Positions 1 through 64,000 of a stretch of 64,000 nt of DNA are shown piece after piece. Made by a program: the position numbers and the translations under genes. The stretch's first letter is position 1. Each line of letters starts with the position of its first letter. Under the pieces are notes generated by a model, which saw only the letters and a program-made list of their open reading frames with translations, did no database searches and was not told the DNA's origin. Source of the DNA: Clostridiales bacterium (GTDB lineage Bacteria > Bacillota > Clostridia > Peptostreptococcales > Anaerovoracaceae); assembly GCA_015058275.1 (NCBI GenBank), contig SVCQ01000002.1, positions 52,902 through 116,901 on the forward strand. The letters run 5' to 3'.

Positions 1-116
1 TGATCATGCCTCTCCCTCTCCACGCATTCAGGGGCATGCCTGAGATGAAGGAGACCTACAAGTGGATCAAGGCCAGGATCAAGGAGCAGGGCGGAGACGC
101 CGGAGATGATGAGTGA
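1..116 (+). CDS. C-terminal fragment of an unidentified protein (truncated by window edge)
   Basis: Frame 3 stays open from the window edge (...KETYKWIKARIKEQGGDAGDDE) to TGA at 114-116. No family recognised. Confidence 0.3.
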   Translation, partial: IMPLPLHAFRGMPEMKETYKWIKARIKEQGGDAGDDE

Positions 117-157
117 TTGCACTTTGTGAAAAACACCAAATAATCGACAAAAATTTG

Positions 158-186
158 TTGACATCATACACAAGGTTTGTTATAGT
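158..186 (+). promoter_or_regulatory. sigma-A type promoter of the met transporter operon
   Basis: TTGACA (158-163), 17-nt spacer, TATAGT (181-186). Confidence 0.6.
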
Positions 187-223
187 CACACATGAACTTA
201 TTCTATGAAAGGAGCACATTCAC

Positions 224-298
224 ATGACTAAAAGAATGATGATGGAAATGGGAATGATGGGCATGTGCATGTGCAGAGCCGATATTAGCATAGGATAG
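224..298 (+). CDS. 24-codon Met/Cys-rich leader ORF (MTKRMMMEMGMMGMCMCRADISIG)
   Basis: AAAGGAG at 208-214 lies 9 nt before ATG 224. There are 9 Met and 2 Cys in the first 17 codons, and the stop is TAG 296-298. The ORF sits between the promoter and an intrinsic terminator upstream of metN. It is too short for the ORF track. Confidence 0.55.
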   Translation: MTKRMMMEMGMMGMCMCRADISIG

Positions 299-345
299 GG
301 TCGTAACGAATCAAACCGAAACTATGAGTTTTCTCATGTTGCATG

Positions 346-378
346 GCGGGCAGGTCGTTAAGACCTGCCCGCTTTTTT
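346..378 (+). terminator. intrinsic terminator / attenuator in the metN leader
   Basis: 11-bp GC-rich stem GCGGGCAGGTC (346-356) / GACCTGCCCGC (362-372), 5-nt loop, TTTTTT at 373-378. It lies about 30 nt upstream of the metN start. Confidence 0.8.
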
Positions 379-409
379 ACACAATCCGTTTCACGAGAAA
401 GGAGCCGAA

Positions 410-1462
410 TTGAGCGAACAGATAATACGACTTCAGGGCGTAACCAAGGAGTTCGACACCAAAGGCGGCAAGGTGGTCGCGCTCAAAGACATTGACCTGG
501 ACATAGAGAAAGGTGACTCCTACGGGATCATCGGCCTCTCCGGAGCAGGCAAGTCCACTCTGGTAAGGACGATCAACCTGCTGGAGGAGCCTACAGAGGG
601 CAAGGTCGTCTTTGACGGACAGGTCCTAACAGGACTCAGCGCCAGAGAACTCAACATCCAGAGGCGCCGCATATCCATGATCTTCCAGCAGTTCAATCTG
701 CTGATGCAAAGAGACGCGATCGGCAATATATGCTTCCCGCTCGAGATAGCGGGCGTACCAAAGGCCGAGGCGGTCGAGAAGGCAAAGGAGCTTCTCAAGG
801 TCGTAGACCTCGAGGAGAGAGCGCACTCCTATCCGTCGCAGCTGTCCGGAGGACAAAAGCAGAGAGTAGCCATCGCGAGGGCGCTGGCATCGGATCCGGA
901 AGTCATACTCTGCGATGAGGCGACTTCGGCGCTCGACCCTAAGACCACAAGAGCGATACTCAGCCTGCTGCGCAGGATCAACGAGGAGCGCGGCATCACC
1001 CTGGTGGTGATCACCCACGAGATGGAGGTCATCAAGCAGCTCTGCAATAAGGTCGCGGTCATAGAGAACGGCGAGATCGTCGAGAGAGGCGATGTCCAGG
1101 AGATCTTCAAAAAGCCTAAGACCAAAGCCGCAAGGAAGCTCTTCTTCCCGGACGGACAGGTCACCGAGAAGCCTCTTACAAGGACATCCACAAGGAACAG
1201 AGTGAGGCTGGTATACGACGAAGCCAACGCAGGCGAGCCGATCATAGCCAACATGATAATGGAACTCGGAGCACCGGTGAATTTCCTCTACGCCAACCTG
1301 GATGTACTCGGCGGGGCGCAAAAGGGACAGATGGTCATCTGCCTGGCAGAGGACAGAGAGACCGCAGAGAAACAAAAAGAGTACTTAAGGGCCAAGGGAG
1401 TGGAATTCACTGAGATAGACGAAGATGAGTACATCGATCGCGGAGAGGAGGTGAGCGTCTGA
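410..1462 (+). CDS. metN: methionine ABC transporter ATP-binding protein
   Basis: Walker A GLSGAGKST, signature LSGGQKQRV, Walker B ILCDEATSALD, and a C-terminal NIL-type regulatory domain. TTG start with AAAGGAG 5 nt upstream. First gene of a metN-metI-metQ order. Confidence 0.93.
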   Translation: MSEQIIRLQGVTKEFDTKGGKVVALKDIDLDIEKGDSYGIIGLSGAGKSTLVRTINLLEEPTEGKVVFDGQVLTGLSARELNIQRRRISMIFQQFNLLMQRDAIGNICFPLEIAGVPKAEAVEKAKELLKVVDLEERAHSYPSQLSGGQKQRVAIARALASDPEVILCDEATSALDPKTTRAILSLLRRINEERGITLVVITHEMEVIKQLCNKVAVIENGEIVERGDVQEIFKKPKTKAARKLFFPDGQVTEKPLTRTSTRNRVRLVYDEANAGEPIIANMIMELGAPVNFLYANLDVLGGAQKGQMVICLAEDRETAEKQKEYLRAKGVEFTEIDEDEYIDRGEEVSV

Positions 1463-2124
1463 TGGATGCACATACACTTACCCAGCTGCTCGCAGAGGGC
1501 ACGGTACAGACGCTGGTCATGACTCTGGTCGGCACACTCATATCCTATATCATAGGACTTCCGGTGGGGGTATCCCTCATAGTCACTGGGCCTAACGGCA
1601 TCAAGCCGGTGGCCTGGTACAACAAGATCATGGGATTCATCGTCAACGTGATCAGATCGATGCCTTTCCTCATACTGATGATCGCATTCATGCCATACAT
1701 CAGGAAGGTGATCGGCACAGGCATCGGCACCTCGGCAGTCACGGCGGCGCTCATACTCGCAGCCTGGCCGTTCGTAGCCAGGATGGTAGAGCAGTCGCTC
1801 ATGGAGGTGGACGCGGGAGTCGTCGAAGCCGCACAGGCGATGGGAGCAAGCAACATGCAGATCATCCGCAAGGTGCTCCTGCTCGAGGCAAGGCCGTCAC
1901 TCATAAACGGAGCTGCCGTTGCGACCATCACCATACTCGGCTACTCGGCGATGGCCGGCATACTCGGAGGCGGAGGTCTCGGAGACATCGCCATCAGGTA
2001 CGGATACTACAGATACCAGGCGGCGATAATGTGGATCACTATCATCGTCCTCGTCATCCTCGTACAGGTGATGCAGGAGATCGGAGTGAAGCTCGCAGCT
2101 AAGCTCGACAACCGGCTGAACTAA
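1462..2124 (+). CDS. metI: methionine ABC transporter permease
   Basis: Five-TM MetI-type permease with an EAA-like loop (VEAAQAMGAS). The ATG overlaps the metN stop (TGATG). Confidence 0.93.
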   Translation: MDAHTLTQLLAEGTVQTLVMTLVGTLISYIIGLPVGVSLIVTGPNGIKPVAWYNKIMGFIVNVIRSMPFLILMIAFMPYIRKVIGTGIGTSAVTAALILAAWPFVARMVEQSLMEVDAGVVEAAQAMGASNMQIIRKVLLLEARPSLINGAAVATITILGYSAMAGILGGGGLGDIAIRYGYYRYQAAIMWITIIVLVILVQVMQEIGVKLAAKLDNRLN

Positions 2125-2126
2125 AT

Positions 2127-2224
2127 GAGATCCTTCGCTTCGCTCAGGATGACAGTACCATTTGTCATTCTGAGGAGCGTAGCGACGAAGAATCCCGGTG
2201 AGATCCTTCGCTCAGGATGACAGT
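2127..2224. repeat. palindromic intergenic repeat (CTCAGGATGACA / TGTCATTCTGAGG family), 2.5 arms
   Basis: GAGATCCTTCGCTTCGCTCAGGATGACAG (2127-2155) faces TGTCATTCTGAGGAGCGTAGCGACGAAGAATCCC (2163-2196), followed by a third arm at 2199-2224. The same family recurs at 15375, 23947, 24767 and 32004. Confidence 0.85.
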
Positions 2225-2311
2225 TGAAGGATCTCAACCGACGATTCTTAATCAAGTTATCAAATAATTCTTTTTATACAATAACAACCAAAAGGAGAAG
2301 GGAGACTAAAC

Positions 2312-3145
2312 ATGAAGAACATCAAAAGATTCAGCATTCTGGCACTCGTACTCGCACTCGCTCTCGGCGCACTTACAGCATGCGGCGGCGGAAGCGACAG
2401 CGGAGATGACAGCGCAGACAAGACTATCACTGTAGCAGCATCGCCTACACCTCATGCAGAGATCCTCGGATCGATCAGCGAAGCTCTCGCAGAAGAGGGA
2501 TGGACACTCGAAGTCAAGGAGTTCGAGGACTATGTACAGCCTAACGTAGCTACTACTGAGGGCGACGTCGATGCCAACTTCTTCCAGCACGTACCGTATC
2601 TCGATGAGTACAACGCTGAGAACGGCACTGAGCTCGTAGCAGTAGGCAACGTACACTATGAGGCAATGGGAGTATACAAGGGCTCCAAGGACAGCTTCGA
2701 TGCACTCGCAGACGGAGACAAGATCGCAGTTCCTAACGACACTACAAACGAGGCAAGAGCTCTGCAGCTGCTCGCAGCCAACGGAGTCATCACTCTCAAG
2801 GACGGCGTAGGACTCGAGGCTACAAAGACAGACATCGTAGACAATCCTAAGAACATCGAGGTGGTTGAGCTTGAGGCAGCTTCCATCCCTGGAGCACTTC
2901 AGGACGTAGCGCTCGGCGTTATCAATGCCAACTATGCTCTCGGAGCATCCCTGACAACTGACGATGCAGTAGCTTACGAGGCTGCTGACTCCGAGGCCGC
3001 TGAGACTTACGTAAACGTCATCGTAGTCAACAAGGGCAACGAGGAGAGCGAGAAGACAAAGGCTCTCGTAGCTGCTATCCAGACTGATGCCGTCAAGAAG
3101 TTCATCGAGGACAAGTACAACGGAGCGGTAATCGCCAAGTTCTAA
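2312..3145 (+). CDS. metQ: methionine-binding lipoprotein (MetQ/NlpA family)
   Basis: Signal peptide with lipobox LTAC, then an NlpA-family body (HAEILG..., DANFFQH, NYAL). Confidence 0.92.
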   Translation: MKNIKRFSILALVLALALGALTACGGGSDSGDDSADKTITVAASPTPHAEILGSISEALAEEGWTLEVKEFEDYVQPNVATTEGDVDANFFQHVPYLDEYNAENGTELVAVGNVHYEAMGVYKGSKDSFDALADGDKIAVPNDTTNEARALQLLAANGVITLKDGVGLEATKTDIVDNPKNIEVVELEAASIPGALQDVALGVINANYALGASLTTDDAVAYEAADSEAAETYVNVIVVNKGNEESEKTKALVAAIQTDAVKKFIEDKYNGAVIAKF

Positions 3146-3179
3146 AAGACGCGCTAATATTAATAATCATTGATACAGG

Positions 3180-3210
3180 GCTCTCCCGTCTTATGAGCGG
3201 GAGGGCTTTG
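3180..3210 (+). terminator. probable terminator after metQ
   Basis: 9-bp stem 3180-3188 / 3198-3206 (GCTCTCCCG / CGGGAGGGC, one G-U pair), followed by TTTG. Confidence 0.55.
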
Positions 3211-3272
3211 TGCTATCATAGGACTACTATAATAGGAAGAATTATACATAAAGGACAGGAAAGGGACGGCAT

Positions 3273-3977
3273 ATGCTAAAGGTATCGGTGCTCGCGGGCA
3301 CTCCCGTGGATACACAGATGGGTGTGGACTTCCTCGAAAGGAAGAACCGTCATGCCCCTGAGGACAGGCAGCTCGAAGTGCTGTACAGACCTGTGGCGGT
3401 CGACTGCGACTCGCAGATCAGGTTCCAGTACTCCGACAATGATGAGAAGCGCCAGGTGATGGACGCCATATTCGACGCGGACATAGAGAACGGAGTGCGC
3501 GACTTCTTCATCTACTGCAACTCTCTGTCGGGCGCCTTCGACTTCGACCGCTATGAGATGCAGAAGTCCATAGACTCCGGAGAGGACATACACATCATCA
3601 CGCCTCTTAAGATCTACAGGAGCCTGGGCAGGGGATACAGGAGGCTCGGCGTCATTGCGGCCAACAATCTCTCGGCACACTCCATAGAGGAGGCTCTTAT
3701 GTCCTCCAACCGGGACCTCTACGTTATAGGCTCCGGCAACATGGCCATAGTCAGGGCGATCGAGGAGGGGTATGAGCCGTCCGCGATAATTGAAAGCTGC
3801 GGCCTGGCGGATATGGACAGGTACATGGAGGCCTGCGGAGCGGAGGCCATACTGCTCGGATGTACGCATTTCCCGTATCTCAAGGATGAATTTGAGAAGG
3901 TCTGCGGTCTGCCTCTCATAGACCCTGCGGACATGATGTACGAGAAGCTCATGGAATCCTTTATTTTGCAGGGATAA
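3273..3977 (+). CDS. Asp/Glu/hydantoin racemase family protein
   Basis: Two catalytic-Cys contexts typical of the family: FIYCNSLS and LLGCTHFPYL. Confidence 0.6.
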   Translation: MLKVSVLAGTPVDTQMGVDFLERKNRHAPEDRQLEVLYRPVAVDCDSQIRFQYSDNDEKRQVMDAIFDADIENGVRDFFIYCNSLSGAFDFDRYEMQKSIDSGEDIHIITPLKIYRSLGRGYRRLGVIAANNLSAHSIEEALMSSNRDLYVIGSGNMAIVRAIEEGYEPSAIIESCGLADMDRYMEACGAEAILLGCTHFPYLKDEFEKVCGLPLIDPADMMYEKLMESFILQG

Positions 3978-4043
3978 TGCGATATAATCCACTATGTATG
4001 ATTGTATTTTTAAGTTTTCATTCTACGGAAGGGACTGAATGTA

Positions 4044-7000
4044 ATGGACAACAATTTTGTAAAAGTCGGTAAATGGGGCGAGTGTCTCTGGGGCATCAAT
4101 GAGAACGGCGAGCTCTTTATCAACGAAGGCAGGGCAGAGAGCCTGGAGGACGGCTCGCCATGGGCGGAAGTTGCCTCATCGGTGGTCACGGCCAATACGA
4201 TAGGCACCGTCACTTTTCCTGACGGAGCTTCGCTTGCGGGCCTCTTCAAGGGCTGCAAGAACATGGCCAATGCGGATCTGAGCGGCTTCGTCACTGATAA
4301 CGTCAGGGACATGAGCTCGATGTTCGAAGGCTGCGCCAACCTGAAGGGACTCGACATCTCATCCTTTGATACACACCGCTGCTCCAACATGAAAAAGATG
4401 TTCAGCCAGTGCACCAAACTGAGCGAGATACTTCTCGGTCAGGAGTTCAGCACGTCAGGAGACGGCTCGACATCCTGCGACAAGCTCGCCATCAAGGAGT
4501 ACGGCAAGTACAGGAGAGGCAAGCCGATCGCAGTAGAGGGCTTCAAGGTCACCTACCACAGCAATCTCGGTGACGGCAGATCCGACGAGAGGAGAACTTC
4601 TCCGGGTATCAAATACATAATCGAACACCCTATGTTCAATGCCCCGAGCGACAGGGCTTCGTTCGTATCCTGGAATACCGACGCGGATGCCAAGGGCAGA
4701 TTCTATCCGCCGGGGAGATCGATCGAGGATCTCGATGAGGACCTCGAGCTTTATGCTGTCTGGGCATGGGCTCCGGTCATCAAAAAGCAACCGCATATCA
4801 GACCATTTACATTCGGCGAAAAGATCCCGTTCGAACTTCCGGAGATAGAGTCAAAGAATGACCCTGAGGTTACGGGATACCTCGAGATAAGCAAGACAGG
4901 CAAAGAGGGCACATGGCATGCCATCGACCACAACACAGTGCTGCCTGTAGCATTCAACGGATATCTGCTGAGACTCCACGCAGCCAACAGCGTCGGCGAG
5001 ACAGTATCCGATCCGGTCAAGCTCAACATCAAAAAGGCCACGATCGATGTCTCCGGCATACGCTGGGCAGAAGAAGACAACATGGTATATGACGGCACAC
5101 CTAAGGAAGTCCATATCGAGGGTCTGCCTGATTCCATCCAGCCGAAGTACGAAGGCAATGTAGCTACCAACGCAGGTACTTACACAGCCAGCTTTGCATT
5201 TGTCTTTGACCGCAACAACTTCAATGAGCCTATAGTCATCAGGGAGCACGAGTGGACCATCCGCAAGGCTACGCTGGATATGTCCGCAGTCCGCTGGGAT
5301 TATTCGGGTGCATTCACATACGACGGCAGCGTCAGAGAGGTCAAGCTCACAGGCCTGCCTGAGGGCGTTACCGCCATCTACGAAAACAACAGCGCTTCGG
5401 ATGCCGGCATCTACACCGCCACCGTTACGCTCAACTACGATTTCGAGAACTACGAGAAGCCTGCAGACATCGTCCCTTGCGTATGGGAGATCCGCAAGGC
5501 AGTAATCGATGCTTCGTCCATCCGCTGGTCCGGATACAGGGACTTCGTATACGACGGATCGCCTAAGTCGGTCAGGATAGTCAATCTGCCTGAGGATGCG
5601 GCCGTTGAGTATGACGGAGCTGATGAGACTCTGGCAGGCAAGTACCTCGCAAGAGCCAACTTCAAGGGCAATTACACCACCAACGCTCCTGCGGAGTACG
5701 AGTGGGAGATAGCCAAAAAGCACTACGACCTCAGCGGCACTCAGTGGTCGGAGGTCAGAGAGTTCTCATACGACGGACAGCCACACGGCATCGTGCTGAC
5801 CGGACTTCCGGAGCAGCTCGAGGTCAGGTATTCGGGCAACGTCGGCGTATCTGCCGGCAGATACACCGCAAGAGCGGTCTTCGTCAATCCGGATACCCAC
5901 AACTACGTCACGCCTGAGGATGCTACCATCCAGTGGCAGATCACCAAAAAGATCGTCGACATGTCCGGAGTACACTGGGATTACCAGGGACCTTTCACAT
6001 ACGACGGAGAGGCCAAGTCGGTCATGCTCAAGGGACTGCCTGAGGGCATCGGCGCTGACTACGAGAACTTCATGGCATTCGATGCGGGCGAGTACAATGC
6101 ACGCGCCATCCTCAGATACGACGAGGACAACCTCGAGGTCGCATGGCCTTCGGACTGCCAGTGGAGGATCAACAAGAGCAGGATCGATGTATCCGGTGTC
6201 TACTGGGATTACACCGATGCATTCACTTACAACGGCAATAAGCACGCAGTATACCTCGCGGGACTCCCTGAGGGACTGAGCGTAGACTATACGGACAACG
6301 TCAAGACCGAGACAGGCACTTACGTGGCAAGCGCCACACTGACCCCTATCGATGCGGCCAACTTTGAGGTGCCTGAGGTCAACGGCTGCGTATGGACGAT
6401 CAGGAAGGCCGACTGCGAGATCGAGGGTCTTGTATGGACAGACTGCAGCGGCTTCGTATATGACGGACGCGAAAAGACGGTCAGGATCGAGTCAGACCTC
6501 GGCGACATGATCAAGGTCGACTACGAGGACAACGTCGCTGTCAACGCCGGCAGATATTACAGTAAGGCCATCTTCACGCTCTTTGATGACTCCAACCTCA
6601 ACCCGCCTAAGCCGGCAGGTTATTCGTGGAGCATCGCAAAGGCCAGATACGACATGTCACAGGTCGTCTGGGATTACGAGAACGCCTTCACTTATGACGG
6701 AAGCGAGAAGTCCGTCAGGCTCCTCAACGTACCTGAAGGCATCATAGTCAGCTACAGGAACGCTTCGGCCAAGGATGCCGGAGACTACACTGCAGTGGCT
6801 CAGTTCGAGGTCCAGGACGAAAACAACTACGAGACAAGCATCCCTGACATGGTGCTCGACTGGAGCATCCGCAAGGCTGTATTCGACATGTCCGGCGTCA
6901 AGTGGCAGGGCAGCAAAGAGTACGCATACGACGGCGAGATCAAGGGAGAGGACCTCAGACTCGTCGGACTGCCTGACGGCATCACACCTGAGTACATCGA

Positions 7001-10000
7001 CAGCACTGCTGTCGTAGCAGGCGAGTACACCGCCAAGGCCAACCTCATCTACGACGAAAAGAACTACGAGAAGCCTGAAGTCGCAGGCTGCCACTGGGTG
7101 ATCGCAAAATCCCCGCTCGATCTCTCGACAGTCAGATGGGATTACGAGGAACCGTTCGTATACGACGGATCCGAAAAGAGAGTCTCTGTCAGCGAGCCGC
7201 CTAAGGGCTCGAGGATCGAGTACAGCAACGCATGTGCTTCACAGGCCGGTACTTATGTAGCGGCAGCGGACATCATCCCTGATGATGACAACAACCGCAT
7301 CAAGGGCAGACTCGACAACCTCACATGGAGGATCGAGCGCGGCCACTACGACATGAGCCATGCTCACTGGGATTATGAGAAGCCTTTCGTTTATGACGGC
7401 AGCGAGAACCGCGTCGTGATCAAGGGCCTGCCTGAGGGCGTGACCCCTTACTACAAAGGCAATACCGCAACCAACGCCGGCCACTATACCGCTTCGGTAA
7501 GCTTTACTGTGGCTGACGAACACAACTACAACGTACCGGAGATGGAGGATCTCGAGTGGACCATCAACAAGGCAGACTACGACATGTCGTCCGCCGCATG
7601 GGATTACGAAGGCGAGATCACATATACCGGCAACGTGCACGAGGTAATGCTCAGAGGGCTGCCTGACGGAGTAAGAGCTATCTACAGCGGCAATACAGCT
7701 GCCAACACGGGCTCCTATGAGGCGTCCGCAGAGCTCATCCCGTACGATCCTGACAACTTCAACAAGCCACACGTAGACAACTGCAGCTGGAAGATCGTCA
7801 AGGCCGACTACGAGATGTCCGCAGTCAGATGGGATTACACAGCCAGCAAGCGCTTCAACGGCAGGGAGCAGTGCGTACTGCTCGAGCATCTCCCTAACGG
7901 AGTGACTGCCGTATACGAAGGCAACGAGGCTGTCAATGTCGGTTCGTACACCGCAAGTGCACAGCTTATGGTGGCCGATCCTGACAACTACAACATCCCT
8001 TCGGTAAGCGACTGCGACTGGGAGATCACGCGTGCGGAGTACGACCTCAGCAAGGTCGAGTGGGATTACGAGGACGGCAAGTTCGTCTTTGACGGCGGCG
8101 TCAAGACAGTGACCCTCGACAATATCCCGAGAGGACTCGAGGTTTCGTATATCGGCAATTCCGCTTCGATCGCCGGTGACTATCTCGCTACGGCCAACTT
8201 CACATCCGTAGACAACAACTACGAGACTCCGGCTTCGATCTCCATCCCATGGAGAATCGAGCAGGCTGTATACGACATGAGAAGGGTCGAGTGGGATTAC
8301 ACCGAGTGCTTCACTTACGACGGACTGCCTAAGAGAGTTGAGCTCAGAGGACTGCCTGTGGGCATCAACGTAGACTATACAGACAATTCGGCGATCGACA
8401 CCGGCGTATACACAGCCACCGCCAGATTCAGCACCGAGAGCGACAACTACAGCACTCCGGATGAGATGACATGCACATGGGAGATCGGCAAGGCCGATGT
8501 GGATATCCGCAAGGTCGCATGGGATTACTCGCAGAGCTTCGTATATGACGGTACAGACAGGAAAGTCGAGCTCAGGAACGTACCTGATCAGCTCGAGGTC
8601 ACTTACAGCGGCAATGTCGCAAGCGAGGCGGGCGAGTATCTCGCACACGCGACCCTGACACCGCTCAGACCTGACAACTACAACACGCCTATCGTCAGAG
8701 ACTGCGTATGGACCATCGAAAAGGCCAACTACGACATGTCCGATGCGAGATGGGACGGCGAGTTCGAGTACACATATGACGGACGCGAAAAGGGCGTCAG
8801 CATCACAGGACTGCCTGAGGGCGTTACTCCTGTATATCACGACAATGTTGCTACAGAGGCCGGTTCATACGTCGCTTCTGCCACATTCAAGTGCGACACA
8901 GCCAACTACAACGTGCCTGAGATCGGAGTCTGCAGATGGAAGATCAGGAAGGCCGTATACGACATGTCCAATGCCGCATGGTATGCAGAGGACAGGATCG
9001 TCTATGACGGCACCGAGAAGTCCATCAAGCTGAGAGGCTATCCTGAGGGGCTTACTCCATACTACAAGGGCAACACCGCGGTCAATGCCGGTGAGTACGA
9101 GGCTTCGGTAGAGTTCGGATATGATGAGAACAACTACTACAAGCCGACATTCGGCGGATGCAAGTGGCATATAGCTCCTGCAGACATCAACGTCGACCTC
9201 TCGAAGGTACGCTGGACTTACGATGAGCCGTTCGTATACGACGGAGACGTCAAGTCCGTAGTGATTGCAGAGACTTCGGATGACGTAGGCTTCATGGACA
9301 AGCTCCGCGGACGCAGCCCTGAGATGAGGCTCACGGGCATACCTGAGGGCTTCGAGGTAGTATACAGCAACAACTCGGCAAGCCAGGTAGGCGTATACTA
9401 CGCAGGCGCCAAGCTGATCAGCATCAACGACACGGAGAACTTCAACGAGTACGACCTGCCTAAGTTCAGATGGGAGATCGTAAAGGCCAAGGTCGACATG
9501 TCTCACGTAAGATGGAACTACGAGGATGCCTTCGTCTATGACGGCACCGAAAAGTCCGTAGAGCTGATCGGACTCCCGGAGACTGTCGATGTAACATACA
9601 CCGACAACAGCGGAGTGGACGCAGGCGATCACGAGGCACTGGCCATGATCGAGGTCAAGGATCCTCACAACTACGAGACACCGAGACCTGTCAGCGGATG
9701 CTGGTGGCAGATCAGCAAGGCCAGCTACGACATGTCGCAGGTACGCTGGACCTACGACGACGATATCGTCTACAACGGCAAGGAGAAGACCGTCAGAGTC
9801 ACAGGCCTGCCTGAGGGTGTAAGAATAGAGAACTACAGAGGCAATAAGGGCATCGAGGCCGGCAGCTACACGGCAGAGGCCATCCTCAGATACCAGAACA
9901 AAGACAACTTCGAGGAGCCAGTGATCCCGGCTCTCAAGTGGAGGATACGCAAAAAGAAGATCGACATCTCGGAGATCGCATGGAACTACGACGAGACTAC

Positions 10001-10433
10001 AGGCTTTGTATATGACGACAAGCCTAAGACCGTCACACTCACAGGAGTGCCTGATGACGTCGAGATCGTATATGTCGACAACAGCAAGATCAATGCCGGC
10101 ACATACACCGCAAGGGCCAGGACGATCTACGACACAAGGAACTGCGAGATCGACAAGATCCCTGAACTGAGATGGAGGATCGAAAAGGCGACTTACGACA
10201 CATCCGGGGCTTACTGGACCTACGAGAAGCCGTTCAGATATGACGGTAACGAGAAGAGCATAGTCCTCAAGGGAGTGCCTGATTCCATCGCTGTCAGATA
10301 CAGGGACAACAAGGCTTCGGCCATCGGTACATACACAGCCAAGGCATATCTGACATATGACAGCGACAACTATGAGGCTCCTGAGATCGAGACGACTATC
10401 GACTGGGCTATCATAGGGAAGGAAGTCGAATAG
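4044..10433 (+). CDS. giant repeat protein: DUF285/BspA-like LRR + Listeria-Bacteroides-type repeat + 23 tandem MBG (YDG-type) repeats
   Basis: The N-terminus carries MFxGCxxL / DxSxFDT motifs. One FVSWNTDADAKGRFYPPG...LELYAVWA unit follows. After that, the unit YDMSxVxWDY..FxYDGxEKxVxLxGLPEGV..xYxxNxAxNAGxYxA...D..NY..P....CxWxIxKA is repeated 23 times, counted by eye. GGAAGGGA lies about 9 nt upstream of the ATG. Confidence 0.9.
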   Translation: MDNNFVKVGKWGECLWGINENGELFINEGRAESLEDGSPWAEVASSVVTANTIGTVTFPDGASLAGLFKGCKNMANADLSGFVTDNVRDMSSMFEGCANLKGLDISSFDTHRCSNMKKMFSQCTKLSEILLGQEFSTSGDGSTSCDKLAIKEYGKYRRGKPIAVEGFKVTYHSNLGDGRSDERRTSPGIKYIIEHPMFNAPSDRASFVSWNTDADAKGRFYPPGRSIEDLDEDLELYAVWAWAPVIKKQPHIRPFTFGEKIPFELPEIESKNDPEVTGYLEISKTGKEGTWHAIDHNTVLPVAFNGYLLRLHAANSVGETVSDPVKLNIKKATIDVSGIRWAEEDNMVYDGTPKEVHIEGLPDSIQPKYEGNVATNAGTYTASFAFVFDRNNFNEPIVIREHEWTIRKATLDMSAVRWDYSGAFTYDGSVREVKLTGLPEGVTAIYENNSASDAGIYTATVTLNYDFENYEKPADIVPCVWEIRKAVIDASSIRWSGYRDFVYDGSPKSVRIVNLPEDAAVEYDGADETLAGKYLARANFKGNYTTNAPAEYEWEIAKKHYDLSGTQWSEVREFSYDGQPHGIVLTGLPEQLEVRYSGNVGVSAGRYTARAVFVNPDTHNYVTPEDATIQWQITKKIVDMSGVHWDYQGPFTYDGEAKSVMLKGLPEGIGADYENFMAFDAGEYNARAILRYDEDNLEVAWPSDCQWRINKSRIDVSGVYWDYTDAFTYNGNKHAVYLAGLPEGLSVDYTDNVKTETGTYVASATLTPIDAANFEVPEVNGCVWTIRKADCEIEGLVWTDCSGFVYDGREKTVRIESDLGDMIKVDYEDNVAVNAGRYYSKAIFTLFDDSNLNPPKPAGYSWSIAKARYDMSQVVWDYENAFTYDGSEKSVRLLNVPEGIIVSYRNASAKDAGDYTAVAQFEVQDENNYETSIPDMVLDWSIRKAVFDMSGVKWQGSKEYAYDGEIKGEDLRLVGLPDGITPEYIDSTAVVAGEYTAKANLIYDEKNYEKPEVAGCHWVIAKSPLDLSTVRWDYEEPFVYDGSEKRVSVSEPPKGSRIEYSNACASQAGTYVAAADIIPDDDNNRIKGRLDNLTWRIERGHYDMSHAHWDYEKPFVYDGSENRVVIKGLPEGVTPYYKGNTATNAGHYTASVSFTVADEHNYNVPEMEDLEWTINKADYDMSSAAWDYEGEITYTGNVHEVMLRGLPDGVRAIYSGNTAANTGSYEASAELIPYDPDNFNKPHVDNCSWKIVKADYEMSAVRWDYTASKRFNGREQCVLLEHLPNGVTAVYEGNEAVNVGSYTASAQLMVADPDNYNIPSVSDCDWEITRAEYDLSKVEWDYEDGKFVFDGGVKTVTLDNIPRGLEVSYIGNSASIAGDYLATANFTSVDNNYETPASISIPWRIEQAVYDMRRVEWDYTECFTYDGLPKRVELRGLPVGINVDYTDNSAIDTGVYTATARFSTESDNYSTPDEMTCTWEIGKADVDIRKVAWDYSQSFVYDGTDRKVELRNVPDQLEVTYSGNVASEAGEYLAHATLTPLRPDNYNTPIVRDCVWTIEKANYDMSDARWDGEFEYTYDGREKGVSITGLPEGVTPVYHDNVATEAGSYVASATFKCDTANYNVPEIGVCRWKIRKAVYDMSNAAWYAEDRIVYDGTEKSIKLRGYPEGLTPYYKGNTAVNAGEYEASVEFGYDENNYYKPTFGGCKWHIAPADINVDLSKVRWTYDEPFVYDGDVKSVVIAETSDDVGFMDKLRGRSPEMRLTGIPEGFEVVYSNNSASQVGVYYAGAKLISINDTENFNEYDLPKFRWEIVKAKVDMSHVRWNYEDAFVYDGTEKSVELIGLPETVDVTYTDNSGVDAGDHEALAMIEVKDPHNYETPRPVSGCWWQISKASYDMSQVRWTYDDDIVYNGKEKTVRVTGLPEGVRIENYRGNKGIEAGSYTAEAILRYQNKDNFEEPVIPALKWRIRKKKIDISEIAWNYDETTGFVYDDKPKTVTLTGVPDDVEIVYVDNSKINAGTYTARARTIYDTRNCEIDKIPELRWRIEKATYDTSGAYWTYEKPFRYDGNEKSIVLKGVPDSIAVRYRDNKASAIGTYTAKAYLTYDSDNYEAPEIETTIDWAIIGKEVE
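5034..10430 (+). repeat. 23 tandem ~234-nt coding repeats (diverged) inside the giant CDS
   Basis: Unit boundaries recur at I(K/R/A)KA...D(M/V/L)S..(R/H/V)W. The copies are diverged at nucleotide level. Confidence 0.85.
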
Positions 10434-11693
10434 TTGAACGGATATCTTATAGCCATAATCGCACTGACGCTGTGCTCGACGTTCTTTTCGGCCACGGAGA
10501 CCGCGTTCTCATCGGCCAACAAGATCAAGCTCAAGAACATGGCGGCAGACGACAATAAAAGAGCTGCGCATGCGCTCGCGCTGGCAGAGGATTTCGACAG
10601 ACTTATCACCGCGGTGCTGGTAGGCAACACGGTGTCCAACATCACCATGACATCGGTTGCGACCGTATACGGCATCACCATCTGGGGAGCCAGGATAGGC
10701 CCGACGATCGCGACCGTGATGGTGACTCTGCTCGTACTCATACTCGGCGAGATCACACCTAAGATCATCGCCAGAGAGTACGCGGAGGAGGCAGCGCTTC
10801 TGCTGACGCCTTTGGTGCGCGCTCTCATTTTGGTGCTCACGCCGGTCACCTTCGTGTTCAACGGACTCAAGGTGCTGATCAAAAAGGCCGTGGGCAAGAA
10901 CGAAGAGCCGGAGTTCTCCGAGGATGAGCTTCTCACCATAGTTGAGGAGGCTGAGGCCGGCGGAGCCATAGGCGAGGAGCAGAGCGAGCTCATCGCCAAC
11001 GCCATCGAATTCAACGACATAGAAGCCATAGACATACTGACTCCGAGGGTGGACATAGTCGCCGTCGAGAGGGGCACTCCGGTCGCAGAGATCAAGCAGG
11101 TGTTCAAAGAGTCGGGACTGTCGAGGCTTCCTGTATATGAAGACGATCTCGACAACATCATCGGCGTGATCAATCAGAAGGACCTTTATAACAACAACAT
11201 CAAGACGATAAAGGACACCGAAAAGATCATCAAGCCGGTCGCTTATGTTGCGGAGACTCTCAAGGCAGCCGTTCTCCTCAAAAAGATGCAGGCCAAGAGG
11301 ACACACATCGCCATAGTAGTCGACGAGTACGGCGGCACTACAGGTCTTGTCACACTCGAGGACATCATCGAGGAGATAGTCGGAGATATCTACGACGAGC
11401 ATGATACCGTGACATCCAAGGATGTCAGGCGTGCAGGGCCGGATACATACATGGTCGCAGGAGGAGCCAATCTTGAGGATTTCTTTGAGATGTTCGGAGA
11501 GGAGATCGAGGCCGATGCGACAACGGTCAACGGCTGGGTGATGATAGAACTCGACAGGCTCCCTAAGGCAGGAGACCAGTTCGAATACGCTTCAAAGCAC
11601 AAGCTCTTCCACGTCAAGGTCACCAAGGCAGATGCGAGGCGCGCGCTTATGACCCGCATCCGCGTCGAGGACAGACCTGAGGATGACGATTAA
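10434..11693 (+). CDS. CNNM/CorC-type membrane protein (DUF21 + CBS pair + CorC_HlyC), 'hemolysin family'
   Basis: N-terminal DUF21 TM block ([11 protein letters not shown]), CBS region (TPRVDIVAV..., [28 protein letters not shown]) and a CorC C-terminal domain. The TTG start directly abuts the preceding stop. Confidence 0.85.
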
Positions 11694-11722
11694 CATACAG
11701 CAACGAAAGGAAATTTACAGAA

Positions 11723-14482
11723 ATGGGTTTGAAGGAAAAGATCTTCGGAGATCTTAACGCCAAGGAAGTAAGAAAGATAGAAAAGATAGTCGACGTCGTC
11801 GAGTCGTATGACGAGGCGATGCAGGCGCTGTCTGACGATGAGCTCAGAGCCAAGACGGCCGAGTTCAGAGAGAGGCTCGCTGAGGGCGAGACGCTCGACG
11901 ATCTCCTGCCTGAGGCATTCGCGGTATGCCGCGAGGCCGCATGGAGGAGCCTCGGCATGAAGCACTTCAGAGTGCAGCTCATCGGAGGAGTCGTGCTCCA
12001 TCAGGGCAGGATCTCCGAGATGAAGACAGGTGAAGGTAAGACTCTCGTGGCTACCCTGCCTGCCTATCTCAATGCGCTCGAGGGCCGCGGCGTACACGTC
12101 GTGACCGTCAATGACTACCTCGCAAAGCGTGACGCGGAGTGGATGGGCAAGCTCTATACATTCCTCGGCCTCAAGGTCGGCTGCGTCATTCACGCCGTCG
12201 AGGGACCTGCCAGACACGAGCAGTACATGGCGGACATCACGTACGGAACCAACAACGAGTTCGGTTTTGACTATCTGAGAGACAACATGGTCACATACAA
12301 GGAGGAGCTCACACAGAGAGAACTCAACTATGCGATCGTGGACGAGGTCGACTCCATCCTCATCGATGAGGCCAGGACCCCGCTCATCATTTCCGGCAGA
12401 GGCGTTGATTCAAGCGCCATGTACAGGAACGCGAACTCCTTTGTCAAGACACTGACCGAAGGCGCAGACTATAAAGTCGAGGAGAAGGACAATCAGATAT
12501 CCCTCACCGACGAGGGTGTCAGGATCTGCGAGGACTACTTCAAGATCGAGAACTTCTCGGACCCGGACAACATGGAACTCAACCACTACGTCAATCAGGC
12601 TCTGAGAGCCAACTACCTCATGAAGAGAGACGTAGACTACATCGTCAAGGACGGCGAGATCCTCATCGTAGATGAGTTCACCGGACGTCTGATGTACGGC
12701 AGGAGATTCTCCAACGGACTCCACCAGGCCATCGAGGCCAAGGAAGGCGTCAAGGTCAGATCCGAGTCCAAGACTCTCGCTACCATCACACTCCAGAACT
12801 ACTTCAGGATGTACAACAAGCTCGCCGGAATGACCGGTACAGCCAAGACCGAGGAAGACGAGTTCAGAGACATCTACAACATGGACGTTGTGGTCATCCC
12901 GACCAACAAGCCTGTTATAAGAAACGACATGGACGATTCCGTATATGGTCATCAGTCAAGCAAATACAAGGCCATAGTCAACAGAGTGGCCGAGGCTCAC
13001 GAGACGGGACAGCCTGTACTGGTAGGTACCATCTCGATCGAGATATCCGAGCTCATCTCCGGCATGCTCAAAAAGCGCGGCATCAAGCACAACGTGCTGA
13101 ACGCCAAGCACCACGAGCAGGAGGCGGGCATCGTTGCTGAGGCGGGACGCCTCGGAGCGGTCACCATCGCGACCAACATGGCCGGCCGTGGTACGGACAT
13201 CATCCTGGGCGGCAACCCTGAGTTCGAGGCCCGCAGACAGATGGCCAAGGAGGAGTACACTCCTGAGCAGATCTCTTTCGCGACAGGCTTTGAGAAGTCC
13301 GACGATCCTGAGCTTAACGCAGCAAGGGCGAGGTTCCACGAGCTTCACGAGCAGATCAAGGCTGAGAGAGCCCCTGAGCAGGAGAAGGTCAAGGAGCTCG
13401 GAGGTCTTTGCATCATAGGTACAGAGAGACACGAGTCGAGACGTATCGACAACCAGCTCAGAGGACGTTCCGGACGTCAGGGCGACCCTGGTAATACACA
13501 GTTCTTCATCTCGCTTGAGGATGACCTGATGAGACTCTTCGGTGGAGACAGGATGAAGGGCATGCTCGAGAGGATAGGCATCGACGAGGATTCGCCGCTC
13601 GAGGCGGGCATGCTGTCGAGGTCCATCGAGAGCGCACAAAAGAAGGTCGAGGGCAAGAACTTCGGCATACGTAAATACGTACTCCAGTACGACAACGTAA
13701 TGAACAAGCAGCGCGAGATCATCTACGATCAGAGACGCATGGTGCTTGACGGAGAGGACGTATCCGAATACATCCGCAACATGACCTACGAGCTCATCGA
13801 CGGCATCATCGATCCGGTAGTGCTCGAGTCCAAGTTCCCTGAGGAGTGGGAGCTCGAAAGGATCACCGACGCTCTTGAACAGATCACTCCTAAATTCAAG
13901 GGCAGGCTCGAGATCGACGATGAGTACAGAGCCGGCCTCGACGAGCAAAAGCTCAGAGACGATATCAAGAACATCTTCGACAAGCTCTACGAGGAGAAGG
14001 AAGCCGAGATCGGATCCGAGCAGATGAGAGAGGTCGAGCGCATGATCCTCCTCCGCGTTGTGGACAACCGCTGGATGGATCACATCGACGCGATGGATCA
14101 GCTCAAGGACGGTATCGGACTTCGCGGCATCGGCCAGCAGGATCCGGCAGTCGCCTACGCACAGGAAGGCTTTGCGATGTTCGAGGAGATGGTCGCAGAC
14201 ATCCGCGAGGAGACTGTCAAGTTCTGCTACAACGTGACCGTCACGACCAACACTCAGAGACGCAACGTGGTAAGCGGCAGGACTTCTGCTTCCAAGGACG
14301 AGTACAAGGACGATGCTACGGCTCAGCAGGGCGGAGGCTCGATGCCTTCGGCAGCTCCAAAGGCCGACAAGACAGGCAAGCAGGAGACCGTAAGGCGCGA
14401 CATGCCTAAGGTGGGCAGGAACGATCCATGCCCATGCGGCTCCGGCAAGAAGTACAAGAACTGCTGCGGACGCAATGTATAA
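11723..14482 (+). CDS. secA: preprotein translocase ATPase SecA
   Basis: [43 protein letters not shown], and C-terminal zinc finger [14 protein letters not shown]. Confidence 0.97.
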
Positions 14483-14658
14483 CAGACGCCGGATGTCCCC
14501 CGCCTCAACGGAGTAGGCGGCTGGTTCCATATTCGATCGTCAGTGGCGGGTCACAATCCCCGACTGACGATCTCATGAGCTGAAGCTCCCGTCGTCTGTT
14601 GACGGCGTCGCTCGCTCCAACCAAGCGAGCTTGATGGAGCTTCGCTCCTGGTTGAAAG
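14477..14658 (+). repeat. ~182-nt structured repeat, copy A (candidate ncRNA or non-autonomous element)
   Basis: Starts GTATAACAGACGCCGG, overlapping the secA stop (TAA 14480-14482). Contains a 10-bp hairpin GATCGTCAGT/ACTGACGATC, a hairpin GCTCGCT/AGCGAGC, and long-range ACAGACG/CGTCTGT and GAAGCTCC/GGAGCTTC complementarity. Nearly identical to copy B. Confidence 0.85.
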
Positions 14659-14674
14659 CATATGATATTCTGAA

Positions 14675-14696
14675 AGCGCCTCTCCGGGGGCGTTTT
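14675..14696 (+). terminator. weak terminator-like hairpin after repeat copy A
   Basis: Short stem CGCC (14677-14680) / GGCG (14689-14692) with flanking A-T and G-T pairs, then TTTT (14693-14696). Confidence 0.35.
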
Positions 14697-14727
14697 CCTG
14701 TGCCCTCCCTAAAGGCGGGATAATTGT

Positions 14728-14756
14728 TTGACCGCCCATTGGTCATGGGATAGAAT
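14728..14756 (+). promoter_or_regulatory. sigma-A type promoter between the two repeat copies
   Basis: TTGACC (14728-14733), 17-nt spacer, TAGAAT (14751-14756). It would place repeat copy B in the 5' leader of the LemA-like/DUF2207 genes. Confidence 0.55.
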
Positions 14757-14795
14757 ATGTGTGTATGGAATGAATGATCCCGCTTGGGGTCAGAA

Positions 14796-14977
14796 GTATA
14801 ACAGACGCCGGATGTCCCCCGCCTCAACGGAGTAGGCGGCGGGTTCCATATTCGATCGTCAGTGGCGGGTCACAATCCCCGACTGACGATCTCATGAGCT
14901 GAAGCTCCCGTCGTCTGTTGACGGTGTCGCTCGCTCCAACCAAGCGAGCTTGATGGAGCTTCGCTCCTGGTTGAAAG
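14796..14977 (+). repeat. ~182-nt structured repeat, copy B
   Basis: Differs from copy A at only two positions by eye, with an offset of 319 nt. It ends 12 nt before the LemA-like start codon. Confidence 0.85.
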
Positions 14978-14989
14978 AAAGGACAAGCC

Positions 14990-15268
14990 ATGGCAGTAGT
15001 TATCATTATTCTGGCAGCGATAGCGGCGTTCATCGCTTTTTCGTACAATTCGCTTACGAAGGACAAAAACCGCATCGAACTTGCCCAGGTAGAGCTCAGG
15101 AAGTACGAAGAGGCCGGTGATCCAAAGGACATCGATAACGCGAGGAAGTACTATGCTGCAGTGCTCAGAGACTACAACACCAAGGTCGAGAGGTTCCCGA
15201 CCAGTCTCATAGCTGAGCTCTTCAATTTCCCGAAGATGCACACAGACGACTTTGACGAGGGACTATAG
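14990..15268 (+). CDS. short LemA-like membrane protein (92 aa)
   Basis: N-terminal TM plus YNSL motif, and a C-terminal ARKYY..DYNTKVERFPTSLIAELFNF motif typical of LemA. The central ~90 residues of ordinary LemA are absent. It is followed by a DUF2207 gene, the usual LemA partner. Confidence 0.6.
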   Translation: MAVVIIILAAIAAFIAFSYNSLTKDKNRIELAQVELRKYEEAGDPKDIDNARKYYAAVLRDYNTKVERFPTSLIAELFNFPKMHTDDFDEGL

Positions 15269-15374
15269 ACCTGTCATCTGAATGAGATCCTAAATGCTTT
15301 CTTCATTCATAACGGCGTTGCCGTAATGATGAAAGCATTGATCTTCGGAGGCTGAGCTCCTTCGATAACTGCTA

Positions 15375-15496
15375 CGCTCAGGATGACCTGTCATTCTGAG
15401 GAGCGCAGCGACGAAGAATCCCGAAGCGCAGCGACGAAGAATCTCGAAGCGCAGCGACGAGGAATCCCGAAGCGCAGCGACGAAGAATCCCGAAGG
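15375..15496. repeat. palindromic repeat family copy with a 4x 23-nt tandem expansion
   Basis: CGCTCAGGATGACC-TGTCATTCTGAGGAGCGCAGCGACGAAGAATCCC, then GAAGCGCAGCGACGA(A/G)GAATC(C/T)C repeated (units about 15401-15422, 15423-15445, 15446-15468, 15469-15491). The array runs directly into the GAAGGAGG ribosome-binding site of the next gene. Confidence 0.85.
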
Positions 15497-15506
15497 AGGA
15501 GTCAAT

Positions 15507-17432
15507 ATGAATCGCAACAATAACAAACACGGCCCACTCTCGCGCATAGCGGCTGTACTCGGCATCCTTGCAGTCGTGTTCTTCATGGCGCCGCGTGTGT
15601 CCGGGCCGGCTATAGCTGACGACAACACGATGTACACGCCGGTGTATAACGTCACGGTCGATGTATCCGAGGACAACTCGTACGACTACCACGAGCACCT
15701 CGGCATGTACTATGTGACGCCTCACCATGGTATCTACAGGTATCTGCCAAAGCAGGGCCAGAAGATCAGCGGCATCAAAGTGCCGGGCTACGACTTCGAG
15801 ACATATACCGACAGCGGCTACGAAGTGGTCAAGATCGGCAGCGGCAGCTACACCCTCACGGGTGACAACGAGTACGATATCTACTACAGGATCGCCATGT
15901 ATGAGGACGAGAATTCCGACATGGACATGCTGCTTCTCAACCTCATCCCGACCGACTGGGAGACGGGCATAGAGAAGGCTGAGATGACGGTCAATCTGCC
16001 TAAGGAAGCTGACCTCAGCAAGGTGCAGGTCTACTCCGGCAGCTACGGGACCGAAGGCAATGAGGACAACGCCGAGCTCAAAACGGGCGAGGACGGCAAG
16101 ACCATCAAAATCACGGCGAGCGATCTGCCGGCACACCACGGAGTGACCATGACGCTCGAGCTTCCTCAGGGCTACTGGGTAGGCGCTCCTGAATTCGGCA
16201 AGCTCAGCATCCCTGTCATGATGCTCTTCCTGCTCGGACCTATCGGAGCGGCAGTGCTCTGGTATCTCTTCGGCAGAGACAAGCACATGGTCAAGACCCT
16301 CGAATTCTATCCTCCGGATGATCTGACTCCGGGCGAGATCGGATACCTCGTGGACGGCAGGGCCGACAAGCAGGACGTCATATCCTCCATCGTATATCTC
16401 GCGGACAAGGGGTATATCGAGATCGAGGAGGTCGACCGCAAGAGATTCAAGTTCATCGCGCTGGATTCCCCGGGAGATGAAGTACCGGCATACATAAGGT
16501 CCATATTCAAGGGCATATTCCCTGACAACAAGACCGAGAGATACAGCGATTCCCTCGGCGTCACATTCGGCAGGAAGTACCAGCAGTCCATCGAGCAGCT
16601 CCAGAGGATGTTCTCCGGCAAGAAGGCTATCACAAGGCCGGATTCGATCATGGCCAGATGGGCATGCGCCATCGCTGCGGTGGTGCCGTCTGTAGCCTTC
16701 ATCACATGGGCCAGCCTCAACGGGGTGGACGACGGAATGGGTGTCGTGTGGTGCGGCCTGCATGTACTGGCTTCCGTATGGCTGATGTGCTCGGTATACG
16801 ACAATATCCGCAGCACATCCAAGGTAAAGACAGTGCTCAAGAGCCTCGGAGCGATATGGTTCTATTCCATGGGCGTTGCGATCGTCCCGCTCATGTATTC
16901 GGATTCGCTCTCGCTGCTCGACAGGCCTAAGGCGGTTGCGATCGTGCTCTACCTCATGGTGGGCACTCTCGTGAGCATGTTCTTTGCGGTCATCTCGATC
17001 GCCAGGACAGACAGCTACACGGATATGCTCGGCAGGGTACTCGGCTTCAGAGACTTCATCAAGACGGCTGAGCTCGACAAGCTCAACGAGCTGGTGGAGC
17101 AGGACCCTGAGTACTTCTACCACATCATGCCTTACGCATATGTATTCGGCCTGAGCAATAAATGGATCAAGAACTTTGAGAACATACCTGTCGTCACTCC
17201 GAACTGGTACCGCGGTACCAGGAGGATGGACGCCTTCGACTACTACATGATGGGCCGCATGATGGGTGACTGCAGCGCAAGCGTAGGCAACCACATCGTC
17301 CTGCCGTCTTCAGGAGGCGGCGGAGGCTTCTCCGGAGGCGGCGGAGGCGGAAGCTGGAGCGGCGGTGGCGGCTTCAGCGGAGGCGGCTTCTCAGGCGGCG
17401 GTGCCGGAGGCGGCGGAGGCGGCGGCTGGTAG
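15507..17432 (+). CDS. DUF2207 domain membrane protein
   Basis: Signal/TM, an extracellular DUF2207-type N-domain (YxVxVDVSEDNSYDY.E....HGIYRYLP), multiple TMs and a Gly-rich tail GGGGFSGGGGGGSWSGGGG. Paired with LemA. Confidence 0.82.
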   Translation: MNRNNNKHGPLSRIAAVLGILAVVFFMAPRVSGPAIADDNTMYTPVYNVTVDVSEDNSYDYHEHLGMYYVTPHHGIYRYLPKQGQKISGIKVPGYDFETYTDSGYEVVKIGSGSYTLTGDNEYDIYYRIAMYEDENSDMDMLLLNLIPTDWETGIEKAEMTVNLPKEADLSKVQVYSGSYGTEGNEDNAELKTGEDGKTIKITASDLPAHHGVTMTLELPQGYWVGAPEFGKLSIPVMMLFLLGPIGAAVLWYLFGRDKHMVKTLEFYPPDDLTPGEIGYLVDGRADKQDVISSIVYLADKGYIEIEEVDRKRFKFIALDSPGDEVPAYIRSIFKGIFPDNKTERYSDSLGVTFGRKYQQSIEQLQRMFSGKKAITRPDSIMARWACAIAAVVPSVAFITWASLNGVDDGMGVVWCGLHVLASVWLMCSVYDNIRSTSKVKTVLKSLGAIWFYSMGVAIVPLMYSDSLSLLDRPKAVAIVLYLMVGTLVSMFFAVISIARTDSYTDMLGRVLGFRDFIKTAELDKLNELVEQDPEYFYHIMPYAYVFGLSNKWIKNFENIPVVTPNWYRGTRRMDAFDYYMMGRMMGDCSASVGNHIVLPSSGGGGGFSGGGGGGSWSGGGGFSGGGFSGGGAGGGGGGGW

Positions 17433-17473
17433 GCCTCGCGATATTTTCGCGCCCGGGTACGGCTCGCGCCTCG

Positions 17474-18124
17474 TTGCGGCTTAACGCAGCGGTACAGATA
17501 AACAGACAAGGAGCAGATTTGCTTAGTAAGATAGCAGTTTTCGGTGACAGTATCACATACGGACAAAAGGATCTGGAGGCAGGCGGCTGGGTAAACCGCC
17601 TGCGTCTGGACCTGGCTAATGACAGCTCGGTACCGGGCTGCCATGTCTTTAATATGGGAATATCCTCGCAGACCACGGGCGAGGTCCTCGAGCGCATGGA
17701 GCGTGAGTGCAAAGGGCGCATGCTCGATGGCTTCAACAGGATCATCATCCTGGCTGCGGGCATCAACGATACCCAGATAAGGGACGGAGAAGTACTCGTG
17801 CCTTTGACTGAATTCAGGGGGAACATCGTTAAGCTTATAGATGCTGCTAAGCGCCATGCGGACCACGTGATCTATGTGGGCCTCACTCCTGTCAGAGAGA
17901 AGGCCACCAATCCGTGGGACAAAGTGAGCAGCTGGAAAAACGAATACATCAAAAGGTATGATGCCGTGATACAGGAGATCTGCGCCGATGAGGGCGTGTG
18001 CTATGTCCACATGTACGATCAGATCGATCCTGCGCTCAACAGGGACGGGCTTCATCCTTCGGAGGAAGGCCACATTAAGATGGCTGCTGTAATGGGACAG
18101 ACAGTAAGAGAGTTCATGAAATGA
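17474..18124 (+). CDS. SGNH/GDSL hydrolase
   Basis: Block I FGDSITYG, block III GINDT, block V DGLHPS. The true start is probably TTG 17519 (AAGGAG at 17508-17513), not the ORF-track start. Confidence 0.82.
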   Translation: MRLNAAVQINRQGADLLSKIAVFGDSITYGQKDLEAGGWVNRLRLDLANDSSVPGCHVFNMGISSQTTGEVLERMERECKGRMLDGFNRIIILAAGINDTQIRDGEVLVPLTEFRGNIVKLIDAAKRHADHVIYVGLTPVREKATNPWDKVSSWKNEYIKRYDAVIQEICADEGVCYVHMYDQIDPALNRDGLHPSEEGHIKMAAVMGQTVREFMK

Positions 18125-18765
18125 AAAAACCATACGTGATCCTGGATTTTGACGGGACGATTGCAAATACGAATAACATCATAGTCGAATCGTGGCAGGC
18201 GACCTTTGAGCACTACCTCGGACATCGCAAGCCGGTAAGGGAGGTCGAAGCGACATTCGGCGAGACTCTTAAGCACACAATAGAAGAACTCCTGCCGGGA
18301 GAGGACTACGAGGAGGTCAGGGACTTCTACAGGGACTACCAGTATGCCCACAATAAGGGCGCGGTATACGTCTTTGATGGCGTGAGAGAGATGATGGAGC
18401 TCCTCAAGGTAGAGGGGCACAGGATAGGCATCGCGACCTCGCGTACAGCTCACAGCTTCTGGACTTACATGAGAGAGCTTGACCTCGATGAGTATGTGGA
18501 CGTGCTGGTCACGATGGAGGATGTAAAGAAACACAAGCCCGATCCGGAGTCCATCAACAAGGTGCTCGAGCAGTTCGGCGCCGGGCCTGAGGAGGCTATC
18601 ATGGTGGGCGATACCAAGTACGACATAGGCTGCGCCAACAACGCGGGAGTCGACAGCGTGCTGGTGAGATGGAGCCACTACGTTGACGAAGAGGCCATGG
18701 AGGCCGAGGGATATGTGCCGACATACTATATAGACAAACCCGATGAGCTCATGGAGCTGATCTGA
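18121..18765 (+). CDS. HAD-superfamily phosphatase (PpaX/phosphoglycolate phosphatase-like)
   Basis: Motif I LDFDGTIANT, motif II ATSR, motif III/IV K...GDTKYDI. The ATG overlaps the upstream stop (ATGA). Confidence 0.82.
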   Translation: MKKPYVILDFDGTIANTNNIIVESWQATFEHYLGHRKPVREVEATFGETLKHTIEELLPGEDYEEVRDFYRDYQYAHNKGAVYVFDGVREMMELLKVEGHRIGIATSRTAHSFWTYMRELDLDEYVDVLVTMEDVKKHKPDPESINKVLEQFGAGPEEAIMVGDTKYDIGCANNAGVDSVLVRWSHYVDEEAMEAEGYVPTYYIDKPDELMELI

Positions 18766-18778
18766 TCAAGGAGGATAA

Positions 18779-19889
18779 ATGTTACAGCTTGACGAAATAA
18801 GAAGCCAGCTTCCGGCTCTGTTAGAGCAGATAGAGGAAGTGGGAGGTTATCTTTGACCCGGAAGGGCTCAGGAAACGAATCAGCGAGCTTGAAGACGAGA
18901 GTCTGAAGGCAGGCTTCTGGGATGACCAGAAGAACGCACAAAAGGTGCTCAAGGAGAAGAAATCCCTCGAGGGCAGGCTCGGGACGTACGAGAGGCTCGC
19001 CTCCGAGGCGGAGGAGCTGCCGGAGCTTATAGATATAGCTGAGGAGCTCGAGGATGAGGATGAGGCAGGCAGTGTCATCAGGAGCTTTGGGAGGCTCACT
19101 GAAGAGATCGAGGACCTCAAGACAGGCATGCTGCTGTCCGGCAAATACGACGGCAAGGATGCCATACTCAGCATACACGCGGGTACCGGCGGGGTGGACG
19201 CCAACGACTGGGCTGAGATGCTCGAGAGGATGTACCTCAGATATTGCGAGAAGAAAGGCTTCAGGACGAAGATACTCGACAGACAGGATGATGTCGATTA
19301 CGGCATCAAGAGCTCGACCATCCAGGTGGAGGGCGACAATGCCTACGGCCTGCTCAAGTCGGAGACCGGTGTGCACAGGCTGGTGCGCATCTCGCCGTTC
19401 AACTCGATGGGCAAGCGCCAGACCTCCTTCGCGGCGGTCGAGGTCATCCCTGACATAGGAGACGACATCGAGGTCAATATAGATCCTCAGGATCTCAAGA
19501 TAGATACATACAGGTCGGGCGGAGCCGGCGGACAGCATGTCAATACCACCGACTCGGCCGTCAGGATCACTCACCTGCCGACAGGCATAGTGGTGACCTG
19601 CCAGAACGAAAGGTCCCAGATCATGAACCGTGAAGTCGCGATGAAGATACTGGTGTCCAAGCTGACGAGGATAGCAGAGGAGGCCCACAAGGAGAACCTC
19701 AACGAGATCAAGGGCGACCAGTCCATGGCCACATGGGGCTCCCAGATCCGCAACTACGTCTTCCAGCCATACACCATGGTCAAGGACACAAGGACGGGCG
19801 CCGAGGTAGGTAACGTGGACGCTGTCATGGACGGAGACATCGATGTCTTTGTCAGGGCCAAGCTCTCGGCGGACGCCGCAGTCAAATAG
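18779..19889 (+). CDS. prfB: peptide chain release factor 2 (two frames joined by programmed +1 frameshift at 18851-18857)
   Basis: Frame 0 is ATG 18779 ... GGY L(CTT) TGA at 18854-18856. The +1 frame continues as DPEGLRKRISELE... into the 314-aa ORF-track product, which carries the SPF (ISPFNS) and GGQ (SGGAGGQHVN) motifs. Confidence 0.92.
18841..18857 (+). promoter_or_regulatory. prfB autoregulatory +1 frameshift site
   Basis: Internal SD-like GGGAGG (18841-18846), then TAT CTT TGA C. Confidence 0.9.
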
Positions 19890-19922
19890 GATTCTCACAC
19901 ACGCAGCACAGGACTTATCAGT

Positions 19923-22900
19923 ATGCTCAGACTGTACGCAGGCAGAGAGAATATAGACAAAGAACGTTTCATCTACGACCGCATCAGAGAGCGGGGAGGT
20001 GAGACGTTCGTTTTGGTGCCTGATCAGTACACCCTTGTGGCTGAGGAGCAGGCTCTGAGGTTCCTTGAGACGGACTGCCTCTTTGATACCGAGATACTCT
20101 CGATGAACCGCCTGGGCCTCAGGATACTCACCGGGCAGGGCACGGAGTCGGTCAGGATGCTTGACAAGTACGGGCGCTTCATGCTGCTCAACATGATAGT
20201 CAGAGACCACATGGACGACTTCGAGATCTTCCGGCTCTCAGCCGGCAAGATCAGCTTTACCCGCATGCTCAACGACTTCATATCCGACTTCAAGCAGCAG
20301 GACTGCACTGCGGATGAGATAGAGGAGCTCCTCTCGGGCAGCGGCGATGATCCGGTGCTCGGAGCCAAGCTAAGAGAGCTCAGGGGAGTGATCGAAGCCT
20401 ACGAGGAGGCCATCAAAGGACGCTATACCGACTCAGAGGACTACATATCCATGTATGTGAGGGCCATCAGGGATTCGGCCCTCGTGCGCGGACGCACATT
20501 CTGGATATACGGCTACGACAGCATAACTCCAAAGTTCGCGGATGCGGTGATGGAGCTTGCGGGCGCTGCAGAGTCAGTCAACTTCATAGTCAACAGAAGC
20601 GACTTCGGGCTCGACAGACAGCTCATATACTCCCTCAGGAGCCTCGCGTCGGACAGGGGCATAGACTTCAGCTGCGAGGAGATAGAGGAGATCAGCAGGG
20701 CCGCTGACGGCAGCTGTCCTTATATCATTAATAAATCCGAGACCATATCCCGCATCGAGAGGCTTTTATGGAAGGATGTCCTAAGCAAGGGAGACAGGGA
20801 TGCCAACCGAGACTTCGTGCCGGAGGACCTGACCGTGGTGTGCGCGGCCAATCCGTACTACGAGGCAGAGAGCGCCGCGGCGTACATCTGGCATCTTGTC
20901 AGAGACCTGGGATACAGGATGAGAGACATCCAGGTCATAGCCAACGACGAGGGAGCGATGCAGCCTATCATCAGGAGGGTGTTTGCCGGATACGGCCTGC
21001 CGGTCTTTGCGGACACTTCAAGAGACATCACCGGCAGCGCCGCAGTCAGCTTCATAGTCAGCCTGCTTGAGTTCGTCAGGAGGCGCAAGGTATCCTCATA
21101 CCTCTTTGCGATGCTCAAGACGGGACTTACATCATACGGCGATGAGGACATAGAGGAGCTGGAGAACTACGTGAGAGCATACCGCATCAGGGGCTCCATG
21201 TGGGACAAGCCGTTCAGATACGGAGAGGAAGAGCTCGGATCAGAGCTCTTCTCAAAACTCGAGGCCATGAGAGGAGACATCATGGAGAGGGTCGCGGGGC
21301 TTTCTGAGATAGCCGGCTCGAAGTCCGATCCAAGAACGGTGTCCGGATTCACATCTTCTCTCAGGACTTATCTTGACAGCGCCTGGGGGCTCGGCGCAGC
21401 CGTGGCTGAGGCGGCCGAAGCCCAGGCCGCAGAAGGCCTGCACGATGAGGCCCAGCGCATGACGCAGAGCTATGAGAAGGCTCTCGAGCTGCTCGGCCAG
21501 ATGGACGAGATAATGGGAGATGCCCCGCTTGATCTTGCGGAATTCACGGACATTTACGTGACCGGACTTTCGGATGTGGAGGTCGGAGTCATACCTCCGA
21601 CTGTCGACGGACTTTCGATGGGTACCATGATCAGGACCCGCCCGAGACAGATGAAGGCCGCTGTCATACTCGGAGCCAATGAGGGCGTCATGCCGCTCTC
21701 GCCTCAGACAGAGGGGCTGTTCTCCGTGGACGAAAAGGAATACTTCAAGGACAAGGGCTTTGCCCTCGGCAGGCTCGATGATGTCAAGATGGACGAAGAG
21801 AACGCGGCCATGTACAGGATGATGTCGAGGCCGTCTGAGAAGATATACATAAGCTGGTCCATGACGGATACAAAGGGAGATGATGCGAGCGCAGGCCCTG
21901 TGATCGAATCCCTTGAGAACCTCTTCCCGAAGATAAAGGAAGAGGGCTTCATCAGGAAGGATGTCATCAGCGAGGGCTGGACTCCGGATCTTGTACAGGA
22001 TCCGGGCGATGCGATGAGACATCTCATCAACCGCATCATGGACAGGGAGGCTCCCGAGGAGCCGGAGGCGCTAACAAAGGCCCTTCTCAGATGGTATAGA
22101 GACAACAGAAAGCATGAACTCGATACCATGCTCGAAGCTGCGGACTACGACAACGATCCGGCGCCGCTTGCAGGCAGCGTGGCCAGAGGCCTCTTTGCCG
22201 GAAGCGACGGAGCTCTCAAGCTCAGCGCCTCATCGATCAGCAATTACGTCGATTGCCCGTTCAAGTACTTCGTCAGCAGGGGGCTCAGGCCGCAGGAGGA
22301 GAGAGAATTCGCAAGCGACCGCCGCAGCGTGGGAGACATATACCACGAATGCCTCATGGCGGTGGCCCGTCAGATAATGGGCGACAGAGGACTGCTCGAG
22401 AGGATAAGAGACGGCAGTGATGAGGAGCTCGAGAGACTGGTCGGGGATGCTCTTGATGAGCTCTCGCGCAGCTACAGGGGAGGACTCTTCATATCCGCCG
22501 GAAGCGAAGAGTACAGGATGAGCCGCATCAGGGAGATATGCGCTTCGGCCGCAAAGGCCATGGCGGCCCAGCTGACGGCTGAGACCGTAAGCTCCGCGGA
22601 GTTCGAGGAGAGATTCGGACGCGGCGGGCGCTTCGATCCTATCGTCCTCGAGGTCGGAGGCGACAAGGTCTACGTCGAGGGCAAGATAGACAGGGCGGAT
22701 GTGATCGATGTGGACGGCGAGGAGCGCATCAGGATAATCGATTACAAGACAGGTTCGGACAGCCTCGATCTCTGGAAGATGAGGCAGGGCCTCAAGATGC
22801 AGCTCATGATATACCTCATTTCCGCTTCGACGGGCGGCATGGAGCCTGCAGGGATGTTCTACTTCAACATCAAGGATCCTATAGTGTCCGTCAACGACAA

Positions 22901-23279
22901 GTCGGCGGGCGCCGATCAGAAGGCCCTGGACAGACAGCCGGGTGATGAGTTCAGGCTCAAGGGCGCTTTCTTAAATGAAGAGGGCGTGCTCGATGCGATG
23001 CCGCAGTCGGTGCTCTCGTCGGCCAGAGGCGGCATAAGCCGAGAGGTCTACGAGGCCGTCAGAGACGATGTCGTCAAAAGGATGGAGGAGACGGCGTCCG
23101 GCATACTCGGAGGCAGGATAGGGATCAACCCGGTCAGGGACAAGAACGCCCTCGCCTGCAATTACTGTGAATTCAAGTCGGTCTGCAGGCGCGACCGCGG
23201 ATATGTCAAGAACTCGGCGAGGATCATAAAGCCTGCGCCTGACAAAGAGGATAAGGAAGAGACAGACAATGTCGATTGA
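19923..23279 (+). CDS. addB: helicase-exonuclease AddAB subunit B (RexB-type)
   Basis: AddB-like N-terminus lacking a Walker A motif. C-terminal PD-(D/E)xK nuclease (IDYKTG) flanked by Fe-S cysteines (CPFKYF ... CNYCEFKSVC). Confidence 0.85.
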   Translation: MLRLYAGRENIDKERFIYDRIRERGGETFVLVPDQYTLVAEEQALRFLETDCLFDTEILSMNRLGLRILTGQGTESVRMLDKYGRFMLLNMIVRDHMDDFEIFRLSAGKISFTRMLNDFISDFKQQDCTADEIEELLSGSGDDPVLGAKLRELRGVIEAYEEAIKGRYTDSEDYISMYVRAIRDSALVRGRTFWIYGYDSITPKFADAVMELAGAAESVNFIVNRSDFGLDRQLIYSLRSLASDRGIDFSCEEIEEISRAADGSCPYIINKSETISRIERLLWKDVLSKGDRDANRDFVPEDLTVVCAANPYYEAESAAAYIWHLVRDLGYRMRDIQVIANDEGAMQPIIRRVFAGYGLPVFADTSRDITGSAAVSFIVSLLEFVRRRKVSSYLFAMLKTGLTSYGDEDIEELENYVRAYRIRGSMWDKPFRYGEEELGSELFSKLEAMRGDIMERVAGLSEIAGSKSDPRTVSGFTSSLRTYLDSAWGLGAAVAEAAEAQAAEGLHDEAQRMTQSYEKALELLGQMDEIMGDAPLDLAEFTDIYVTGLSDVEVGVIPPTVDGLSMGTMIRTRPRQMKAAVILGANEGVMPLSPQTEGLFSVDEKEYFKDKGFALGRLDDVKMDEENAAMYRMMSRPSEKIYISWSMTDTKGDDASAGPVIESLENLFPKIKEEGFIRKDVISEGWTPDLVQDPGDAMRHLINRIMDREAPEEPEALTKALLRWYRDNRKHELDTMLEAADYDNDPAPLAGSVARGLFAGSDGALKLSASSISNYVDCPFKYFVSRGLRPQEEREFASDRRSVGDIYHECLMAVARQIMGDRGLLERIRDGSDEELERLVGDALDELSRSYRGGLFISAGSEEYRMSRIREICASAAKAMAAQLTAETVSSAEFEERFGRGGRFDPIVLEVGGDKVYVEGKIDRADVIDVDGEERIRIIDYKTGSDSLDLWKMRQGLKMQLMIYLISASTGGMEPAGMFYFNIKDPIVSVNDKSAGADQKALDRQPGDEFRLKGAFLNEEGVLDAMPQSVLSSARGGISREVYEAVRDDVVKRMEETASGILGGRIGINPVRDKNALACNYCEFKSVCRRDRGYVKNSARIIKPAPDKEDKEETDNVD

Positions 23280-24279
23280 GATCGTGTCCGTGGGCAGCAG
23301 CAGCTCGGGCAATTCATACATAATAATGACGGGCGGACGCACCCTGATACTCGATGCGGGGCTCCCGGCCAAAAAGATCATGGCGGCTCTTGAGAGCCTC
23401 GGCACCGATCCTGAGGAAGTGGATGCCGTGCTCATAACGCATGAGCACATCGATCACGTCAGGAGCATCAGAGCGGTGAGCCGCAAGTGCTCCGAGGCGG
23501 TGGTCGTGGCCAGCAGAGGCACAGCGGAGCACACAGAGAACTTCCGCCACGTGCCGGAAGAGCGTCTTCGTCTCATAAAAGCGGGCGAGAGAATCACTCT
23601 GGGGCGCCGCGAGGGCATGTCAGAATATTTAGAAGATTGTAAGGATATTACGATAAAGGCCTTTGCACTGAGCCATGACGCGGCCGAGCCGCTGAGCTAT
23701 GTCATATCCGACGGAGATGAGAGCATCGCGGCCGTGACAGACAGCGGGGTCATTACTGATGAGATATTTGAGGCCGTAAGGGACGCAGACCAGCTGGTCT
23801 TTGAGGCCAACCACGATGTGGACATGCTGATGTTCGGAGAGTATCCTTATCCGGTCAAGGTGAGGATCAAGGGCGACAGAGGGCATCTCTCAAACGACTA
23901 CGCCGGGGATGTGCTTACCCGCATACTCGAATACCGCTGCCATTACGCTCAGGGAGATTCTTCGGTCGCTACGCTCCCTCAGAATGACAGAGTAGAATGT
24001 CATCCTGAGCGCAGCGAAGGATCTCAGGGAGATTCTTCGGTCGCTACGTTCCCTCAGAATGACAAAAAACCGCTGCGCATCATGCTGGCTCACCTGAGCT
24101 TTCACAACAACATGCCGCTCTTTGCGAGGCAGACAGTCGAGGCAGCTCTTCACGATGCGGGATTCACAAGAGGCATCGACTACACTCTCGAGGTGGCGGC
24201 CAAGGAGGGACTGACATTCATGGAGCCTCTTAATGTCGAGGACGGAAGCCTCAGGCCTTCGGGCGATATATCGGAATAG
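23269..24279 (+). CDS. MBL-fold metallo-hydrolase (YycJ/WalJ-like) with ~40-aa repeat-derived insertion
   Basis: HEHIDH metal motif, GHLSN and LAHLS motifs. The ATG overlaps the addB end by 11 nt. Residues QGDSSVATLPQNDRVECHPERSEGSQGDSSVATFPQND are encoded by the palindromic repeat. Confidence 0.85.
   Translation: MSIEIVSVGSSSSGNSYIIMTGGRTLILDAGLPAKKIMAALESLGTDPEEVDAVLITHEHIDHVRSIRAVSRKCSEAVVVASRGTAEHTENFRHVPEERLRLIKAGERITLGRREGMSEYLEDCKDITIKAFALSHDAAEPLSYVISDGDESIAAVTDSGVITDEIFEAVRDADQLVFEANHDVDMLMFGEYPYPVKVRIKGDRGHLSNDYAGDVLTRILEYRCHYAQGDSSVATLPQNDRVECHPERSEGSQGDSSVATFPQNDKKPLRIMLAHLSFHNNMPLFARQTVEAALHDAGFTRGIDYTLEVAAKEGLTFMEPLNVEDGSLRPSGDISE
23947..24064. repeat. palindromic repeat family, three arms, inserted in-frame within the MBL hydrolase CDS
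   Basis: GAGATTCTTCGGTCGCTACGCTCCCTCAGAATGACA (23954-23989), ATGTCATCCTGAGCGCAGCGAAGGATCTC (23997-24025), and a second GAGATTCTTCGG...CAGAATGACA (to 24064). Same family as 2127-2224. Confidence 0.85.
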
Positions 24280-24287
24280 GTAGGGAC

Positions 24288-24767
24288 ATGCTGGATATAA
24301 GGATAATCTGCGTAGGCAAGTTCAAAGAGAAATACTGGGAAGCCGCATCGGCCGAGTACATAAAGAGGCTCGGCGCGTATTGCAATGTGTCGGTCACAGA
24401 GATAAAGGAGGAGAAGCTTCCGGCCAACGCATCGGCCGCAGACGAGAGGAACGTCAAGGAGGCCGAGGGCAGGGCGATACTCGCAAAGCTCTCAAAGGGC
24501 GGTGCGGTCATTGCCATGGATATCAGGGGCAAGGAGCTCAGCTCTGAGGATTTTGCGGATAAAATCCGCCAAACAGCCTTTACACATTCGACGATTGATT
24601 TTATAATAGGCGGCAGTCTGGGACTCAGCGATGAAGTTATCAGACGGGCAGACTTCAGGATGAGCTTCGGCAGGATAACCCTGCCTCACCAGCTCGCCAG
24701 GGTGGTGCTGCTCGAACAGATATACAGGGCGTTCAAGATAAACGCCGGAGAGACTTATCATAAATAG
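24288..24767 (+). CDS. rlmH: 23S rRNA (pseudouridine1915-N3)-methyltransferase
   Basis: SPOUT family of 159 aa with the typical (E/D)xRG...S(E/S)xFA pattern (MDIRGKELSSEDFA) and FIIGGSLG...SFGRITLPHQL motifs. Confidence 0.9.
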   Translation: MLDIRIICVGKFKEKYWEAASAEYIKRLGAYCNVSVTEIKEEKLPANASAADERNVKEAEGRAILAKLSKGGAVIAMDIRGKELSSEDFADKIRQTAFTHSTIDFIIGGSLGLSDEVIRRADFRMSFGRITLPHQLARVVLLEQIYRAFKINAGETYHK

Positions 24768-24920
24768 AGATCCTTCGCTGCGCTCAGGATGACAGAGGCG
24801 CTCAGGATGACAGAGGCGCTCAGGATGACAGAGGCGCTCAGGATGACAGAGGCGCTCAGGATGACCTGTCACTGTGTCATTCTGAGGAAGCGTAGCGACC
24901 GAAGAATCCCGATGAGATCC
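24767..24920. repeat. palindromic repeat family copy with ~4.8x 18-nt tandem expansion
   Basis: GCGCTCAGGATGACAGAG repeated at 24780-24797, 24798-24815, 24816-24833 and 24834-24851, plus a partial unit. Then TGTCACTGTGTCATTCTGAGGAAGCGTAGCGACCGAAGAATCCC. The repeat begins on the last base of the rlmH stop codon. Confidence 0.88.
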
Positions 24921-24952
24921 AGGAAGACAGGAAATAAGAAAGGAATAAACGG

Positions 24953-25132
24953 ATGGCGAATAAATACAGCAAGAGCAATATTTCAAGCAAGGCCTCGGAG
25001 GCCAAGACGATGCAGGAGTACGAAGAGAGACGCAAGAGACTCAACACCGGAGCCAAGGTCATGGCTATAATTCTGATAGCCGCGATGGTGGTCTTCTACG
25101 TGCTTGAGGCAGGCATCTCATTGATGAATTGA
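24953..25132 (+). CDS. 59-aa small protein with C-terminal TM helix (hypothetical)
   Basis: ATG 24953 with GAAAGGA about 8 nt upstream. Lys/Glu-rich N-terminus, then VMAIILIAAMVVFYVL. A strong terminator follows. It is just under the ORF-track length cut-off. Confidence 0.4.
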   Translation: MANKYSKSNISSKASEAKTMQEYEERRKRLNTGAKVMAIILIAAMVVFYVLEAGISLMN

Positions 25133-25167
25133 TAAGACTCCGGGACAGGCCCGGGATACATCATGCA

Positions 25168-25197
25168 GTCCGGACGGCAAGTCCGGATTGTTTTTTT
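25168..25197 (+). terminator. intrinsic terminator
   Basis: GTCCGGAC (25168-25175) / GTCCGGAT (25181-25188) stem followed by TGTTTTTTT. Confidence 0.75.
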
Positions 25198-25281
25198 GTG
25201 TTTGATTCCCCAAACCGGCATTTTTCAAGCCCTTGAAAACACTACGTTAAAAGATTGTCAACTAACTTGTTAATGTTTTGT

Positions 25282-25310
25282 TTGAAGTGGTACCGGACTG
25301 ATACTATAAT
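25282..25310 (+). promoter_or_regulatory. candidate promoter of the V-ATPase operon
   Basis: TTGAAG (25282-25287), 17-nt spacer, TATAAT (25305-25310). Confidence 0.55.
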
Positions 25311-25377
25311 TATTACAGGTATGATTTAACGCAAATACGGAATTTGCAGAACTTGTTTTACACAACAGGAGGTGCCT

Positions 25378-25941
25378 ATGGAATTACAGATTCAAGACCT
25401 TGTTACCTCTATCCGCAAAGAAGGGGTAGAGGCGGCAAACGCCGAAGCGGAGTCGATCATCGCTGAAGCCAGGAAGAAGGCCGAATCGATCATAAGCAGC
25501 GCAAAGGCCGAGGCACAGCAGTACAAGGATGCTGCCGAAAAGGACATCAATATCCTTAAGGAAAGTGCCGAAGTCGGTGCTGAGCAGGCTAAGAGGGATG
25601 CCGTTCTGGCATTCAAGTCTGAGATCCAGGCTGAATTCGAAAAGATCCTCGCCACTAACATCAGCAAAGAGCTCAAGGGCGATGGTCTCGGCAAGCTGAT
25701 CCGCGCGGCTGTTGCCGGCGAGAACGTTGCAGATTGTGTTGCGGAGGTCGCCGAGGTAAGTGATGCCCTCAAGGCTGAGCTTGCCAAGGAGATCAAGGAC
25801 GGACTGGAGATCAGACCGACAAAGAACGTACAGCAGGGATTCCGTCTTGCGTCAAAGGACGGGTCCGGCTATTTTGACTGTTCAGATGAGGGTATCATGG
25901 AGATGCTGATGCCGTACTTCAGAGATCTGGACTTCCAGTAA
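25378..25941 (+). CDS. ntpE: V-type ATPase subunit E
   Basis: Long Ala/Glu/Lys coiled-coil N-terminus (EAESIIAEARKKAESIISSAKAEAQQ) and a globular C-terminus. ATG 25378 lies 5 nt after AGGAGG. The ORF-track GTG 25372 overlaps the SD. Confidence 0.8.
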   Translation: MELQIQDLVTSIRKEGVEAANAEAESIIAEARKKAESIISSAKAEAQQYKDAAEKDINILKESAEVGAEQAKRDAVLAFKSEIQAEFEKILATNISKELKGDGLGKLIRAAVAGENVADCVAEVAEVSDALKAELAKEIKDGLEIRPTKNVQQGFRLASKDGSGYFDCSDEGIMEMLMPYFRDLDFQ

Positions 25942-25956
25942 AGAAGGAGGCACAGT

Positions 25957-26478
25957 ATGGCTTCGTATTATTATCTGATAGCAAGCCTGCCTGAGCTTAG
26001 AGCAGATGGAGACATGCCGCTTACCTACAGCGAATTTCTCCAGTGCTGCCAGTCAAATGTTAGTGATTCGGATTATGAGCGCCTGAGAGACCTGACTCTC
26101 GATTCATCTGAGGGACCTCTCCTCAATGAATGGTCAAAGTTCTACGGCATGCTCAAAAAGGAACTCGGCTACCAGAGGAGCATGAACCTCGGCAAGTCAT
26201 ATTCATCCGCCTATGACAAGGACGGCATGATAGCACAGGTCGTCGGTGCAGCTCTCGCATCCAAGAACCCGCTCGAAGCGGAGAGGATGCTCCTGGAGTA
26301 TGAGTTCGACAACCTCGATTCACTCGTCGGACTGCACATGTTCGATGACTATGTGCTGTTCGGCTATGCGATCAAATTGAAGCTGCTGGAGCGTCTGAGC
26401 TGTTTCGAGCAGACGAAAGGCAAGGCTGAATTCAATTCCCTCTTCGAAGGAATACAGCAGCGCGTTTACAGTTTATGA
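25957..26478 (+). CDS. DUF2764 protein (accessory/C-like subunit of Bacteroides/Chlamydia-type V-ATPase operons)
   Basis: N-terminus MASYYYLIASLPEL is the hallmark I associate with DUF2764. The gene sits between the E and A subunits. Confidence 0.7.
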   Translation: MASYYYLIASLPELRADGDMPLTYSEFLQCCQSNVSDSDYERLRDLTLDSSEGPLLNEWSKFYGMLKKELGYQRSMNLGKSYSSAYDKDGMIAQVVGAALASKNPLEAERMLLEYEFDNLDSLVGLHMFDDYVLFGYAIKLKLLERLSCFEQTKGKAEFNSLFEGIQQRVYSL

Positions 26479-26506
26479 TGCGCTCGGAATTTAACAGGAG
26501 TGTTAT

Positions 26507-28234
26507 ATGAAGACAGAAACAGGATATGTAGCCGGAGTCAACGGAAACCTGATCAAAGTTGATTTCGATGGCTCCGTTCGAAAGAATGAAGTTGGTTACA
26601 TCCTCGTTGATGATAAGAGACTCAAAGGAGAGGTAATACGTATCAACAACGGGGAAGTAAGCATGCAGATCTACGAGATGACTGACGGCATCAAGGTCGG
26701 TGACAAGGTAGAGTTCACCGGCGAGCTGATGAGCGTAGATCTGGGTCCGGGACTGCTGACACAGGTATATGACGGTCTGCAGAACCCGCTGCCTGAACTT
26801 GCAGAGCAGTGCGGCTTCTTCCTGGACAGAGGCGTGTATCTGGATGCCATTCCGGATCGCGACTGGGAATTCACACCTGTAGCCAAGATCGGTGACCGGG
26901 TCAAGGCCGGCGACACCATCGGTACCGTACCGGAGGGCCTGTTCACGCACCACATCATGGTCCCGTTCACACTCAGGGGCAATGACTGGAAGGTCAAGTC
27001 CATCAAGGCTGCGGGCACCTACAATGTACATGATGTTATTTGCACTATCGCAAACGCCAAGGATGAGACAAAGGATCTCACGATGATCTTCACTCAGCCG
27101 GTCAAGCAGGCAGTCACATGCTATGCCGAGAGACTTCGCCCGAGTGAACCTCTCGTTACCAAGATCCGCTGTATCGATTCCTTCCTGCCGGTCGCCAAGG
27201 GCGGTACATTCTGCACCCCGGGACCGTTCGGAGCAGGTAAGACGGTACTCCAGCACATGCAGGCCAAGAACTCCGACGTTGACGTCGTTATAGTAGCGGC
27301 CTGCGGAGAGCGTGCCGGCGAGGTAGTAGAGGTACTCAAGGAGTTCCCTGAGCTGACCGACCCTAAGACAGGCCGCTCGCTGATGGAGAGAACTATCATC
27401 ATCTGTAATACATCCTCCATGCCGGTAGCCGCCAGAGAGGCGTCCTGCTATACAGCAGTTACACTGGCTGAGTACTACAGACAGATGGGACTCGACGTGC
27501 TGCTGCTCGCAGACTCGACAAGCCGCTGGGCTCAGGCCATGCGTGAGATGTCGGGACGTCTGGAAGAGATCCCTGGCGAGGAGGCCTTCCCGGCCTACCT
27601 GGAGTCCACCATCGCGGCCTTTTACGAGAGAGCCGGCAAGGTCCGTCTCAATGACGGCGAGGTGGCATCCATCACTATCGGCGGCACGGTATCGCCGGCC
27701 GGCGGTAACTTCGAGGAGCCGGTAACTCAGGCTACTCTTAAGGTAGTGGGAGCCTTCCACGGACTTGCGAGAGAGCGTTCCGATGCCCGTAAGTACCCGG
27801 CTATCCACCCGGTTGAGTCGTGGTCAAAATACAAGGGCGTTGTAGATATGGACCGCGTAGAGAAGGCCAGAGGCATTCTCGTAAGAAGTACGGAAGTCAA
27901 CCAGATGATGAAGGTAGTCGGCGAGGAAGGTACTTCCAGTGAGGACTACATCATCTATCAGAAGGGTGAACTTCTGGATGCGGTATATCTGCAGCAGAAC
28001 TCCTTCGATCCTATCGACCAGGCATGCGTGCCTGCGAGACAGCGCAAGGAATTCGATGTGCTCTATGACGCACTGATGCAGACATACAACATAACGGACA
28101 AAAAGGAGATCCGTGCATTCTTCAACCAGCTCAGACAGGAATTCCTCGACTGGCACGGCGCCGAGTTCGAGACAGAGGCCTTCACTGCTCAGGAAAAGAA
28201 GATCACAGACTTCTATATGTCAAAAGTCGGTTAG
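26507..28234 (+). CDS. ntpA: V-type ATPase catalytic subunit A
   Basis: Walker A GPFGAGKTV, the non-homologous insert region typical of A subunits, and LLLADSTSRWA. Confidence 0.95.
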   Translation: MKTETGYVAGVNGNLIKVDFDGSVRKNEVGYILVDDKRLKGEVIRINNGEVSMQIYEMTDGIKVGDKVEFTGELMSVDLGPGLLTQVYDGLQNPLPELAEQCGFFLDRGVYLDAIPDRDWEFTPVAKIGDRVKAGDTIGTVPEGLFTHHIMVPFTLRGNDWKVKSIKAAGTYNVHDVICTIANAKDETKDLTMIFTQPVKQAVTCYAERLRPSEPLVTKIRCIDSFLPVAKGGTFCTPGPFGAGKTVLQHMQAKNSDVDVVIVAACGERAGEVVEVLKEFPELTDPKTGRSLMERTIIICNTSSMPVAAREASCYTAVTLAEYYRQMGLDVLLLADSTSRWAQAMREMSGRLEEIPGEEAFPAYLESTIAAFYERAGKVRLNDGEVASITIGGTVSPAGGNFEEPVTQATLKVVGAFHGLARERSDARKYPAIHPVESWSKYKGVVDMDRVEKARGILVRSTEVNQMMKVVGEEGTSSEDYIIYQKGELLDAVYLQQNSFDPIDQACVPARQRKEFDVLYDALMQTYNITDKKEIRAFFNQLRQEFLDWHGAEFETEAFTAQEKKITDFYMSKVG

Positions 28235-28252
28235 CTGGGAGGACGGTGTGAT

Positions 28253-29548
28253 ATGCAAAAAGTATATACGAAAATAGAATCGATCGTAGGCAACGTTGTC
28301 ACCGTCCGTGCCAAGGGAGTCAGAAATGGCGACCTTGCGCTGGTAGGCGACAGCTACGCTAACGTAATCAAGCTGGACAAGGACATGGTGTCCCTCCAGG
28401 TATTCGCAGGCGCGCAGGGCGTCAGCACGACTGACCCTGTACGTTTCCTGGGCAGACCTATGATGGTATCGTTCTCAGACCACCTGCTCGGCCGCGTATT
28501 CGACGGTGCGGGAGTCCCGAGAGACAACGGACCTGCCCTCACAGAAAACATGATCCCGATCGGCGGACCATCCTTCAACCCGGCGAAGCGTATTCTGCCA
28601 AACAAGATGATCCGTACCGGTATCCCGATGATCGACGTATTCAACACGCTGGTTGAGAGTCAGAAGCTCCCGATCTTCTCCATCTCCGGAGAGCCATACA
28701 ACCAGCTGCTGTCGAGGATCGCGATGCAGGCCGAGGTAGACGTCATCATCCTCGGAGGCATGGGACTCAAGTACGATGACTACATGGAATTCCGCGACAC
28801 CCTTGAGAAGGGCGGAGCCATGAGCCACACGGTAATGTTCATTCATACAGCGGCGGACCCTATCGTAGAGTGCACGCTCGTACCGGATATGGCACTTGCA
28901 GTCGCAGAGCAGTTCGCTCTCGAGGGCAAGAGAGTGCTCGTGCTCCTTACGGACATGACGAACTTCGCCGATGCTCAAAAGGAAATGGCGATCACGATGG
29001 AGCAGGTACCGTCTAACCGTGGATATCCGGGCGACCTATACAGCTGCCTCGCTTCGCGTTACGAGAAGGCCGTAGATATCGAGGGCGCGGGTTCGATCAC
29101 GATCCTTGGCGTTACAACGATGCCGGGCGACGACGTAACCCACCCGGTACCGGACAACACCGGATATATCACTGAGGGCCAGTATTACCTCAAGAACGGC
29201 CACATCGAGCCGTTCGGATCGCTGTCCAGGCTCAAACAAAACGTAAACGGCAAGACCAGGGACGACCACCGTGCCCTGATGGACGGCATGATCAAGCTCT
29301 ACGCTCAGTACAAGGAGTCTCTCGAAAAGAAATCCATGGGATTCAACATGACTGAGTGGGACGACAAGCTCCTCAAATACGGTGAACTGTTCGAGACCAA
29401 GATGATGGACCTTTCCGTAAACATTCCGCTGGAAGACGCGCTTGACCTTGGCTGGGAGATCCTTGCTGACTGCTTTGACCCTGTTGAGACGGGTATGAAG
29501 ACAAGTCTGATCGAGGAGAGATGGCCTGATAAGGACGCGTTGAAATAG
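28253..29548 (+). CDS. ntpB: V-type ATPase subunit B
   Basis: B-subunit pattern without a P-loop ([10 protein letters not shown]..., [23 protein letters not shown]). Confidence 0.95.
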
Positions 29549-29563
29549 TAAAGGAGCGGGTCC

Positions 29564-30172
29564 ATGGCTATCAAACTAACAAAAAACGAACTGAAGAAGC
29601 AGAAGGACAACCTTAAGCAGTTCCAGCGCTATCTTCCGACTCTGCAGCTCAAAAAGCAGCAGCTCCAGTCGGTGATAATGGGCATTCGCAACGAGCTGGA
29701 AAGCAAGGAGTCTGAACGCATTCAGATGATTGGTGACCTGGACGACTGGATCGCAGTATTCGCAGAGAACGAGATCTTCGAAGAGGACAAGAAACTCGAC
29801 AAACTTGTTCAACCGGACAAAGTCGTGACAAAGGATGAGAACATCGCAGGTGTAAGCATCCCGGCCTTCGAAGAGCTCACGTTCAAGGACATCAATTACG
29901 ATGTGGATGACTACCCGCTCTGGGTCGACACTGCATGCTTCAAACTTCGTGAGATCGCCAGGCTGGACGCAATCGTGTCAGTCCTCAGGAAGCAGACAGA
30001 GCTCCTTGAGGCCGAACTCAGGACGACCTCTCAGAGGGTCAACCTCTTCGAAAAGGTCAAGATACCTGAGGCCAAGGAGAATATAAGAGTCATTCAGGTT
30101 TACCTGGGAGACCAGCAGACTGCGGCCGTTGTCCGCGGCAAGATCTCTAAAAAGAAATTAGTGGAGGTATAG
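29564..30172 (+). CDS. ntpD: V-type ATPase subunit D
   Basis: Coiled-coil central stalk protein (LTKNELKKQKDNLK...TSQRVNLFEKVKIPE). Confidence 0.88.
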   Translation: MAIKLTKNELKKQKDNLKQFQRYLPTLQLKKQQLQSVIMGIRNELESKESERIQMIGDLDDWIAVFAENEIFEEDKKLDKLVQPDKVVTKDENIAGVSIPAFEELTFKDINYDVDDYPLWVDTACFKLREIARLDAIVSVLRKQTELLEAELRTTSQRVNLFEKVKIPEAKENIRVIQVYLGDQQTAAVVRGKISKKKLVEV

Positions 30173-30174
30173 CG

Positions 30175-31998
30175 ATGGTAGAAAAAATGAAAATGGTTCA
30201 CATCGTAACGACTGCCTCCCGTAAGGATGAGATGCTCAGAGCTCTCCGCGACGCCGGAGTGATGCATCTCGCCGAAAAGCAAAGTGCAGATCGTGAAGTA
30301 TCCGAACGCTTCCAGACCCTGTCCCGCACGGCGATGGCACTCGGTGACTACGCCGAAAAGAAACAGGCAATGAGCACTGAGATACTCAGCGATGATGAAT
30401 TCGACAAAATGTATAAGGGCGTGCTCGATGCTATCGATCGCAAGGCGGCTCTCAATCAGGAGATCAGTTCCGCCAACACGGAGATCGACAGGATCAGAGC
30501 CTGGGGCGAGTTCTCGCCTGCCGATGCAGCCGATCTCAGGGAGGCCGGATATGACCTCCACTTCTACCGCATGGGAGAGAAGGAGCTTGCTGCGGCGATC
30601 GAGGACGAGAACGTCAGGCTCATAAGACTCGCGCCTGTAGACAAGCAGCCTGCTGTTGCCGTGTTCGGCACTCTCCCGCCGGAGATCCCGGCTACGGAAT
30701 TCGTGCTTCCGGACAAGAGCATCAGCGAGATGCAGGCAGACATCGAGGCTGACAGAGCCGGCATTGCAGAGTGTGACGAGGTCCTAAAGGCAGCTTCCGT
30801 ACATCAGGCAAGCTTCAAGGACCAGATACTCAAGGCAAGCAACGAGCTCAACTATGCGACGGCTGATGCCACGGTCCAGGGCGACGACCAGTTCGTCTGG
30901 CTCTCGGGCTACATCCCTGAAGTCGACATGGACAAATTCAAGGAGATGGCGGAGGCTACAGGCTGCGCATGGGCGGCAGACGATGTGGCAGAAGACGACG
31001 ATCAGATCCCGACCAAGCTCAGATACAGCAAGGTATCCAGGCTTATCCAGCCGGTCTTCGACATCCTCGGCATACTGCCGGGATACAGAGAGCAGGACGT
31101 ATCGCTCTGGTTCCTCCTGTTCTTCACGCTGTTCTTCGCAATGATCATCGGAGACGGCGGCTACGGAGTGCTGATACTCCTCGGGACGATCGCTCTAAGA
31201 GTAAAGCAGGGCAAGGGCTCTACAGTGACATTCCTGCTCTTCGTGCTCTCGATAGCCACCATTGTATGGGGCGCCGTCACGGGCACCTGGTTCGGAATGG
31301 AGAGCGCCATGAAGGTACCGTTCCTCAAGGCTCTGGTAATACCGAGCCTGGCGACTTATCCGGAGTACTTCGGACTTACAAGCGACGTAACGCAGAACGC
31401 GATCATGAAGTTCTCGTTCTCGATCGGTGCCGTACAGATGTCGCTCGGATCGATACTGTCGATCAAGGAGAAGCTGCCTAAAAAGGATCTTTCGTGGGTT
31501 GCAGACCTCGGCTGGACCGTTGCGATCATCGCAATGTACCTGCTGGCGCTCAACCTCGTAATACACGATCCGATCCCTCTCACACCGGTCTTCGGCATGA
31601 TAGGAGTCGCGTTCGTACTGGTCCTGCTCTTCGGCGGCATGTCGCCTGAGCTGACATTCGGTCAGGGCCTCAAGGCAGGCCTCGCAAATGCATTCACGGA
31701 CTTCCTCGATACGATCAGCTGCTTCGGTAACGTAATGAGTTACATAAGGCTGTTCGCGGTAGGCATGGCCGGAGTTGCGATCTCCCAGAGCTTTAACGGG
31801 ATCGCGGCAGGCATGAGCGGTCCGCTGATCATCCTCGGTGTCCTGGTCGTACTTATAGGCCATGCACTCAACATAATAATGTGTTTCCTGTCGGTAGTGG
31901 TTCACGGCGTGCGTCTGAACGTACTCGAGTTCTCGGGCCAGGTAGGGCTTGAGTGGACAGGACTCCCATATGAGCCATTCAAAAAGATCGACAAATAA
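30175..31998 (+). CDS. ntpI: V-type ATPase subunit I (a-subunit, stator/ion channel)
   Basis: Cytoplasmic N-domain, then about 7 TM helices with the conserved SYIRLFAVG arginine motif. Confidence 0.9.
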   Translation: MVEKMKMVHIVTTASRKDEMLRALRDAGVMHLAEKQSADREVSERFQTLSRTAMALGDYAEKKQAMSTEILSDDEFDKMYKGVLDAIDRKAALNQEISSANTEIDRIRAWGEFSPADAADLREAGYDLHFYRMGEKELAAAIEDENVRLIRLAPVDKQPAVAVFGTLPPEIPATEFVLPDKSISEMQADIEADRAGIAECDEVLKAASVHQASFKDQILKASNELNYATADATVQGDDQFVWLSGYIPEVDMDKFKEMAEATGCAWAADDVAEDDDQIPTKLRYSKVSRLIQPVFDILGILPGYREQDVSLWFLLFFTLFFAMIIGDGGYGVLILLGTIALRVKQGKGSTVTFLLFVLSIATIVWGAVTGTWFGMESAMKVPFLKALVIPSLATYPEYFGLTSDVTQNAIMKFSFSIGAVQMSLGSILSIKEKLPKKDLSWVADLGWTVAIIAMYLLALNLVIHDPIPLTPVFGMIGVAFVLVLLFGGMSPELTFGQGLKAGLANAFTDFLDTISCFGNVMSYIRLFAVGMAGVAISQSFNGIAAGMSGPLIILGVLVVLIGHALNIIMCFLSVVVHGVRLNVLEFSGQVGLEWTGLPYEPFKKIDK

Positions 31999-32003
31999 AG
32001 TTA

Positions 32004-32033
32004 ATGTCATCCCGAGCATTGCGAAGGATATTC
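32004..32033. repeat. single diverged arm of the palindromic repeat family
   Basis: ATGTCATCCCGAGCATTGCGAAGGATATTC between ntpI and ntpK. Compare ATGTCATCCTGAGCGCAGCGAAGGATCTC at 23997. Confidence 0.5.
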
Positions 32034-32062
32034 AACAAATTTAACAGAAAAGGAGAACAATT

Positions 32063-32497
32063 ATGAATCTTGCATTTATAGGTATGGCTGCTGCCCTTGG
32101 TTTATCTGCTGCCGGTTCGGCATTTGGTGCCGGCTTTGCCGGAATGTCCGCTGTAGGCGCATGGAAGAAATGCTATGCCAGCGGTAAGCCTGCTCCGTTC
32201 ATCATGATCGCGTTCACAGGAGCGCCTCTTACTCAGACAATTTACGGCTTCCTGCTGATGAACTTCATCAACAGCGCTAACGCTGATGCAGGTCTCGCTC
32301 TCGGCGTAGGACTCTTCGGAGGACTCGCGATCGGCATGTCGGCTCTCTTCCAGGGCAAATGCGCCGCAGCATCCGCTGATGCGCTCGGTGCTACAGGCAA
32401 GGGTACTGCAAACTACTTCATCGTAATCGGTATCGTAGAGACAGTAGCTCTGTTCACCCTGGTATTCGGACTGCTGCTGCTCAACTCTGCTCATTAG
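32063..32497 (+). CDS. ntpK: V-type ATPase proteolipid subunit K (4-TM c-subunit)
   Basis: Four hydrophobic helices. PLTQTIYGF, ALFQGK and IVETVALF align with the Na+-ligand positions (T64/Q65, Q110, E139) that I recall for Enterococcus hirae NtpK. Confidence 0.9.
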   Translation: MNLAFIGMAAALGLSAAGSAFGAGFAGMSAVGAWKKCYASGKPAPFIMIAFTGAPLTQTIYGFLLMNFINSANADAGLALGVGLFGGLAIGMSALFQGKCAAASADALGATGKGTANYFIVIGIVETVALFTLVFGLLLLNSAH

Positions 32498-32637
32498 CAG
32501 CTTGACAATCGGCGCATAGCTTCGTCTGAGAACACTCTCACGTACTCACGTACTTCCGGGTACGCTCCGTGCGCTCGAGTGTACTCATCCTCGCTCTGCA
32601 TCCGGTTCTCTGCGCTGCGTAGTACAGAATTACATAA

Positions 32638-32674
32638 TAAAGAGGAGATCCTTTGCGGGATCTCCTCTTTGTTG
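32638..32674. terminator. bidirectional terminator between ntpK and the reverse-strand gene
   Basis: 11-bp stem AGAGGAGATCC (32641-32651) / GGATCTCCTCT (32658-32668), an A-rich tract upstream and a T-rich tract downstream. Confidence 0.75.
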
Positions 32675-32702
32675 TCTGTCGGTATTCAGTAATGGTGCCG
32701 GT

Positions 32703-33716
32703 CTATTCCGGATCCCAGTCTACCTGATCGCGGTAACTTCCGAACGGAGTCACCGGCAGGTATACGGTCATGTTGAAGTGGCGCTTCTCGAGAGCCTCCT
32801 TGTCGATGCGCATCATCAGGCAGAGCGCCCAGCCGCCGTCGAAGGTCAGCTGGATGGTATCCTTTGAGAGCTCGCCGTACTTGCCGGTAGCAAGTCTGAC
32901 ATCGAGGAGCTCTGTCGGGAAGTTGACCCTAGGCGTGTAGTAGTTGTCTGTGCCCGGGATGCGTCCGAGGTCGCCGTGAGCGTTGACGGCTCCGATACGT
33001 GTGATATGAAGCTCGTCGATCGGATTGAAGAAATAGTAGTCGATCGGACCGTAGAAGTAATCGAATAACTTCTTAGGAGCTTCCGGATGGTACCTGCAGA
33101 TACGAGGGATCTCAGCCATCACGGCTCTGAGCATCGGAGTGATGAGCTTGCCGTAGAGGAAGCTATCATCCTGGAGCTTGGAGAGCCAGGTCTCAGTGTC
33201 GTAAGGCTCGAATGTGAGAAGTATCTCGTTTATGTCGTTGAAGTACTCATTTGAGCACGGTACTCCGAAGATCCTGAATCCGAAGTCGTCGATCTCGTTG
33301 AACGAGCTTACGACCTTGTCGTCGTGATCGACGCTCTTGCGGTCTGCAACAGGCAGAGCCGTGATGACGCGGGCGCTGTTTTTGATAGAGATGGAGAATC
33401 TCCACTTCTTGTCTGGGCGCTCCAGCATGATCTCACCGAAGGAGTCCTGCTCGAGCGTCCTGGTCAGGTAGTTGAAGCGTACGCAGAGCGGTTCTCCGTC
33501 AGTCTCGAAGATGTAAGGCTCTTTGGATGCGAGGCGCCTGACTGCAGGATTGGCCTGTCTGAACGCGAGATCGCGGGCCTTGTCGTCGGCCTCGTCCCAG
33601 ACCTTCTGGAAGTGTCTGTACTCCTCATCATCCCTGAATGAATACGGGATGCCCCTGTCCTTGAGCAGTCTGTCGAAAGCCTCGGCTGTAGCTGCAACGA
33701 GTAAACTGTTGATCAT
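32703..33716 (-). CDS. hypothetical protein, possibly a PD-(D/E)xK-type nuclease (HaeIII-family-like?), orphan
   Basis: Clean 337-aa ORF with GGAAGGAGG 8 nt upstream of the ATG. It is the only minus-strand gene in the window. The segment DSFGEIMLERPDKKWRFSISIKNS...DDFGFRIFGVPCSNEYFNDINEIL has a D...E..(S)xK pattern, and from memory it resembles HaeIII-type restriction endonucleases. This is unverified. Confidence 0.75.
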   Translation of the reverse strand: MINSLLVAATAEAFDRLLKDRGIPYSFRDDEEYRHFQKVWDEADDKARDLAFRQANPAVRRLASKEPYIFETDGEPLCVRFNYLTRTLEQDSFGEIMLERPDKKWRFSISIKNSARVITALPVADRKSVDHDDKVVSSFNEIDDFGFRIFGVPCSNEYFNDINEILLTFEPYDTETWLSKLQDDSFLYGKLITPMLRAVMAEIPRICRYHPEAPKKLFDYFYGPIDYYFFNPIDELHITRIGAVNAHGDLGRIPGTDNYYTPRVNFPTELLDVRLATGKYGELSKDTIQLTFDGGWALCLMMRIDKEALEKRHFNMTVYLPVTPFGSYRDQVDWDPE

Positions 33717-33760
33717 ATGATTGGTCCTCCTTCCCCGGAAGCTGAATATATCTCATAGAT

Positions 33761-33783
33761 GCGGCCCCCCCGCCGCGTTTTTT
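33761..33783 (+). terminator. plus-strand terminator-like hairpin upstream of the phosphohexomutase gene
   Basis: GCGGC (33761-33765), C6 loop, GCCGC (33772-33776), then GTTTTTT. Confidence 0.35.
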
Positions 33784-33883
33784 ATCTGCATAAAGTATAT
33801 ATTATCTGAAGCAAAAAAACATCATTGGCATTCGCTTTAATATGGTAGAATTATTGCGAATGTATAACAACAGGAGTGTAGAT

Positions 33884-35380
33884 ATGACGGACATCAGCAA
33901 ACTTCAGAACGGAAGCGACATAAGGGGCATAGCCATCGACGGCGTGCCGGGCGAGGAGGTCAACCTGACCAGGGAGAGAGCGGGCCAGATAACAGGCGCG
34001 TTCTGCTACTGGCTGTCCCAAAAGGTACAAAAGAACCCCGTGATGCTCAACATCTGTGTGGGCTGCGACCCGAGGCTCTCGGGGCCTGAGCTCAAAGAGG
34101 GCGTCATGGAGGCGATCGGTCTGTGGGGAGCCCACGGAAGCGACGCCGGCATCGCGACCACTCCGGCCATGTTCATGTCCACGGTGCTGCCGTGCTTTGA
34201 GTTCGACGGCGCCATCATGATCACTGCGAGCCACCTGCCTTACAACAGGAACGGCTTCAAGTTCTTTACCGCAGAGGGCGGCCTTGACAAGGAGGACATA
34301 GCAGAGATCCTGAGGCTCGCCGGCAGGTACAACTTCATTGGAGGAGCCTATGACAGGGACCCTGTCAATGTGATGCCTATGTATGCGGCATATCTCCGCC
34401 AGATGATAACCCAGGGACTCGCAGATGTGCCGGGATACCTAAAGGGCATGCACATCGTGGTGGATGCGGGCAACGGCTCTGCGGGATTCTTTGCCACAGA
34501 GGTGCTTGAAAAGCTCGGTGCGGACATAAGCGGAAGCCAGTTCCTCGAGCCTGACGGCTCGTTCCCAAACCATCCGGCCAATCCGGAGGATCCTGATGCT
34601 ATGGCTGCGGTATGCAAGGCTGTCAAAGACAATGACGCGGACCTGGGCATCATATTCGATACCGACGGGGACCGCTCGGCTGCAGTGGCACCGGGAGGAG
34701 AGCCTATAGCACGCAACGAGATAGTCGCTCTTGCGGCGGCTCTTGCGGCAGACGATTATCCGGGCGGCACTGTTGTCACCGACAGCATCACATCAAACGA
34801 GCTTCACGATTTCATCGAGAAGAAGCTCGGACTCAAACATTACAGATACAAGAGGGGATACAGGAACGTCATCGGCAAGGCCAGGGAGCTCAGCGAGCAG
34901 GGCGAGAACGCCTTCCTCGCAATAGAGACATCCGGCCACGCCGCTTACTCTGACAATTACTACCTCGACGACGGAGCCTTCCTCGCGGTACAGATAGTCA
35001 TCAATGCCGCCAGGCTCAAACACGAGGGCAAGGATATCACGGCTCTTATCAAGGGCCTCAAAAAGCCTCTCGAATCGAGAGAGGTCAGGCTCAGGATCAA
35101 GGCCGAAGACTTCGCGTCGTACGGACGGGGCGTGCTCGAGGACTTCGAGAAGTGGGCGGATTACTCCGGTGGAATGGAGCTTGTAAGGCCGAATTACGAA
35201 GGCGTCAGGGTCAATTTCAGGAAGGACGGAGCCGAGGGCTGGTTCCTCCTGAGGATGTCGCTCCACGATCCTGTGATGCCGCTCAATATTGAATCCGGCC
35301 AGGAGGGCGGCGTGGACAAGGCCCTCAGCGCCATACGCGAATTCATGAAAGGCTACAAGGAGATAGAGATACCGGAATAG
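33884..35380 (+). CDS. phosphoglucomutase/phosphomannomutase family protein
   Basis: Active-site serine loop TASHLPYNRNGFKFF and Mg loop FDTDGDRSA. ATG 33884 lies 7 nt after AGGAG and is preferred over the ORF-track start 33842. Confidence 0.86.
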   Translation: MTDISKLQNGSDIRGIAIDGVPGEEVNLTRERAGQITGAFCYWLSQKVQKNPVMLNICVGCDPRLSGPELKEGVMEAIGLWGAHGSDAGIATTPAMFMSTVLPCFEFDGAIMITASHLPYNRNGFKFFTAEGGLDKEDIAEILRLAGRYNFIGGAYDRDPVNVMPMYAAYLRQMITQGLADVPGYLKGMHIVVDAGNGSAGFFATEVLEKLGADISGSQFLEPDGSFPNHPANPEDPDAMAAVCKAVKDNDADLGIIFDTDGDRSAAVAPGGEPIARNEIVALAAALAADDYPGGTVVTDSITSNELHDFIEKKLGLKHYRYKRGYRNVIGKARELSEQGENAFLAIETSGHAAYSDNYYLDDGAFLAVQIVINAARLKHEGKDITALIKGLKKPLESREVRLRIKAEDFASYGRGVLEDFEKWADYSGGMELVRPNYEGVRVNFRKDGAEGWFLLRMSLHDPVMPLNIESGQEGGVDKALSAIREFMKGYKEIEIPE

Positions 35381-35381
35381 G

Positions 35382-36200
35382 ATGGCAAAGGACAGCAAAG
35401 CGGCTAAGAGCAGGAGAATACGACGCGGCGCAGAGAACGTCATAATGGTTTGTCTTGCCCTCATTATCATCATCTCGGGCTGGAAGATCTACACCATACT
35501 GCACGGCTACAGCTCGAACAGGCAGGTGTACGAGAATATCTCAAGTCAGACGCAGTCACTGGGCTTTACCGGCGATATAGATTTCGACAAGCTCAGGGCG
35601 ATCAATCCCGACGTCATAGGGTGGGTATACTACGAGGATACCGTTATCGACTACCCTATAGTACAGGGCAGCGACAACAGCAAGTATCTGTACACTCTCT
35701 TTGACGGCAGTGAGGGAGGCTTCGGTACTCTCTTTGCGGATGCGGCGACTGAGCATCCGTTCAGGCAGTTCAACACCATCGTGTACGGGCACCACATGAG
35801 AGACGGCTCGATGTTCGCCCCGCTCAAAAAGCTCACGGACAGGTCGTACTGCGACGAACATCCGGTGATCGAGATCATCACGCCGGAGGGGAAGTTCCAC
35901 ATGCAGATATGGGCATTCCTCAATGAGCCGGCCGACAGCCAGATATATACCACTAATATAGATGATAAAGAAAAGCGCAGGGACTATCTTGAACTGGTCG
36001 AAGACCTCGCGGTCTATACAACTGATGTCAAGGTAAGCGAGAGCGACAGGCTCGTCATACTCTCGACATGCGCCTACGAGTATCAGGATGCCCGCTACAT
36101 GGTGGTAGGCAGGCTCGAGCCGTGGGAAGGCGAAGACATAGACATGGATTACGATGACGATACCGGATCCGGCGGTGATGCCGGAGATGAAGAGGGCTAG
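35382..36200 (+). CDS. srtB: class B sortase
   Basis: N-terminal TM, VIGWVYYEDTVIDYPIVQGSDNSKYL, TIVYGHHMRDGSMF, catalytic LSTC. Acidic C-terminal tail. Confidence 0.82.
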   Translation: MAKDSKAAKSRRIRRGAENVIMVCLALIIIISGWKIYTILHGYSSNRQVYENISSQTQSLGFTGDIDFDKLRAINPDVIGWVYYEDTVIDYPIVQGSDNSKYLYTLFDGSEGGFGTLFADAATEHPFRQFNTIVYGHHMRDGSMFAPLKKLTDRSYCDEHPVIEIITPEGKFHMQIWAFLNEPADSQIYTTNIDDKEKRRDYLELVEDLAVYTTDVKVSESDRLVILSTCAYEYQDARYMVVGRLEPWEGEDIDMDYDDDTGSGGDAGDEEG

Positions 36201-36203
36201 TTT

Positions 36204-37970
36204 ATGGACGGAATGAAAAAAAGTGATATGCTAAACCGGCTGTTCATGAAGATGCTGCCGGTCCAGGTCGCGATAATCGCGATGGGAGCGCTGAACTCCA
36301 TAGTCGACGGAACCGTTGCAGGACGGTTTATCGACGCAAGGACGGTCGGAGTCGTGGGACTTTATGTCGCCATGCTCAACGTGTATCAGGCGGTGGGCAA
36401 CATGCTCGCCGGAGGTACGGCGGTGCTCTGCGGCAGATCGATGGGAAGAGGAGATGTCAAAAAGACAAGCAGCATCTTCTCGCTAACCATTACGGTCACG
36501 GCCATCGCGGGCCTTGTACTGACTGCCCTGAGCCTGATCGCTCCGGGACCTCTGGCCACGCTGCTCGGAGCCAGGGGAGATCTCAAGGAGCCGCTCATGA
36601 CATATATCAGGGGATACGCCATAGGCGTGGTTCCGCTTCTTTTGTCGCAGCAGGTAGCGGCCTTCCTCCAGCTCGAGAGGAAGAGCGCCATAGGCTATGC
36701 GGGCATAGCAGGGCTCATCACGTCTAACATAACACTGGACATCCTGCTCGTAGCGGTCTTCCACATGGGCATATGGGGGCTCGCGCTTGCGACATCCATC
36801 AGTAACTGGATATATCTCATCATACTGCTGCCGTACTACTTCACCGGCAAGGCCCAGCTCAAGTACAGTATTTCGAACATCGCATGGCGCGATTTCATGC
36901 CGATGATGATCATCGGCTTCCCGGGAGCCACTCTGGTGCTCTGCCTGGCGGTAAGAGCGATAGTCATCAACAGGGTGCTCCTCACATACGCAGGCGAGCC
37001 GGGTCTTTCGGCACAGTCGGCATTCGGCATGATCAGCGGACTCTTCCTGGCCTTCGCGCTCGGAGTCGGTTCGGTCGTGAGGATGCTCAGCAGCGTCTTT
37101 TACGGCGAGGGCGATACGGACTCGCTCTACAGGCTGCTTCGAATCGGCAGTAACAGGATGATACCGCTTTCGCTGACCGTCACCGTGGCGGTGATGCTGC
37201 TCAGTACACCGATCTCACTTCTGTTCTTCCCGGACAGGGCGTCAGAGGTGTTCAAACTGACGCGTCAGCTTTTCATGATCTATGCTGTCTGCATACCGAT
37301 GATCGTGATCGCCCAGATAATCTGCAATTTCCTGCAGGCGACGGGACACAACAGATACGTCAACCTGCTGTCCATATTCGACGGATTCGTCTTTGCTGTC
37401 ATACCGGCTCTGATACTTGCTCCTAGGATGGGAGCTCTCGGTGTATGGCTGGCCAACCCTATCGGCATCGTGCTCACTCTGCTCATGAGCGTCGGCTATG
37501 TATTCGCATTCTGGAAGAGGAAGCCGAGGACCAGGGAGGAGTGGATGCTGCTGTCTCCGGACTTCGGAGTTCCTGATGAGGACAGGCTGGACCTGACCAT
37601 AACCAACGTCGATGACGTGGTCAACACCTCCACTCATGTACAGAGCTTCTGCGAGGATCACTCAGTGGATCCGAAGAAATCCGCTTACGCGGCCCTCTGC
37701 CTCGAGGAGATGGCATACAACATAGTCAAGCACGGATTCACCGCCGACCGCAAGAAGCACAACGCCGATGTCAGGGTGGTATATGAAGGCGGAAGGATAC
37801 TCCTTCGCATCAAGGACGACTGCCGTCCGTTCGATCCTATGGAGAGAGCCGCCATGCTGAACGGAGAGGATGTGACCTCCAATATCGGACTTCGCATGGT
37901 CATGGGTCTTTCGCACGATGTGGCCTACTACAATCTCATGGGTCTCAACGTGCTGTCGATCAGGCTCTGA
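36204..37970 (+). CDS. MATE family efflux transporter fused to a C-terminal GHKL/RsbW-SpoIIAB-like ATPase domain
   Basis: About 450 aa with 12 TM helices of MATE type. Residues from about 455 to the end carry an N-box LEEMAYNIVKHG, IKDDCRPFDP and NIGLRMVMGL, a HATPase_c-like pattern. Confidence 0.75.
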   Translation: MDGMKKSDMLNRLFMKMLPVQVAIIAMGALNSIVDGTVAGRFIDARTVGVVGLYVAMLNVYQAVGNMLAGGTAVLCGRSMGRGDVKKTSSIFSLTITVTAIAGLVLTALSLIAPGPLATLLGARGDLKEPLMTYIRGYAIGVVPLLLSQQVAAFLQLERKSAIGYAGIAGLITSNITLDILLVAVFHMGIWGLALATSISNWIYLIILLPYYFTGKAQLKYSISNIAWRDFMPMMIIGFPGATLVLCLAVRAIVINRVLLTYAGEPGLSAQSAFGMISGLFLAFALGVGSVVRMLSSVFYGEGDTDSLYRLLRIGSNRMIPLSLTVTVAVMLLSTPISLLFFPDRASEVFKLTRQLFMIYAVCIPMIVIAQIICNFLQATGHNRYVNLLSIFDGFVFAVIPALILAPRMGALGVWLANPIGIVLTLLMSVGYVFAFWKRKPRTREEWMLLSPDFGVPDEDRLDLTITNVDDVVNTSTHVQSFCEDHSVDPKKSAYAALCLEEMAYNIVKHGFTADRKKHNADVRVVYEGGRILLRIKDDCRPFDPMERAAMLNGEDVTSNIGLRMVMGLSHDVAYYNLMGLNVLSIRL

Positions 37971-38067
37971 TCCCGTATACAAAAGGGAAGGGATTGTGAT
38001 AGAATTCTTTTGTTTTCTTAAGGCGTATGCCGCAGACTGACTTATATAAGAGAGAAAGGAAGTAACC

Positions 38068-38616
38068 ATGGAGTATAAGATGACTATCGCCGGCCTCGAA
38101 AGAAGCCTTCCGCTCTGCAAGATCACAGAGGATCTTTACATAGCGGCATTCATTATGTTCAACGATGTCGAGATCACAGAGGCGTGCGCCACAGAGCTGC
38201 TCAAACAGGCTCCGGATTTTGATGTATTGCTGACCGCAGAGAGCAAGGGCATTCCTCTTGCTTATGAGATGGCCCGTCAATCCGGCAAGCCATACATCAT
38301 CGCCCGCAAGGGAGTCAAGCTCTACATGAGAGATGCAGTCATAGTCAACGTCAAGTCCATCACCACAAGCGGAGTACAGACGCTCTGCCTCGGAGCTGAC
38401 GAGCGCAAGTGGCTCGAGGGCAAAAAGATCCTCCTGGTGGACGACGTTATCAGCACGGGCGAGTCTCTTAATGCGCTCGAGCATCTCGTCGAAGCCGTAA
38501 ACGGCAATATCGTAGGCAAGTTCACTGTCCTCGCAGAGGGTGAGGCTGCTGACAGAGAGGATATAACCTATCTCGGATATCTGCCGCTCTTTAACTCAGA
38601 TGGCGAGCCGCAATAA
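38068..38616 (+). CDS. phosphoribosyltransferase (adenine/purine PRTase-like)
   Basis: PRPP-binding motif ILLVDDVISTGESL. Confidence 0.75.
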   Translation: MEYKMTIAGLERSLPLCKITEDLYIAAFIMFNDVEITEACATELLKQAPDFDVLLTAESKGIPLAYEMARQSGKPYIIARKGVKLYMRDAVIVNVKSITTSGVQTLCLGADERKWLEGKKILLVDDVISTGESLNALEHLVEAVNGNIVGKFTVLAEGEAADREDITYLGYLPLFNSDGEPQ

Positions 38617-38652
38617 CAGACGCCGGAATCGCTCAAATCATTGGTATTTCAA

Positions 38653-38680
38653 GCCTCCGCGCGCGGGGGCTTTATTATTT
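38653..38680 (+). terminator. intrinsic terminator
   Basis: GCCTCCG (38653-38659) / CGGGGGC (38664-38670), CGCG loop, then TTTATTATTT. Confidence 0.7.
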
Positions 38681-38756
38681 CTCACTAATTCGCCTTTTGT
38701 TTTGTATTTGGTGCACAAATTAGACCGTTAAATTTGAGTTTTTTCACAAAAAAGTG

Positions 38757-38785
38757 TTGACACACAATCTTCACAATGCTATCAT
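38757..38785 (+). promoter_or_regulatory. sigma-A type promoter of the liv-like operon
   Basis: TTGACA (38757-38762), 17-nt spacer, TATCAT (38780-38785). Confidence 0.6.
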
Positions 38786-38824
38786 CCGAAATGTGCAGAG
38801 ATACTGCACAGAAAGGAAGACCGA

Positions 38825-38911
38825 ATGTACTTTACAGTTAGCATTATCGTCATTAGCATTATCAGCGTCCTTGGAGTCGTAAGACTCGTAGAGGACGGAT
38901 TTATGCTGTAG
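38825..38911 (+). CDS. 28-codon Ile/Val/Leu-rich mini-ORF (MYFTVSIIVISIISVLGVVRLVEDGFML), candidate leader peptide
   Basis: GAAAGGAAG at 38811-38819 lies 5 nt before ATG 38825. There are 5 Ile, 6 Val and 3 Leu in 28 codons. It sits between the promoter and the BCAA-binding protein gene. Confidence 0.4.
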   Translation: MYFTVSIIVISIISVLGVVRLVEDGFML

Positions 38912-39096
38912 GGCGATGGAGTACATCAGGTAGTAACTTGAAGCTTGGGAGCCCGCAGCAATGCGGGCTTATAACATGCTTTAATAATCGGGGCATGCTG
39001 AATGCCCGGGCTAAGGCAATCAGGCAACTGATCAACTATCACTCAGTCAGAAATCACTAATTCTGAAACCAAATGTATGAGAAAGGGAGATTTAAA

Positions 39097-40263
39097 ATGA
39101 AGAAGACATGGAACAAAGTCGTAGTTGTAGCTCTCTCCTGCATGATGGCATTCGCGCTCGCAGCATGCGGCGGTGGAAGCGGAGATGCAGGAGATGACGT
39201 AATCAAACTCGGCAACACAGGCCCTCTGACAGGACCGGCTGCTATCTACGGCCAGGCTGTAGACAACGGCGGCAAGCTCGCTGTTGAAGAGATCAACGCA
39301 GCTAATCCGGACGGACTCCAGCTCGCATGGCAGGCTGAGGACGACGAGGCTGACGGCGAAAAGGCTGTTAACGCTTACAACAAGCTGATGGATGACGGAA
39401 TGGACGTCTTCATCGGTTCCACAACTTCCGGTTCCTGCGTAGCAGCATCCGAGAAGGCATTCGAAGACAGAGTATTCGAGCTCACTCCATCCGCTTCCCA
39501 GGTAGCAGTTACCGAGGGTAAGGACAATGTATTCCAGCTCTGCTTCTCCGACCCTAACCAGGGAGTTGCCGCGGCTGATTACATCAACGCAAACATGGCT
39601 GACAAGACAGTCGGCGTCATCTACAACAACGCAAGTGACTACTCTGCAGGTATCTATGACAAGTTCAAGGCAGAGATGGAAGCTGCAGGCAAGGAGATCG
39701 CAGCTGTAGAGGCATTCGCAGACGATGCCAACACTGATTTCCAGGCTCAGATCAACAGCATGAAGAACGCAGGCGTTGACCTCGTGTTCCTGCCGATCTA
39801 CTACACACCGGCTTCCAACATCCTGATCCAGGCAGACAAGATCGGTTATGCTCCTACATTCTTCGGAGTAGACGGCATGGACGGAATCCTCACACTCGAG
39901 GGATTCGATACAAAGCTGGCTGAGGGCGTAATGCTCCTGACACCGTTCATCGCAACTGCTGAGGATGAAGCTACTCAGAACTTCGTTAAGGCTTACAAGG
40001 ACGCTTACGGCGAGGAGCCTAACCAGTTCGCAGCTGACGCATATGACTGCGTATATGCAGTATACGATGCTCTCAACAAGGCAGGCGTAGAGGCATCCGC
40101 ATCCCACGAGGAGATCTGCGATGCACTCGTCGGACAGTTCGCAGGCGACTTCAAGTACAGCGGCGTTACAGGCGCTGACATGGAGTGGAACGAGGCAGGC
40201 GAAGTCAACAAGACTCCGAACGCCATGGTCATCGAGAACGGCGTATACGTACCGGTAAAGTAA
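39097..40263 (+). CDS. livJ: branched-chain amino acid ABC transporter substrate-binding lipoprotein
   Basis: Lipobox LAAC and a type-I PBP of Leu/Ile/Val-binding type (IKLGNTGPLTGPAAIYG). ATG 39097 with AGGGAG upstream is preferred over 39073. Confidence 0.88.
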   Translation: MKKTWNKVVVVALSCMMAFALAACGGGSGDAGDDVIKLGNTGPLTGPAAIYGQAVDNGGKLAVEEINAANPDGLQLAWQAEDDEADGEKAVNAYNKLMDDGMDVFIGSTTSGSCVAASEKAFEDRVFELTPSASQVAVTEGKDNVFQLCFSDPNQGVAAADYINANMADKTVGVIYNNASDYSAGIYDKFKAEMEAAGKEIAAVEAFADDANTDFQAQINSMKNAGVDLVFLPIYYTPASNILIQADKIGYAPTFFGVDGMDGILTLEGFDTKLAEGVMLLTPFIATAEDEATQNFVKAYKDAYGEEPNQFAADAYDCVYAVYDALNKAGVEASASHEEICDALVGQFAGDFKYSGVTGADMEWNEAGEVNKTPNAMVIENGVYVPVK

Positions 40264-40368
40264 TACACTGACTGACTTAAGTGTATAGTTGTTGGCCAAG
40301 GGGTGCTGCATGCATGTGCGGCACCCCAAAGCCGCATTATTACACAGTTAAGAAAGAAAGAAGAAACC

Positions 40369-41253
40369 ATGAATTTTTTGACCAATCTTATTTCCGGACT
40401 CAGTCTGGGGAGTGTGTATGCGATCATCGCGCTTGGATATACCATGGTATATGGTATTTCCAAGATGCTTAACTTCGCACATGGTGACGTTATTATGATC
40501 GGCGGCTACATGTCATTCGTAATGACACAGTACGTCGGCATGAACGGATGGCTGGCACTTCTGGTTGCGATCGTTGTCTGCACTGTCCTCGGTATACTCA
40601 TCGAGAGACTGGCATACAGACCGCTCAGGGGCACCGGCTCTCTCGCTGTTCTGATCACGGCGATCGGCGTGTCATATTTCCTCCAGAACATGGCTCTTTT
40701 GATCTGGGGAGCCAACCCTAAGATGTTCACGAGTCTGTTCAAAGGGATGTCGCCTATCCATGCGGCAGGCGGCCAGCTCACGATCACTCCTGAGTCGCTG
40801 TTCACTATCGCAGCCAATATCGTGATCATGATCGTCCTGACTCTGTTCGTCAGCAAGACCAAGGCAGGCAAAGCCATGCGCGCGGTCTCCGAGGACAACG
40901 GAGCGGCCCAGCTGATGGGTATCAACGTCAACCAGTCCATATCTCTTACATTCGCCATTGGTTCGGGTCTTGCGGCGGTCGCCGGAGTGCTGATGTGCTC
41001 CGCCTATCCGGTGCTGATGCCGACAACAGGCGCCATGCCGGGTATCAAGGCATTCACGGCTGCGGTATTCGGAGGCATCGGCTCCATCCCGGGAGCGATG
41101 ATCGGCGGCCTTATCCTTGGCATTATCGAGATATTCTCGCGTGCATACATTTCGACAGAGCTCTCTGACGCCATCGTGTTTGCATGCCTCATCATAGTAC
41201 TGCTGGTCAAGCCGACAGGTCTGCTCGGCAAGAAGGTCAGCGAGAAAGTGTAG
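40369..41253 (+). CDS. livH: branched-chain amino acid ABC transporter permease
   Basis: MNFLTNLISGLSLGSVYAIIALGYTMVYG is a typical LivH N-terminus. The ORF-track extension from 40303 is rejected. Confidence 0.9.
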   Translation: MNFLTNLISGLSLGSVYAIIALGYTMVYGISKMLNFAHGDVIMIGGYMSFVMTQYVGMNGWLALLVAIVVCTVLGILIERLAYRPLRGTGSLAVLITAIGVSYFLQNMALLIWGANPKMFTSLFKGMSPIHAAGGQLTITPESLFTIAANIVIMIVLTLFVSKTKAGKAMRAVSEDNGAAQLMGINVNQSISLTFAIGSGLAAVAGVLMCSAYPVLMPTTGAMPGIKAFTAAVFGGIGSIPGAMIGGLILGIIEIFSRAYISTELSDAIVFACLIIVLLVKPTGLLGKKVSEKV

Positions 41254-41260
41254 GTGTGTC

Positions 41261-42382
41261 ATGGCAGAGAGATTACTTAAAAACATCAGTACAAGGGGAC
41301 TCAAAAATGCCGTCAAGGGCAGTGAGTACCGCAGGGAGGCGGCAATTTCATACGCCATCCTTATCATAGGATTCATAGTACTGCAGGCCGGAGCGGCCGC
41401 AGGCATGATCGGACACAACCTTCAGGGACAGTTCGTTCCTATCTGCTGTTACATATCGCTGGCTGTATCCCTCAACCTCGTAGTAGGCATCTCGGGCGAG
41501 CTCTCGCTCGGACATGCGGGATTCATGGCTGTCGGAGCCTTCAGCGGCATTCTCATGTCGCGCATCATGGGCTTCCACATGTCCTTCGAGCCTGCGATCA
41601 TCATCACATCGATGCTCTTTGCGGCATTCATGGCGGCTGTAGCCGGATTCATCATCGGCATCCCGATCCTGGGTCTCAGGGGAGACTATCTGGCTATCGT
41701 TACGCTGGCGTTCGGAGAGATCATCCGTAACATAATGAACGTGCTCTACTTTGGTCTTGATGACGGCAAGCTGAGATTCGCGTTCAACCACACCATCGAC
41801 GGTCTCGACAACAACGAGCGTATCATCACGGGCGCTATCGGTGCGACGGGTACAAAGACAATGGCAAGTTTCACATGGGGACTGCTGCTGTGCCTGTTCA
41901 CGGTATTCGTAGTACTCAATATCAAGAACTCCAAGCAGGGCAGAGCCATCATGTCCATCAGGGACAACCGTATCGCAGCCGAGTCCATCGGCCTCGACGT
42001 AAGGAAGTACAAGCTCATGGCCTTTGTCATAAGCGCGGCTCTCGCCGGCATGGCAGGCTGCCTGTTCGGCCTCAACTACAGCACGCTCGTGCCGCTCAAG
42101 TTCAACTTCAACACATCGGTGCTGATCCTCGTATTCGTTGTACTCGGCGGAGTAGGCAATATCTGGGGCGGTATCATCGCCGCGGCTGTTCTTACCATAC
42201 TGCCTGAGACATTCAGACAGTTCGCCGACTACAGGATGCTGACTTATGCGGTAGTGCTGATCCTGGTAATGATCTTTACCTACAACCCGGCTATCAATGC
42301 AAGGGTCAAGTCTGTAGTCAATAAGATCAAGATCAAAAAACCGGGCGGTAAGGACAAGAAGACCGGAAAGGAGGCGGCGTAA
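41261..42382 (+). CDS. livM: branched-chain amino acid ABC transporter permease
   Basis: LivM-type polytopic permease (LNLVVGISGELSLGHAGFMAVGAF). Confidence 0.9.
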   Translation: MAERLLKNISTRGLKNAVKGSEYRREAAISYAILIIGFIVLQAGAAAGMIGHNLQGQFVPICCYISLAVSLNLVVGISGELSLGHAGFMAVGAFSGILMSRIMGFHMSFEPAIIITSMLFAAFMAAVAGFIIGIPILGLRGDYLAIVTLAFGEIIRNIMNVLYFGLDDGKLRFAFNHTIDGLDNNERIITGAIGATGTKTMASFTWGLLLCLFTVFVVLNIKNSKQGRAIMSIRDNRIAAESIGLDVRKYKLMAFVISAALAGMAGCLFGLNYSTLVPLKFNFNTSVLILVFVVLGGVGNIWGGIIAAAVLTILPETFRQFADYRMLTYAVVLILVMIFTYNPAINARVKSVVNKIKIKKPGGKDKKTGKEAA

Positions 42383-43456
42383 ATGGCTAAAAACAAAGAA
42401 GAACTGCGCGATCTCAACGTCTCCGAGACCGGTCACACATACGAGAACAGACAGGAGATCTACTACAACGACAACGTAGGCGGCAGAGCCGTATTCGTTG
42501 ACTCCAAGGAGCAGTACAGCCCGGACGAGCCGTACAATGAGGACGTCTACATCCCTGAGAAGGACAGAGACAAGGCTCCTATACTCGAGGTCAAGAACCT
42601 CGGTATCGACTTCGGCGGTCTGACTGCCGTAGACAACTTCAACCTGACTCTGGGACGCACCGAGATCGGCGGACTCATCGGTCCTAACGGTGCCGGCAAG
42701 ACCACAATCTTTAACATGCTCACCAAGGTGTACGAGCCTACAAGAGGAGAGATATTCTTTGACGGCAGATCCACCAAGGGCATGAAGACCGTGGACATCA
42801 ACAAGGCCGGCATGGCGCGTACATTCCAGAACATCAGGCTCTTTGACAAGCTGACCGTAGAGGAGAACATCAAAGTAGCTCTCCACCACACCACGGACTA
42901 CAGCCTGGTTGACGGCATGTTCCATACGCCTAAGTACAGGCACGAGGAATACCGCATCCGCAAGGAGGCGATGAAGTACCTCAAGATCTTCGGCATGACC
43001 AAGACGGCCAACTACACGGCCGGATCGCTCCCTTACGGAGCTCAGAGAAGGCTCGAGATCATGAGAGCGCTGGCTACAAAGCCAAAACTCCTGCTGCTGG
43101 ACGAGCCGGCGGCGGGCATGAACCCATCCGAGACATCGGAACTCATGGAGACGATCAGAGAGATCCGCGACAGATTCCAGATCGCGATATTCCTGATCGA
43201 GCACGACATGAACCTCGTCATGAACATCTGCGAGGGCATCGTGGTACTCAACTACGGCCGTGTCATCGCAAAGGGGCAGCCTGAGGACATCCAGAAGAAC
43301 CCTAAGGTAATCGAGGCTTACCTCGGCAAGAGCAGAGGCAAGATGGAAGAGGAAGAGAAGAACGAAGACATCGAAGAGGCTCTCAAAAAGGGCAAGCTCG
43401 AATCATCCGCTTCCGGAAAGCCGGATACAGGATCATCCGGGAAGGAGGTAGAGTAA
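42383..43456 (+). CDS. livG: branched-chain amino acid ABC transporter ATP-binding protein with N- and C-terminal extensions
   Basis: Walker A GPNGAGKTT, LPYGAQRRLEI, LLLDEPAAGMN. There is a ~65-aa acidic/Tyr-rich N-extension and a ~45-aa Glu/Lys-rich tail. Confidence 0.88.
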   Translation: MAKNKEELRDLNVSETGHTYENRQEIYYNDNVGGRAVFVDSKEQYSPDEPYNEDVYIPEKDRDKAPILEVKNLGIDFGGLTAVDNFNLTLGRTEIGGLIGPNGAGKTTIFNMLTKVYEPTRGEIFFDGRSTKGMKTVDINKAGMARTFQNIRLFDKLTVEENIKVALHHTTDYSLVDGMFHTPKYRHEEYRIRKEAMKYLKIFGMTKTANYTAGSLPYGAQRRLEIMRALATKPKLLLLDEPAAGMNPSETSELMETIREIRDRFQIAIFLIEHDMNLVMNICEGIVVLNYGRVIAKGQPEDIQKNPKVIEAYLGKSRGKMEEEEKNEDIEEALKKGKLESSASGKPDTGSSGKEVE

Positions 43457-44166
43457 TGGGCACAGTACTGACAGTTAAGAACATTAACGTCTATTACGGA
43501 GCCATTCATGCCATCAAAGGCATCTCCTTCGACGTAAACAGAGGCGAGATAGTCACGCTTATCGGAGCCAACGGAGCCGGCAAGTCGACTACGCTTCACA
43601 CCATCTCCGGACTTCTCAGGAGCAAGACAGGCGACATCGAATTCCTCGAGGAGTCGATCGCTCATACGCCTGCTCACAAGATCGTATCCAAGGGCATCTC
43701 CCACGTACCTGAAGGCCGCAGGATATTCCAGGGCATGACGGTACAGGAGAACCTCCAGATGGGTGCTTTCGTAACCAAGCAGGACAGGATCGCTCACAAC
43801 CTCGAGTACGTGTACGATCAGTTCCCGAGGCTCAAGGAGAGGACAAGCCAGATCGCAGGCACTCTCTCCGGAGGCGAGCAGCAGATGCTGGCCATGGGCA
43901 GGGCTCTTATGTCCGACCCTGAGCTGCTGATGCTCGACGAGCCTTCGATGGGACTCGCGCCTATCCTGGTAGACCAGATCTTCGAGATCATCAAAAACCT
44001 CAACAAGGCGGGCACTACCATACTGCTGGTAGAGCAGAACGCCCAGATGGCTCTTTCGGTAGCCGACAGAGCGTACGTAATAGAGACGGGCAAGATCTCG
44101 CTCTCCGGCACAGGAGAGGAGCTCGCAAAGTCCGACGAAGTACGCAAGGCATACCTCGGAGGCTAA
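43456..44166 (+). CDS. livF: branched-chain amino acid ABC transporter ATP-binding protein
   Basis: Walker A GANGAGKST, LSGGEQQMLAMGRAL, LMLDEPSMGLAP. The start overlaps the livG stop (TAATG). Confidence 0.92.
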   Translation: MGTVLTVKNINVYYGAIHAIKGISFDVNRGEIVTLIGANGAGKSTTLHTISGLLRSKTGDIEFLEESIAHTPAHKIVSKGISHVPEGRRIFQGMTVQENLQMGAFVTKQDRIAHNLEYVYDQFPRLKERTSQIAGTLSGGEQQMLAMGRALMSDPELLMLDEPSMGLAPILVDQIFEIIKNLNKAGTTILLVEQNAQMALSVADRAYVIETGKISLSGTGEELAKSDEVRKAYLGG

Positions 44167-44172
44167 CACTCA

Positions 44173-44357
44173 TTTCAACTAGGAGCGAAGCTCCAACAAG
44201 CTCGCTTGATTGGAGCGAGCGACGCCGTCAACAGACGCCGAGAGCTTCAGCTCCTGAGGGCGTCGGTCGGGGATTGTACCCACCACCGACGGTCGAAGAT
44301 GGAACCCGCCGCCTTTATTGTCATTTAGAGGCGGGGGACATCCGGCGTCTGTTATAC
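44173..44357 (-). repeat. ~182-nt structured repeat, copy C (inverted, diverged)
   Basis: The reverse complement aligns end-to-end with copies A and B (TGTATAACAGACGCCGGATGTCCCCCGCCTC ... GGAGCTTCGCTCCTAGTTGAAA). The first hairpin loop is replaced, and one stem shows paired substitutions. Confidence 0.82.
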
Positions 44358-44361
44358 AAGG

Positions 44362-44395
44362 CCGGCCGGAGGGACTTCCCTCCGGCCGGTTTTTG
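44362..44395 (+). terminator. strong intrinsic terminator of the liv-like operon
   Basis: 12-bp stem CCGGCCGGAGGG (44362-44373) / CCCTCCGGCCGG (44378-44389), 4-nt loop, then TTTTT. Confidence 0.85.
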
Positions 44396-44496
44396 TGTCG
44401 CCGATTTCGATTGCCGCGAAAGTGATGTACTCTCTTAAGAAGTCTTAAAGGGGAGTGTGTTTTTGCAGTGAAGTGTGTCGCCGCAGAGCCCTGTTG

Positions 44497-44505
44497 TGGT
44501 ACAAT
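44497..44505 (+). promoter_or_regulatory. candidate extended -10 promoter (TGgTACAAT)
   Basis: TG at 44497-44498 and TACAAT at 44500-44505. No good -35 element. Confidence 0.35.
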
Positions 44506-44546
44506 ATACTGCGTAAAAATATTGAAAAGGGAATGGTGACACATCA

Positions 44547-45122
44547 ATGAAAAAATGCATCACACTGCTGACGGTACTTCTTATGATAATGGCTATGACG
44601 CTCGGTATGAGCGCCTGCAGCAAGACTTCCGAGGAGGAGACTGAGACCGATACAAAACAGGCGGTCGAGCAGACAGACGAAGTCAAGATCGTGAAATCCA
44701 TCAGCGAGGTCGATGTTGACTGTGCGCCGTACATTCCTCTCCAGATCGATTCGATCACTCTGTACGAGGACGGCTCGGTCAAGATCGTTCCGACAGACGA
44801 CCTCAAAAAGAACGAGATCAAGGACGGCGATGAGGACGGCATCTATCCGTTCGCGGAGACCGGCAAGGTCAAGGACATCTATCTCGTGGGCTTCGGCAAC
44901 GGAGGCTACAGGACAGTGATCTGCCTGATGGAGGACGGATCTCTCGCAGCCCTCAGCGCAAAGGAACTCATAGAGGATCACATCGCGGTCGTGATGCCTA
45001 ATGTATCCGGCAGGGACAATTTCGTATCGGTCGAGCAGGTCGAGGGTGAGGATGCCATCGGCGTAGTCGGCAAGACAAAGGACGGTGAGGAAGTAGAGCT
45101 GGACTACAGCCTCAACTTCTGA
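44547..45122 (+). CDS. lipoprotein of unknown function
   Basis: Signal peptide with lipobox MSAC and an acidic linker. No family recognised. Confidence 0.75.
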   Translation: MKKCITLLTVLLMIMAMTLGMSACSKTSEEETETDTKQAVEQTDEVKIVKSISEVDVDCAPYIPLQIDSITLYEDGSVKIVPTDDLKKNEIKDGDEDGIYPFAETGKVKDIYLVGFGNGGYRTVICLMEDGSLAALSAKELIEDHIAVVMPNVSGRDNFVSVEQVEGEDAIGVVGKTKDGEEVELDYSLNF

Positions 45123-45141
45123 CACGAAAGGACATTAGTAA

Positions 45142-46719
45142 ATGGAAGCAATGCAGAGCGTAAGGGCGGCTGTCGTTGAATGGTTTGAGACCAGCTTCAA
45201 GGAGTCGGCCAAGGCAACTACCAAAACTTCAAGACTTGAGGACGGCAAGCTGAGCTACAGATTCTCCGTAGTGAATGATTCCGGCTTCAACTTCGACAAC
45301 TTCTCGTTCAAGATCAAGGTCATCAACAAGGCCACAAACGAGGAGATCGGCACGGCTACGATCAAAGCCGGAGAGTGGATGAACGGCGAAAAGAAGAACT
45401 TCAGATCCAAGCTCTCCATCCCGGATGATGTCAGGAGCCTGTCGTTTGTCATGTATGCGAATTCCCTCGAGTTCGAGGCACAGGAGACCGAAGGCGTCCA
45501 GTCCATGATGGACCAGGCGGAGGATGTCATCAGGGAGGTCGGCGAGGTCTTTGCCGGCACTGACGGAAGCGGAGTCTTCGGAGAACTCTTTGGTACCGGC
45601 GGCATGCCTGAGACAAGCAGCGCTCCAAAGACAGCGCCGAAGGCCCAGACAGCATCGAAGCCTCAGACAGCCAAAAAGACAAGCTCGCCGGGAACCGGAT
45701 CGCAGACAGCACGCAGACCGCAGGGCGGCACTACGGTGAGGACGACTACAAACACCCCGTCCTTCGCCCAGCGCAAAAACGAAAAGAAGCTCAACAAAAA
45801 GAGACTCGGCAAGTCCGGATGGACGGTCGCTACGCTTGCTACGGGACTCTTCTTCCTGCTCACAGCTGCAGGTTCCTCGGATGCCCCTGAGGCAAGGGTG
45901 GCATGCGGCATCGCAGGCGTCATAGCTCTGGCGGCTGCAGGCATCATCAAGCTGATCAACGACAGGAGAGCCAAGAGGATACGCACTTACGAGGCCAAGG
46001 TCAATCTCAACGGCAATACATACATTGACGACCTCTGCGCGGCAGTAGGCAGGCCTTACGAGAAGGTAGCCGACGAGCTCCAGCAGATGATAGTCGACGG
46101 ATTCTTCCCGGGAGCCTACGTGGACTTCAACAACAGACTCCTCGTCATGACCAGGAACGGCGAGCCTATCGAGTCCGTTGACATGTCCGTCGCAGTCAAG
46201 AACAAAGAGAAGCGCAAGAAAGCAAAAGACAAGAACGTCGCTCCTGAGTCGATCGACGATCTGATCACGATGACAGACGATGCCGAGATCAAGGCCAAGC
46301 TCAAGCAGCTCAGGACTATCACCAAAAAGATCGACGCAAGGATCGAGGAGGTCCCTGCTCTCGAAGATCAGGTCAAGGACTTCAGAGAGAAGTACTATCC
46401 TGAAGTCGTGCGCCTGACAGACGACTACAACGACAAGATCGCAGATCTCGCAGTCAAGCCGTCGGGCAAGCCTGCCGGAGAGGTCACGGAGTCGGCGAGC
46501 GGTGCTCCGGTACTCAACACCAATCCGAACTACCTCGAGGAGCAGGCTGCGGAGATCAAGACCCAGCTGATATCCCTCATCGATTCGGTAACCGAGGCTT
46601 CCGAGAACTTACTCGAGAAGCTCCATGAGGACGATATCATGGATATAAGCACAGATATAAAGATGCTGCAGACGACGCTGGCCAGCAAGGGCCTGCTCGA
46701 TTCAGACTTTGACTTATAA
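45142..46719 (+). CDS. membrane protein with C-terminal XpaC-like (5-bromo-4-chloroindolyl phosphate hydrolysis protein family) region
   Basis: N-terminal beta-rich domain, Pro/Thr/Gln-rich linker, two TM helices (WTVATLATGLFFLLTAAG, VACGIAGVIALAAAGIIKLI), then a coiled-coil region resembling XpaC. It sits immediately upstream of a TelA-like gene, like the xpaC-yaaN pair in Bacillus subtilis. Confidence 0.65.
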   Translation: MEAMQSVRAAVVEWFETSFKESAKATTKTSRLEDGKLSYRFSVVNDSGFNFDNFSFKIKVINKATNEEIGTATIKAGEWMNGEKKNFRSKLSIPDDVRSLSFVMYANSLEFEAQETEGVQSMMDQAEDVIREVGEVFAGTDGSGVFGELFGTGGMPETSSAPKTAPKAQTASKPQTAKKTSSPGTGSQTARRPQGGTTVRTTTNTPSFAQRKNEKKLNKKRLGKSGWTVATLATGLFFLLTAAGSSDAPEARVACGIAGVIALAAAGIIKLINDRRAKRIRTYEAKVNLNGNTYIDDLCAAVGRPYEKVADELQQMIVDGFFPGAYVDFNNRLLVMTRNGEPIESVDMSVAVKNKEKRKKAKDKNVAPESIDDLITMTDDAEIKAKLKQLRTITKKIDARIEEVPALEDQVKDFREKYYPEVVRLTDDYNDKIADLAVKPSGKPAGEVTESASGAPVLNTNPNYLEEQAAEIKTQLISLIDSVTEASENLLEKLHEDDIMDISTDIKMLQTTLASKGLLDSDFDL

Positions 46720-46734
46720 CACAAGGAGGACAAC

Positions 46735-47967
46735 ATGGCAGATTTTGAACTTACACCTGATGCAATCAACGAAGAGGCATCGAGCCAGACAGCACAGGCA
46801 CAGGAAGCTCTGAGGGAGACAGCAGCCCAGGCTGCGACTATCGGCATGGAGCCTGCCTTCGATCTTGAGGAGAAGAAGGCCGAAGAGGATTCGCTGGCCA
46901 AGTTCACAGCTGACGAGCAGAGGCAGATCCGTGCGGTCGCAGACAAGATCGACATCACTGACAGCAATGCAGTCATCAGCTACGGCGCGAGCGCCCAGCG
47001 CAAGGTATCCGACTTCGCAGACGGCGCGCTCCAGAGCGTAAGGACAAAGGACATGGGCGAGACAGGTCAGGTCCTCACTTCGCTTCTTGTTGAGCTCAAG
47101 ACAAACGGCGAGGAGAAGAAAGGCTTCCTCGGCAAGCTCTTCAGCAATGCCGACAAGAGCTTCGAGAGACTCAAAGCCCAGTACAGCACTACTGAGGCCA
47201 ACGTCGACAGACTCGTCAAGCTCCTCGAAGAGCACGAGCAGCAGCTCGTAAAGGACATCGTCCAGCTCGACAAGCTCTACGAAAAGAACAAACTCTACTT
47301 CAAGGAAGTATCGATGTACATCGAGGCGGGCAAGCTCGCACTCGAAAAGGCAAGGACAGAGACTCTGCCTGCACTCCAGGCCAAGGCCAAGGAGACCAAC
47401 TCGGCAGAGGACACACAGGCCGCACAGGACTTCGCAGACATGATCACGAGATTCGAAAAGAAGCTCTACGATCTCGAGCTATCGAGGACTGTATGCCTGC
47501 AGACGGCGCCTGAGATCAGGATGGTACAGAATTCAGACACCATCATGTCCGAAAAGATCCACAGCACCATCCTCAATGTCATCCCGATGTGGAAGACCCA
47601 GATGGTACTGGCGCTCAACAACTATCACACACAAAAGGCCATCGAGGCACAGAACGCAGTCACAGAGGCTACAAACGAGATGCTTCGCAAGAACGCCGAG
47701 GCTCTCCACCAGAGCACTGTTGACACAGCAAAGGCAAGCGAGAGAGGCATCGTGGATATCGAGACTCTCCAGCACACCAACGAGCAGCTGATCAGCGCTC
47801 TCGATGAGATCCAGCAGATCCAGGAGGACGGCAAGGTCGCAAGAGCATCAGCCGAGAAGGAGCTCGCAAGGATCGAGCAGGAGCTCAAGGACAAGATGCT
47901 CAACCTCGCATCCACAGCCGGAAGATCCGCAGAAGAGATCGAAGCTGCCAGAGGCCTCGACAAGTAA
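46735..47967 (+). CDS. TelA/YaaN-like toxic anion resistance family protein
   Basis: Characteristic ISYGASAQRKVSDFADGALQSVRTKDMGETG and a long helical body. Confidence 0.85.
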   Translation: MADFELTPDAINEEASSQTAQAQEALRETAAQAATIGMEPAFDLEEKKAEEDSLAKFTADEQRQIRAVADKIDITDSNAVISYGASAQRKVSDFADGALQSVRTKDMGETGQVLTSLLVELKTNGEEKKGFLGKLFSNADKSFERLKAQYSTTEANVDRLVKLLEEHEQQLVKDIVQLDKLYEKNKLYFKEVSMYIEAGKLALEKARTETLPALQAKAKETNSAEDTQAAQDFADMITRFEKKLYDLELSRTVCLQTAPEIRMVQNSDTIMSEKIHSTILNVIPMWKTQMVLALNNYHTQKAIEAQNAVTEATNEMLRKNAEALHQSTVDTAKASERGIVDIETLQHTNEQLISALDEIQQIQEDGKVARASAEKELARIEQELKDKMLNLASTAGRSAEEIEAARGLDK

Positions 47968-47977
47968 TTCGGAACTT

Positions 47978-48913
47978 ATGGACAACAAGCATCCCGTGAC
48001 AAAGAGGATCAGCAGGAGCCGGCTCATACCGGCTCTTGCTGTATTGATAATCGCTGCGGCTTTTGCGCTTGCGGGGTGCACTCTGCCAAAGACAGGGGGC
48101 GGGAGCTCTGCTGTCAAAAGCGGGCCGGCTATGCCGGACAAAAACGCAGCGGACATACAGGCGATCGATGCGGAGGCCCTGCCTGAGTACGACGGTCATC
48201 ACTACGTTACGGTGAACGGCAATGTACCGGAGTTCCCGGAGGAGATGCTGTCCGGCGAGGATGATCCTTATGAGTACTACGGTGATCTCGATGAGCTCGG
48301 GCGCTGCACTGTCGCGTACGGATATCTTGGAGAGGAGACCATGCCGGCTGAAGGCGAGGACAGAGGAGATATATCCGCGATACATCCTTCCGGCTGGGCC
48401 AAAGCCCAGGGATGGGAGCGCTGCCACCTCATAGCGTGGGCTCTCGGAGCGGAGAACGCCAACGAAGGCAATCTGGTCACAGGCACACACTACCTCAACT
48501 ACGACGGCATGAGACCGTTCGAGGAGGAAGTGGAGCATTACATATGGAACACCGGGAACCACGTGCTGTACATGTCAAAGCCGTGGTATCAGGGGGACGA
48601 GCTCGTCCCGCGCGGAGTCCAGATGATCGCACAGTCGGCAGAAGACGGGGGCAGAGGGATATCCTTCAATATCTACTGCTTCAACGTTACTCCGAATGCG
48701 GAGATAGATTACAACACCGGCATCGTCACGACCGAAGAGCAGGCGGCTCAGGCGCCGAGGCTCTACGTTATCAATAAGCGCTCGGGTGTGTTCCATTATC
48801 CGAGCTGCGACGGGGTCAAAGAGATGCACCCTCAGAACCGTGAGGAGGTCACGGCTACCAGGAAGGAACTTACAGACAAGGGGTATGTGCCGTGCGGCTA
48901 CTGTGAGCCGTAG
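47978..48913 (+). CDS. secreted lipoprotein DNA/RNA non-specific endonuclease (DNA-entry nuclease/EndA-like) with C-terminal Ada-type Zn motif
   Basis: ATG 47978 gives a signal peptide with lipobox LAGC. Nuclease core RCHLIAWALGAENANEGNLVTGTHYLN. C-terminus FHYPSCDGV...GYVPCGYCEP. The ORF-track start 47804 overlaps the TelA gene and is rejected. Confidence 0.8.
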   Translation: MDNKHPVTKRISRSRLIPALAVLIIAAAFALAGCTLPKTGGGSSAVKSGPAMPDKNAADIQAIDAEALPEYDGHHYVTVNGNVPEFPEEMLSGEDDPYEYYGDLDELGRCTVAYGYLGEETMPAEGEDRGDISAIHPSGWAKAQGWERCHLIAWALGAENANEGNLVTGTHYLNYDGMRPFEEEVEHYIWNTGNHVLYMSKPWYQGDELVPRGVQMIAQSAEDGGRGISFNIYCFNVTPNAEIDYNTGIVTTEEQAAQAPRLYVINKRSGVFHYPSCDGVKEMHPQNREEVTATRKELTDKGYVPCGYCEP

Positions 48914-48926
48914 GCATCGGAGGCAA

Positions 48927-51641
48927 ATGAATTCAAACAATAATACTGTAAGCGAAGAAAGACGCAAATACTTTATTGAGAATCTCGACAGGGCACTCGA
49001 CGAGGGCTGGATCGTGCTTTATTACCAGCCTGTCATTCGCGGCTCCAACGAGAGGATCTGCTTTGAGGAGGCGCTTGCCAGATGGGTCGAGCCGGGTAAA
49101 CCGATGGCCCTGCCTGACGAGTTCATCCCGGTGCTTGAGGACGAGGGCATAGTCCACAGGATCGATCTTTACATGATCGATCAGATCCTCAGTAACTTCA
49201 GGATAAGGGAAGCATCGGGACTTCAGCTTCTCCCGGTATCGGTCAACCTGTCAAGATGCGACTTCGACGGCGTGAATCTCGCCGAGGAGATACGCAGCAG
49301 GGTGGACGGAGCCGGCATAGACAGGAGCATGCTCTATCTTGAGATCACCGAGTCGGTGCTCGGCAGCGACTTCGATTACATGAGTTCCGAGATCAAAAAG
49401 CTGCGCGACATGGGCTTCAAGGTCTGCCTCGATGACTTCGGCAGCGGATATTCATCGCTCAGCTTCCTCAAGAACATCGATGTGGACATCATCAAGCTCG
49501 ACCTCAACTTCATGAAGGAGTTCAGGACAAACGAAAAGACCCGCATCATAGTCTCTCAGCTGATGAGGCTCGTATCATCGCTCGCCATCGATTCCGTTGC
49601 CGAGGGTGTGGAGAACCCGGACGAGTTTGAGTTCCTCAAGGAATCCGGCTGCTCCAAGATGCAGGGCTATTACTTCTGCGAGCCGCTCAGGCTCGAGGAG
49701 ATCATCGAGCACAACACCAGAGGGGATCTCACCTTCTACATCGAGAACCCGGAAGAGTCCGATTATTATGAGAAGATAGGCAGGGTCAGCCTGTTCAGTC
49801 TCGACGGAGACACCGAGGAGACCGGCCTTCTCAGCAAGTATTTTGACACGATCCCTGTTGCCATACTCGAATACAACGGGGAGAGTGTTCATCTGGTGCG
49901 CTGCAATCACAGCTACAAGAAGTTCCTCTCAGACACCTTCGGAGTGAGCGGGGATGATCTCGGAGGAGATCACGCTCCTGCACTTCACAGGAGTAAAGCG
50001 GGGATATTCGAGCTCTTCAAACGCAGCCGCAATATGGACAGGCGTCTGCTCTTTGAGGAGAGGATAAGCGACAAGGCCACCATAAACGGCTTCATCAGAC
50101 ACACAGCCGACAATGAGATCACAGGGTACTCGGCATATACGCTGGCCATACTTAAGAGCAAGGACTTCGAAAGCAACTCCGGAGTATCTTTCGCTCTTGC
50201 GGCCAAGGCCCTTTCGGCAGACTACATCCATCTTTACTACGTAAATGACAAGACGGATGAGTTCACGGAGTACAATCCGGATGCCAGCATCGGCAATCTG
50301 TCTGTAGAGAGGAGAGGCAGCGACTTCTTTAACGCCAGCATCAGAGATGCCGAGACGGCCGTCCATCCGGATGATCGCGAGACATTCAAAATGGAGTTCA
50401 GCAAGGAGTACGTCCTCAGGATACTCGAACTGGAGGGGACATACTCGCTGTCATACAGGCTCATGAAGGACGGCGAACCGCTCTACGTCAACATGAAGGC
50501 CGTCAGGATCGACAGCGATCACATAGTCATAGGCGTCAACAACGTGGACTCCTACATGCGTCACAAGGAGGAGCTCGAAAGAGCCCAGGAAGAGAGCCTC
50601 GCCTACGCAAGGATCTCCGCTCTGTCGGGAGACTTCATCGCAATGTACACGGTCGATCCGGATACGGACGGCTATATGGAATACAGCTCCACCGGCGGGT
50701 ATGAGGACCTCGGATTGGCCAAGACAGGACAGGATTTCTTCGGAGAGACGAGAAGGCTGGCGGGGGATATCATCCACGCAGAGGATCTCGAAGGCTTCAA
50801 GCTGCTCTTCACCAAGGATAATGTCCTGCGGGATATAGAGGACAACGGCCTCTTTGAATTCAATTACAGGATGATGATCGGGGACGAGGCGGTGCATGTC
50901 TCGCTCAAGGCAGCCATGGTGGAGGAGAAGACCGGGCAGAGGATCATAGTCGGTATCAGTAATATCGACGAGAGGATAAAGCGCAGTCAGGAATACGAGA
51001 CTTCCCTCCGTGAGGCCAGAGAGATGATCATGGTCGACAGCCTGACGGGCGTCAAAAACAAGCACGCGTATCTCGACGCAGAGACCGAGCTCGACGAACA
51101 GATCGAGGAGGGCAGGGCGTCCGAGTTCGCGATCGTTATCATGGATCTCAACGGACTCAAGGACATAAATGACACTCACGGACACAAGACGGGAGACAAT
51201 TTCCTCAAAGCCGGATGCCGTGCCATCACAGATATATTCGGCAAGGACTCGATATACCGCGTTGGAGGAGACGAATTCGTCTTTATCGCCAAAGGACAGG
51301 ATTACGAACGTGTCGATGAGCTGGTCAAAAAGATGAATATCCATAATGAGCGCTGCATAGATAACAGGAAGCTCTTCGGGACAAACGCGGCCTGCGCGGA
51401 TGTGAACAAAAAGGCGATGGCCCGGAGGATGACCATAGCCGCGGGAAGCTATGACAGGGACAGCAGGGCCGTGAGAGACTACACCGACGCAAGCGCGGGA
51501 CAGATCTTCAGATTTGATCCGGCGGATGTCGTGATCGCATGCGGCATGGCCAGATTTGAAGGAGACGCGAGCGTAGCAGATGTATTCGACAGAGCAGACC
51601 TTGCGATGTTCGAAAATAAAAAAGCTCTCAAGAGCAGGTAA
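48927..51641 (+). CDS. c-di-GMP turnover protein, EAL domain - sensor region - GGDEF domain
   Basis: The EAL domain comes first (YYQPV, LYLEITES, DDFGSGYSSLSFL, IKLD, VAEGVEN, QGYYFCEP). PAS-like repeats sit in the middle, and a C-terminal GGDEF domain has an intact RVGGDEF. ATG 48927 lies after GGAGG. The ORF-track start 48786 is rejected. Confidence 0.86.
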   Translation: MNSNNNTVSEERRKYFIENLDRALDEGWIVLYYQPVIRGSNERICFEEALARWVEPGKPMALPDEFIPVLEDEGIVHRIDLYMIDQILSNFRIREASGLQLLPVSVNLSRCDFDGVNLAEEIRSRVDGAGIDRSMLYLEITESVLGSDFDYMSSEIKKLRDMGFKVCLDDFGSGYSSLSFLKNIDVDIIKLDLNFMKEFRTNEKTRIIVSQLMRLVSSLAIDSVAEGVENPDEFEFLKESGCSKMQGYYFCEPLRLEEIIEHNTRGDLTFYIENPEESDYYEKIGRVSLFSLDGDTEETGLLSKYFDTIPVAILEYNGESVHLVRCNHSYKKFLSDTFGVSGDDLGGDHAPALHRSKAGIFELFKRSRNMDRRLLFEERISDKATINGFIRHTADNEITGYSAYTLAILKSKDFESNSGVSFALAAKALSADYIHLYYVNDKTDEFTEYNPDASIGNLSVERRGSDFFNASIRDAETAVHPDDRETFKMEFSKEYVLRILELEGTYSLSYRLMKDGEPLYVNMKAVRIDSDHIVIGVNNVDSYMRHKEELERAQEESLAYARISALSGDFIAMYTVDPDTDGYMEYSSTGGYEDLGLAKTGQDFFGETRRLAGDIIHAEDLEGFKLLFTKDNVLRDIEDNGLFEFNYRMMIGDEAVHVSLKAAMVEEKTGQRIIVGISNIDERIKRSQEYETSLREAREMIMVDSLTGVKNKHAYLDAETELDEQIEEGRASEFAIVIMDLNGLKDINDTHGHKTGDNFLKAGCRAITDIFGKDSIYRVGGDEFVFIAKGQDYERVDELVKKMNIHNERCIDNRKLFGTNAACADVNKKAMARRMTIAAGSYDRDSRAVRDYTDASAGQIFRFDPADVVIACGMARFEGDASVADVFDRADLAMFENKKALKSR

Positions 51642-51655
51642 AGGAGACTAAGGAT

Positions 51656-52468
51656 ATGGCATCAGGGAGGATGGAATTCCATGCTGACAGCATAATGCAG
51701 CATGCCAACTTCAGCTTCGTTCTTCCGAACGACGTGGAGATGGAAGAGGTCTATGACCATAGTTATTATGACAGGGAGCCGATGAACCTCATACTGCTTC
51801 ACGGCCTTACCGGGACGGATACCGACTGGCTGTACGGCGGAGTGGCTCAGCTCATGGCGATACAGTACAACGTCAACATCTTTATGCCGACTACAGGCAA
51901 TTCGTTCTACCTCGATGCGGGATATAAGGGAGGCAATTACGCCACCTTTATCGCGGAGGAGCTCCCGGAGTATATCGGGAAGACCTTCGGCATCGGGTTC
52001 AGAAAGGACAACACCATGATAGGCGGGCTCTCGATGGGAGGCTACGGCACTCTCCATACGGCGCTCAGCTATCCGGACAAGTTCTGCGCCGCCATAGCGC
52101 TTTCGTCTGCGATGGTTGTAAAGGATATCGCGGATGATACCAATCCCGAGATCAGCAGCGTGCTCCCGGAGAAGATGAAGAGACATCTCTTCGGAGATCC
52201 GGCGGAGCTTCTCGCTTCGGACAAAAACCCGGAATATCTGTACAAAAAGGTAAAGGCAGAGGGTGCGGACATACCGTACATCTACCTCGCGGTCGGCACA
52301 GAGGACAATCTCCTTGATGCGAACCGCAGATTCCGCGACTTCCTCAAGGCAGAGGGTGCGGACTTCTTCTATGAAGATGGTCCGGGAAGACACGACTGGC
52401 AGTTCTGGAACAAATATATAGACAGAGGACTTAAGAAGGTCCTGGAGGTAGGCTATGCTGTGCGATAA
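51656..52468 (+). CDS. esterase family alpha/beta hydrolase
   Basis: Nucleophile elbow GLSMGGYG. Layout resembles putative esterase (esterase D/tributyrin esterase) proteins. Confidence 0.78.
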   Translation: MASGRMEFHADSIMQHANFSFVLPNDVEMEEVYDHSYYDREPMNLILLHGLTGTDTDWLYGGVAQLMAIQYNVNIFMPTTGNSFYLDAGYKGGNYATFIAEELPEYIGKTFGIGFRKDNTMIGGLSMGGYGTLHTALSYPDKFCAAIALSSAMVVKDIADDTNPEISSVLPEKMKRHLFGDPAELLASDKNPEYLYKKVKAEGADIPYIYLAVGTEDNLLDANRRFRDFLKAEGADFFYEDGPGRHDWQFWNKYIDRGLKKVLEVGYAVR

Positions 52469-54062
52469 ATACAGGGAATTCGGCAAGTGGATCATCTATC
52501 AGATCTATCCGCGCAGCTTCATGGATGCGAACGGTGACGGCATAGGCGATCTGCAGGGTATCATAAGCAGGCTCGACCATATCAGGGAACTCGGCTGCAA
52601 TGCCGTGTGGCTCTGCCCGTGCTTCAAAAGTCCCAATGAGGACAACGGATATGATATCGCCGACTACAGAGATATCATGGACGAGTTCGGTACCATGGAG
52701 GATATGGACGAGCTGATCGAAGCCCTCCACAGCCGCGGGATGAAGCTCATACTCGACCTCGTGCCTAACCACACATCGACGGATCACAGGTGGTTCCGCG
52801 AATCAAGGAAGGGCAGGGACAATCCGTACAGCGATTACTACTACTGGTACGATGAGATCCCCAATGACTGGAAGTCCTGCTTCGGCGGAAGCGCCTGGCA
52901 GTACGACGAGCAAAGAGGTCAGTACTATCTCCACTCATTCGCGGTGGGGCAGGCGGACCTCAACTGGGAGAACCCTGCGGTAGTTAAGGAGATGCAGGAC
53001 ATCGTTGACTTCTGGGCCGCGAAGGGCTGCGACGGATTCAGGGTGGATGTCATCGACTGCATATCCAAGAATTTCGAGACAGGGGAGAACGGCCTCGGGC
53101 CGCGTCTCCACGAGTATATAAGGGCACTCTTCGGACGCCGGGAAGCCGCGCATCTCTTTACTGTAGGCGAAGGGCATACAAACGATCCGGAGGACTTTGT
53201 GCTGCACTGCGCAGCTGAGAGAGGCGAGCTCTCAACGCTCTTCATCTTCGATCACATGGAGTGCGGACGCAAGGACAAGTTCACACCTAAGGCAGACAGC
53301 CTCGCTTCGCTCAGAGACTATCTGGTGAAATGGCAGGGGATCTCCGCTGACAATGATCTGCTGTACAGCCTCTTTACAGACAATCACGATCAGCCTCAGA
53401 TGATCTCGCGCATAGGCAATGACCGCGGGCTGCGCTATGAATCGGCAACGGACATTGCCATGATGGTGTACCTCCTCAAGGGAGTGCCGTTCATATATCA
53501 GGGTCAGGAGATCGGCATGCCGGCTTCATATACCTCAAGCATCGCAGACTTCGACGATGTCGAGTGCCTCGGCGTCTACAGGGAGATGGACAAAAGCCTG
53601 AGCGAGGAAGAAAAGCTCGAAAAGGTCAACTTCGGAAGCCGCGACAACGTGCGCCATCCGATGGCCTGGGATGGCAGCGCCAATAACGGATTCACAGGAG
53701 ATGCTGTAAAGCCGTGGCTCGCGCCTCACGCAAGGGGAGCCGAGGTCAATCTGGCGGCCGACCTCGCTTCGGACAGATCCGTCTTTAGATTTTACAGGGA
53801 TCTCCTCGCGCTGCGCTCGGCGGAGGACGCCTTTACAGACGGGGACTTCGAAGTCATATCGAAGCCTGAGGATCCGTACTTCGTATTTACGAGGACTCTC
53901 GGGGGCGAGAGCTGGGCTGTGGTATGCAACTTCGAAGAGGATCAGGAGATAAGACTCCCGTTCGAATGTGAGTCTCCGAGGCTCTCAAATCTGGGCCGCG
54001 GGGAGATAGAGGGGAAGTACATGCCTTACGAGTGCGCTGCGGCAAAACTCATCTCTTTTTGA
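52455..54062 (+). CDS. GH13 alpha-glucosidase / oligo-1,6-glucosidase family
   Basis: YQIYPRSFMDANGDGIGDLQG, DLVPNHTS, GFRVDVI (nucleophile Asp), TVGEG, NHDQP. Confidence 0.9.
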   Translation: MLCDKYREFGKWIIYQIYPRSFMDANGDGIGDLQGIISRLDHIRELGCNAVWLCPCFKSPNEDNGYDIADYRDIMDEFGTMEDMDELIEALHSRGMKLILDLVPNHTSTDHRWFRESRKGRDNPYSDYYYWYDEIPNDWKSCFGGSAWQYDEQRGQYYLHSFAVGQADLNWENPAVVKEMQDIVDFWAAKGCDGFRVDVIDCISKNFETGENGLGPRLHEYIRALFGRREAAHLFTVGEGHTNDPEDFVLHCAAERGELSTLFIFDHMECGRKDKFTPKADSLASLRDYLVKWQGISADNDLLYSLFTDNHDQPQMISRIGNDRGLRYESATDIAMMVYLLKGVPFIYQGQEIGMPASYTSSIADFDDVECLGVYREMDKSLSEEEKLEKVNFGSRDNVRHPMAWDGSANNGFTGDAVKPWLAPHARGAEVNLAADLASDRSVFRFYRDLLALRSAEDAFTDGDFEVISKPEDPYFVFTRTLGGESWAVVCNFEEDQEIRLPFECESPRLSNLGRGEIEGKYMPYECAAAKLISF

Positions 54063-54095
54063 AACGATTTGTCAACAATGAATTAATAAAAAACA

Positions 54096-54141
54096 AACGG
54101 GGGAAATTTGTGTTTGTTTATATACATAACCCCGTTTTTAT
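54096..54141 (+). terminator. probable terminator after the GH13 gene
   Basis: AACGGGG (54096-54102) pairs with CCCCGTT (54130-54136) across a long loop, followed by TTTTTA. A nested AAACAAAC/GTTTGTTT helix is an alternative. Confidence 0.45.
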
Positions 54142-54231
54142 TGTAGAATTGGCACAATAGATTCGCCGGGCCGCTGATGCGAATCCGGGGATTGAAGGTT
54201 ATCTCTTATTCATTCACTTAGGAGGATTTTT

Positions 54232-55515
54232 ATGAAGAAGAGCACAGCTAAAAAACTGCTTGTTGCACTGCTCGCTTTCGTAATGACATTTGCGATGGCA
54301 GCATGCGGAGGCGGCGGTGATGAGAAGACTTCGTCCGGCGACGGCATCACTATCTTCAACTCAAAGATGGAGATCCAGGATCAGTTCGAAGAACTCGCCA
54401 AGCAGTACACAGAGGAGACTGGAGTTCCTGTAGAAGTTTACTATTCGCAGGATACAGTTGCGGCTCACCTCGCAACCAAGTATGCATCCAAGGATCCATA
54501 CACAATCAACATGGTAGATGCCAAGGATATCTACACACTCGCCAAGGAGTACGGAGCTGACATGTCCGGAGAGGCTTGGGTAGAAGACACTGACTACGCT
54601 ATCTCCGTAGACGACAAGGTTCTCGGATTCCCTACCTGCATCGAGGCCAGAGGCGTCATCTACAACGCAGAGGGCATCAAGAAGGTTACAGGCAAGGATT
54701 TCGATCCTGCTTCCATCACTACTCTTGATGACTTCAAGGCATGCCTCGACTCACTCGTAAAGGGCGGCATGGAGTCCCCTACAGCTATCATGAAGGAAGA
54801 CTGGTCACTCGCAGCTCACTACCTCCAGCAGGTATACGAGGAGAGAGAAGATCCTGAAGCATTCATTCAGGGCCTCTACAAGGGTGAAGTTGACCTCATG
54901 AAGGACGAGAAGTTCAACGCACTCATGGATACATTCGATGTACTCAAGCAGTACAACTATGCTAAGTCCAGCCCGATCGCAGCTGAGAGAGACCTCTCCG
55001 AGCAGGGCCTCGCTGAGGGAACTATCGCATTCATGTTCGGCGGTAACTGGGACTTCGCAGAGATGAAGAAGCATGACTACATCGGCGGAGCAGGCATGAT
55101 GCCGGTACCTCAGAACGTACAGGACGACTACACAGGCAAGCTGGTAGGCGGCGGTTCGAAGTACATCTACATCGACGGCAGTGAGTACACTTCCGAAGAG
55201 AAGCAGCAGCAGGCTAAGGACTTCCTTAACTGGCTGGTATCGTCCGACGCAGGTAAGGCCTTCATCTCCGACACATGCGGAATGGTTTCGCCGTTCAAGA
55301 GCAACGACGTAGAGTGCTCCGATGATCTCGGTAAGGCTGTAAAGACTTATGCTGATGCAGGCAACCTCGTTCCTAACTATGACTATGACCCTGATGACCA
55401 CTATTCAGTACTCGGTGCTGAGATGCAGAAGTACCTCGCAGATCAGTGCACAAGAGAAGAGCTGGCTAAGGCTATTCAGGATTACTGGGCTAACGTTACA
55501 CCTGTAGAGCACTAA
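54232..55515 (+). CDS. sugar ABC transporter substrate-binding lipoprotein
   Basis: Lipobox MAAC followed by GGGG, and a family-1 extracellular solute-binding fold. Confidence 0.88.
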   Translation: MKKSTAKKLLVALLAFVMTFAMAACGGGGDEKTSSGDGITIFNSKMEIQDQFEELAKQYTEETGVPVEVYYSQDTVAAHLATKYASKDPYTINMVDAKDIYTLAKEYGADMSGEAWVEDTDYAISVDDKVLGFPTCIEARGVIYNAEGIKKVTGKDFDPASITTLDDFKACLDSLVKGGMESPTAIMKEDWSLAAHYLQQVYEEREDPEAFIQGLYKGEVDLMKDEKFNALMDTFDVLKQYNYAKSSPIAAERDLSEQGLAEGTIAFMFGGNWDFAEMKKHDYIGGAGMMPVPQNVQDDYTGKLVGGGSKYIYIDGSEYTSEEKQQQAKDFLNWLVSSDAGKAFISDTCGMVSPFKSNDVECSDDLGKAVKTYADAGNLVPNYDYDPDDHYSVLGAEMQKYLADQCTREELAKAIQDYWANVTPVEH

Positions 55516-55549
55516 TCACCTAATCAGGATCAACTGATCAGAACGTCAT

Positions 55550-55595
55550 CCGGTAAGAGCATCCTTAGCGGGATGTCTCTTACCGGAGGCTTTTA
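55550..55595 (+). terminator. long hairpin after the binding-protein gene (partial terminator / mRNA stabiliser)
   Basis: 15-bp stem 55550-55564 / 55571-55586 with one bulge, followed by AGGCTTTTA. Confidence 0.5.
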
Positions 55596-55628
55596 TACGT
55601 AATCTGATCGTGAATCAAAGGGGTCAAT

Positions 55629-56507
55629 ATGGAAAGAAACACATTTAGTTACAAATTAAAACAGATACTGATGTTTGCAGGCCCGGGCACGATCCTTTTC
55701 TTCTGTGTAGTAGTAGTTCCGTTTATCTACGGTCTCTACCTGACATTCACAAGCTGGGACGGTGTGTCCATCGAAAAGCCGCTGGTAGGCTTCGCCAACT
55801 ACGCGGCTGCATTCGCTGACACAGCTTACTGGGTTGCACTGGGAAGGACAGCGATCTACTCGATCTTTTCGGTAGTCTTCATAAACGTGCTTGCTTTTGC
55901 TCTCGCTTATCTGGTTACGAGCGGAGTCAAGGGACAGAATTTCTTCCGTGCCGGATTCTTCGTACCTAACCTGATCGGCGGTATCGTACTCGGTTATGTA
56001 TGGAAGTTCGTCTTCAACAGAGCCTATGTCGCGGTAGCAAGCGCGATCATCGGAGCTCCGGCGACATCGCCGCTTGCCACTACAGGCGGAGCGATGTTCT
56101 GTCTCATCTTCGTATCTGTCTGGCAGTATGCCGGATACATGATGCTGATTTATGTGGCAGGTTTCATGAGCGTATCCGACTCACTCAAAGAGGCAGCCAT
56201 GATCGACGGCTGCACTCCATCGCAGGCAATGCGCAACGTAACGATCCCGCTTATGCGTTCATCGTTCGTACAGTGCATATTCCTCAGCATCACAAGATGC
56301 TTCGTAGTATACGATGTCAACCTGTCGTTGACTAAGGGCGAGCCGTTCAACACTTCGGTAATGGCCGCGATGCACGTATACAACACCGCGTTTACGTACA
56401 AGCAGTACGGCATGGGCCAGGCTGAGGCTCTCATCCTCTTCCTGGTATGCGCTATCGTCGGTGTCACTCAGGTTATGATCGGTAAGAAAGGAGAGGTGGA
56501 AGCATAA
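55629..56507 (+). CDS. carbohydrate ABC transporter permease
   Basis: MalF/MsmF-like 6-TM permease with an EAA loop (SLKEAAMIDG). Confidence 0.9.
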   Translation: MERNTFSYKLKQILMFAGPGTILFFCVVVVPFIYGLYLTFTSWDGVSIEKPLVGFANYAAAFADTAYWVALGRTAIYSIFSVVFINVLAFALAYLVTSGVKGQNFFRAGFFVPNLIGGIVLGYVWKFVFNRAYVAVASAIIGAPATSPLATTGGAMFCLIFVSVWQYAGYMMLIYVAGFMSVSDSLKEAAMIDGCTPSQAMRNVTIPLMRSSFVQCIFLSITRCFVVYDVNLSLTKGEPFNTSVMAAMHVYNTAFTYKQYGMGQAEALILFLVCAIVGVTQVMIGKKGEVEA

Positions 56508-57370
56508 TGACTCAGAACGAAAAAGCCGCAGCGGCAAAGAAGAGAAGTCATGTGATCATGATCATTATACTGGTCCTGCTCTTCATACTCTTCATCATAC
56601 CGTTTGTAATGGTAATTATTAACGTTTTCAAGGTTAAGACAGATATCGTGGCAGATCCTCTGGCACTCGTCGGAGAGCACGGGTTCACACTTCAGAACTT
56701 CCCTGAGGCTATGGAGAAGATGAACTTCTTCGTGGTATTCAAGAACTCGCTGATCGTCACAGTGTTCTCAACGATACTTACCATTCTGGTCTCGGCGATG
56801 GCGTCCTTCGTTATCGTACGTAACGGCAAGTGGAAATTCTGCACGGGTCTGTTCGCACTCATGGTAGCTTCCATGGTAATCCCGTTCCAGGTACTGATGG
56901 TACCGCTGGTATCGGTATACGGAGGCATCTTCGGAGTGCTCAACCACCGCATCACACTTATACTGATGCATACAGGATTCTCAGTCTCCATGGCTACATT
57001 CATGTTCCACGGAGCGATTCACACAAACATACCGCTGGAGCTTGAGGAAGCGGCTCTGATAGACGGATGCTCGAGATGGCAGACCTTCTGGAAGATCGTA
57101 TTCCCTCTGCTCAAGCCTACAATAGCTACAGTAGCGATCATCGACGCGATGGCGTTCTGGAACGACTACCTCCTGCCAAGCCTTGTGCTCACAGGTAAGG
57201 AGCTCTATACGATCCCTATCGCTACTCAGGCATTCTACGGAACTTACTCTTCGGATATCGGACTGATCATGGCTGCACTGCTTCTGGCTATGCTGCCTAT
57301 CCTCATCCTGTATCTCTTCCTGCAGAAGTACATCGTTGCAGGTGTTACCGCAGGAGCCGTAAAGGGCTAA
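56507..57370 (+). CDS. carbohydrate ABC transporter permease
   Basis: MalG/MsmG-like permease (LEEAALIDGCSRWQTFWKIVFPL). The start overlaps the upstream stop. Confidence 0.9.
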   Translation: MTQNEKAAAAKKRSHVIMIIILVLLFILFIIPFVMVIINVFKVKTDIVADPLALVGEHGFTLQNFPEAMEKMNFFVVFKNSLIVTVFSTILTILVSAMASFVIVRNGKWKFCTGLFALMVASMVIPFQVLMVPLVSVYGGIFGVLNHRITLILMHTGFSVSMATFMFHGAIHTNIPLELEEAALIDGCSRWQTFWKIVFPLLKPTIATVAIIDAMAFWNDYLLPSLVLTGKELYTIPIATQAFYGTYSSDIGLIMAALLLAMLPILILYLFLQKYIVAGVTAGAVKG

Positions 57371-57411
57371 TGTACCCGGCGGGATACGAACTGACAGCAG
57401 ACATATAACAG

Positions 57412-58035
57412 ATGGATAAATTCTTTGATTCAGAGAACCCGCTGATGGTATTTCTCTCACGCCTGGTCGATCTGGCGATACTGAATGTGCTCACCGTATG
57501 CACATCCATGCTGATCGTGACCGCGGGCGGAGCGATGACAGCAATGAACAACGTGCTGCTCCATCTTGTGAGGAGAGACGAGACTTACGTAACGACGATG
57601 TTCTGGACTTCTTTCAAAAAGAACTTCAGACAGGGCATCCCCGAGGGACTGCTGGTGCTGGCGGCAGCCGTCATCACCGCCGTCGATATGTGGGCTCTGC
57701 ACGGATACGGATCCAAAGCCGCAACTCTGCTGATGATCGTGATCACGATCATTGCAATGTTCATGGCTGCGACATTTGTATATATGTTTGCGCTCCAGTC
57801 AAGGTATGAGAACACAGTTCGCGGTACATTGGTAAATGCGTTCAGGCTGGCGATCGGCAATCTGCCGAGGACGGTCGGGATGATAGCAATATGGCTGATA
57901 TGGGGACTGATACTTGTGTATCTGCACAGAGCAGCTCCCGCATTCTTCATGATATTCGGCCTTACTCTGCCGGGATATCTGTGTGCCATGCTTTATAACG
58001 GAGTATTCTACAATCTGGAGACTGAAGGAGAATAA
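57412..58035 (+). CDS. YesL family (DUF624) membrane protein
   Basis: LNVLTVCTSMLIVTAGGAMTAM...FWTSFKKNFRQG pattern. Embedded in a sugar ABC locus, as is usual for this family. Confidence 0.75.
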   Translation: MDKFFDSENPLMVFLSRLVDLAILNVLTVCTSMLIVTAGGAMTAMNNVLLHLVRRDETYVTTMFWTSFKKNFRQGIPEGLLVLAAAVITAVDMWALHGYGSKAATLLMIVITIIAMFMAATFVYMFALQSRYENTVRGTLVNAFRLAIGNLPRTVGMIAIWLIWGLILVYLHRAAPAFFMIFGLTLPGYLCAMLYNGVFYNLETEGE

Positions 58036-58040
58036 AAAAT

Positions 58041-59147
58041 ATGGCAAGTTTATCATTAAAACACATTGAGAAGATTTACGAGAACGGCTTCCACGCTGTT
58101 CACGATTTCAATCTCGAAGTAGCAGACAAAGAGTTCATCATCTTTGTCGGACCTTCCGGCTGCGGAAAGTCCACTACACTGCGTATGATCGCAGGACTCG
58201 AGGATATCTCCGAAGGAGAGTTCCTCATCGACGGCGTCAAGATGAATGACGTAGAGCCTAAGGACAGAGACATCGCCATGGTATTCCAGAGCTACGCCCT
58301 CTATCCGCACATGACGGTAAGAGACAACATGGGATTCGCTCTCAAGCTCAGGAAGATCCCGCAGGCTGAGATCGACGAAAAGGTCAACGAAGTTGCCAAG
58401 ATCCTCGACCTCGAAAAGCTGCTCGACCGTAAGCCAAAGGCCCTCTCCGGAGGCCAGAGACAGCGTGTAGCCATGGGACGTGCCATCGTCAGGAACCCTA
58501 AGGTATTCCTCATGGACGAGCCGCTGTCCAACCTCGACGCCAAGCTGAGAGTTCAGATGAGAACCGAGATCGCCAAGCTCCACGAGAGACTGGGCACAAC
58601 GATCATCTATGTAACTCACGACCAGACTGAGGCTATGACACTCGGTACACGTATCGTAGTTATGAAGGACGGTATCGTTCAGCAGATCAACACACCTGAG
58701 CATCTCTACAACAAGCCATGCAACCTCTTCGTTGCCGGCTTCATCGGATCGCCTCAGATGAACTTCCTCGACGCAGTTGTTGAGGCCAAGGGAGGCGAAG
58801 CGCTCCTGCACATCGGAGATGATGTCATCAAGCTGACAGGCGACAAGGCCAAGGCTGTCGAAGGCTATGACGGCAAGACTATCGTAGTCGGTATCCGTCC
58901 TGAGCACTTCGGTGACGGCAGAGGCCAGGAGGGCAAGCAGAACACTCTCAAGTGCAAGGTCGAGGTCCGCGAGCTCCTCGGTGCCGAGGTCTTCCTCTAT
59001 GGAGATATCAACGGCAAGCAGTGCACAGCCAGAGTTGACCCGTCGGTCGACCTGACTAACGGCATGGACGCTGTCTACCTCGTAGACACTGACAAGATCC
59101 AGCTCTTCGACAAGGAGACCGAGAAGAGCCTGCTCTGGACTGAGTAG
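58041..59147 (+). CDS. sugar ABC transporter ATP-binding protein (MsmK/UgpC/MalK type)
   Basis: Walker A GPSGCGKST, LSGGQRQRVAMGRA, FLMDEPLSNLD and a C-terminal TOBE-like regulatory domain. Confidence 0.92.
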   Translation: MASLSLKHIEKIYENGFHAVHDFNLEVADKEFIIFVGPSGCGKSTTLRMIAGLEDISEGEFLIDGVKMNDVEPKDRDIAMVFQSYALYPHMTVRDNMGFALKLRKIPQAEIDEKVNEVAKILDLEKLLDRKPKALSGGQRQRVAMGRAIVRNPKVFLMDEPLSNLDAKLRVQMRTEIAKLHERLGTTIIYVTHDQTEAMTLGTRIVVMKDGIVQQINTPEHLYNKPCNLFVAGFIGSPQMNFLDAVVEAKGGEALLHIGDDVIKLTGDKAKAVEGYDGKTIVVGIRPEHFGDGRGQEGKQNTLKCKVEVRELLGAEVFLYGDINGKQCTARVDPSVDLTNGMDAVYLVDTDKIQLFDKETEKSLLWTE

Positions 59148-59172
59148 TTCCGGCTTACACAAATCACTTACA

Positions 59173-59198
59173 AACGGAGGCTTTCGGGCCTCCGTTTT
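59173..59198 (+). terminator. intrinsic terminator
   Basis: AACGGAGGC (59173-59181) / GCCTCCGTT (59188-59196) running into TTTT. Confidence 0.85.
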
Positions 59199-59278
59199 GC
59201 ATGTAAATATGGTATTATTGATTATCACAGCGTGCCCGGCTCAGGGCACAGCAATAATACTATTCAAGAGGACAAAAG

Positions 59279-61519
59279 ATGAGCATACTTTACGACGAAC
59301 AGAGCAGGATAATCACCATAAACACTGCGAACACCACATACCAGATGATCATAGGACCTCACCGCTTCATACAGCACAATTACTACGGGAAGCGCATAGG
59401 TGAGGAGGACCTCAGCTACCTGCATCTTCACTACGACAGGGCGTGCTCAGGCAATCCCGATGAGGTCTTCCCGAGCCGCAGGATATCCCTGGATGTAATA
59501 CCTCAGGAGTATCCGAGCGCGGGCGTGGGCGACTTCCGCATACACCCGATGTCGGTACACAACGGCGACGGCAGCTACGGTGCGGACTTCAGATATGTCA
59601 AGCACGAGGTCATAAAAGGCAAGTATGAGCTCGGAGGCCTGCCTTCGTCATACGATGCGGCCGGCGGGGCGGAGACCCTTGTTGTTACTATGGACGACAA
59701 GATCACCGGCCTGACCCTCGAGCTCCTGTACGGAGTCTTTGAGGAAGAGGACGTGATCACCAGGGCTGTCCGTTTTGTCAACAAGGGCAGCTACGAGGAG
59801 GTCCTGACAAGGGCGCTTTCGATGTCCCTTGACATCCCTTACGGCAAGTGGGATCTAGTGCACTTCCATGGCAAACATGCACTGGAGAGGCAGACAGAGA
59901 GGGAGAGGATAGGGCATTCTGCCGTGACCGTCGGATCGACCCGCGGCACATCCAGCCATCAGGAGAACCCTTTCATCATTATCGCAGACAGGCGCACGGA
60001 TGAGGATCACGGCGACTGCTACGGCATGATGCTCGTGTATTCGGGCAGCTTCAAGGCCCAGGTCGAGGCCGATCAGTTCGATTCGGTCAGGGCCATCATG
60101 GGCATACACGACGAGCAGTTCGCATGGCACCTCGCGCCGGGAGAGAGCTTCACGACGCCTGAGGTCATAATGACATACAGCCCGGACGGTCTGACGGATC
60201 TGTCCCACAAGTACCATCACTTCATAAGGAACAACATATGCAGGGGCAAGTACCAGTTCGCCAGGAGGCCTGTCCTGATCAACAACTGGGAGGCCACATA
60301 CTTTGATTTCAACGACGAAAAGATACTGGCAATAGCCGACGAGGCTGCCGAGCTCGGCATAGAGATGCTCGTGCTCGACGACGGCTGGTTCGGCCAGCGC
60401 AACAGCGACAATGCCGGTCTCGGCGACTGGTATGTCAACGAAGACAAGATAAAGGGCGGCCTGACCAGCCTCGTACAGAAGGTCAACGAAAAGGGGCTCA
60501 AGTTCGGCATATGGATAGAGCCTGAGATGATCAACGAGGACTCGGCTCTGTACAGGGAGCATCCGGACTGGGTGTTCGCCATGCCGGGCCGCAAGCCGAC
60601 ACGCGGCCGCAACCAGCTGGTGCTCGACATGGGCAGGTCGGAGGTCATCGAATACCTATACTCGCGCATCGAGGCGCTGCTTGCCGGCAACAATATAGAA
60701 TACGTCAAGTGGGACATGAACAGGTCCCTCTCGGATGTGCACTCCAATGCGCTTCCTGCAAGTCGCCAGGGCGAGGCTCTCCACAGATACATGCTGGGAG
60801 TCTATGAGCTGATGGGCCGCATCAACAGGAACTTCCCGAACGTGCTTCTCGAGGGCTGCTCCGGAGGCGGCGCGAGATTCGACGCAGGCATACTCTGCTA
60901 CTCGCCTCAGATCTGGTGCTCGGACGATACCGATCCTATACACAGGCTCAATATCCAGTACGGAACTTCTTTCGGATATCCGGTGAGCACGATGGGATCT
61001 CATGTGTCCGCATCGCCTAATCACCAGACGGGCAGGACGACTCCTATGTTCACAAGAGCGGTCGTTGCGATGTCCGGCACCTTCGGCTACGAACTGGACC
61101 CGGCAAAGCTGAGCGACGAGGAGAAGTCTCAGATAAGAGATCAGATCGCGGACTTCAAGAGATATTACGATCTCATCCAGAGCGGCGATCACTACAGGCT
61201 TACCGAGATCGGAGACGACTACTTCGAGGCCTGGGAGTTTGCGGCATCCGACGCGAGCGAAGCTCTTCTGAATGTAGTCGTGACCGATATACAGCCGAAT
61301 CCTACGCTCATGAACATAAGGCTCAAGGGACTCGATCCTGATGCCGTATATGAGATGACCGAAAAAAAATACGCAAACGAAAACGTTCCGCCTGAGTTCT
61401 CAACTGACAGCGTCAGGAAGAGAGAGCTCAGAGGTGACGCGCTTATGAACGCCGGCTATACGCTGGAGTGGGCATTCGGAGATTATCCGGCCCTTCAGAT
61501 CCACCTGCGCAGACTGTGA
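59279..61519 (+). CDS. GH36 alpha-galactosidase
   Basis: Length and motifs of AgaA/MelA-type GH36 enzymes (LINNWEATYFDFN, MLVLDDGWFG, IEYVKWDMNR, LLEGCSGGGARFD). Confidence 0.92.
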   Translation: MSILYDEQSRIITINTANTTYQMIIGPHRFIQHNYYGKRIGEEDLSYLHLHYDRACSGNPDEVFPSRRISLDVIPQEYPSAGVGDFRIHPMSVHNGDGSYGADFRYVKHEVIKGKYELGGLPSSYDAAGGAETLVVTMDDKITGLTLELLYGVFEEEDVITRAVRFVNKGSYEEVLTRALSMSLDIPYGKWDLVHFHGKHALERQTERERIGHSAVTVGSTRGTSSHQENPFIIIADRRTDEDHGDCYGMMLVYSGSFKAQVEADQFDSVRAIMGIHDEQFAWHLAPGESFTTPEVIMTYSPDGLTDLSHKYHHFIRNNICRGKYQFARRPVLINNWEATYFDFNDEKILAIADEAAELGIEMLVLDDGWFGQRNSDNAGLGDWYVNEDKIKGGLTSLVQKVNEKGLKFGIWIEPEMINEDSALYREHPDWVFAMPGRKPTRGRNQLVLDMGRSEVIEYLYSRIEALLAGNNIEYVKWDMNRSLSDVHSNALPASRQGEALHRYMLGVYELMGRINRNFPNVLLEGCSGGGARFDAGILCYSPQIWCSDDTDPIHRLNIQYGTSFGYPVSTMGSHVSASPNHQTGRTTPMFTRAVVAMSGTFGYELDPAKLSDEEKSQIRDQIADFKRYYDLIQSGDHYRLTEIGDDYFEAWEFAASDASEALLNVVVTDIQPNPTLMNIRLKGLDPDAVYEMTEKKYANENVPPEFSTDSVRKRELRGDALMNAGYTLEWAFGDYPALQIHLRRL

Positions 61520-61527
61520 GGTTCCAC

Positions 61528-63186
61528 ATGATCAGCAAAGAACTCGCAAAGGCAAGAGAATACGAAGAACGCGAGAGCGCTCTCATCGCAGATGAAGACC
61601 GCCCGGCGTTCCACTTTACGCCGCGCATAGGATGGCTCAACGACCCTAACGGATTCTCGTACTATGACGGCAGATATCATCTGTTCTATCAGTACCATCC
61701 GTACAATACCTACTGGGGCCCGATGCACTGGGGCCACGCCGTGAGCGATGACATGATCAGCTGGGAGTATCTCCCCTGCGCTCTGGCTCCGGATACAGAC
61801 TACGACGGTGCAGGGTGCTTCTCGGGCTCAGCCATGACGCTTGCCGACGGCAGGCAGCTTCTCATATACACAGGCTGCAGCGATGACGGCAGCGATCCTC
61901 TCGGCAAGGGCCGCTGGCGCGAAGAGCAGTGCGTCGCAGTGCTCGATCCTGAGTCCGGAGAGTATGTCAAATATGAGGGGAATCCCGTCATAACAGAGGC
62001 TGACATGCCTGAGGGCGGGGATGTGTATGAATTCCGCGACCCGTATATCTGGCAGGTCAGGGACGGCTCCTTCAGGGTCCTTGCCGCAGGCGGCAGGACG
62101 GGCGAGATCACTCCGGAGGGCAGCTACCTCGCGGAGGGCGGCACTCAGCTTCTGCTCTACAAAAGCACAGACGGCTTCGAGTGGGAGTTCGAAAAGGTCT
62201 TCTTTGAGGACGAGCGCCGCATCGGCATCATGTGGGAGTGCCCGAACTTCTTCAGATTCGGCGGCAGGTTCATGCTGATCGCAAGTCCTATGGACATGGC
62301 CATGGAGGAGGGCGACGCAGTCGGCTCCGTGAGATTCCCAAAGGGCAATAACGTCTGCTACATAACGGGCAATTACAACGACAAAGAAGAAAGCTTCGCC
62401 CACGACAATACGGAGGGCAAGTTCAGATACGAGCCGGTCGACGGCGGCCTTGACTTCTATGCGCCTCAGGTGATGAAGACTCCTGACGGCAGGCATGTGA
62501 TGATAGGCTGGATGCAGGATCCGGCGACGGCCAATTACATAAGCCCGGAGGACTTCCTCGATGACGGCTCCATGAAGCACGTCTCCATCGCCGATTCCAG
62601 GAGCGGCTATGTGCACGGGGAGCCCGGCAGCCGCATTTTCGGCCAGATGACCGTGCCGAGAGAGCTGACCCTCAGGGGTGACAGGCTCATTCAGTGGCCG
62701 GTGAGAGAGCTCGAGGAGTACAGGACGGGACAGACGGTGTCCGCCAGCATAGACCTCGACTCGGAGACAAGGAGCATCGAGGGCATCTCCGGCAGGGCGC
62801 TGGACATGACTCTGGAGATAAGCCCTGAGTCGGCATCCGCTGCCGGCATGTGCTCGCTCGATGAATTCACGATCAGATTCGCAAGGGACTACGAGCATTA
62901 CGTAGAGATCAGCTACAGGCCTGACAGCTCTGTAGTCACCATAGACAGGAGCAATGCCGGTCAGTCGGACGATCTGACAAAGAGGCGCAGCATCCGCGTC
63001 AGGGACCGCAGGGGCCATATCAACCTGAGGATACTGATAGACAAGTGGAGCGCCGAGATCTTTGTCAACGGAGGCGAGCAGGTCATGTCTCTTACCTACT
63101 ATACGCCTGAGGAAGCTGACGGCATCACATTCACCGTCGAGGGCAGGGCCATACTCGACGTGCTCTCGTACACGATGAAGTCATAA
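61528..63186 (+). CDS. GH32 sucrose-6-phosphate hydrolase / beta-fructofuranosidase
   Basis: PAFHFTPRIGWLNDPNGFSYYDGRYHLFYQYHP (WxNDPNG box), FRDP, WECP. ATG 61528 is preferred over the ORF-track start 61468, which overlaps the GH36 gene. Confidence 0.9.
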   Translation: MISKELAKAREYEERESALIADEDRPAFHFTPRIGWLNDPNGFSYYDGRYHLFYQYHPYNTYWGPMHWGHAVSDDMISWEYLPCALAPDTDYDGAGCFSGSAMTLADGRQLLIYTGCSDDGSDPLGKGRWREEQCVAVLDPESGEYVKYEGNPVITEADMPEGGDVYEFRDPYIWQVRDGSFRVLAAGGRTGEITPEGSYLAEGGTQLLLYKSTDGFEWEFEKVFFEDERRIGIMWECPNFFRFGGRFMLIASPMDMAMEEGDAVGSVRFPKGNNVCYITGNYNDKEESFAHDNTEGKFRYEPVDGGLDFYAPQVMKTPDGRHVMIGWMQDPATANYISPEDFLDDGSMKHVSIADSRSGYVHGEPGSRIFGQMTVPRELTLRGDRLIQWPVRELEEYRTGQTVSASIDLDSETRSIEGISGRALDMTLEISPESASAAGMCSLDEFTIRFARDYEHYVEISYRPDSSVVTIDRSNAGQSDDLTKRRSIRVRDRRGHINLRILIDKWSAEIFVNGGEQVMSLTYYTPEEADGITFTVEGRAILDVLSYTMKS

Positions 63187-63198
63187 GGATAAGGGGCT

Positions 63199-64000
63199 AT
63201 GAAGACTGAGGGTATCAGGAACAGATGGCCTGAGGCACTGATAGTGCTGCAGTCTGTAATATACGGATTCGGCGATCCGATCTCCAAGATCGCTTTTGAG
63301 GTGACGCCGGTATACACGATGATGTCTGTAAGATACAGCATCGCGTTCGTGCTGGCGCTCATTGTATTCAGAAAGCGGGTGGCAGAGACTCTGAGGAGCG
63401 TGCCCGTCAGGGCTTGGCTTTTGCCGGGCCTTTGCATGGGCCTGAGCTATGTGCTCAACAACGTGGCGCTGGCTCTTACGGAGGCGACATCGGTTGCCTT
63501 CCTGAGGTCTTTGTCTGTCGTGCTGACTCCGCTCTTTGCATTCGTGATATACAGGAGGAGATACCGCATTGCGATACTCCTCATACAGATAATGGTGCTG
63601 CCGGGAATGTACCTTCTCTGCGTCAGGGGAGGCCTGTCCGGGTTCGGACCCGGCGAGATCGTATCTCTTCTCGCGGCGGCTCTCATGGCTGGAGCCCTGG
63701 TGACAAGCCACAGGTATCTTGAGGAGGTCGATCCCGCGGCCATGACCACGCTCATGGCCGGCTGCTCTGCGGCGCTCGCGCTCGCAGGCAGCTTCCTCAC
63801 AGAAGGCGGGATCCACCTTGAGACGACCACTCCGAAGGCCTGGGCCATAATCCTCTATCTGGCCATAGCCTGCACGCTCTTCGGCTACCTGATGCAGAAC
63901 CTCGCTCTTACCAGGATCTCAGAGCGCTCCGTCGCTCTCCTGCAGAGCCTGTGTCCTGTAATGACAGCGATCTTTGCGTTCCTGCTCCTCGGAGAGCGCC
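63199..64000 (+). CDS. DMT (EamA) family transporter, truncated by window end
   Basis: My own translation from ATG 63199 stays open to the window end. It shows two EamA-type halves (...LFGYLMQNLALTRISERSVALLQSLCPVMTAIFAFLLLGER). It is absent from the ORF track because no stop is reached. Confidence 0.8.
   Translation, partial: MKTEGIRNRWPEALIVLQSVIYGFGDPISKIAFEVTPVYTMMSVRYSIAFVLALIVFRKRVAETLRSVPVRAWLLPGLCMGLSYVLNNVALALTEATSVAFLRSLSVVLTPLFAFVIYRRRYRIAILLIQIMVLPGMYLLCVRGGLSGFGPGEIVSLLAAALMAGALVTSHRYLEEVDPAAMTTLMAGCSAALALAGSFLTEGGIHLETTTPKAWAIILYLAIACTLFGYLMQNLALTRISERSVALLQSLCPVMTAIFAFLLLGER

Follow-up and report, generated by a model that had tools for sequence, protein, structure and literature searches.

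What controls a methionine importer when the usual regulatory RNA is missing from its leader? The metNIQ operon discussed here comes from a rumen bacterium of the class Clostridia and lies in a window of 64,000 nucleotides, the whole stretch of DNA that was analysed. In Firmicutes, S-box riboswitches, Met T-boxes and Met-box regulators are the normal explanation for the control of methionine genes, and the SAM-I (S-box) riboswitch is the usual controller of metNPQ and metNIQ. In their place a ribosome-mediated attenuator is predicted at this locus. It would sense charged elongator Met-tRNA, possibly Cys-tRNA as well, and control the metNIQ importer operon; we give this reading a probability of about 0.8. 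Methionine shortage most likely switches the operon on.

At gathering thresholds Rfam gave no match over the whole window, including SAM-I to SAM-VI, the SAM/SAH riboswitches and the T-box, and a permissive search (E <= 10) over 100-460 returned only noise, with E values of at least 0.28. As a positive control, the SAM riboswitch RF00162 was found upstream of metN in two related loci (L028 and L029) at 90-94 bits. The claim of the sequence-only reading that neither an S-box/SAM riboswitch nor a T-box is present here was borne out. Among the 40 metN loci that were searched with Rfam, only 2 have a SAM riboswitch. The Rfam leader-peptide families (Trp_leader, His_leader, Leu_leader, Thr_leader and others) also gave no match to the metN leader, which works like these families and is homologous to no curated one. 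Searches of seven leader peptides against NCBIfam and six against Pfam found no protein family. Since no Rfam, Pfam or NCBIfam model describes it, the leader is currently invisible to annotation pipelines. Literature searches turned up no Met-rich leader peptide attenuator besides the predicted metL of S. lividans.

All features of the leader lie on the plus strand. A sigma-70-type promoter (158-186; TTGACA-17-TATAGT) with 11/12 matches and an extended TG probably starts transcription at about 192-194. Equivalent promoters are found at the same distance in related loci, and a conserved motif is present upstream of the promoter. The Shine-Dalgarno sequence GAAAGGAG (207-214) is located 9 nt before the ATG at 224, a spacing of 9-10 nt that is kept in 13/13 aligned leaders. 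It precedes a leader ORF of 24 codons (224-298), MTKRMMMEMGMMGMCMCRADISIG, that ends with a UAG stop at 296-298 and is probably translated. The regulatory codon run (236-274) has 8 ATG among codons 5-16, at codons 5, 6, 7, 9, 11, 12, 14 and 16, together with TGC at codons 15 and 17, and it is near-invariant across 13 species. Methionine is probably the signal. With a threshold of at least 6 ATG per 12 stop-free codons, the Met run is the sole site on both strands of the 64-kb window, and a rough calculation puts the chance of at least 8 ATG at ~2e-12 per 12-codon window. The run is not a product of chance. A minus-strand ATG-rich stretch near 41580 (5/12 codons) lies opposite a liv permease gene, in antisense orientation, and was set aside as spurious. 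The non-Met codons of the run are invariant as well, synonymous sites included, which points to extra RNA-level constraints outside the attenuator model.

The leader ORF is followed by an intrinsic terminator (345-378) with a 12-bp stem (345-356/362-373), a loop at 357-361 and six T residues at 373-378. The stem contains 9 G-C pairs and has an energy of -26.2 kcal/mol (z = -7.5), and the base of the stem shows compensatory changes across species. The TTG start of metN at 410 follows 31 nt after the end of the T run. The metN gene (410-1462) encodes the ABC ATPase with ABC_tran and NIL domains, and its Shine-Dalgarno sequence, GGAG (401-404), is located outside the terminator hairpin. It is followed by metI (1462-2124), encoding the BPD_transp_1 permease, and metQ (2312-3145), encoding an NlpA-family substrate-binding lipoprotein. 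The promoter, Shine-Dalgarno sequence, ORF, terminator and metNIQ genes are all where the sequence-only reading had placed them. An antibiotic-sensing leader of the ermCL/bmrB type was rejected, as the NIL domain and the NlpA lipoprotein identify the operon as a MetNIQ importer. The U-tract after the hairpin is interrupted or weaker in several relatives, and the 3' arm of the terminator is wholly missing from one (L008). Conservation extends to the loop sequence of the terminator, GTTA(A/G), something not usually seen in a plain terminator.

An alternative pairing between GGGTCGTAAC (298-307) and GTTAAGACCT (357-366) had been proposed from the letters alone, with the caution that the helix is weak. 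The sequences are as written and the pairing is there, but the helix is not weak. The ~9 bp described are the outer part of a longer antiterminator, which continues as 304-318 with 347-360. In full, 298-318 (GGGTC-G-TAACGA-A-TC-AAA-CCG) forms 16 pairs with 347-366, a strand that runs from the terminator 5' arm through the loop into the 3' arm, of which it takes the first 5 nt; the energy is -21.3 kcal/mol. The extended antiterminator thereby keeps the entire 5' arm from pairing in the terminator. It encloses a small hairpin (323-338), TATGAG-TTTT-CTCATA-like, that is found at this position in 13/13 leaders and varies in sequence between subgroups. Folding of 285-366 gives the antiterminator as the minimum-energy structure (-21.3 kcal/mol, z = -2.85), and it remains the lowest-energy structure of the growing transcript up to the point where ~5 bases of the terminator 3' arm have emerged. 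The same architecture is the minimum-energy fold in 13/13 Anaerovoracaceae leaders when these are folded unaligned (-18.6 to -24.5 kcal/mol), and 94% of the cells are paired across the 13 leaders. Compensatory changes were seen in two of them: G308-C356 is replaced by A-U in L014, and L015 has TCTAAC:GTTAGA. These two single-sequence changes are not significant against shuffles; the covariation is thin because the region is nearly invariant.

The position of the ORF relative to the antiterminator is also kept. In 13/13 leaders the stop codon is 2-15 nt and the last Met codon 27-31 nt before the base of the antiterminator, which is the geometry that classical attenuation needs. Analogous antiterminators are present at or near the stop codon in five other loci (L031, L064, L075, L079 and L065). 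Two further pairings were considered and dropped: GGGCATGT (259-266) with the terminator 3' arm, a site that a stalled ribosome would cover, and CATAG (289-293) with CTATG (322-326), which has only 5 bp and leaves the terminator untouched.

Minimum-energy folding of the full-length leader gave P1/P2 (see below) and the terminator only, without the antiterminator, so that at this locus the equilibrium fold of the entire leader is not informative. The antiterminator surfaced only by duplex scanning and by folding nascent RNA truncated at 366. Stepwise folding forms it when the nascent RNA ends at 358-366. When 283-311 was masked, as a mimic of a terminating ribosome, stepwise folding gave the terminator directly and no antiterminator. 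At equilibrium the terminator always wins once at least 7 stem pairs can form, so the switch must be kinetic; the choice between antiterminator and terminator is probably made as the RNA is synthesized. The mutually exclusive structures that the sequence-only reading had proposed to seek by folding are thus found, and they are conserved. The trp/his-style attenuation by Met codons that it put forward is well supported by the conserved ORF, the lack of a riboswitch or T-box, the exclusive antiterminator and terminator, and the right codon spacing.

The following sequence of events is proposed. Transcription would start near 193, and a ribosome would load at the leader Shine-Dalgarno sequence and translate the 24-codon ORF. 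When methionine is plentiful, the ribosome would pass the eight Met codons and reach the UAG at 296-298. Given the general size of a ribosome footprint, it would then cover 298 to ~310 and thereby mask the antiterminator 5' strand. With the terminator 5' arm left free, the 345-373 hairpin and its U-tract would form and transcription would stop 31 nt before metN. When charged Met-tRNA is scarce, the ribosome would stall within codons 5-16 (236-271), with 27 nt or more between it and the antiterminator downstream, and 298-318 would pair with 347-366 as the latter emerges. With the whole 5' arm and the loop of the terminator and the first five 3'-arm bases locked in the antiterminator as the polymerase reaches the U-tract, the result would be read-through into metNIQ. 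Such an attenuator implies effective coupling of transcription and translation at the metN leader. Work on B. subtilis has led to the view that transcription in this phylum often outruns the ribosomes.

The sequence-only reading had suggested looking for the Met run and the stop position in metN orthologues, and both are conserved. Of 80 related loci, 24 have a Met-rich leader ORF in front of metN, counting at least 5 ATG in 12 codons no more than 420 nt upstream of metN (32 kb searched). The remaining 962 kb of these loci contain 12 such ATG clusters, which corresponds to a ~60-fold enrichment in front of metN. Thus ~30% of the 80 metN loci fetched carry a Met-rich leader ORF in place of the usual controllers. 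The spacing of the stop codon is kept in the 13 leaders described above. The ORF itself is conserved before metN in L001-L015, L084 and L085, and diverged versions are present in L016, L017, L021, L022, L025, L031, L049, L065 and L079. The diverged leaders, from other Clostridia, have kept a strong Shine-Dalgarno sequence, the in-frame Met run and a downstream terminator and differ in nucleotide sequence. The leader carriers are gut and rumen Clostridia labelled Anaerovoracaceae/Mogibacterium, Lachnobacterium, Faecalibacterium/Oscillospiraceae and Christensenella. A Met/Cys leader and a terminator are also located before metY on a high-GC metagenomic contig (L141).

Two further helices, P1 and P2, enclose the ORF. 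In the RNAalifold consensus, the 5' strand of P1 (194-207; core CTTATTCTATG, 197-207) is the extreme 5' end of the transcript and its 3' strand (289-302; CATAGGATAGGGTC) includes the stop codon and shares ~5 nt with the antiterminator base. P2 pairs GCACAT-T-CACATG (214-226), which contains the leader start codon, with CATGTG-C-ATGTGC (262-274), the Met-Cys-Met-Cys codons. Both helices are conserved, and together they bring the 5'UTR, Shine-Dalgarno sequence and start codon into pairing with the Met-Cys codons and the region around the stop. Changes in P1 are wobble-compatible in L007, L009 and L010, and L015 has CTACGC:GCGTAG. In P2, 98.7% of the cells are paired, with one compensatory change from A-U to G-C (L014) and G-U-compatible changes in L003, L011, L012 and L013. 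What do these helices do? They could serve as an anti-antiterminator, or they could shut off leader translation once the first ribosome has passed. Stepwise folding predicts that an untranslated leader also forms the antiterminator, and P1/P2 is therefore no obvious protector of the trp-style 1:2 type.

Could the conserved elements be explained without tRNA charging as the cue? An arrest peptide similar to TnaC or SpeFL would be stalled by its own nascent Met/Cys sequence, especially M-C-M-C; the trigger would be a small molecule, for example SAM or free methionine, or else a redox or metal cue. The recurrence of M-C-M-C(R/T)(A/F) in lineages of differing nucleotide sequence, with both TGC and TGT codons (L021, L022 and L025), in the high-GC L141 and in the Streptomyces metL (PMC8079986), is in line with this explanation. 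However, a response to abundant methionine would have the wrong sign with the observed stop/antiterminator geometry, because a stall inside the ORF frees the antiterminator and turns the operon on. Eight cognate codons are the hallmark of sensors of tRNA charging, Cys is wholly missing from some leaders (L065 and L079), and the complementarity of the Met-Cys codons to the start region of the leader in P2 gives an RNA-level reason for their conservation. We consider an arrest peptide unlikely.

The RNA itself, rather than its translation, might also be what matters. It could be an unknown riboswitch or a protein-binding site in which the ATG-rich ORF is incidental or secondary. Such a structured RNA would account for the very high nucleotide conservation, which extends to synonymous positions of the non-Met codons, for the P1/P2 helices enclosing the ORF and for the conserved motif upstream of the promoter. 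What it does not account for is that the diverged leaders keep the ORF, Shine-Dalgarno sequence and Met run and not the nucleotide sequence, or that the stop codon, although it shifts, keeps its position with respect to the antiterminator. No conserved pairing is seen in the apical 30 nt with the Met codons, and no Rfam model matches, which makes this explanation very unlikely. The remaining alternative is a functional Met/Cys-rich micropeptide, for example a metal-binding one, with the hairpin acting as a leaky terminator that separates the small ORF from metNIQ. Its MxM and CxC motifs do look like Cu(I)-binding motifs. On the other hand, linkage of the ORF to metN, or to metY in L141, is tight in different lineages, the length and C-terminus of the peptide vary, and no protein family matches it. 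The terminator is moreover overlapped by a conserved antiterminator, and a micropeptide is extremely improbable.

The tRNA-sensing attenuator can be compared with several known systems. The attenuators of Gammaproteobacteria (trpL, hisL, leuL, thrL, pheL and ilvL) also have a short ORF with cognate codons led by a Shine-Dalgarno sequence, and in both cases a terminator is paired with a mutually exclusive antiterminator whose 5' strand is masked by a ribosome at the stop codon. The metN leader differs from them in its predicted sensing of methionine (with two Cys codons) and in having an uptake ABC transporter instead of a biosynthetic operon as its target, and it has no sequence or covariance-model similarity to them. 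In place of a trp-style 1:2 hairpin there is P1/P2, in which the last regulatory codons and the stop region pair with the 5'UTR, Shine-Dalgarno sequence and start codon, and which shares only ~5 nt with the antiterminator. The SAM-I riboswitch occupies the same regulatory position and presumably serves the same physiological purpose, but it senses SAM directly through a structured aptamer, needs no translation and is absent at the metN of the window.

The Anaerovoracaceae belong to the same order as the Peptostreptococcaceae. Predicted His-leader attenuators are on record for the B. cereus group, Erysipelotrichales and the Peptostreptococcaceae, C. difficile among them (PMC9413887, PMC2965389). 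In S. aureus, the branched-chain amino acid biosynthesis genes are reported to have a Leu-rich attenuator peptide (PMC5794164). These His and Leu leaders share leader-peptide attenuation with the metN leader but involve other amino acids and operons, and no Met-specific leader is reported in the three papers (PMC9413887, PMC2965389, PMC5794164). The suggestion that the locus represents an under-described mode for the phylum is thus right for the methionine specificity and the transporter target and not for leader attenuators as such, which were already known there. The metN leader is new in these two respects within a known type of attenuator. Outside the phylum, a metL leader (…ARCMCRRMCAF) has been predicted upstream of metNIQ in S. 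lividans TK24 (PMC8079986). It has a Met/Cys motif before the same transporter operon; however, it is an actinobacterial, leaderless ORF with only ~3 Met, and no typical intrinsic terminator was found (PMC8079986). That prediction comes from RNA-seq of one genome, without comparative or mechanistic analysis (PMC8079986). In mycobacteria, stalling on the consecutive Cys codons of polycysteine leaderless sORFs unmasks a downstream ribosome-binding site (10.1101/834739). Here too an upstream short ORF with sulfur-amino-acid codons controls a downstream operon through ribosome stalling (10.1101/834739). In contrast to these sORFs, the metN leader is led by a Shine-Dalgarno sequence after a 5'UTR of ~30 nt and is dominated by Met, with two non-adjacent Cys codons, and its output is an intrinsic terminator and not translational control.

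For methionine, leader-peptide attenuation has hardly been described before. The metN leader would add to the set of amino acids sensed by leader peptides the only one that is also required for the start of translation. Methionine starvation would limit initiator fMet-tRNA as well, a complication for any Met-sensing leader. The conserved leader could be used as a covariance or peptide model for annotation, or as a compact Met-responsive switch.

Does the leader belong to a larger group? It is possible, though doubtful, that it is a member of a cross-phylum class of M-C-M-C sulfur-amino-acid leaders that read the charging of Met-tRNA and Cys-tRNA jointly and whose wiring may differ from that of trp. 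If so, this class would control both the uptake of methionine (metNIQ in Clostridia and Streptomyces) and its synthesis (metY in L141). With such a different wiring, only a ribosome that has actually arrived at the stop codon would prevent the antiterminator from forming. A shortage of initiator fMet-tRNA, for instance, would leave the leader untranslated and the operon ON by default, which would resolve the paradox of methionine being sensed by a device that cannot start without it. When metagenomes were scanned for ATGGGNATGTGYATGTGY (M-G-M-C-M-C), TG/CA microsatellite-like repeats dominated the results, and the only informative matches were L084 and L085, from the same family as the host of the window, and L141. 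In another match, L132, the motif is followed by a serine-hydrolase-like gene.

The regulatory elements that the sequence-only reading had listed upstream of metNIQ were each located in positions 1-720 of the window, all on the forward strand. At 158-186 a promoter-like site (TTGACA-17 nt-TATAGT plus extended TG, 11 of 12 matches) precedes a Shine-Dalgarno (SD) sequence, GAAAGGAG (207-214), which lies 9 nt upstream of the ATG at 224 that opens the Met leader ORF (224-298, product MTKRMMMEMGMMGMCMCRADISIG). Codons 5, 6, 7, 9, 11, 12, 14 and 16 of this ORF are ATG and codons 15 and 17 are TGC. The run of Met codons is far beyond chance; in both strands and all frames of the 64-kb window it is the sole site with at least 6 ATG per 12 stop-free codons. 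The terminator hairpin (345-373) has 12 bp including 9 G-C pairs, is followed by T6 and has a folding energy of -26.2 kcal/mol (z = -7.5 versus shuffles), and 31 nt separate the end of the T run from the TTG-initiated metN ORF. Pfam identifies metN (410-1462) as an ABC ATPase with a NIL domain, metI (1462-2124) as a BPD_transp_1 permease and metQ (2312-3145) as an NlpA-family lipoprotein. The metI-metQ spacer holds a small repeat element (2126-2236) in which TGAGATCCTTCGCT…CAGGATGACAG occurs twice in direct orientation together with an inverted copy, GAAGGATCTCA; the element resembles the short palindromic intergenic repeats that yield spurious 'SLRMT/ILSEAKDL' ORFs.

The absence of an S-box/SAM riboswitch and of a T-box, which had been noted by eye, is borne out by the Rfam 15 search, in which the whole window gave zero matches at gathering thresholds. 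At E <= 10, positions 100-460 gave unrelated noise alone, the top match (E = 0.28) being the terminator hairpin, which resembles a Pseudomonas sRNA terminator. The search has power in the metN context, since it found SAM-I riboswitches (90 and 94 bits) directly 5' of metN in two Cellulosilyticum genomes (loci L028 and L029), and no known riboswitch or T-box was found by Rfam in the other 38 metN loci scanned. The Met leader also had no match among the curated leader families of Rfam, and its peptide belongs to no family in NCBIfam or Pfam. Functionally, the model that we propose would make it an attenuator of the trp/his type.

Related loci were retrieved by anchoring on MetN, with one genome per GTDB species, giving 80 loci. 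The closest, with 73-90% MetN identity, come from MAGs of rumen and gut origin that carry the labels Mogibacterium, Anaerovoracaceae or Clostridiales, which points to an Anaerovoracaceae-like member of the Clostridia as the source of the window. The leader ORF is present upstream of metN in all 15 of the closest loci and its core, MMMEMGMMGMCMC, is nearly unaltered (L002 and L006 are truncated by contig ends). Nine more distant Clostridia loci carry differing Met-rich leaders, each with a strong SD and a downstream terminator: …NMMMPMGMCMCTF… in L016, …MMSMCMRSMMQMCSF… in L017 (labelled Lachnobacterium), …MMNMMDMCMGMCMCTFTDKF… in L021, L022 and L025, …MMDMMMMCMTMGMR… in L031, …MMMNMMMNMMMPMCMCRMSMF… in L049 (labelled Faecalibacterium), and the leaders of L065 and L079 (the latter labelled Christensenella). 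By a criterion of at least 5 ATG in 12 codons, a Met cluster occurs in the 420 nt before metN (32 kb altogether) in 24 of the 80 loci. Only 12 such clusters occur in both strands of the remaining 962 kb, a roughly 60-fold enrichment near metN. The chief reason to believe that the ORF is read as codons is that ORF, SD and Met run persist despite nucleotide divergence. The non-Met codons within the run (GAA, GGA and GGC, window 245-262) show amino-acid replacements in a few of 13 species and zero synonymous changes, while the MetN proteins of these species differ by 10-27%. These codons lie outside all predicted helices; the constraint on them appears to act at the RNA or codon level, and the proposed mechanism leaves it without explanation. 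Another leader type, …F/AMRM(S/F)M(C/R)ASFLSCCLCCAA, with fewer Met codons and a Cys-rich tail, lies about 130-250 nt upstream of metN in L064, L075, L077 and L080; in this type the antiterminator that opposes the downstream terminator takes its 5' strand from the codons of the tail.

The antiterminator of the window leader is absent when the full length is folded at equilibrium. It was found by duplex scanning of the terminator against upstream sequence and by folding of the nascent RNA, and it pairs 298-302 with 362-366, 304-309 with 355-360, 311-312 with 353-354 and 316-318 with 347-349, enclosing a small hairpin (323-338). Folding of 285-366 gives this structure as the energy minimum (-21.3 kcal/mol, z = -2.85), and none of 200 shuffles was equally stable. 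The weak helix of about 9 bp proposed earlier (298-307 with 357-366) is present but is only the outer part; the inner part sequesters the whole 5' arm of the terminator. All 13 complete leaders, folded without alignment, give the same architecture (-18.6 to -24.5 kcal/mol), and in the alignment 94% of cells in the outer 11 pairs are paired, versus 11-42% in slid registers. Two compensatory changes were seen: L014 replaces G308-C356 by A-U, and L015 has U-A in place of C-G. With so little variation in the region, covariation does not reach significance against shuffles. The terminator loop GTTA(A/G) is conserved, which is unusual in a plain terminator and would fit a pairing role. Distant leaders (L031, L064, L075, L079, L065 and L017) fold into antiterminators as well, with the 5' strand located at the leader stop codon or immediately upstream of it. 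In several relatives the U-tract is interrupted. L008 (2815-3017) keeps the complete leader ORF, both upstream helices (P1 and P2) and the antiterminator 5' strand, and its sequence passes from the terminator loop (…GGGCAGGTCGTTAG) directly to the metN start, so that the terminator 3' arm and the spacer are absent; this gap may be either a natural deletion or an assembly artefact. L007 (2911-3000) and L006 (40-133) have a second, decayed copy of the leader between terminator and metN, ending about 20 nt upstream of the metN start. The copy in L007, MMMELRMMDMCMCAPK, lacks an SD and that in L006 is frameshifted; both are probably remnants of tandem duplication.

The spacing of these elements bears on how a ribosome would act. 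Both the last Met codon and the stop codon lie upstream of the antiterminator base in each of the 13 leaders, the former by 27-31 nt and the latter, which is found at four different positions, by 2-15 nt. Since a ribosome shields some 12-15 nt past its A-site codon, one stalled on any Met codon would leave the antiterminator 5' strand free, whereas one on the stop codon would cover the antiterminator base, in the window up to about 310. Stepwise folding of RNA that has emerged as far as 358-366 gives the antiterminator as the lowest-energy structure; if 283-311 is masked, the terminator forms directly instead. From the point where at least 7 pairs of the terminator can form, it is always the more stable structure, so kinetics must decide between the folds, as they do in classical attenuators. 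The antiterminator 3' strand stops five bases into the 3' arm of the terminator, about the amount that has emerged from the polymerase when it stands on the U-tract. The elements, their conservation, the mutual exclusivity of the two folds and the spacing both support and sharpen the trp/his-style attenuation first suggested from the sequence, and we consider classical ribosome-mediated attenuation keyed to Met-tRNA charging likely (probability about 0.8). From these features we infer translation of the ORF, a kinetic choice of fold and a response to methionine. An antiterminator that also formed in untranslated RNA would make ON the default state; one may speculate that this would suit a methionine sensor, since initiation itself needs Met-tRNAfMet.

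The role of the P1 and P2 helices is less easily assigned. The RNAalifold consensus of the 13 complete Anaerovoracaceae leaders has three helices, P1, P2 and the terminator, with standard pairs in 95% of cells versus 25-54% in slid registers, and none of 500 column shuffles matches the observed percentage paired or covariation score. P1 pairs the transcript 5' end (194/197-207) with the stop-codon region (289-302) and in L015 is CTACGC:GCGTAG. In P2, GCACAT-T-CACATG (214-226), which includes the start codon, is paired with the Met-Cys-Met-Cys codons, CATGTG-C-ATGTGC (262-274); this helix shows one complete compensatory change (A-U to G-C, in L014) that also converts a Cys codon to Arg, and several G-U-compatible changes (L003, L011, L012, L013). 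The two helices overlap the antiterminator by about 5 nt only and in stepwise folds coexist with 14-16 of its pairs even without a ribosome, so they are not a clear 1:2 protector of the trp kind. They sequester the leader's own start codon and adjoin the SD, and diverged leaders have a like design in which codons past MCMC (ACTTTC…, TTTCCTC…) are anti-SD sequences. Possible roles are an anti-antiterminator destabilised by any ribosome within the loop, a means of confining leader translation to the first ribosome, the co-transcriptional one, which would spare methionine as well, or a pause hairpin.

Why does the run contain Cys codons? They may report Cys-tRNA charging, making the leader a combined sulfur-amino-acid sensor, or AUGUGC may be present as the complement of GCACAU in the start region. 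A real role for Cys is supported by the recurrence of M-C-M-C-like motifs in the Streptomyces lividans metL leader (…ARCMCRRMCAF; PMC8079986) and in a high-GC metagenome contig, JACZCU010264329.1 (L141, 69-330). In the latter a strong terminator (GCCCGCCG…CGGCGGGCTTTTT) stands between a leader ORF, MSYASSARATAAHISMMCMGMCMCMR, and a downstream O-acetylhomoserine sulfhydrylase (TIGR01326, 691 bits), placing a Met/Cys leader before a methionine biosynthesis gene in an unrelated organism. The absence of Cys from the L065 and L079 leaders counts against such a role. The more far-reaching readings, a cross-phylum Met/Cys leader class, dual sensing and a fail-safe ON default, are possible but less likely than not.

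Leader-peptide attenuators already have precedents in Firmicutes. His leaders have been predicted in the B. cereus group (PMC2965389) and, elsewhere, both in Erysipelotrichales and in Peptostreptococcaceae such as C. difficile (PMC9413887), and S. aureus is reported to use a Leu-rich attenuator peptide for branched-chain amino acid synthesis (PMC5794164). Mycobacterial polycysteine leaderless ORFs likewise sense sulfur amino acids through short ORFs, but act on translation (10.1101/834739). For methionine, full-text literature searches yielded only S. lividans metL, predicted upstream of metNIQ (PMC8079986); subscription journals may hold an earlier description. The mechanism is thus known, and what is new is the amino-acid specificity for methionine and the transporter target. 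The Met leader is conserved across several Clostridia lineages yet missing from current annotation resources.

The second case that the sequence-only reading had placed at 38825 was also located, with its promoter, SD and leader ORF in 38757-39098. The promoter, TTGACA-17-TATCAT (38757-38785), has 11 of 12 matches plus TG, and the SD-led ORF (38825-38911) encodes 28 codons, MYFTVSIIVISIISVLGVVRLVEDGFML, rich in Ile, Val and Leu. Its RNA (38792-39075) is highly structured (z = -6.8); the start region pairs with the region after the stop, as P1 and P2 do in the Met leader, and hairpins with poor U-tracts lie downstream of the ORF. By its N-terminal sequence the following gene looks like a LivK-type binding protein, and four further ORFs follow it (39073-44166). 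Overall, this appears to be a transporter operon preceded by a branched-chain amino acid leader. The motif TTTGTGAAAAA has exactly two copies in the 64-kb window, at 121-140 (+) and 38740-38750 (-), with 0.23 expected even with one mismatch, and each lies immediately ahead of the -35 box in one of the two leader-peptide promoters. Related genomes retain a longer form, ACTTTGTGAAAAACA(A/C)CAAA, upstream of the promoter of the metN leader. The motif may be a shared transcription-factor site, which would add a second layer of control; it has a weak resemblance to a CodY box. Elsewhere in the window, a 2129-aa ORF (4044-10433) consists of an N-terminal domain and about 20 tandem modules of about 90 aa with the pattern …W(D/T)Y…F(T/V)YDG…K…V…GLP…Y…N…AG(T/S)Y…A…, and presumably encodes a giant repetitive surface protein.

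Follow-up and report, generated by a model that had tools for sequence, protein, structure and literature searches.

A dispersed, protein-less structured repeat located 3' of ATAA at a secA stop codon and other sites in rumen/gut Anaerovoracaceae and Mogibacterium genomes, with features of PATE-like IS200/IS605 elements

Results

Three copies of a structured repeat in the window

We analyzed a stretch of 64,000 nucleotides (the window) from a Clostridiales bacterium (GCA_015058275.1), in which secA is followed by a LemA-family ORF (Pfam PF04011). The secA-LemA spacer is 507 nt in the window, compared to about 40 nt in relatives, and it holds two copies of a repeat. A repeat search of the window placed copies A and B at 14477-14658 and 14796-14977 (182 nt, 99% identity, start-to-start distance of 319), and a column-by-column comparison found 2 mismatches and a sharp drop in identity beyond the 182-nt limits; both agree with an earlier reading of the sequence alone (the sequence-only reading), which had described two ~182-nt copies with two differences. 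At either extremity, the 182-nt span includes 2 nt that belong to the flanks and are shared by A and B by chance. A blastn search within the window identified a third copy, C (44173-44357, minus strand), which is 87.6% identical to A/B and was overlooked in that reading; the ‘tandem pair’ is therefore two among many dispersed copies.

The repeat and its surroundings are listed in Table 1. The end of secA does lie within copy A, as had been proposed, since the TAA at 14480-14482 is inside the repeated span, and the limits of the copy A mobile unit were set by the flank logos of the family and the native position of the secA stop. Copy A has the secA stop codon on one side and a terminator-like hairpin on the other; this hairpin was read directly from the sequence and was not flagged by a simple scan. 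The promoter proposed between the copies was recovered as a promoter-like site, and copy B, said to end 12 nt before the LemA-like start, ends 12-14 nt before the ATG at 14990 (14 nt for the mobile unit), with the RBS AAAGGA immediately after the copy. Copy C is antisense to the flanking plus-strand genes; on one side of it is the stop codon of a gene for an ABC-transporter ATPase (43456-44166) and on the other the terminator hairpin of that gene (44360-44394); genes around copy C were called by codon usage, as longest-ORF calls gave the wrong strand. The second small repeat in Table 1, a 77-nt module, is elsewhere nested in loops of the main element, and the aligned stand-alone and nested copies contain compensatory changes.

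Table 1. Positions of the repeat copies, their parts and neighboring features in the window
Feature	Position	Strand	Basis and remarks
ATAA target motif (TAM-like), copy A	14479-14482	+	its TAA is the secA stop codon
Copy A, mobile unit (CAGACGCC…GGTTGAA)	14483-14656	+	174 nt; repeat, nhmmer E=6e-64
Hairpin 1, copy A (CCCCCGCCT / AGGCGGCTGG; one bulged C, variable loop)	14497-14524	+	folding
Hairpin 2, copy A (10-bp GATCGTCAGT/ACTGACGATC plus apical GGG/CCC)	14535-14572	+	inverted repeat
3' domain, copy A	14582-14656	+	folding and pair comparison
Terminator-like hairpin CGCCTC-TCCG-GGGGCG + TTTT	14677-14699	+	downstream of copy A; host sequence, outside the element
Promoter-like site TTGACC-17-TAGAAT	14728-14756	+	10/12 match; host sequence between A and B
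Copy B, mobile unit	14802-14975	+	174 nt; ATAA at 14798-14801
77-nt module (AAATGC…CGATAA), stand-alone copy	15292-15368	+	blastn against nested module; inverted repeat
Copy C, mobile unit	44174-44351	-	178 nt, different subfamily; ATAA at 44352-44355, minus strand

A dispersed family with defined ends

A count of copies in related genomes, which the sequence-only reading had proposed, yielded 82 stretches in 16 rumen/gut MAGs, with at least 23 sites each in RUG11913 and JAZQBC, and an independent 3'-end pattern added 25 further stretches, such that the family exceeds 100 copies. The hosts are rumen/gut Anaerovoracaceae and Mogibacterium. Many copies are found at contig ends. The mobile unit measures 174-178 nt in the window and 130-250 nt among variants, and the span conserved across the family is ATAA followed by CAGACG…GTTGAA. 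ATAA is directly 5' of the element at 83 of the 84 unique 5' junctions, and a T precedes ATAA in 68% of copies. Nearly all copies end in GTTGAA (…CTCCTGGTTGAA), and the 3' flank is random and free of duplication in 50 unique 3' junctions; a target-site duplication was likewise not found at two empty sites described below (L097 and L093). The 5' end (CAGACGCCGG) and the reverse complement of the 3' end (TTCAACCAGG) do not form terminal inverted repeats. No ORF was found inside any copy, and when all neighboring ORFs were clustered, none recurred other than as cross-species orthologues. These observations bear out the earlier statement that the repeat is not a classical MITE, as it has no coding capacity, terminal inverted repeats or adjacent transposase. 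Truncation is common, at the 5' as well as the 3' end; every copy that retains a single end was inspected, and these run into host genes, with no autonomous version among them. Copies are 97-98% identical between genomes whose genes share only 68-78% identity.

ATAA as a probable pre-existing target

The SecA protein in the window ends at the same residue as that of 30 relatives (…CCGRNV/RNQ/RNA), so the secA stop codon is native. This delimits the mobile unit as CAGACG…GTTGAA, placed on the 3' side of an ATAA that was already there. Relatives without the element retain a stop codon at the secA position, and the closest (L128) reads AATGTG TAA|TAGATAG. Close relatives have the same secA-LemA-DUF2207 order, with no element in a secA-LemA spacer of 39-94 nt; the longer spacer of L148 is only apparent, an artefact of gene calling. 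The frequency of copies on stop codons corresponds to that of available sites: about 6 of 33 independent copies (about 18%) lie on a stop codon, while 63 of 340 sense-strand ATAA sites (19%) overlap one, and 1-2% would be expected without a target.

Copy C is missing in strain contig L097 and in L093. In L093, the empty allele is the occupied allele minus CAGACG…GTTGAA, with ATAA retained. In L097, which matches the window at 99.3% identity in the flanks, the junction reads CCTTGT^ATGAGTG, exactly 182 nt shorter, and both the element and ATAA are absent, which fits ATAA traveling with the element unless the allele arose through an imprecise event. In another strain (L095), an A/B-C chimera takes the place of copy C. 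Diverged empty orthologues carry TAA at the junction; two empty sites (L034 and L052) are too divergent to define boundaries at the level of the base, and in further relatives (three protein clusters, 28 contigs sampled) the spacer at the copy C site is not homologous. ATAA is thus most likely a pre-existing target, outside the mobile unit. The idea that the repeat is a fixed feature of its locus is not supported, as its presence varies between strains that are 99% identical and the secA-LemA spacers of relatives are free of it.

Copies are strongly biased in orientation, with 45 sense and 6 antisense to the flanking genes, compared to 63% sense expected from target availability; thus, nearly all copies would be transcribed with host genes. 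The strand of the flanking gene never disagrees with the majority strand of the locus, so the directions of transcription and replication are inseparable in these fragments. Copy C is inverted relative to A/B within one replichore, in which GC skew is uniformly positive.

Conserved folding and neutral decay of the stems

All helices proposed from the sequence are present: ACAGACG/CGTCTGT, CCGCC/GGCGG, the 10-bp GATCGTCAGT/ACTGACGATC, and GAAGCTCC/GGAGCTTC enclosing GCTCGCT/AGCGAGC. The minimum free energy is -81.1 kcal/mol, compared to -59.3±4.2 in 200 dinucleotide shuffles (z=-5.25), and the complementary strand folds equally well (z=-4.55). Hairpin 1 is the subterminal hairpin of the left end, 14 nt from the insertion junction, with 98.6% of cells paired; its loop differs in length and sequence among subfamilies and, in a number of copies, contains the nested 77-nt module. 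The 3' domain comprises the GAAGCTCC/GGAGCTTC long-range helix, the GCTCGCT/AGCGAGC hairpin, duplicated CGGCGTC-like boxes that are each complementary to the 5' GACGCCG, and a terminal 5-bp hairpin (GGAGC-TTC-GCTCC) located 8 nt before the GTTGAA end. The 5' GACGCCG may pair with either of the two boxes, or the boxes may form a local hairpin.

Pairing is kept in 96% of pair cells, compared to ~42% in slid controls, but compensatory change is seen at only ~4 pairs. In hairpin 2, pair 75:100 is A-U in 16 copies and G-C in 27, and one copy (L003) has CATC/GATG in place of CGTC/GACG; a double change in another (L116, A6G and T135C) supports the 5' ACAGACG:CGTCTGT helix. Stem defects are balanced between G·U (13 pairs) and A·C (18 pairs), which argues that there is no strand-specific selection at the RNA level on individual copies. 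The stems decay neutrally, which is how defunct copies of a mobile element should behave. With so few compensatory pairs and with balanced defects, the proposal of a structured-RNA class receives little support.

Searches of known families

The window gave 0 matches to Rfam 15 at gathering thresholds, with raiA, HEARO, Clostridiales-1 and IS605-orfB motifs included, and matches in 14300-15200 at E up to 10 were at chance level only (E ≥ 0.95). Distant blastn against plasmid and phage collections gave no match, and neither end pattern matched viral contigs (0 matches). A literature search did not find the sequence string of the element, and a keyword search on similar repeats returned nothing specific. 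ARAGORN found no tRNA or tmRNA in 14300-15600, and a tRNA-derived SINE-like element was rejected on this basis. We also set aside integron attC sites, given that copies are scattered among housekeeping genes and not in arrays, as well as group I/II intron fragments, retron RNA and DGR repeats, which are ruled out by size, ends and absent Rfam matches.

A sequence link to TnpB elements

In the host MAG JAZQBC, we identified genes for an IS200-type Y1 transposase (Pfam Y1_Tnp, E=5e-41) and for TnpB. The flanks of the only Y1 transposase seen (L010) are unrelated to the element, and tblastn with its TnpA and blastn with its IS recovered a single copy. No transposase gene was found flanked by the ends of the element, no internal gene was found among the more than 100 copies, and no tnpB adjoins any copy.

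The 5' module of the element resembles the right end of a co-resident TnpB element (L018). The two share the 11-mer AGACGCCGGAT and a hairpin, CCCCC(A/G)CCTC…TAGG(T/C)GGCGGG, with compensatory changes, such that hairpin 1 of the element is homologous to the terminal hairpin of this right end, and their alignment score of 36 was reached by 0 of 500 shuffles (17.9±3.8); alignment of the whole element to this right end was not above shuffles. TTC(A/C)AT follows the shared hairpin in both, and three truncated copies of the element stop there. A more distant TnpB member (L135) has the hairpin alone in common with the element (z=0.5). The TnpB family has the flank motif TCAAT, a different left end and the terminus GTTCAATC.

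Discussion

Copies A, B and C are probably insertions of a non-autonomous, protein-less, PATE-like element of the IS200/IS605 type, moved in trans by a candidate Y1 enzyme. For the family to which all three belong, we observed defined boundaries, the ATAA rule, insertion without duplication, polymorphism between strains, a bias in orientation and neutral decay of the stems. The way in which the element inserts (always directly after ATAA, with no duplication and with a strand bias) points to mobile DNA of the IS200/IS605 (PATE) type. The mechanism would proceed as follows. One strand folds into subterminal hairpins and would be excised by a Y1 (HUH) transposase encoded elsewhere in the genome, to be joined without duplication right 3' of ATAA in single-stranded target DNA, presumably at a replication fork; we infer both the single-strand route and the identity of the enzyme. 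Copies would then be passively co-transcribed, mostly in the direction of the gene. Point mutation and deletions degrade the inserted copies, gene conversion swaps sequence between them, and the second small repeat can enter their loops. Since ATAA often contains a TAA stop and is abundant in spacers, surviving copies lie between a stop codon and the next RBS or terminator. Against the PATE-like reading are the failure to find an autonomous partner, the mismatched flank motif and left end of the TnpB family, end hairpins that are unlike each other, the L097 allele without ATAA, an orientation bias that is inseparable from the direction of transcription, and the inversion of copy C. The mention of omega-RNA-like motifs in the sequence-only reading was its nearest lead to this type of element. 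An omega-RNA (reRNA), associated with tnpB or iscB, has a scaffold that stops at the right boundary of its transposon, next to a guide taken from the flank; the element does not fit this description, with no Rfam match of this type, no tnpB beside any copy, and the only shared module at its 5' end.

We consider it unlikely that the element owns ATAA (as a unit ATAACAG…GTTGAA) and inserts at weakly specified T^A-like sites by another duplication-free route, such as IS91-type rolling circle, another HUH enzyme or something else. The L097 allele, shortened by the full 182 nt and its ATAA, the T before ATAA in 68% of copies and the short hairpin 8 nt from the 3' end are in its favor, as rolling-circle elements have a short hairpin near the 3' end. 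However, it demands an insertion in secA exactly after the second base of the last codon that keeps both the length and the terminal valine, it predicts that only ~1-2% of copies supply a stop, far from the share seen, which resembles that of ATAA sites, and the L093 empty site keeps its ATAA. We give a still smaller chance to a functional structured RNA spread by transposition, either as a cis-acting mRNA module (a stabilizer, processing site or translational insulator) or as a PATE-borne, omega-RNA-like guide for TnpB/IscB with the 3' flank as guide. The stable fold, the retained pairing, the compensatory changes at the level of subfamilies and the sense orientation are all compatible with such a function; moreover, PATEs ‘often encode omega-RNAs’ (PMC10055086), and the 5' module is like the terminal hairpin of the co-resident TnpB right end, the site of the omega-RNA. 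The balanced defects, the common truncation at both ends, the equally stable opposite strand and the Rfam result, even at E up to 10, argue against it, as does a simple scan of copies A and B, which found no internal promoter-like or terminator-like site; furthermore, the shared hairpin is at the 5' end, away from the 3' flank where a guide would begin.

The main idea of the sequence-only reading, a secA/LemA-specific regulatory leader or riboswitch-like RNA that was tandemly duplicated, drew on the position of copy B between a promoter-like site and the LemA-family start codon, and the alternative pairings of the 5' GACGCCG would suit it. It is now very improbable, refuted by the distribution of the family, with more than 100 copies beside unrelated genes in 3'UTR-like, 5'UTR-like and intercistronic positions, by the antisense copy C and its absence from some strains, and by orthologous loci with the same gene order and no element. 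A classical MITE moved by a DDE transposase, for which the small, non-coding, multicopy and intergenic nature of the repeat might speak, is the most improbable of all, contradicted by ends that are not inverted repeats, the absence of duplication and the orientation bias. A more speculative extension, to which we also assign a small chance, is that the family is a distinct lineage of ssDNA transposon with a stop-codon ‘safe harbour’, in which the folded sense copies might act as trans guide or decoy RNAs for the co-resident TnpB nucleases or as portable modules for mRNA processing or stability within operon spacers.

IS200/IS605 elements integrate on the 3' side of a tetra- or pentanucleotide that is particular to each element and already present in the target; their excision is precise, and their target is the template of the lagging strand (PMC5027513). 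PATEs, protein-less derivatives of this family, are described in Haloquadratum (PMC3119063) and Geobacillus stearothermophilus (PMC10055086). Like them, the element is short, non-coding and multicopy and has neither inverted terminal repeats nor a target duplication; its 5' end adjoins a fixed tetranucleotide and its 3' end consists of a related motif (ATAA / TTGAA); it has subterminal hairpins and strand-biased orientation, is necessarily mobilized in trans, and its host genomes have IS200-type TnpA and TnpB genes. The element differs from PATEs in that no cognate full-length IS with its ends was found, it is larger and folds more elaborately (4-5 helices, with long-range pairings) than a minimal left end joined to a right end would, ATAA is missing from one empty allele, and its ATAA target puts many copies against stop codons. 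Its hairpins are arranged like those of IS608/ISDra2 (PMC5934647), one starting 14 nt after the 5' junction and another 8 nt before the 3' end, with a second hairpin in the left end. Its 5' and 3' subterminal hairpins are dissimilar to each other, unlike those of IS608; in IS200/IS605 elements, the imperfect palindromes near both ends resemble one another and are bound by TnpA. The guide/target pairing rule of IS608 was set aside since the contacts are non-canonical base triplets and are not transferable. The TnpB-type IS605/IS1341 elements of Mogibacterium/Anaerovoracaceae (L018 and L135; TnpB P0121-P0156) resemble the element in the 11-mer and terminal hairpin of the L018 right end and differ in the left end and the remaining omega-RNA region, and the shared module lies at their right end but at the left end of the element.

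REP/BIME sequences moved by RAYT (TnpA-REP) are also high-copy structured extragenic repeats, on whose folded single strands a single-copy HUH Y1 enzyme is thought to act (PMC8266576, PMC3479197). The element is likewise structured, extragenic and high-copy, without inverted terminal repeats or duplications. REPs, however, are 20-40 nt palindromes with a conserved 5' tetranucleotide, usually in inverted doublets that flank the RAYT gene, whereas the element is ~175 nt, mostly solitary and not seen flanking any gene; when the stretches between inverted copy pairs were scanned for motifs, no gene of Y1 type (RAYT-like) turned up, and we rejected a REP/RAYT system on these grounds.

Recognition of the family does away with the attractive but misleading idea of a new riboregulator linked to secA. 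In its place stands a repeat family with clear limits, which interrupts genome assemblies of rumen Anaerovoracaceae/Mogibacterium, inflates intergenic regions and places large hairpins in the untranslated regions of housekeeping operons. The family illustrates cleanly, in nature, how a protein-less element can follow an ATAA target rule. This rule explains why copies hug stop codons, and the family displays strain-level presence and absence, gene conversion, a nested second repeat and a sequence link to TnpB elements. If a trans-acting enzyme is found, it would offer a compact system in which to study how single strands transpose in anaerobic Firmicutes and how this interacts with transcription.

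Other structured intergenic repeat families include BOX and RUP (Streptococcus pneumoniae), ERIC, Correia (Neisseria) and bcr1 (Bacillus cereus group), which, like the element, are 100-200 nt long, present in tens to hundreds of copies and transcribed between genes, with a stable fold and modular deletion or insertion variants. To our knowledge, none is similar to the element in sequence. Inverted ends and/or TA duplications are found in Correia, RUP and ERIC, and TTTAT flanks bcr1; what sets the element apart among families of this type is its ATAA/stop-codon junction and its 9:1 sense bias.

Copies of the repeat and their setting in the window

The repeat found at the end of secA and ahead of the neighbouring LemA-family gene belongs to a mobile DNA repeat family (the main element) that is young and non-autonomous, inserts next to ATAA, and has neither target duplications nor inverted repeats; the same family displays strand bias, neutral decay of its copies, gene conversion between them and nesting of a second repeat. 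Repeat search and alignment recovered the two copies of the sequence-only reading, copies A and B, as 182-nt sequences with two mismatches and a spacing of 319 nt, and every helix listed for them is present. Their folding is indeed strong (MFE -81.1 compared to -59.3±4.2 kcal/mol for shuffles, z=-5.25), and the complement of the copy strand folds about equally (z=-4.55). secA is identified by its Pfam SecA domains, and a terminator-like hairpin lies 3′ of copy A. The promoter proposed ahead of copy B corresponds to a promoter-like TTGACC-17-TAGAAT site, and copy B does lie upstream of the LemA-family start, with a gap to the ATG of 14 nt counted from the end of the mobile unit. At this locus, the secA 3′UTR gains a large hairpin structure from copy A, and the LemA 5′UTR one from copy B. 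A third copy (copy C), absent from the earlier reading, is on the opposite strand, is 87.6% identical and separates the stop codon of an ABC-transporter ATPase gene from the terminator of the same gene. GC skew is positive across the whole window.

The conserved span consists of ATAA and CAGACGCCGGATGT, followed by hairpin 1 (CCCCCGCCT/AGGCGG-C-GGG), hairpin 2 (10 bp with an apical GGG/CCC) and a 3′ domain, which contains the GAAGCTCC/GGAGCTTC helix, a GCTCGCT/AGCGAGC hairpin and two CGGCGTC-like boxes complementary to the 5′ GACGCCG, and which terminates in GGAGC-TTC-GCTCC-TGGTTGAA. The element thus has CAGACGCCGGATGT-hairpin at its 5′ end and …GGAGCTTCGCTCCTGGTTGAA at its 3′ end. The family is modular: the hairpin 1 loop varies in length and sequence by subfamily, many copies have internal deletions but retain both termini, and truncations at the 5′ or 3′ end are common as well.

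Other features of the locus were noted. The LemA-family ORF (92-93 aa in the window, L128, L130 and L131) aligns to the 149-position Pfam model at positions 73-133 only; since relatives share both this short form and the gene order secA-LemA-DUF2207, the short ORF is not a truncation caused by the repeat. In this 54% GC genome, long ORFs antisense to secA and to the ABC ATPase gene both lead length-based gene calling astray. Directly 5′ of the RBS of the DUF2207 gene, a 23-nt unit (AGCGCAGCGACGAAGAATCCCGA) occurs four times in tandem; the strain contigs L089 and L090 have only one unit and a spacer of 169 nt, compared to 238 nt in the window, and thus this is a variable-number repeat in the 5′ leader.

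Coordinates of the features discussed (~, approximate)
Feature	Sequence	Positions (strand)	Remark
ORF opposite secA	window	12956-14530 (-)	524 aa
secA stop codon	window	14480-14482	TAA
Copy A	window	14477-14658 (+)	mobile unit 14483-14656
Promoter-like site	window	14728-14756	
Copy B	window	14796-14977 (+)	mobile unit 14802-14975
LemA-family ORF	window	14990-15268	92 aa; Pfam
Direct repeats	window	15269-15281; 15386-15399	13-14 nt
77-nt module, stand-alone	window	15292-15368 (+)	AAATGC…CGATAA
77-nt module	L010	2300-2375	
77-nt module	L041	1752-1807	
77-nt module, nested	L023	1228-1304	
77-nt module, nested	L054	6308-6383	
77-nt module, nested	L066		
77-nt module, nested	L112		
23-nt tandem repeat	window	15402-15493	four units
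ORF opposite ABC ATPase gene	window	43318-44169 (-)	283 aa
Copy C	window	44173-44357 (-)	mobile unit 44174-44351
Copy C site, occupied	window	44166-44360	
Copy C site, empty	L097	~803-830	
Copy C site, empty	L093	~3711-3745	
Chimera at copy C site	L095	3717-3898	
Y1 gene	L010	~5083-5535 (-)	
~57-nt tandem repeats	L018	3715-3880	upstream of TnpB
TnpB, 5′-truncated	L018	4107-5293	
IS110-family IS	L132	~1530-2651	
IS110-family IS	L133		
IS110-family IS	L134		
IS110-family IS	L143	~1290-2410	

Insertion beside ATAA and orientation of copies

ATAA stands 5′ of CAGACG in 83/84 junctions and is preceded by T in 68%, while the sequence is random further upstream and everywhere 3′ of GTTGAA; the family junction logos contain neither a target duplication nor a terminal inverted repeat. 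These logos fit both an ATAA that is part of the element and one that pre-exists as the target. The first model gains from the strain contig L097: its flanks are 99% identical, its length is less by exactly 182 nt, and its sequence there, CCTTGT^ATGAGTG (element orientation), is without ATAA. An ATAA carried by the element predicts, however, that about 1-2% of copies would lie on stop codons, compared to about 18% observed. If instead the unit CAGACG…GTTGAA goes in 3′ of an ATAA already present in the target, 19% is predicted, based on 333 element-free co-directional spacers, in which 63 ATAA sites are formed with a stop codon and a further 277 sense ATAA sites are not. A second empty allele, in L093 (82% identical flanks), retains ATAA (TATATAAG) and equals the occupied allele minus CAGACG…GTTGAA in length and in 15/17 bases. 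At secA, the C-terminus in 30 relatives is CCG followed by RNQ, RNA, RNV, KNA or KL, the same length as CCGRNV* in the window; the secA-LemA spacer is 39-94 nt in element-free relatives, the closest of which reads AAT GTG TAA|TAGATAG where the window reads AAT GTA TAA|CAGACG. The conserved SecA length and the TAA of element-free relatives indicate that the secA stop is native and that copy A lies immediately 3′ of it. In diverged empty orthologues, too, the junction carries a TAA stop (L049 versus L077, L052 versus L032). This evidence favours a pre-existing ATAA over one that belongs to the element. With ATAA as the target, the L097 allele would be an imprecise or alternative excision product, possibly made by cleavage after the TEM-like CTTGT just upstream. 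Both empty alleles are at the copy C site, where the spacer of relatives at 95-97% protein identity is non-homologous.

Copies usually occupy short operon spacers, according to gene calls that were based on codon usage and validated with the Pfam-confirmed genes of the window. For about 10 copies, from about 6 independent sites, the upstream ORF ends on the TAA of ATAA, and the 3′ end of the element is often 13-17 nt from the next start codon. Among copies for which both flanking genes are co-directional, 28 complete copies are sense and only one, copy C, is antisense (45 and 6 when truncated copies are included). The sense fraction of 88%, compared to 63% predicted from target availability alone, shows that there is an additional strand bias. 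The strand of the flanking genes never disagreed with the locus-majority strand (0 disagreements), and thus the directions of transcription and replication are inseparable in these fragments.

Family size, spread and activity

Searches of Rfam 15 gave 0 matches at gathering thresholds and chance-level matches only at E up to 10, the plasmid, phage and viral collections held nothing similar, and the sequence is in no paper of the full-text literature library searched. The family is new to Rfam and, as a miniature HUH-type or structured interspersed repeat, belongs to a well-known kind. A scan with the invariant 5′ 20-mer of one genome per species, representatives that do not include the window's own genome, found 82 stretches in 16 rumen/gut MAGs of Anaerovoracaceae, Mogibacterium and ‘uncultured Clostridiales’, with at least 23 sites in each of the MAGs RUG11913 and JAZQBC; a Microvirga match was dismissed as chance. 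Many copies are at contig ends, as expected because repeats break assemblies. Another 25 stretches came from scanning metagenomes with an independent 3′-end pattern, among them a third subfamily in which the 5′ terminus is conserved although the search made no selection for it. All flanks are unique (84 distinct 5′ junctions), and comparison of copies and neighbouring ORFs revealed no ORF inside copies and none recurring beside them.

The window's protein genes have just 68-78% DNA identity to those of RUG11913 and JAZQBC, yet copies A and B match RUG11913 copies at 97-98% identity, which argues for either a recent horizontal spread or a strong constraint. The window, L094 and L100 carry copy C; L097 and L093 lack it. 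At the same site, L095 has a chimera in place of copy C: its first ~122 nt carry >20 A/B-type diagnostic positions, and its last ~35 nt match copy C exactly, including the four diagnostic positions of that copy. This arrangement is evidence of ectopic gene conversion among copies.

Selection on the structure

Standard pairs fill 96% of the pair cells across 44 distinct full-length copies, compared to about 32-45% when the structure is slid by 1-3 columns. True double changes are few. Pair 75:100 is A-U in 16 copies and G-C in 27, a split that amounts to one subfamily event; CGTC/GACG has become CATC/GATG in L003, one pair of hairpin 1 has a double change, and A6G with T135C in L116 is in favour of the long-range 5′ ACAGACG : CGTCTGT helix. 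One-sided stem defects take the G·U form in 13 pairs and the A·C form in 18, and thus the written strand has no preference for wobble-compatible changes. The resident copies decay as neutral DNA, and the structure belongs to the propagating master sequences and not to each resident copy. That the element is a functional RNA, either an mRNA module or a trans-acting guide, lacks positive support and is improbable.

Comparison with IS200/IS605 and TnpB elements

The left end of IS200/IS605 elements inserts 3′ of an element-specific tetra- or pentanucleotide, and these elements excise precisely as single-stranded circles and target the lagging-strand template (PMC5027513); their cleavage sites are recognised via sequences beside subterminal hairpins (PMC5934647). 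PATEs are protein-less IS200/IS605 derivatives, often with omega-RNAs (PMC10055086, PMC3119063). We consider it reasonably probable that the main element moves single-stranded, by ‘peel-and-paste’, with a Y1 transposase supplied in trans, a route that would make it a PATE-like IS200/IS605 member. Some findings speak against full membership: no cognate autonomous IS turned up in the DNA searched, the two end hairpins of the element differ, and the L097 allele conflicts.

A motif scan of 845 kb of collected DNA found one IS200-type transposase, in L010 (Pfam Y1_Tnp, E=5e-41), with flanks unrelated to the main-element ends. This Y1 gene, single-copy in the DNA examined, is without an in-frame ATG 5′ of the conserved SKWLCHYHVVF motif and lies between CCACCGG…CCGGTG and CCACCAG…CTGGTGG hairpins. 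A zinc-ribbon scan found a 5′-truncated TnpB in L018, a contig of the copy-rich MAG JAZQBC; Mogibacterium-type contigs contain full-length relatives in abundance (367 aa, up to 92% identical). The ORF abutting the L018 TnpB is, by eye, what we take to be a RelB/DinJ-type antitoxin, and about three tandem repeats lie upstream.

From L018 and L135, the right end of the TnpB family is …GTGTAAGACG[variable hairpin]CGCAG…CCC(C/A)CACCTC-loop-TAGGTGG(C/T)GGGAGCGTTCAATC|, with TCAAT as the left flank. The 5′ module of the main element shares collinear blocks with the L018 right end (GT(A/G)TAA, GACGCCGGAT, CCCCC·CCTC, TAGG·GGCGGG and TTC(C/A)AT), with an alignment score of 36 compared to 17.9±3.8 for shuffles (0/500 reach 36); the more distant L135 has only the hairpin in common (z=0.5). 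Alignment of the whole element to the TnpB right end is not significant. On these comparisons together, the main element is related to the TnpB elements seen, yet is no simple deletion derivative of them. Truncated copies in L052, L077 and L002 end at TTC(C/G)AT, the counterpart of the TnpB-family cleavage point, and those in L015 and L022 end just 3′ of hairpin 2, a hint that the endpoints may reflect alternative 3′ ends.

An IS110-family IS (DEDD_Tnp_IS110/Transposase_20) occurs on four contigs within the omega-RNA/right-end region of TnpB elements. Its insertion point (CAAGCCTGTGGAG|TCTGCAAATAG) is identical in all four, in at least two contexts, which suggests that it may target this sequence site-specifically.

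A second small repeat

A 77-nt structured module is nested in the hairpin 1 loop in at least 13 JAZQBC copies and in another loop of the main element in L054, L066 and L112; it also stands alone, including in the window. It folds as a long outer hairpin with an apical ACGGC-GTT-GCCGT mini-hairpin and a GGAGG/CCTCC hairpin. Diverged copies have several compensatory changes (CTTTC/GAAAG, CTATC/GATAG and CTTCC/GGAAG; ACGGC/GCCGT and GCAGC/GCTGC), and covariation is stronger than in the main element. In the window, direct repeats (ACCTGTCATCTGA / ACCTGTCATTCTGA) flank the stand-alone module and ~27 nt of extra sequence, and could be a duplication from insertion of a larger unit.
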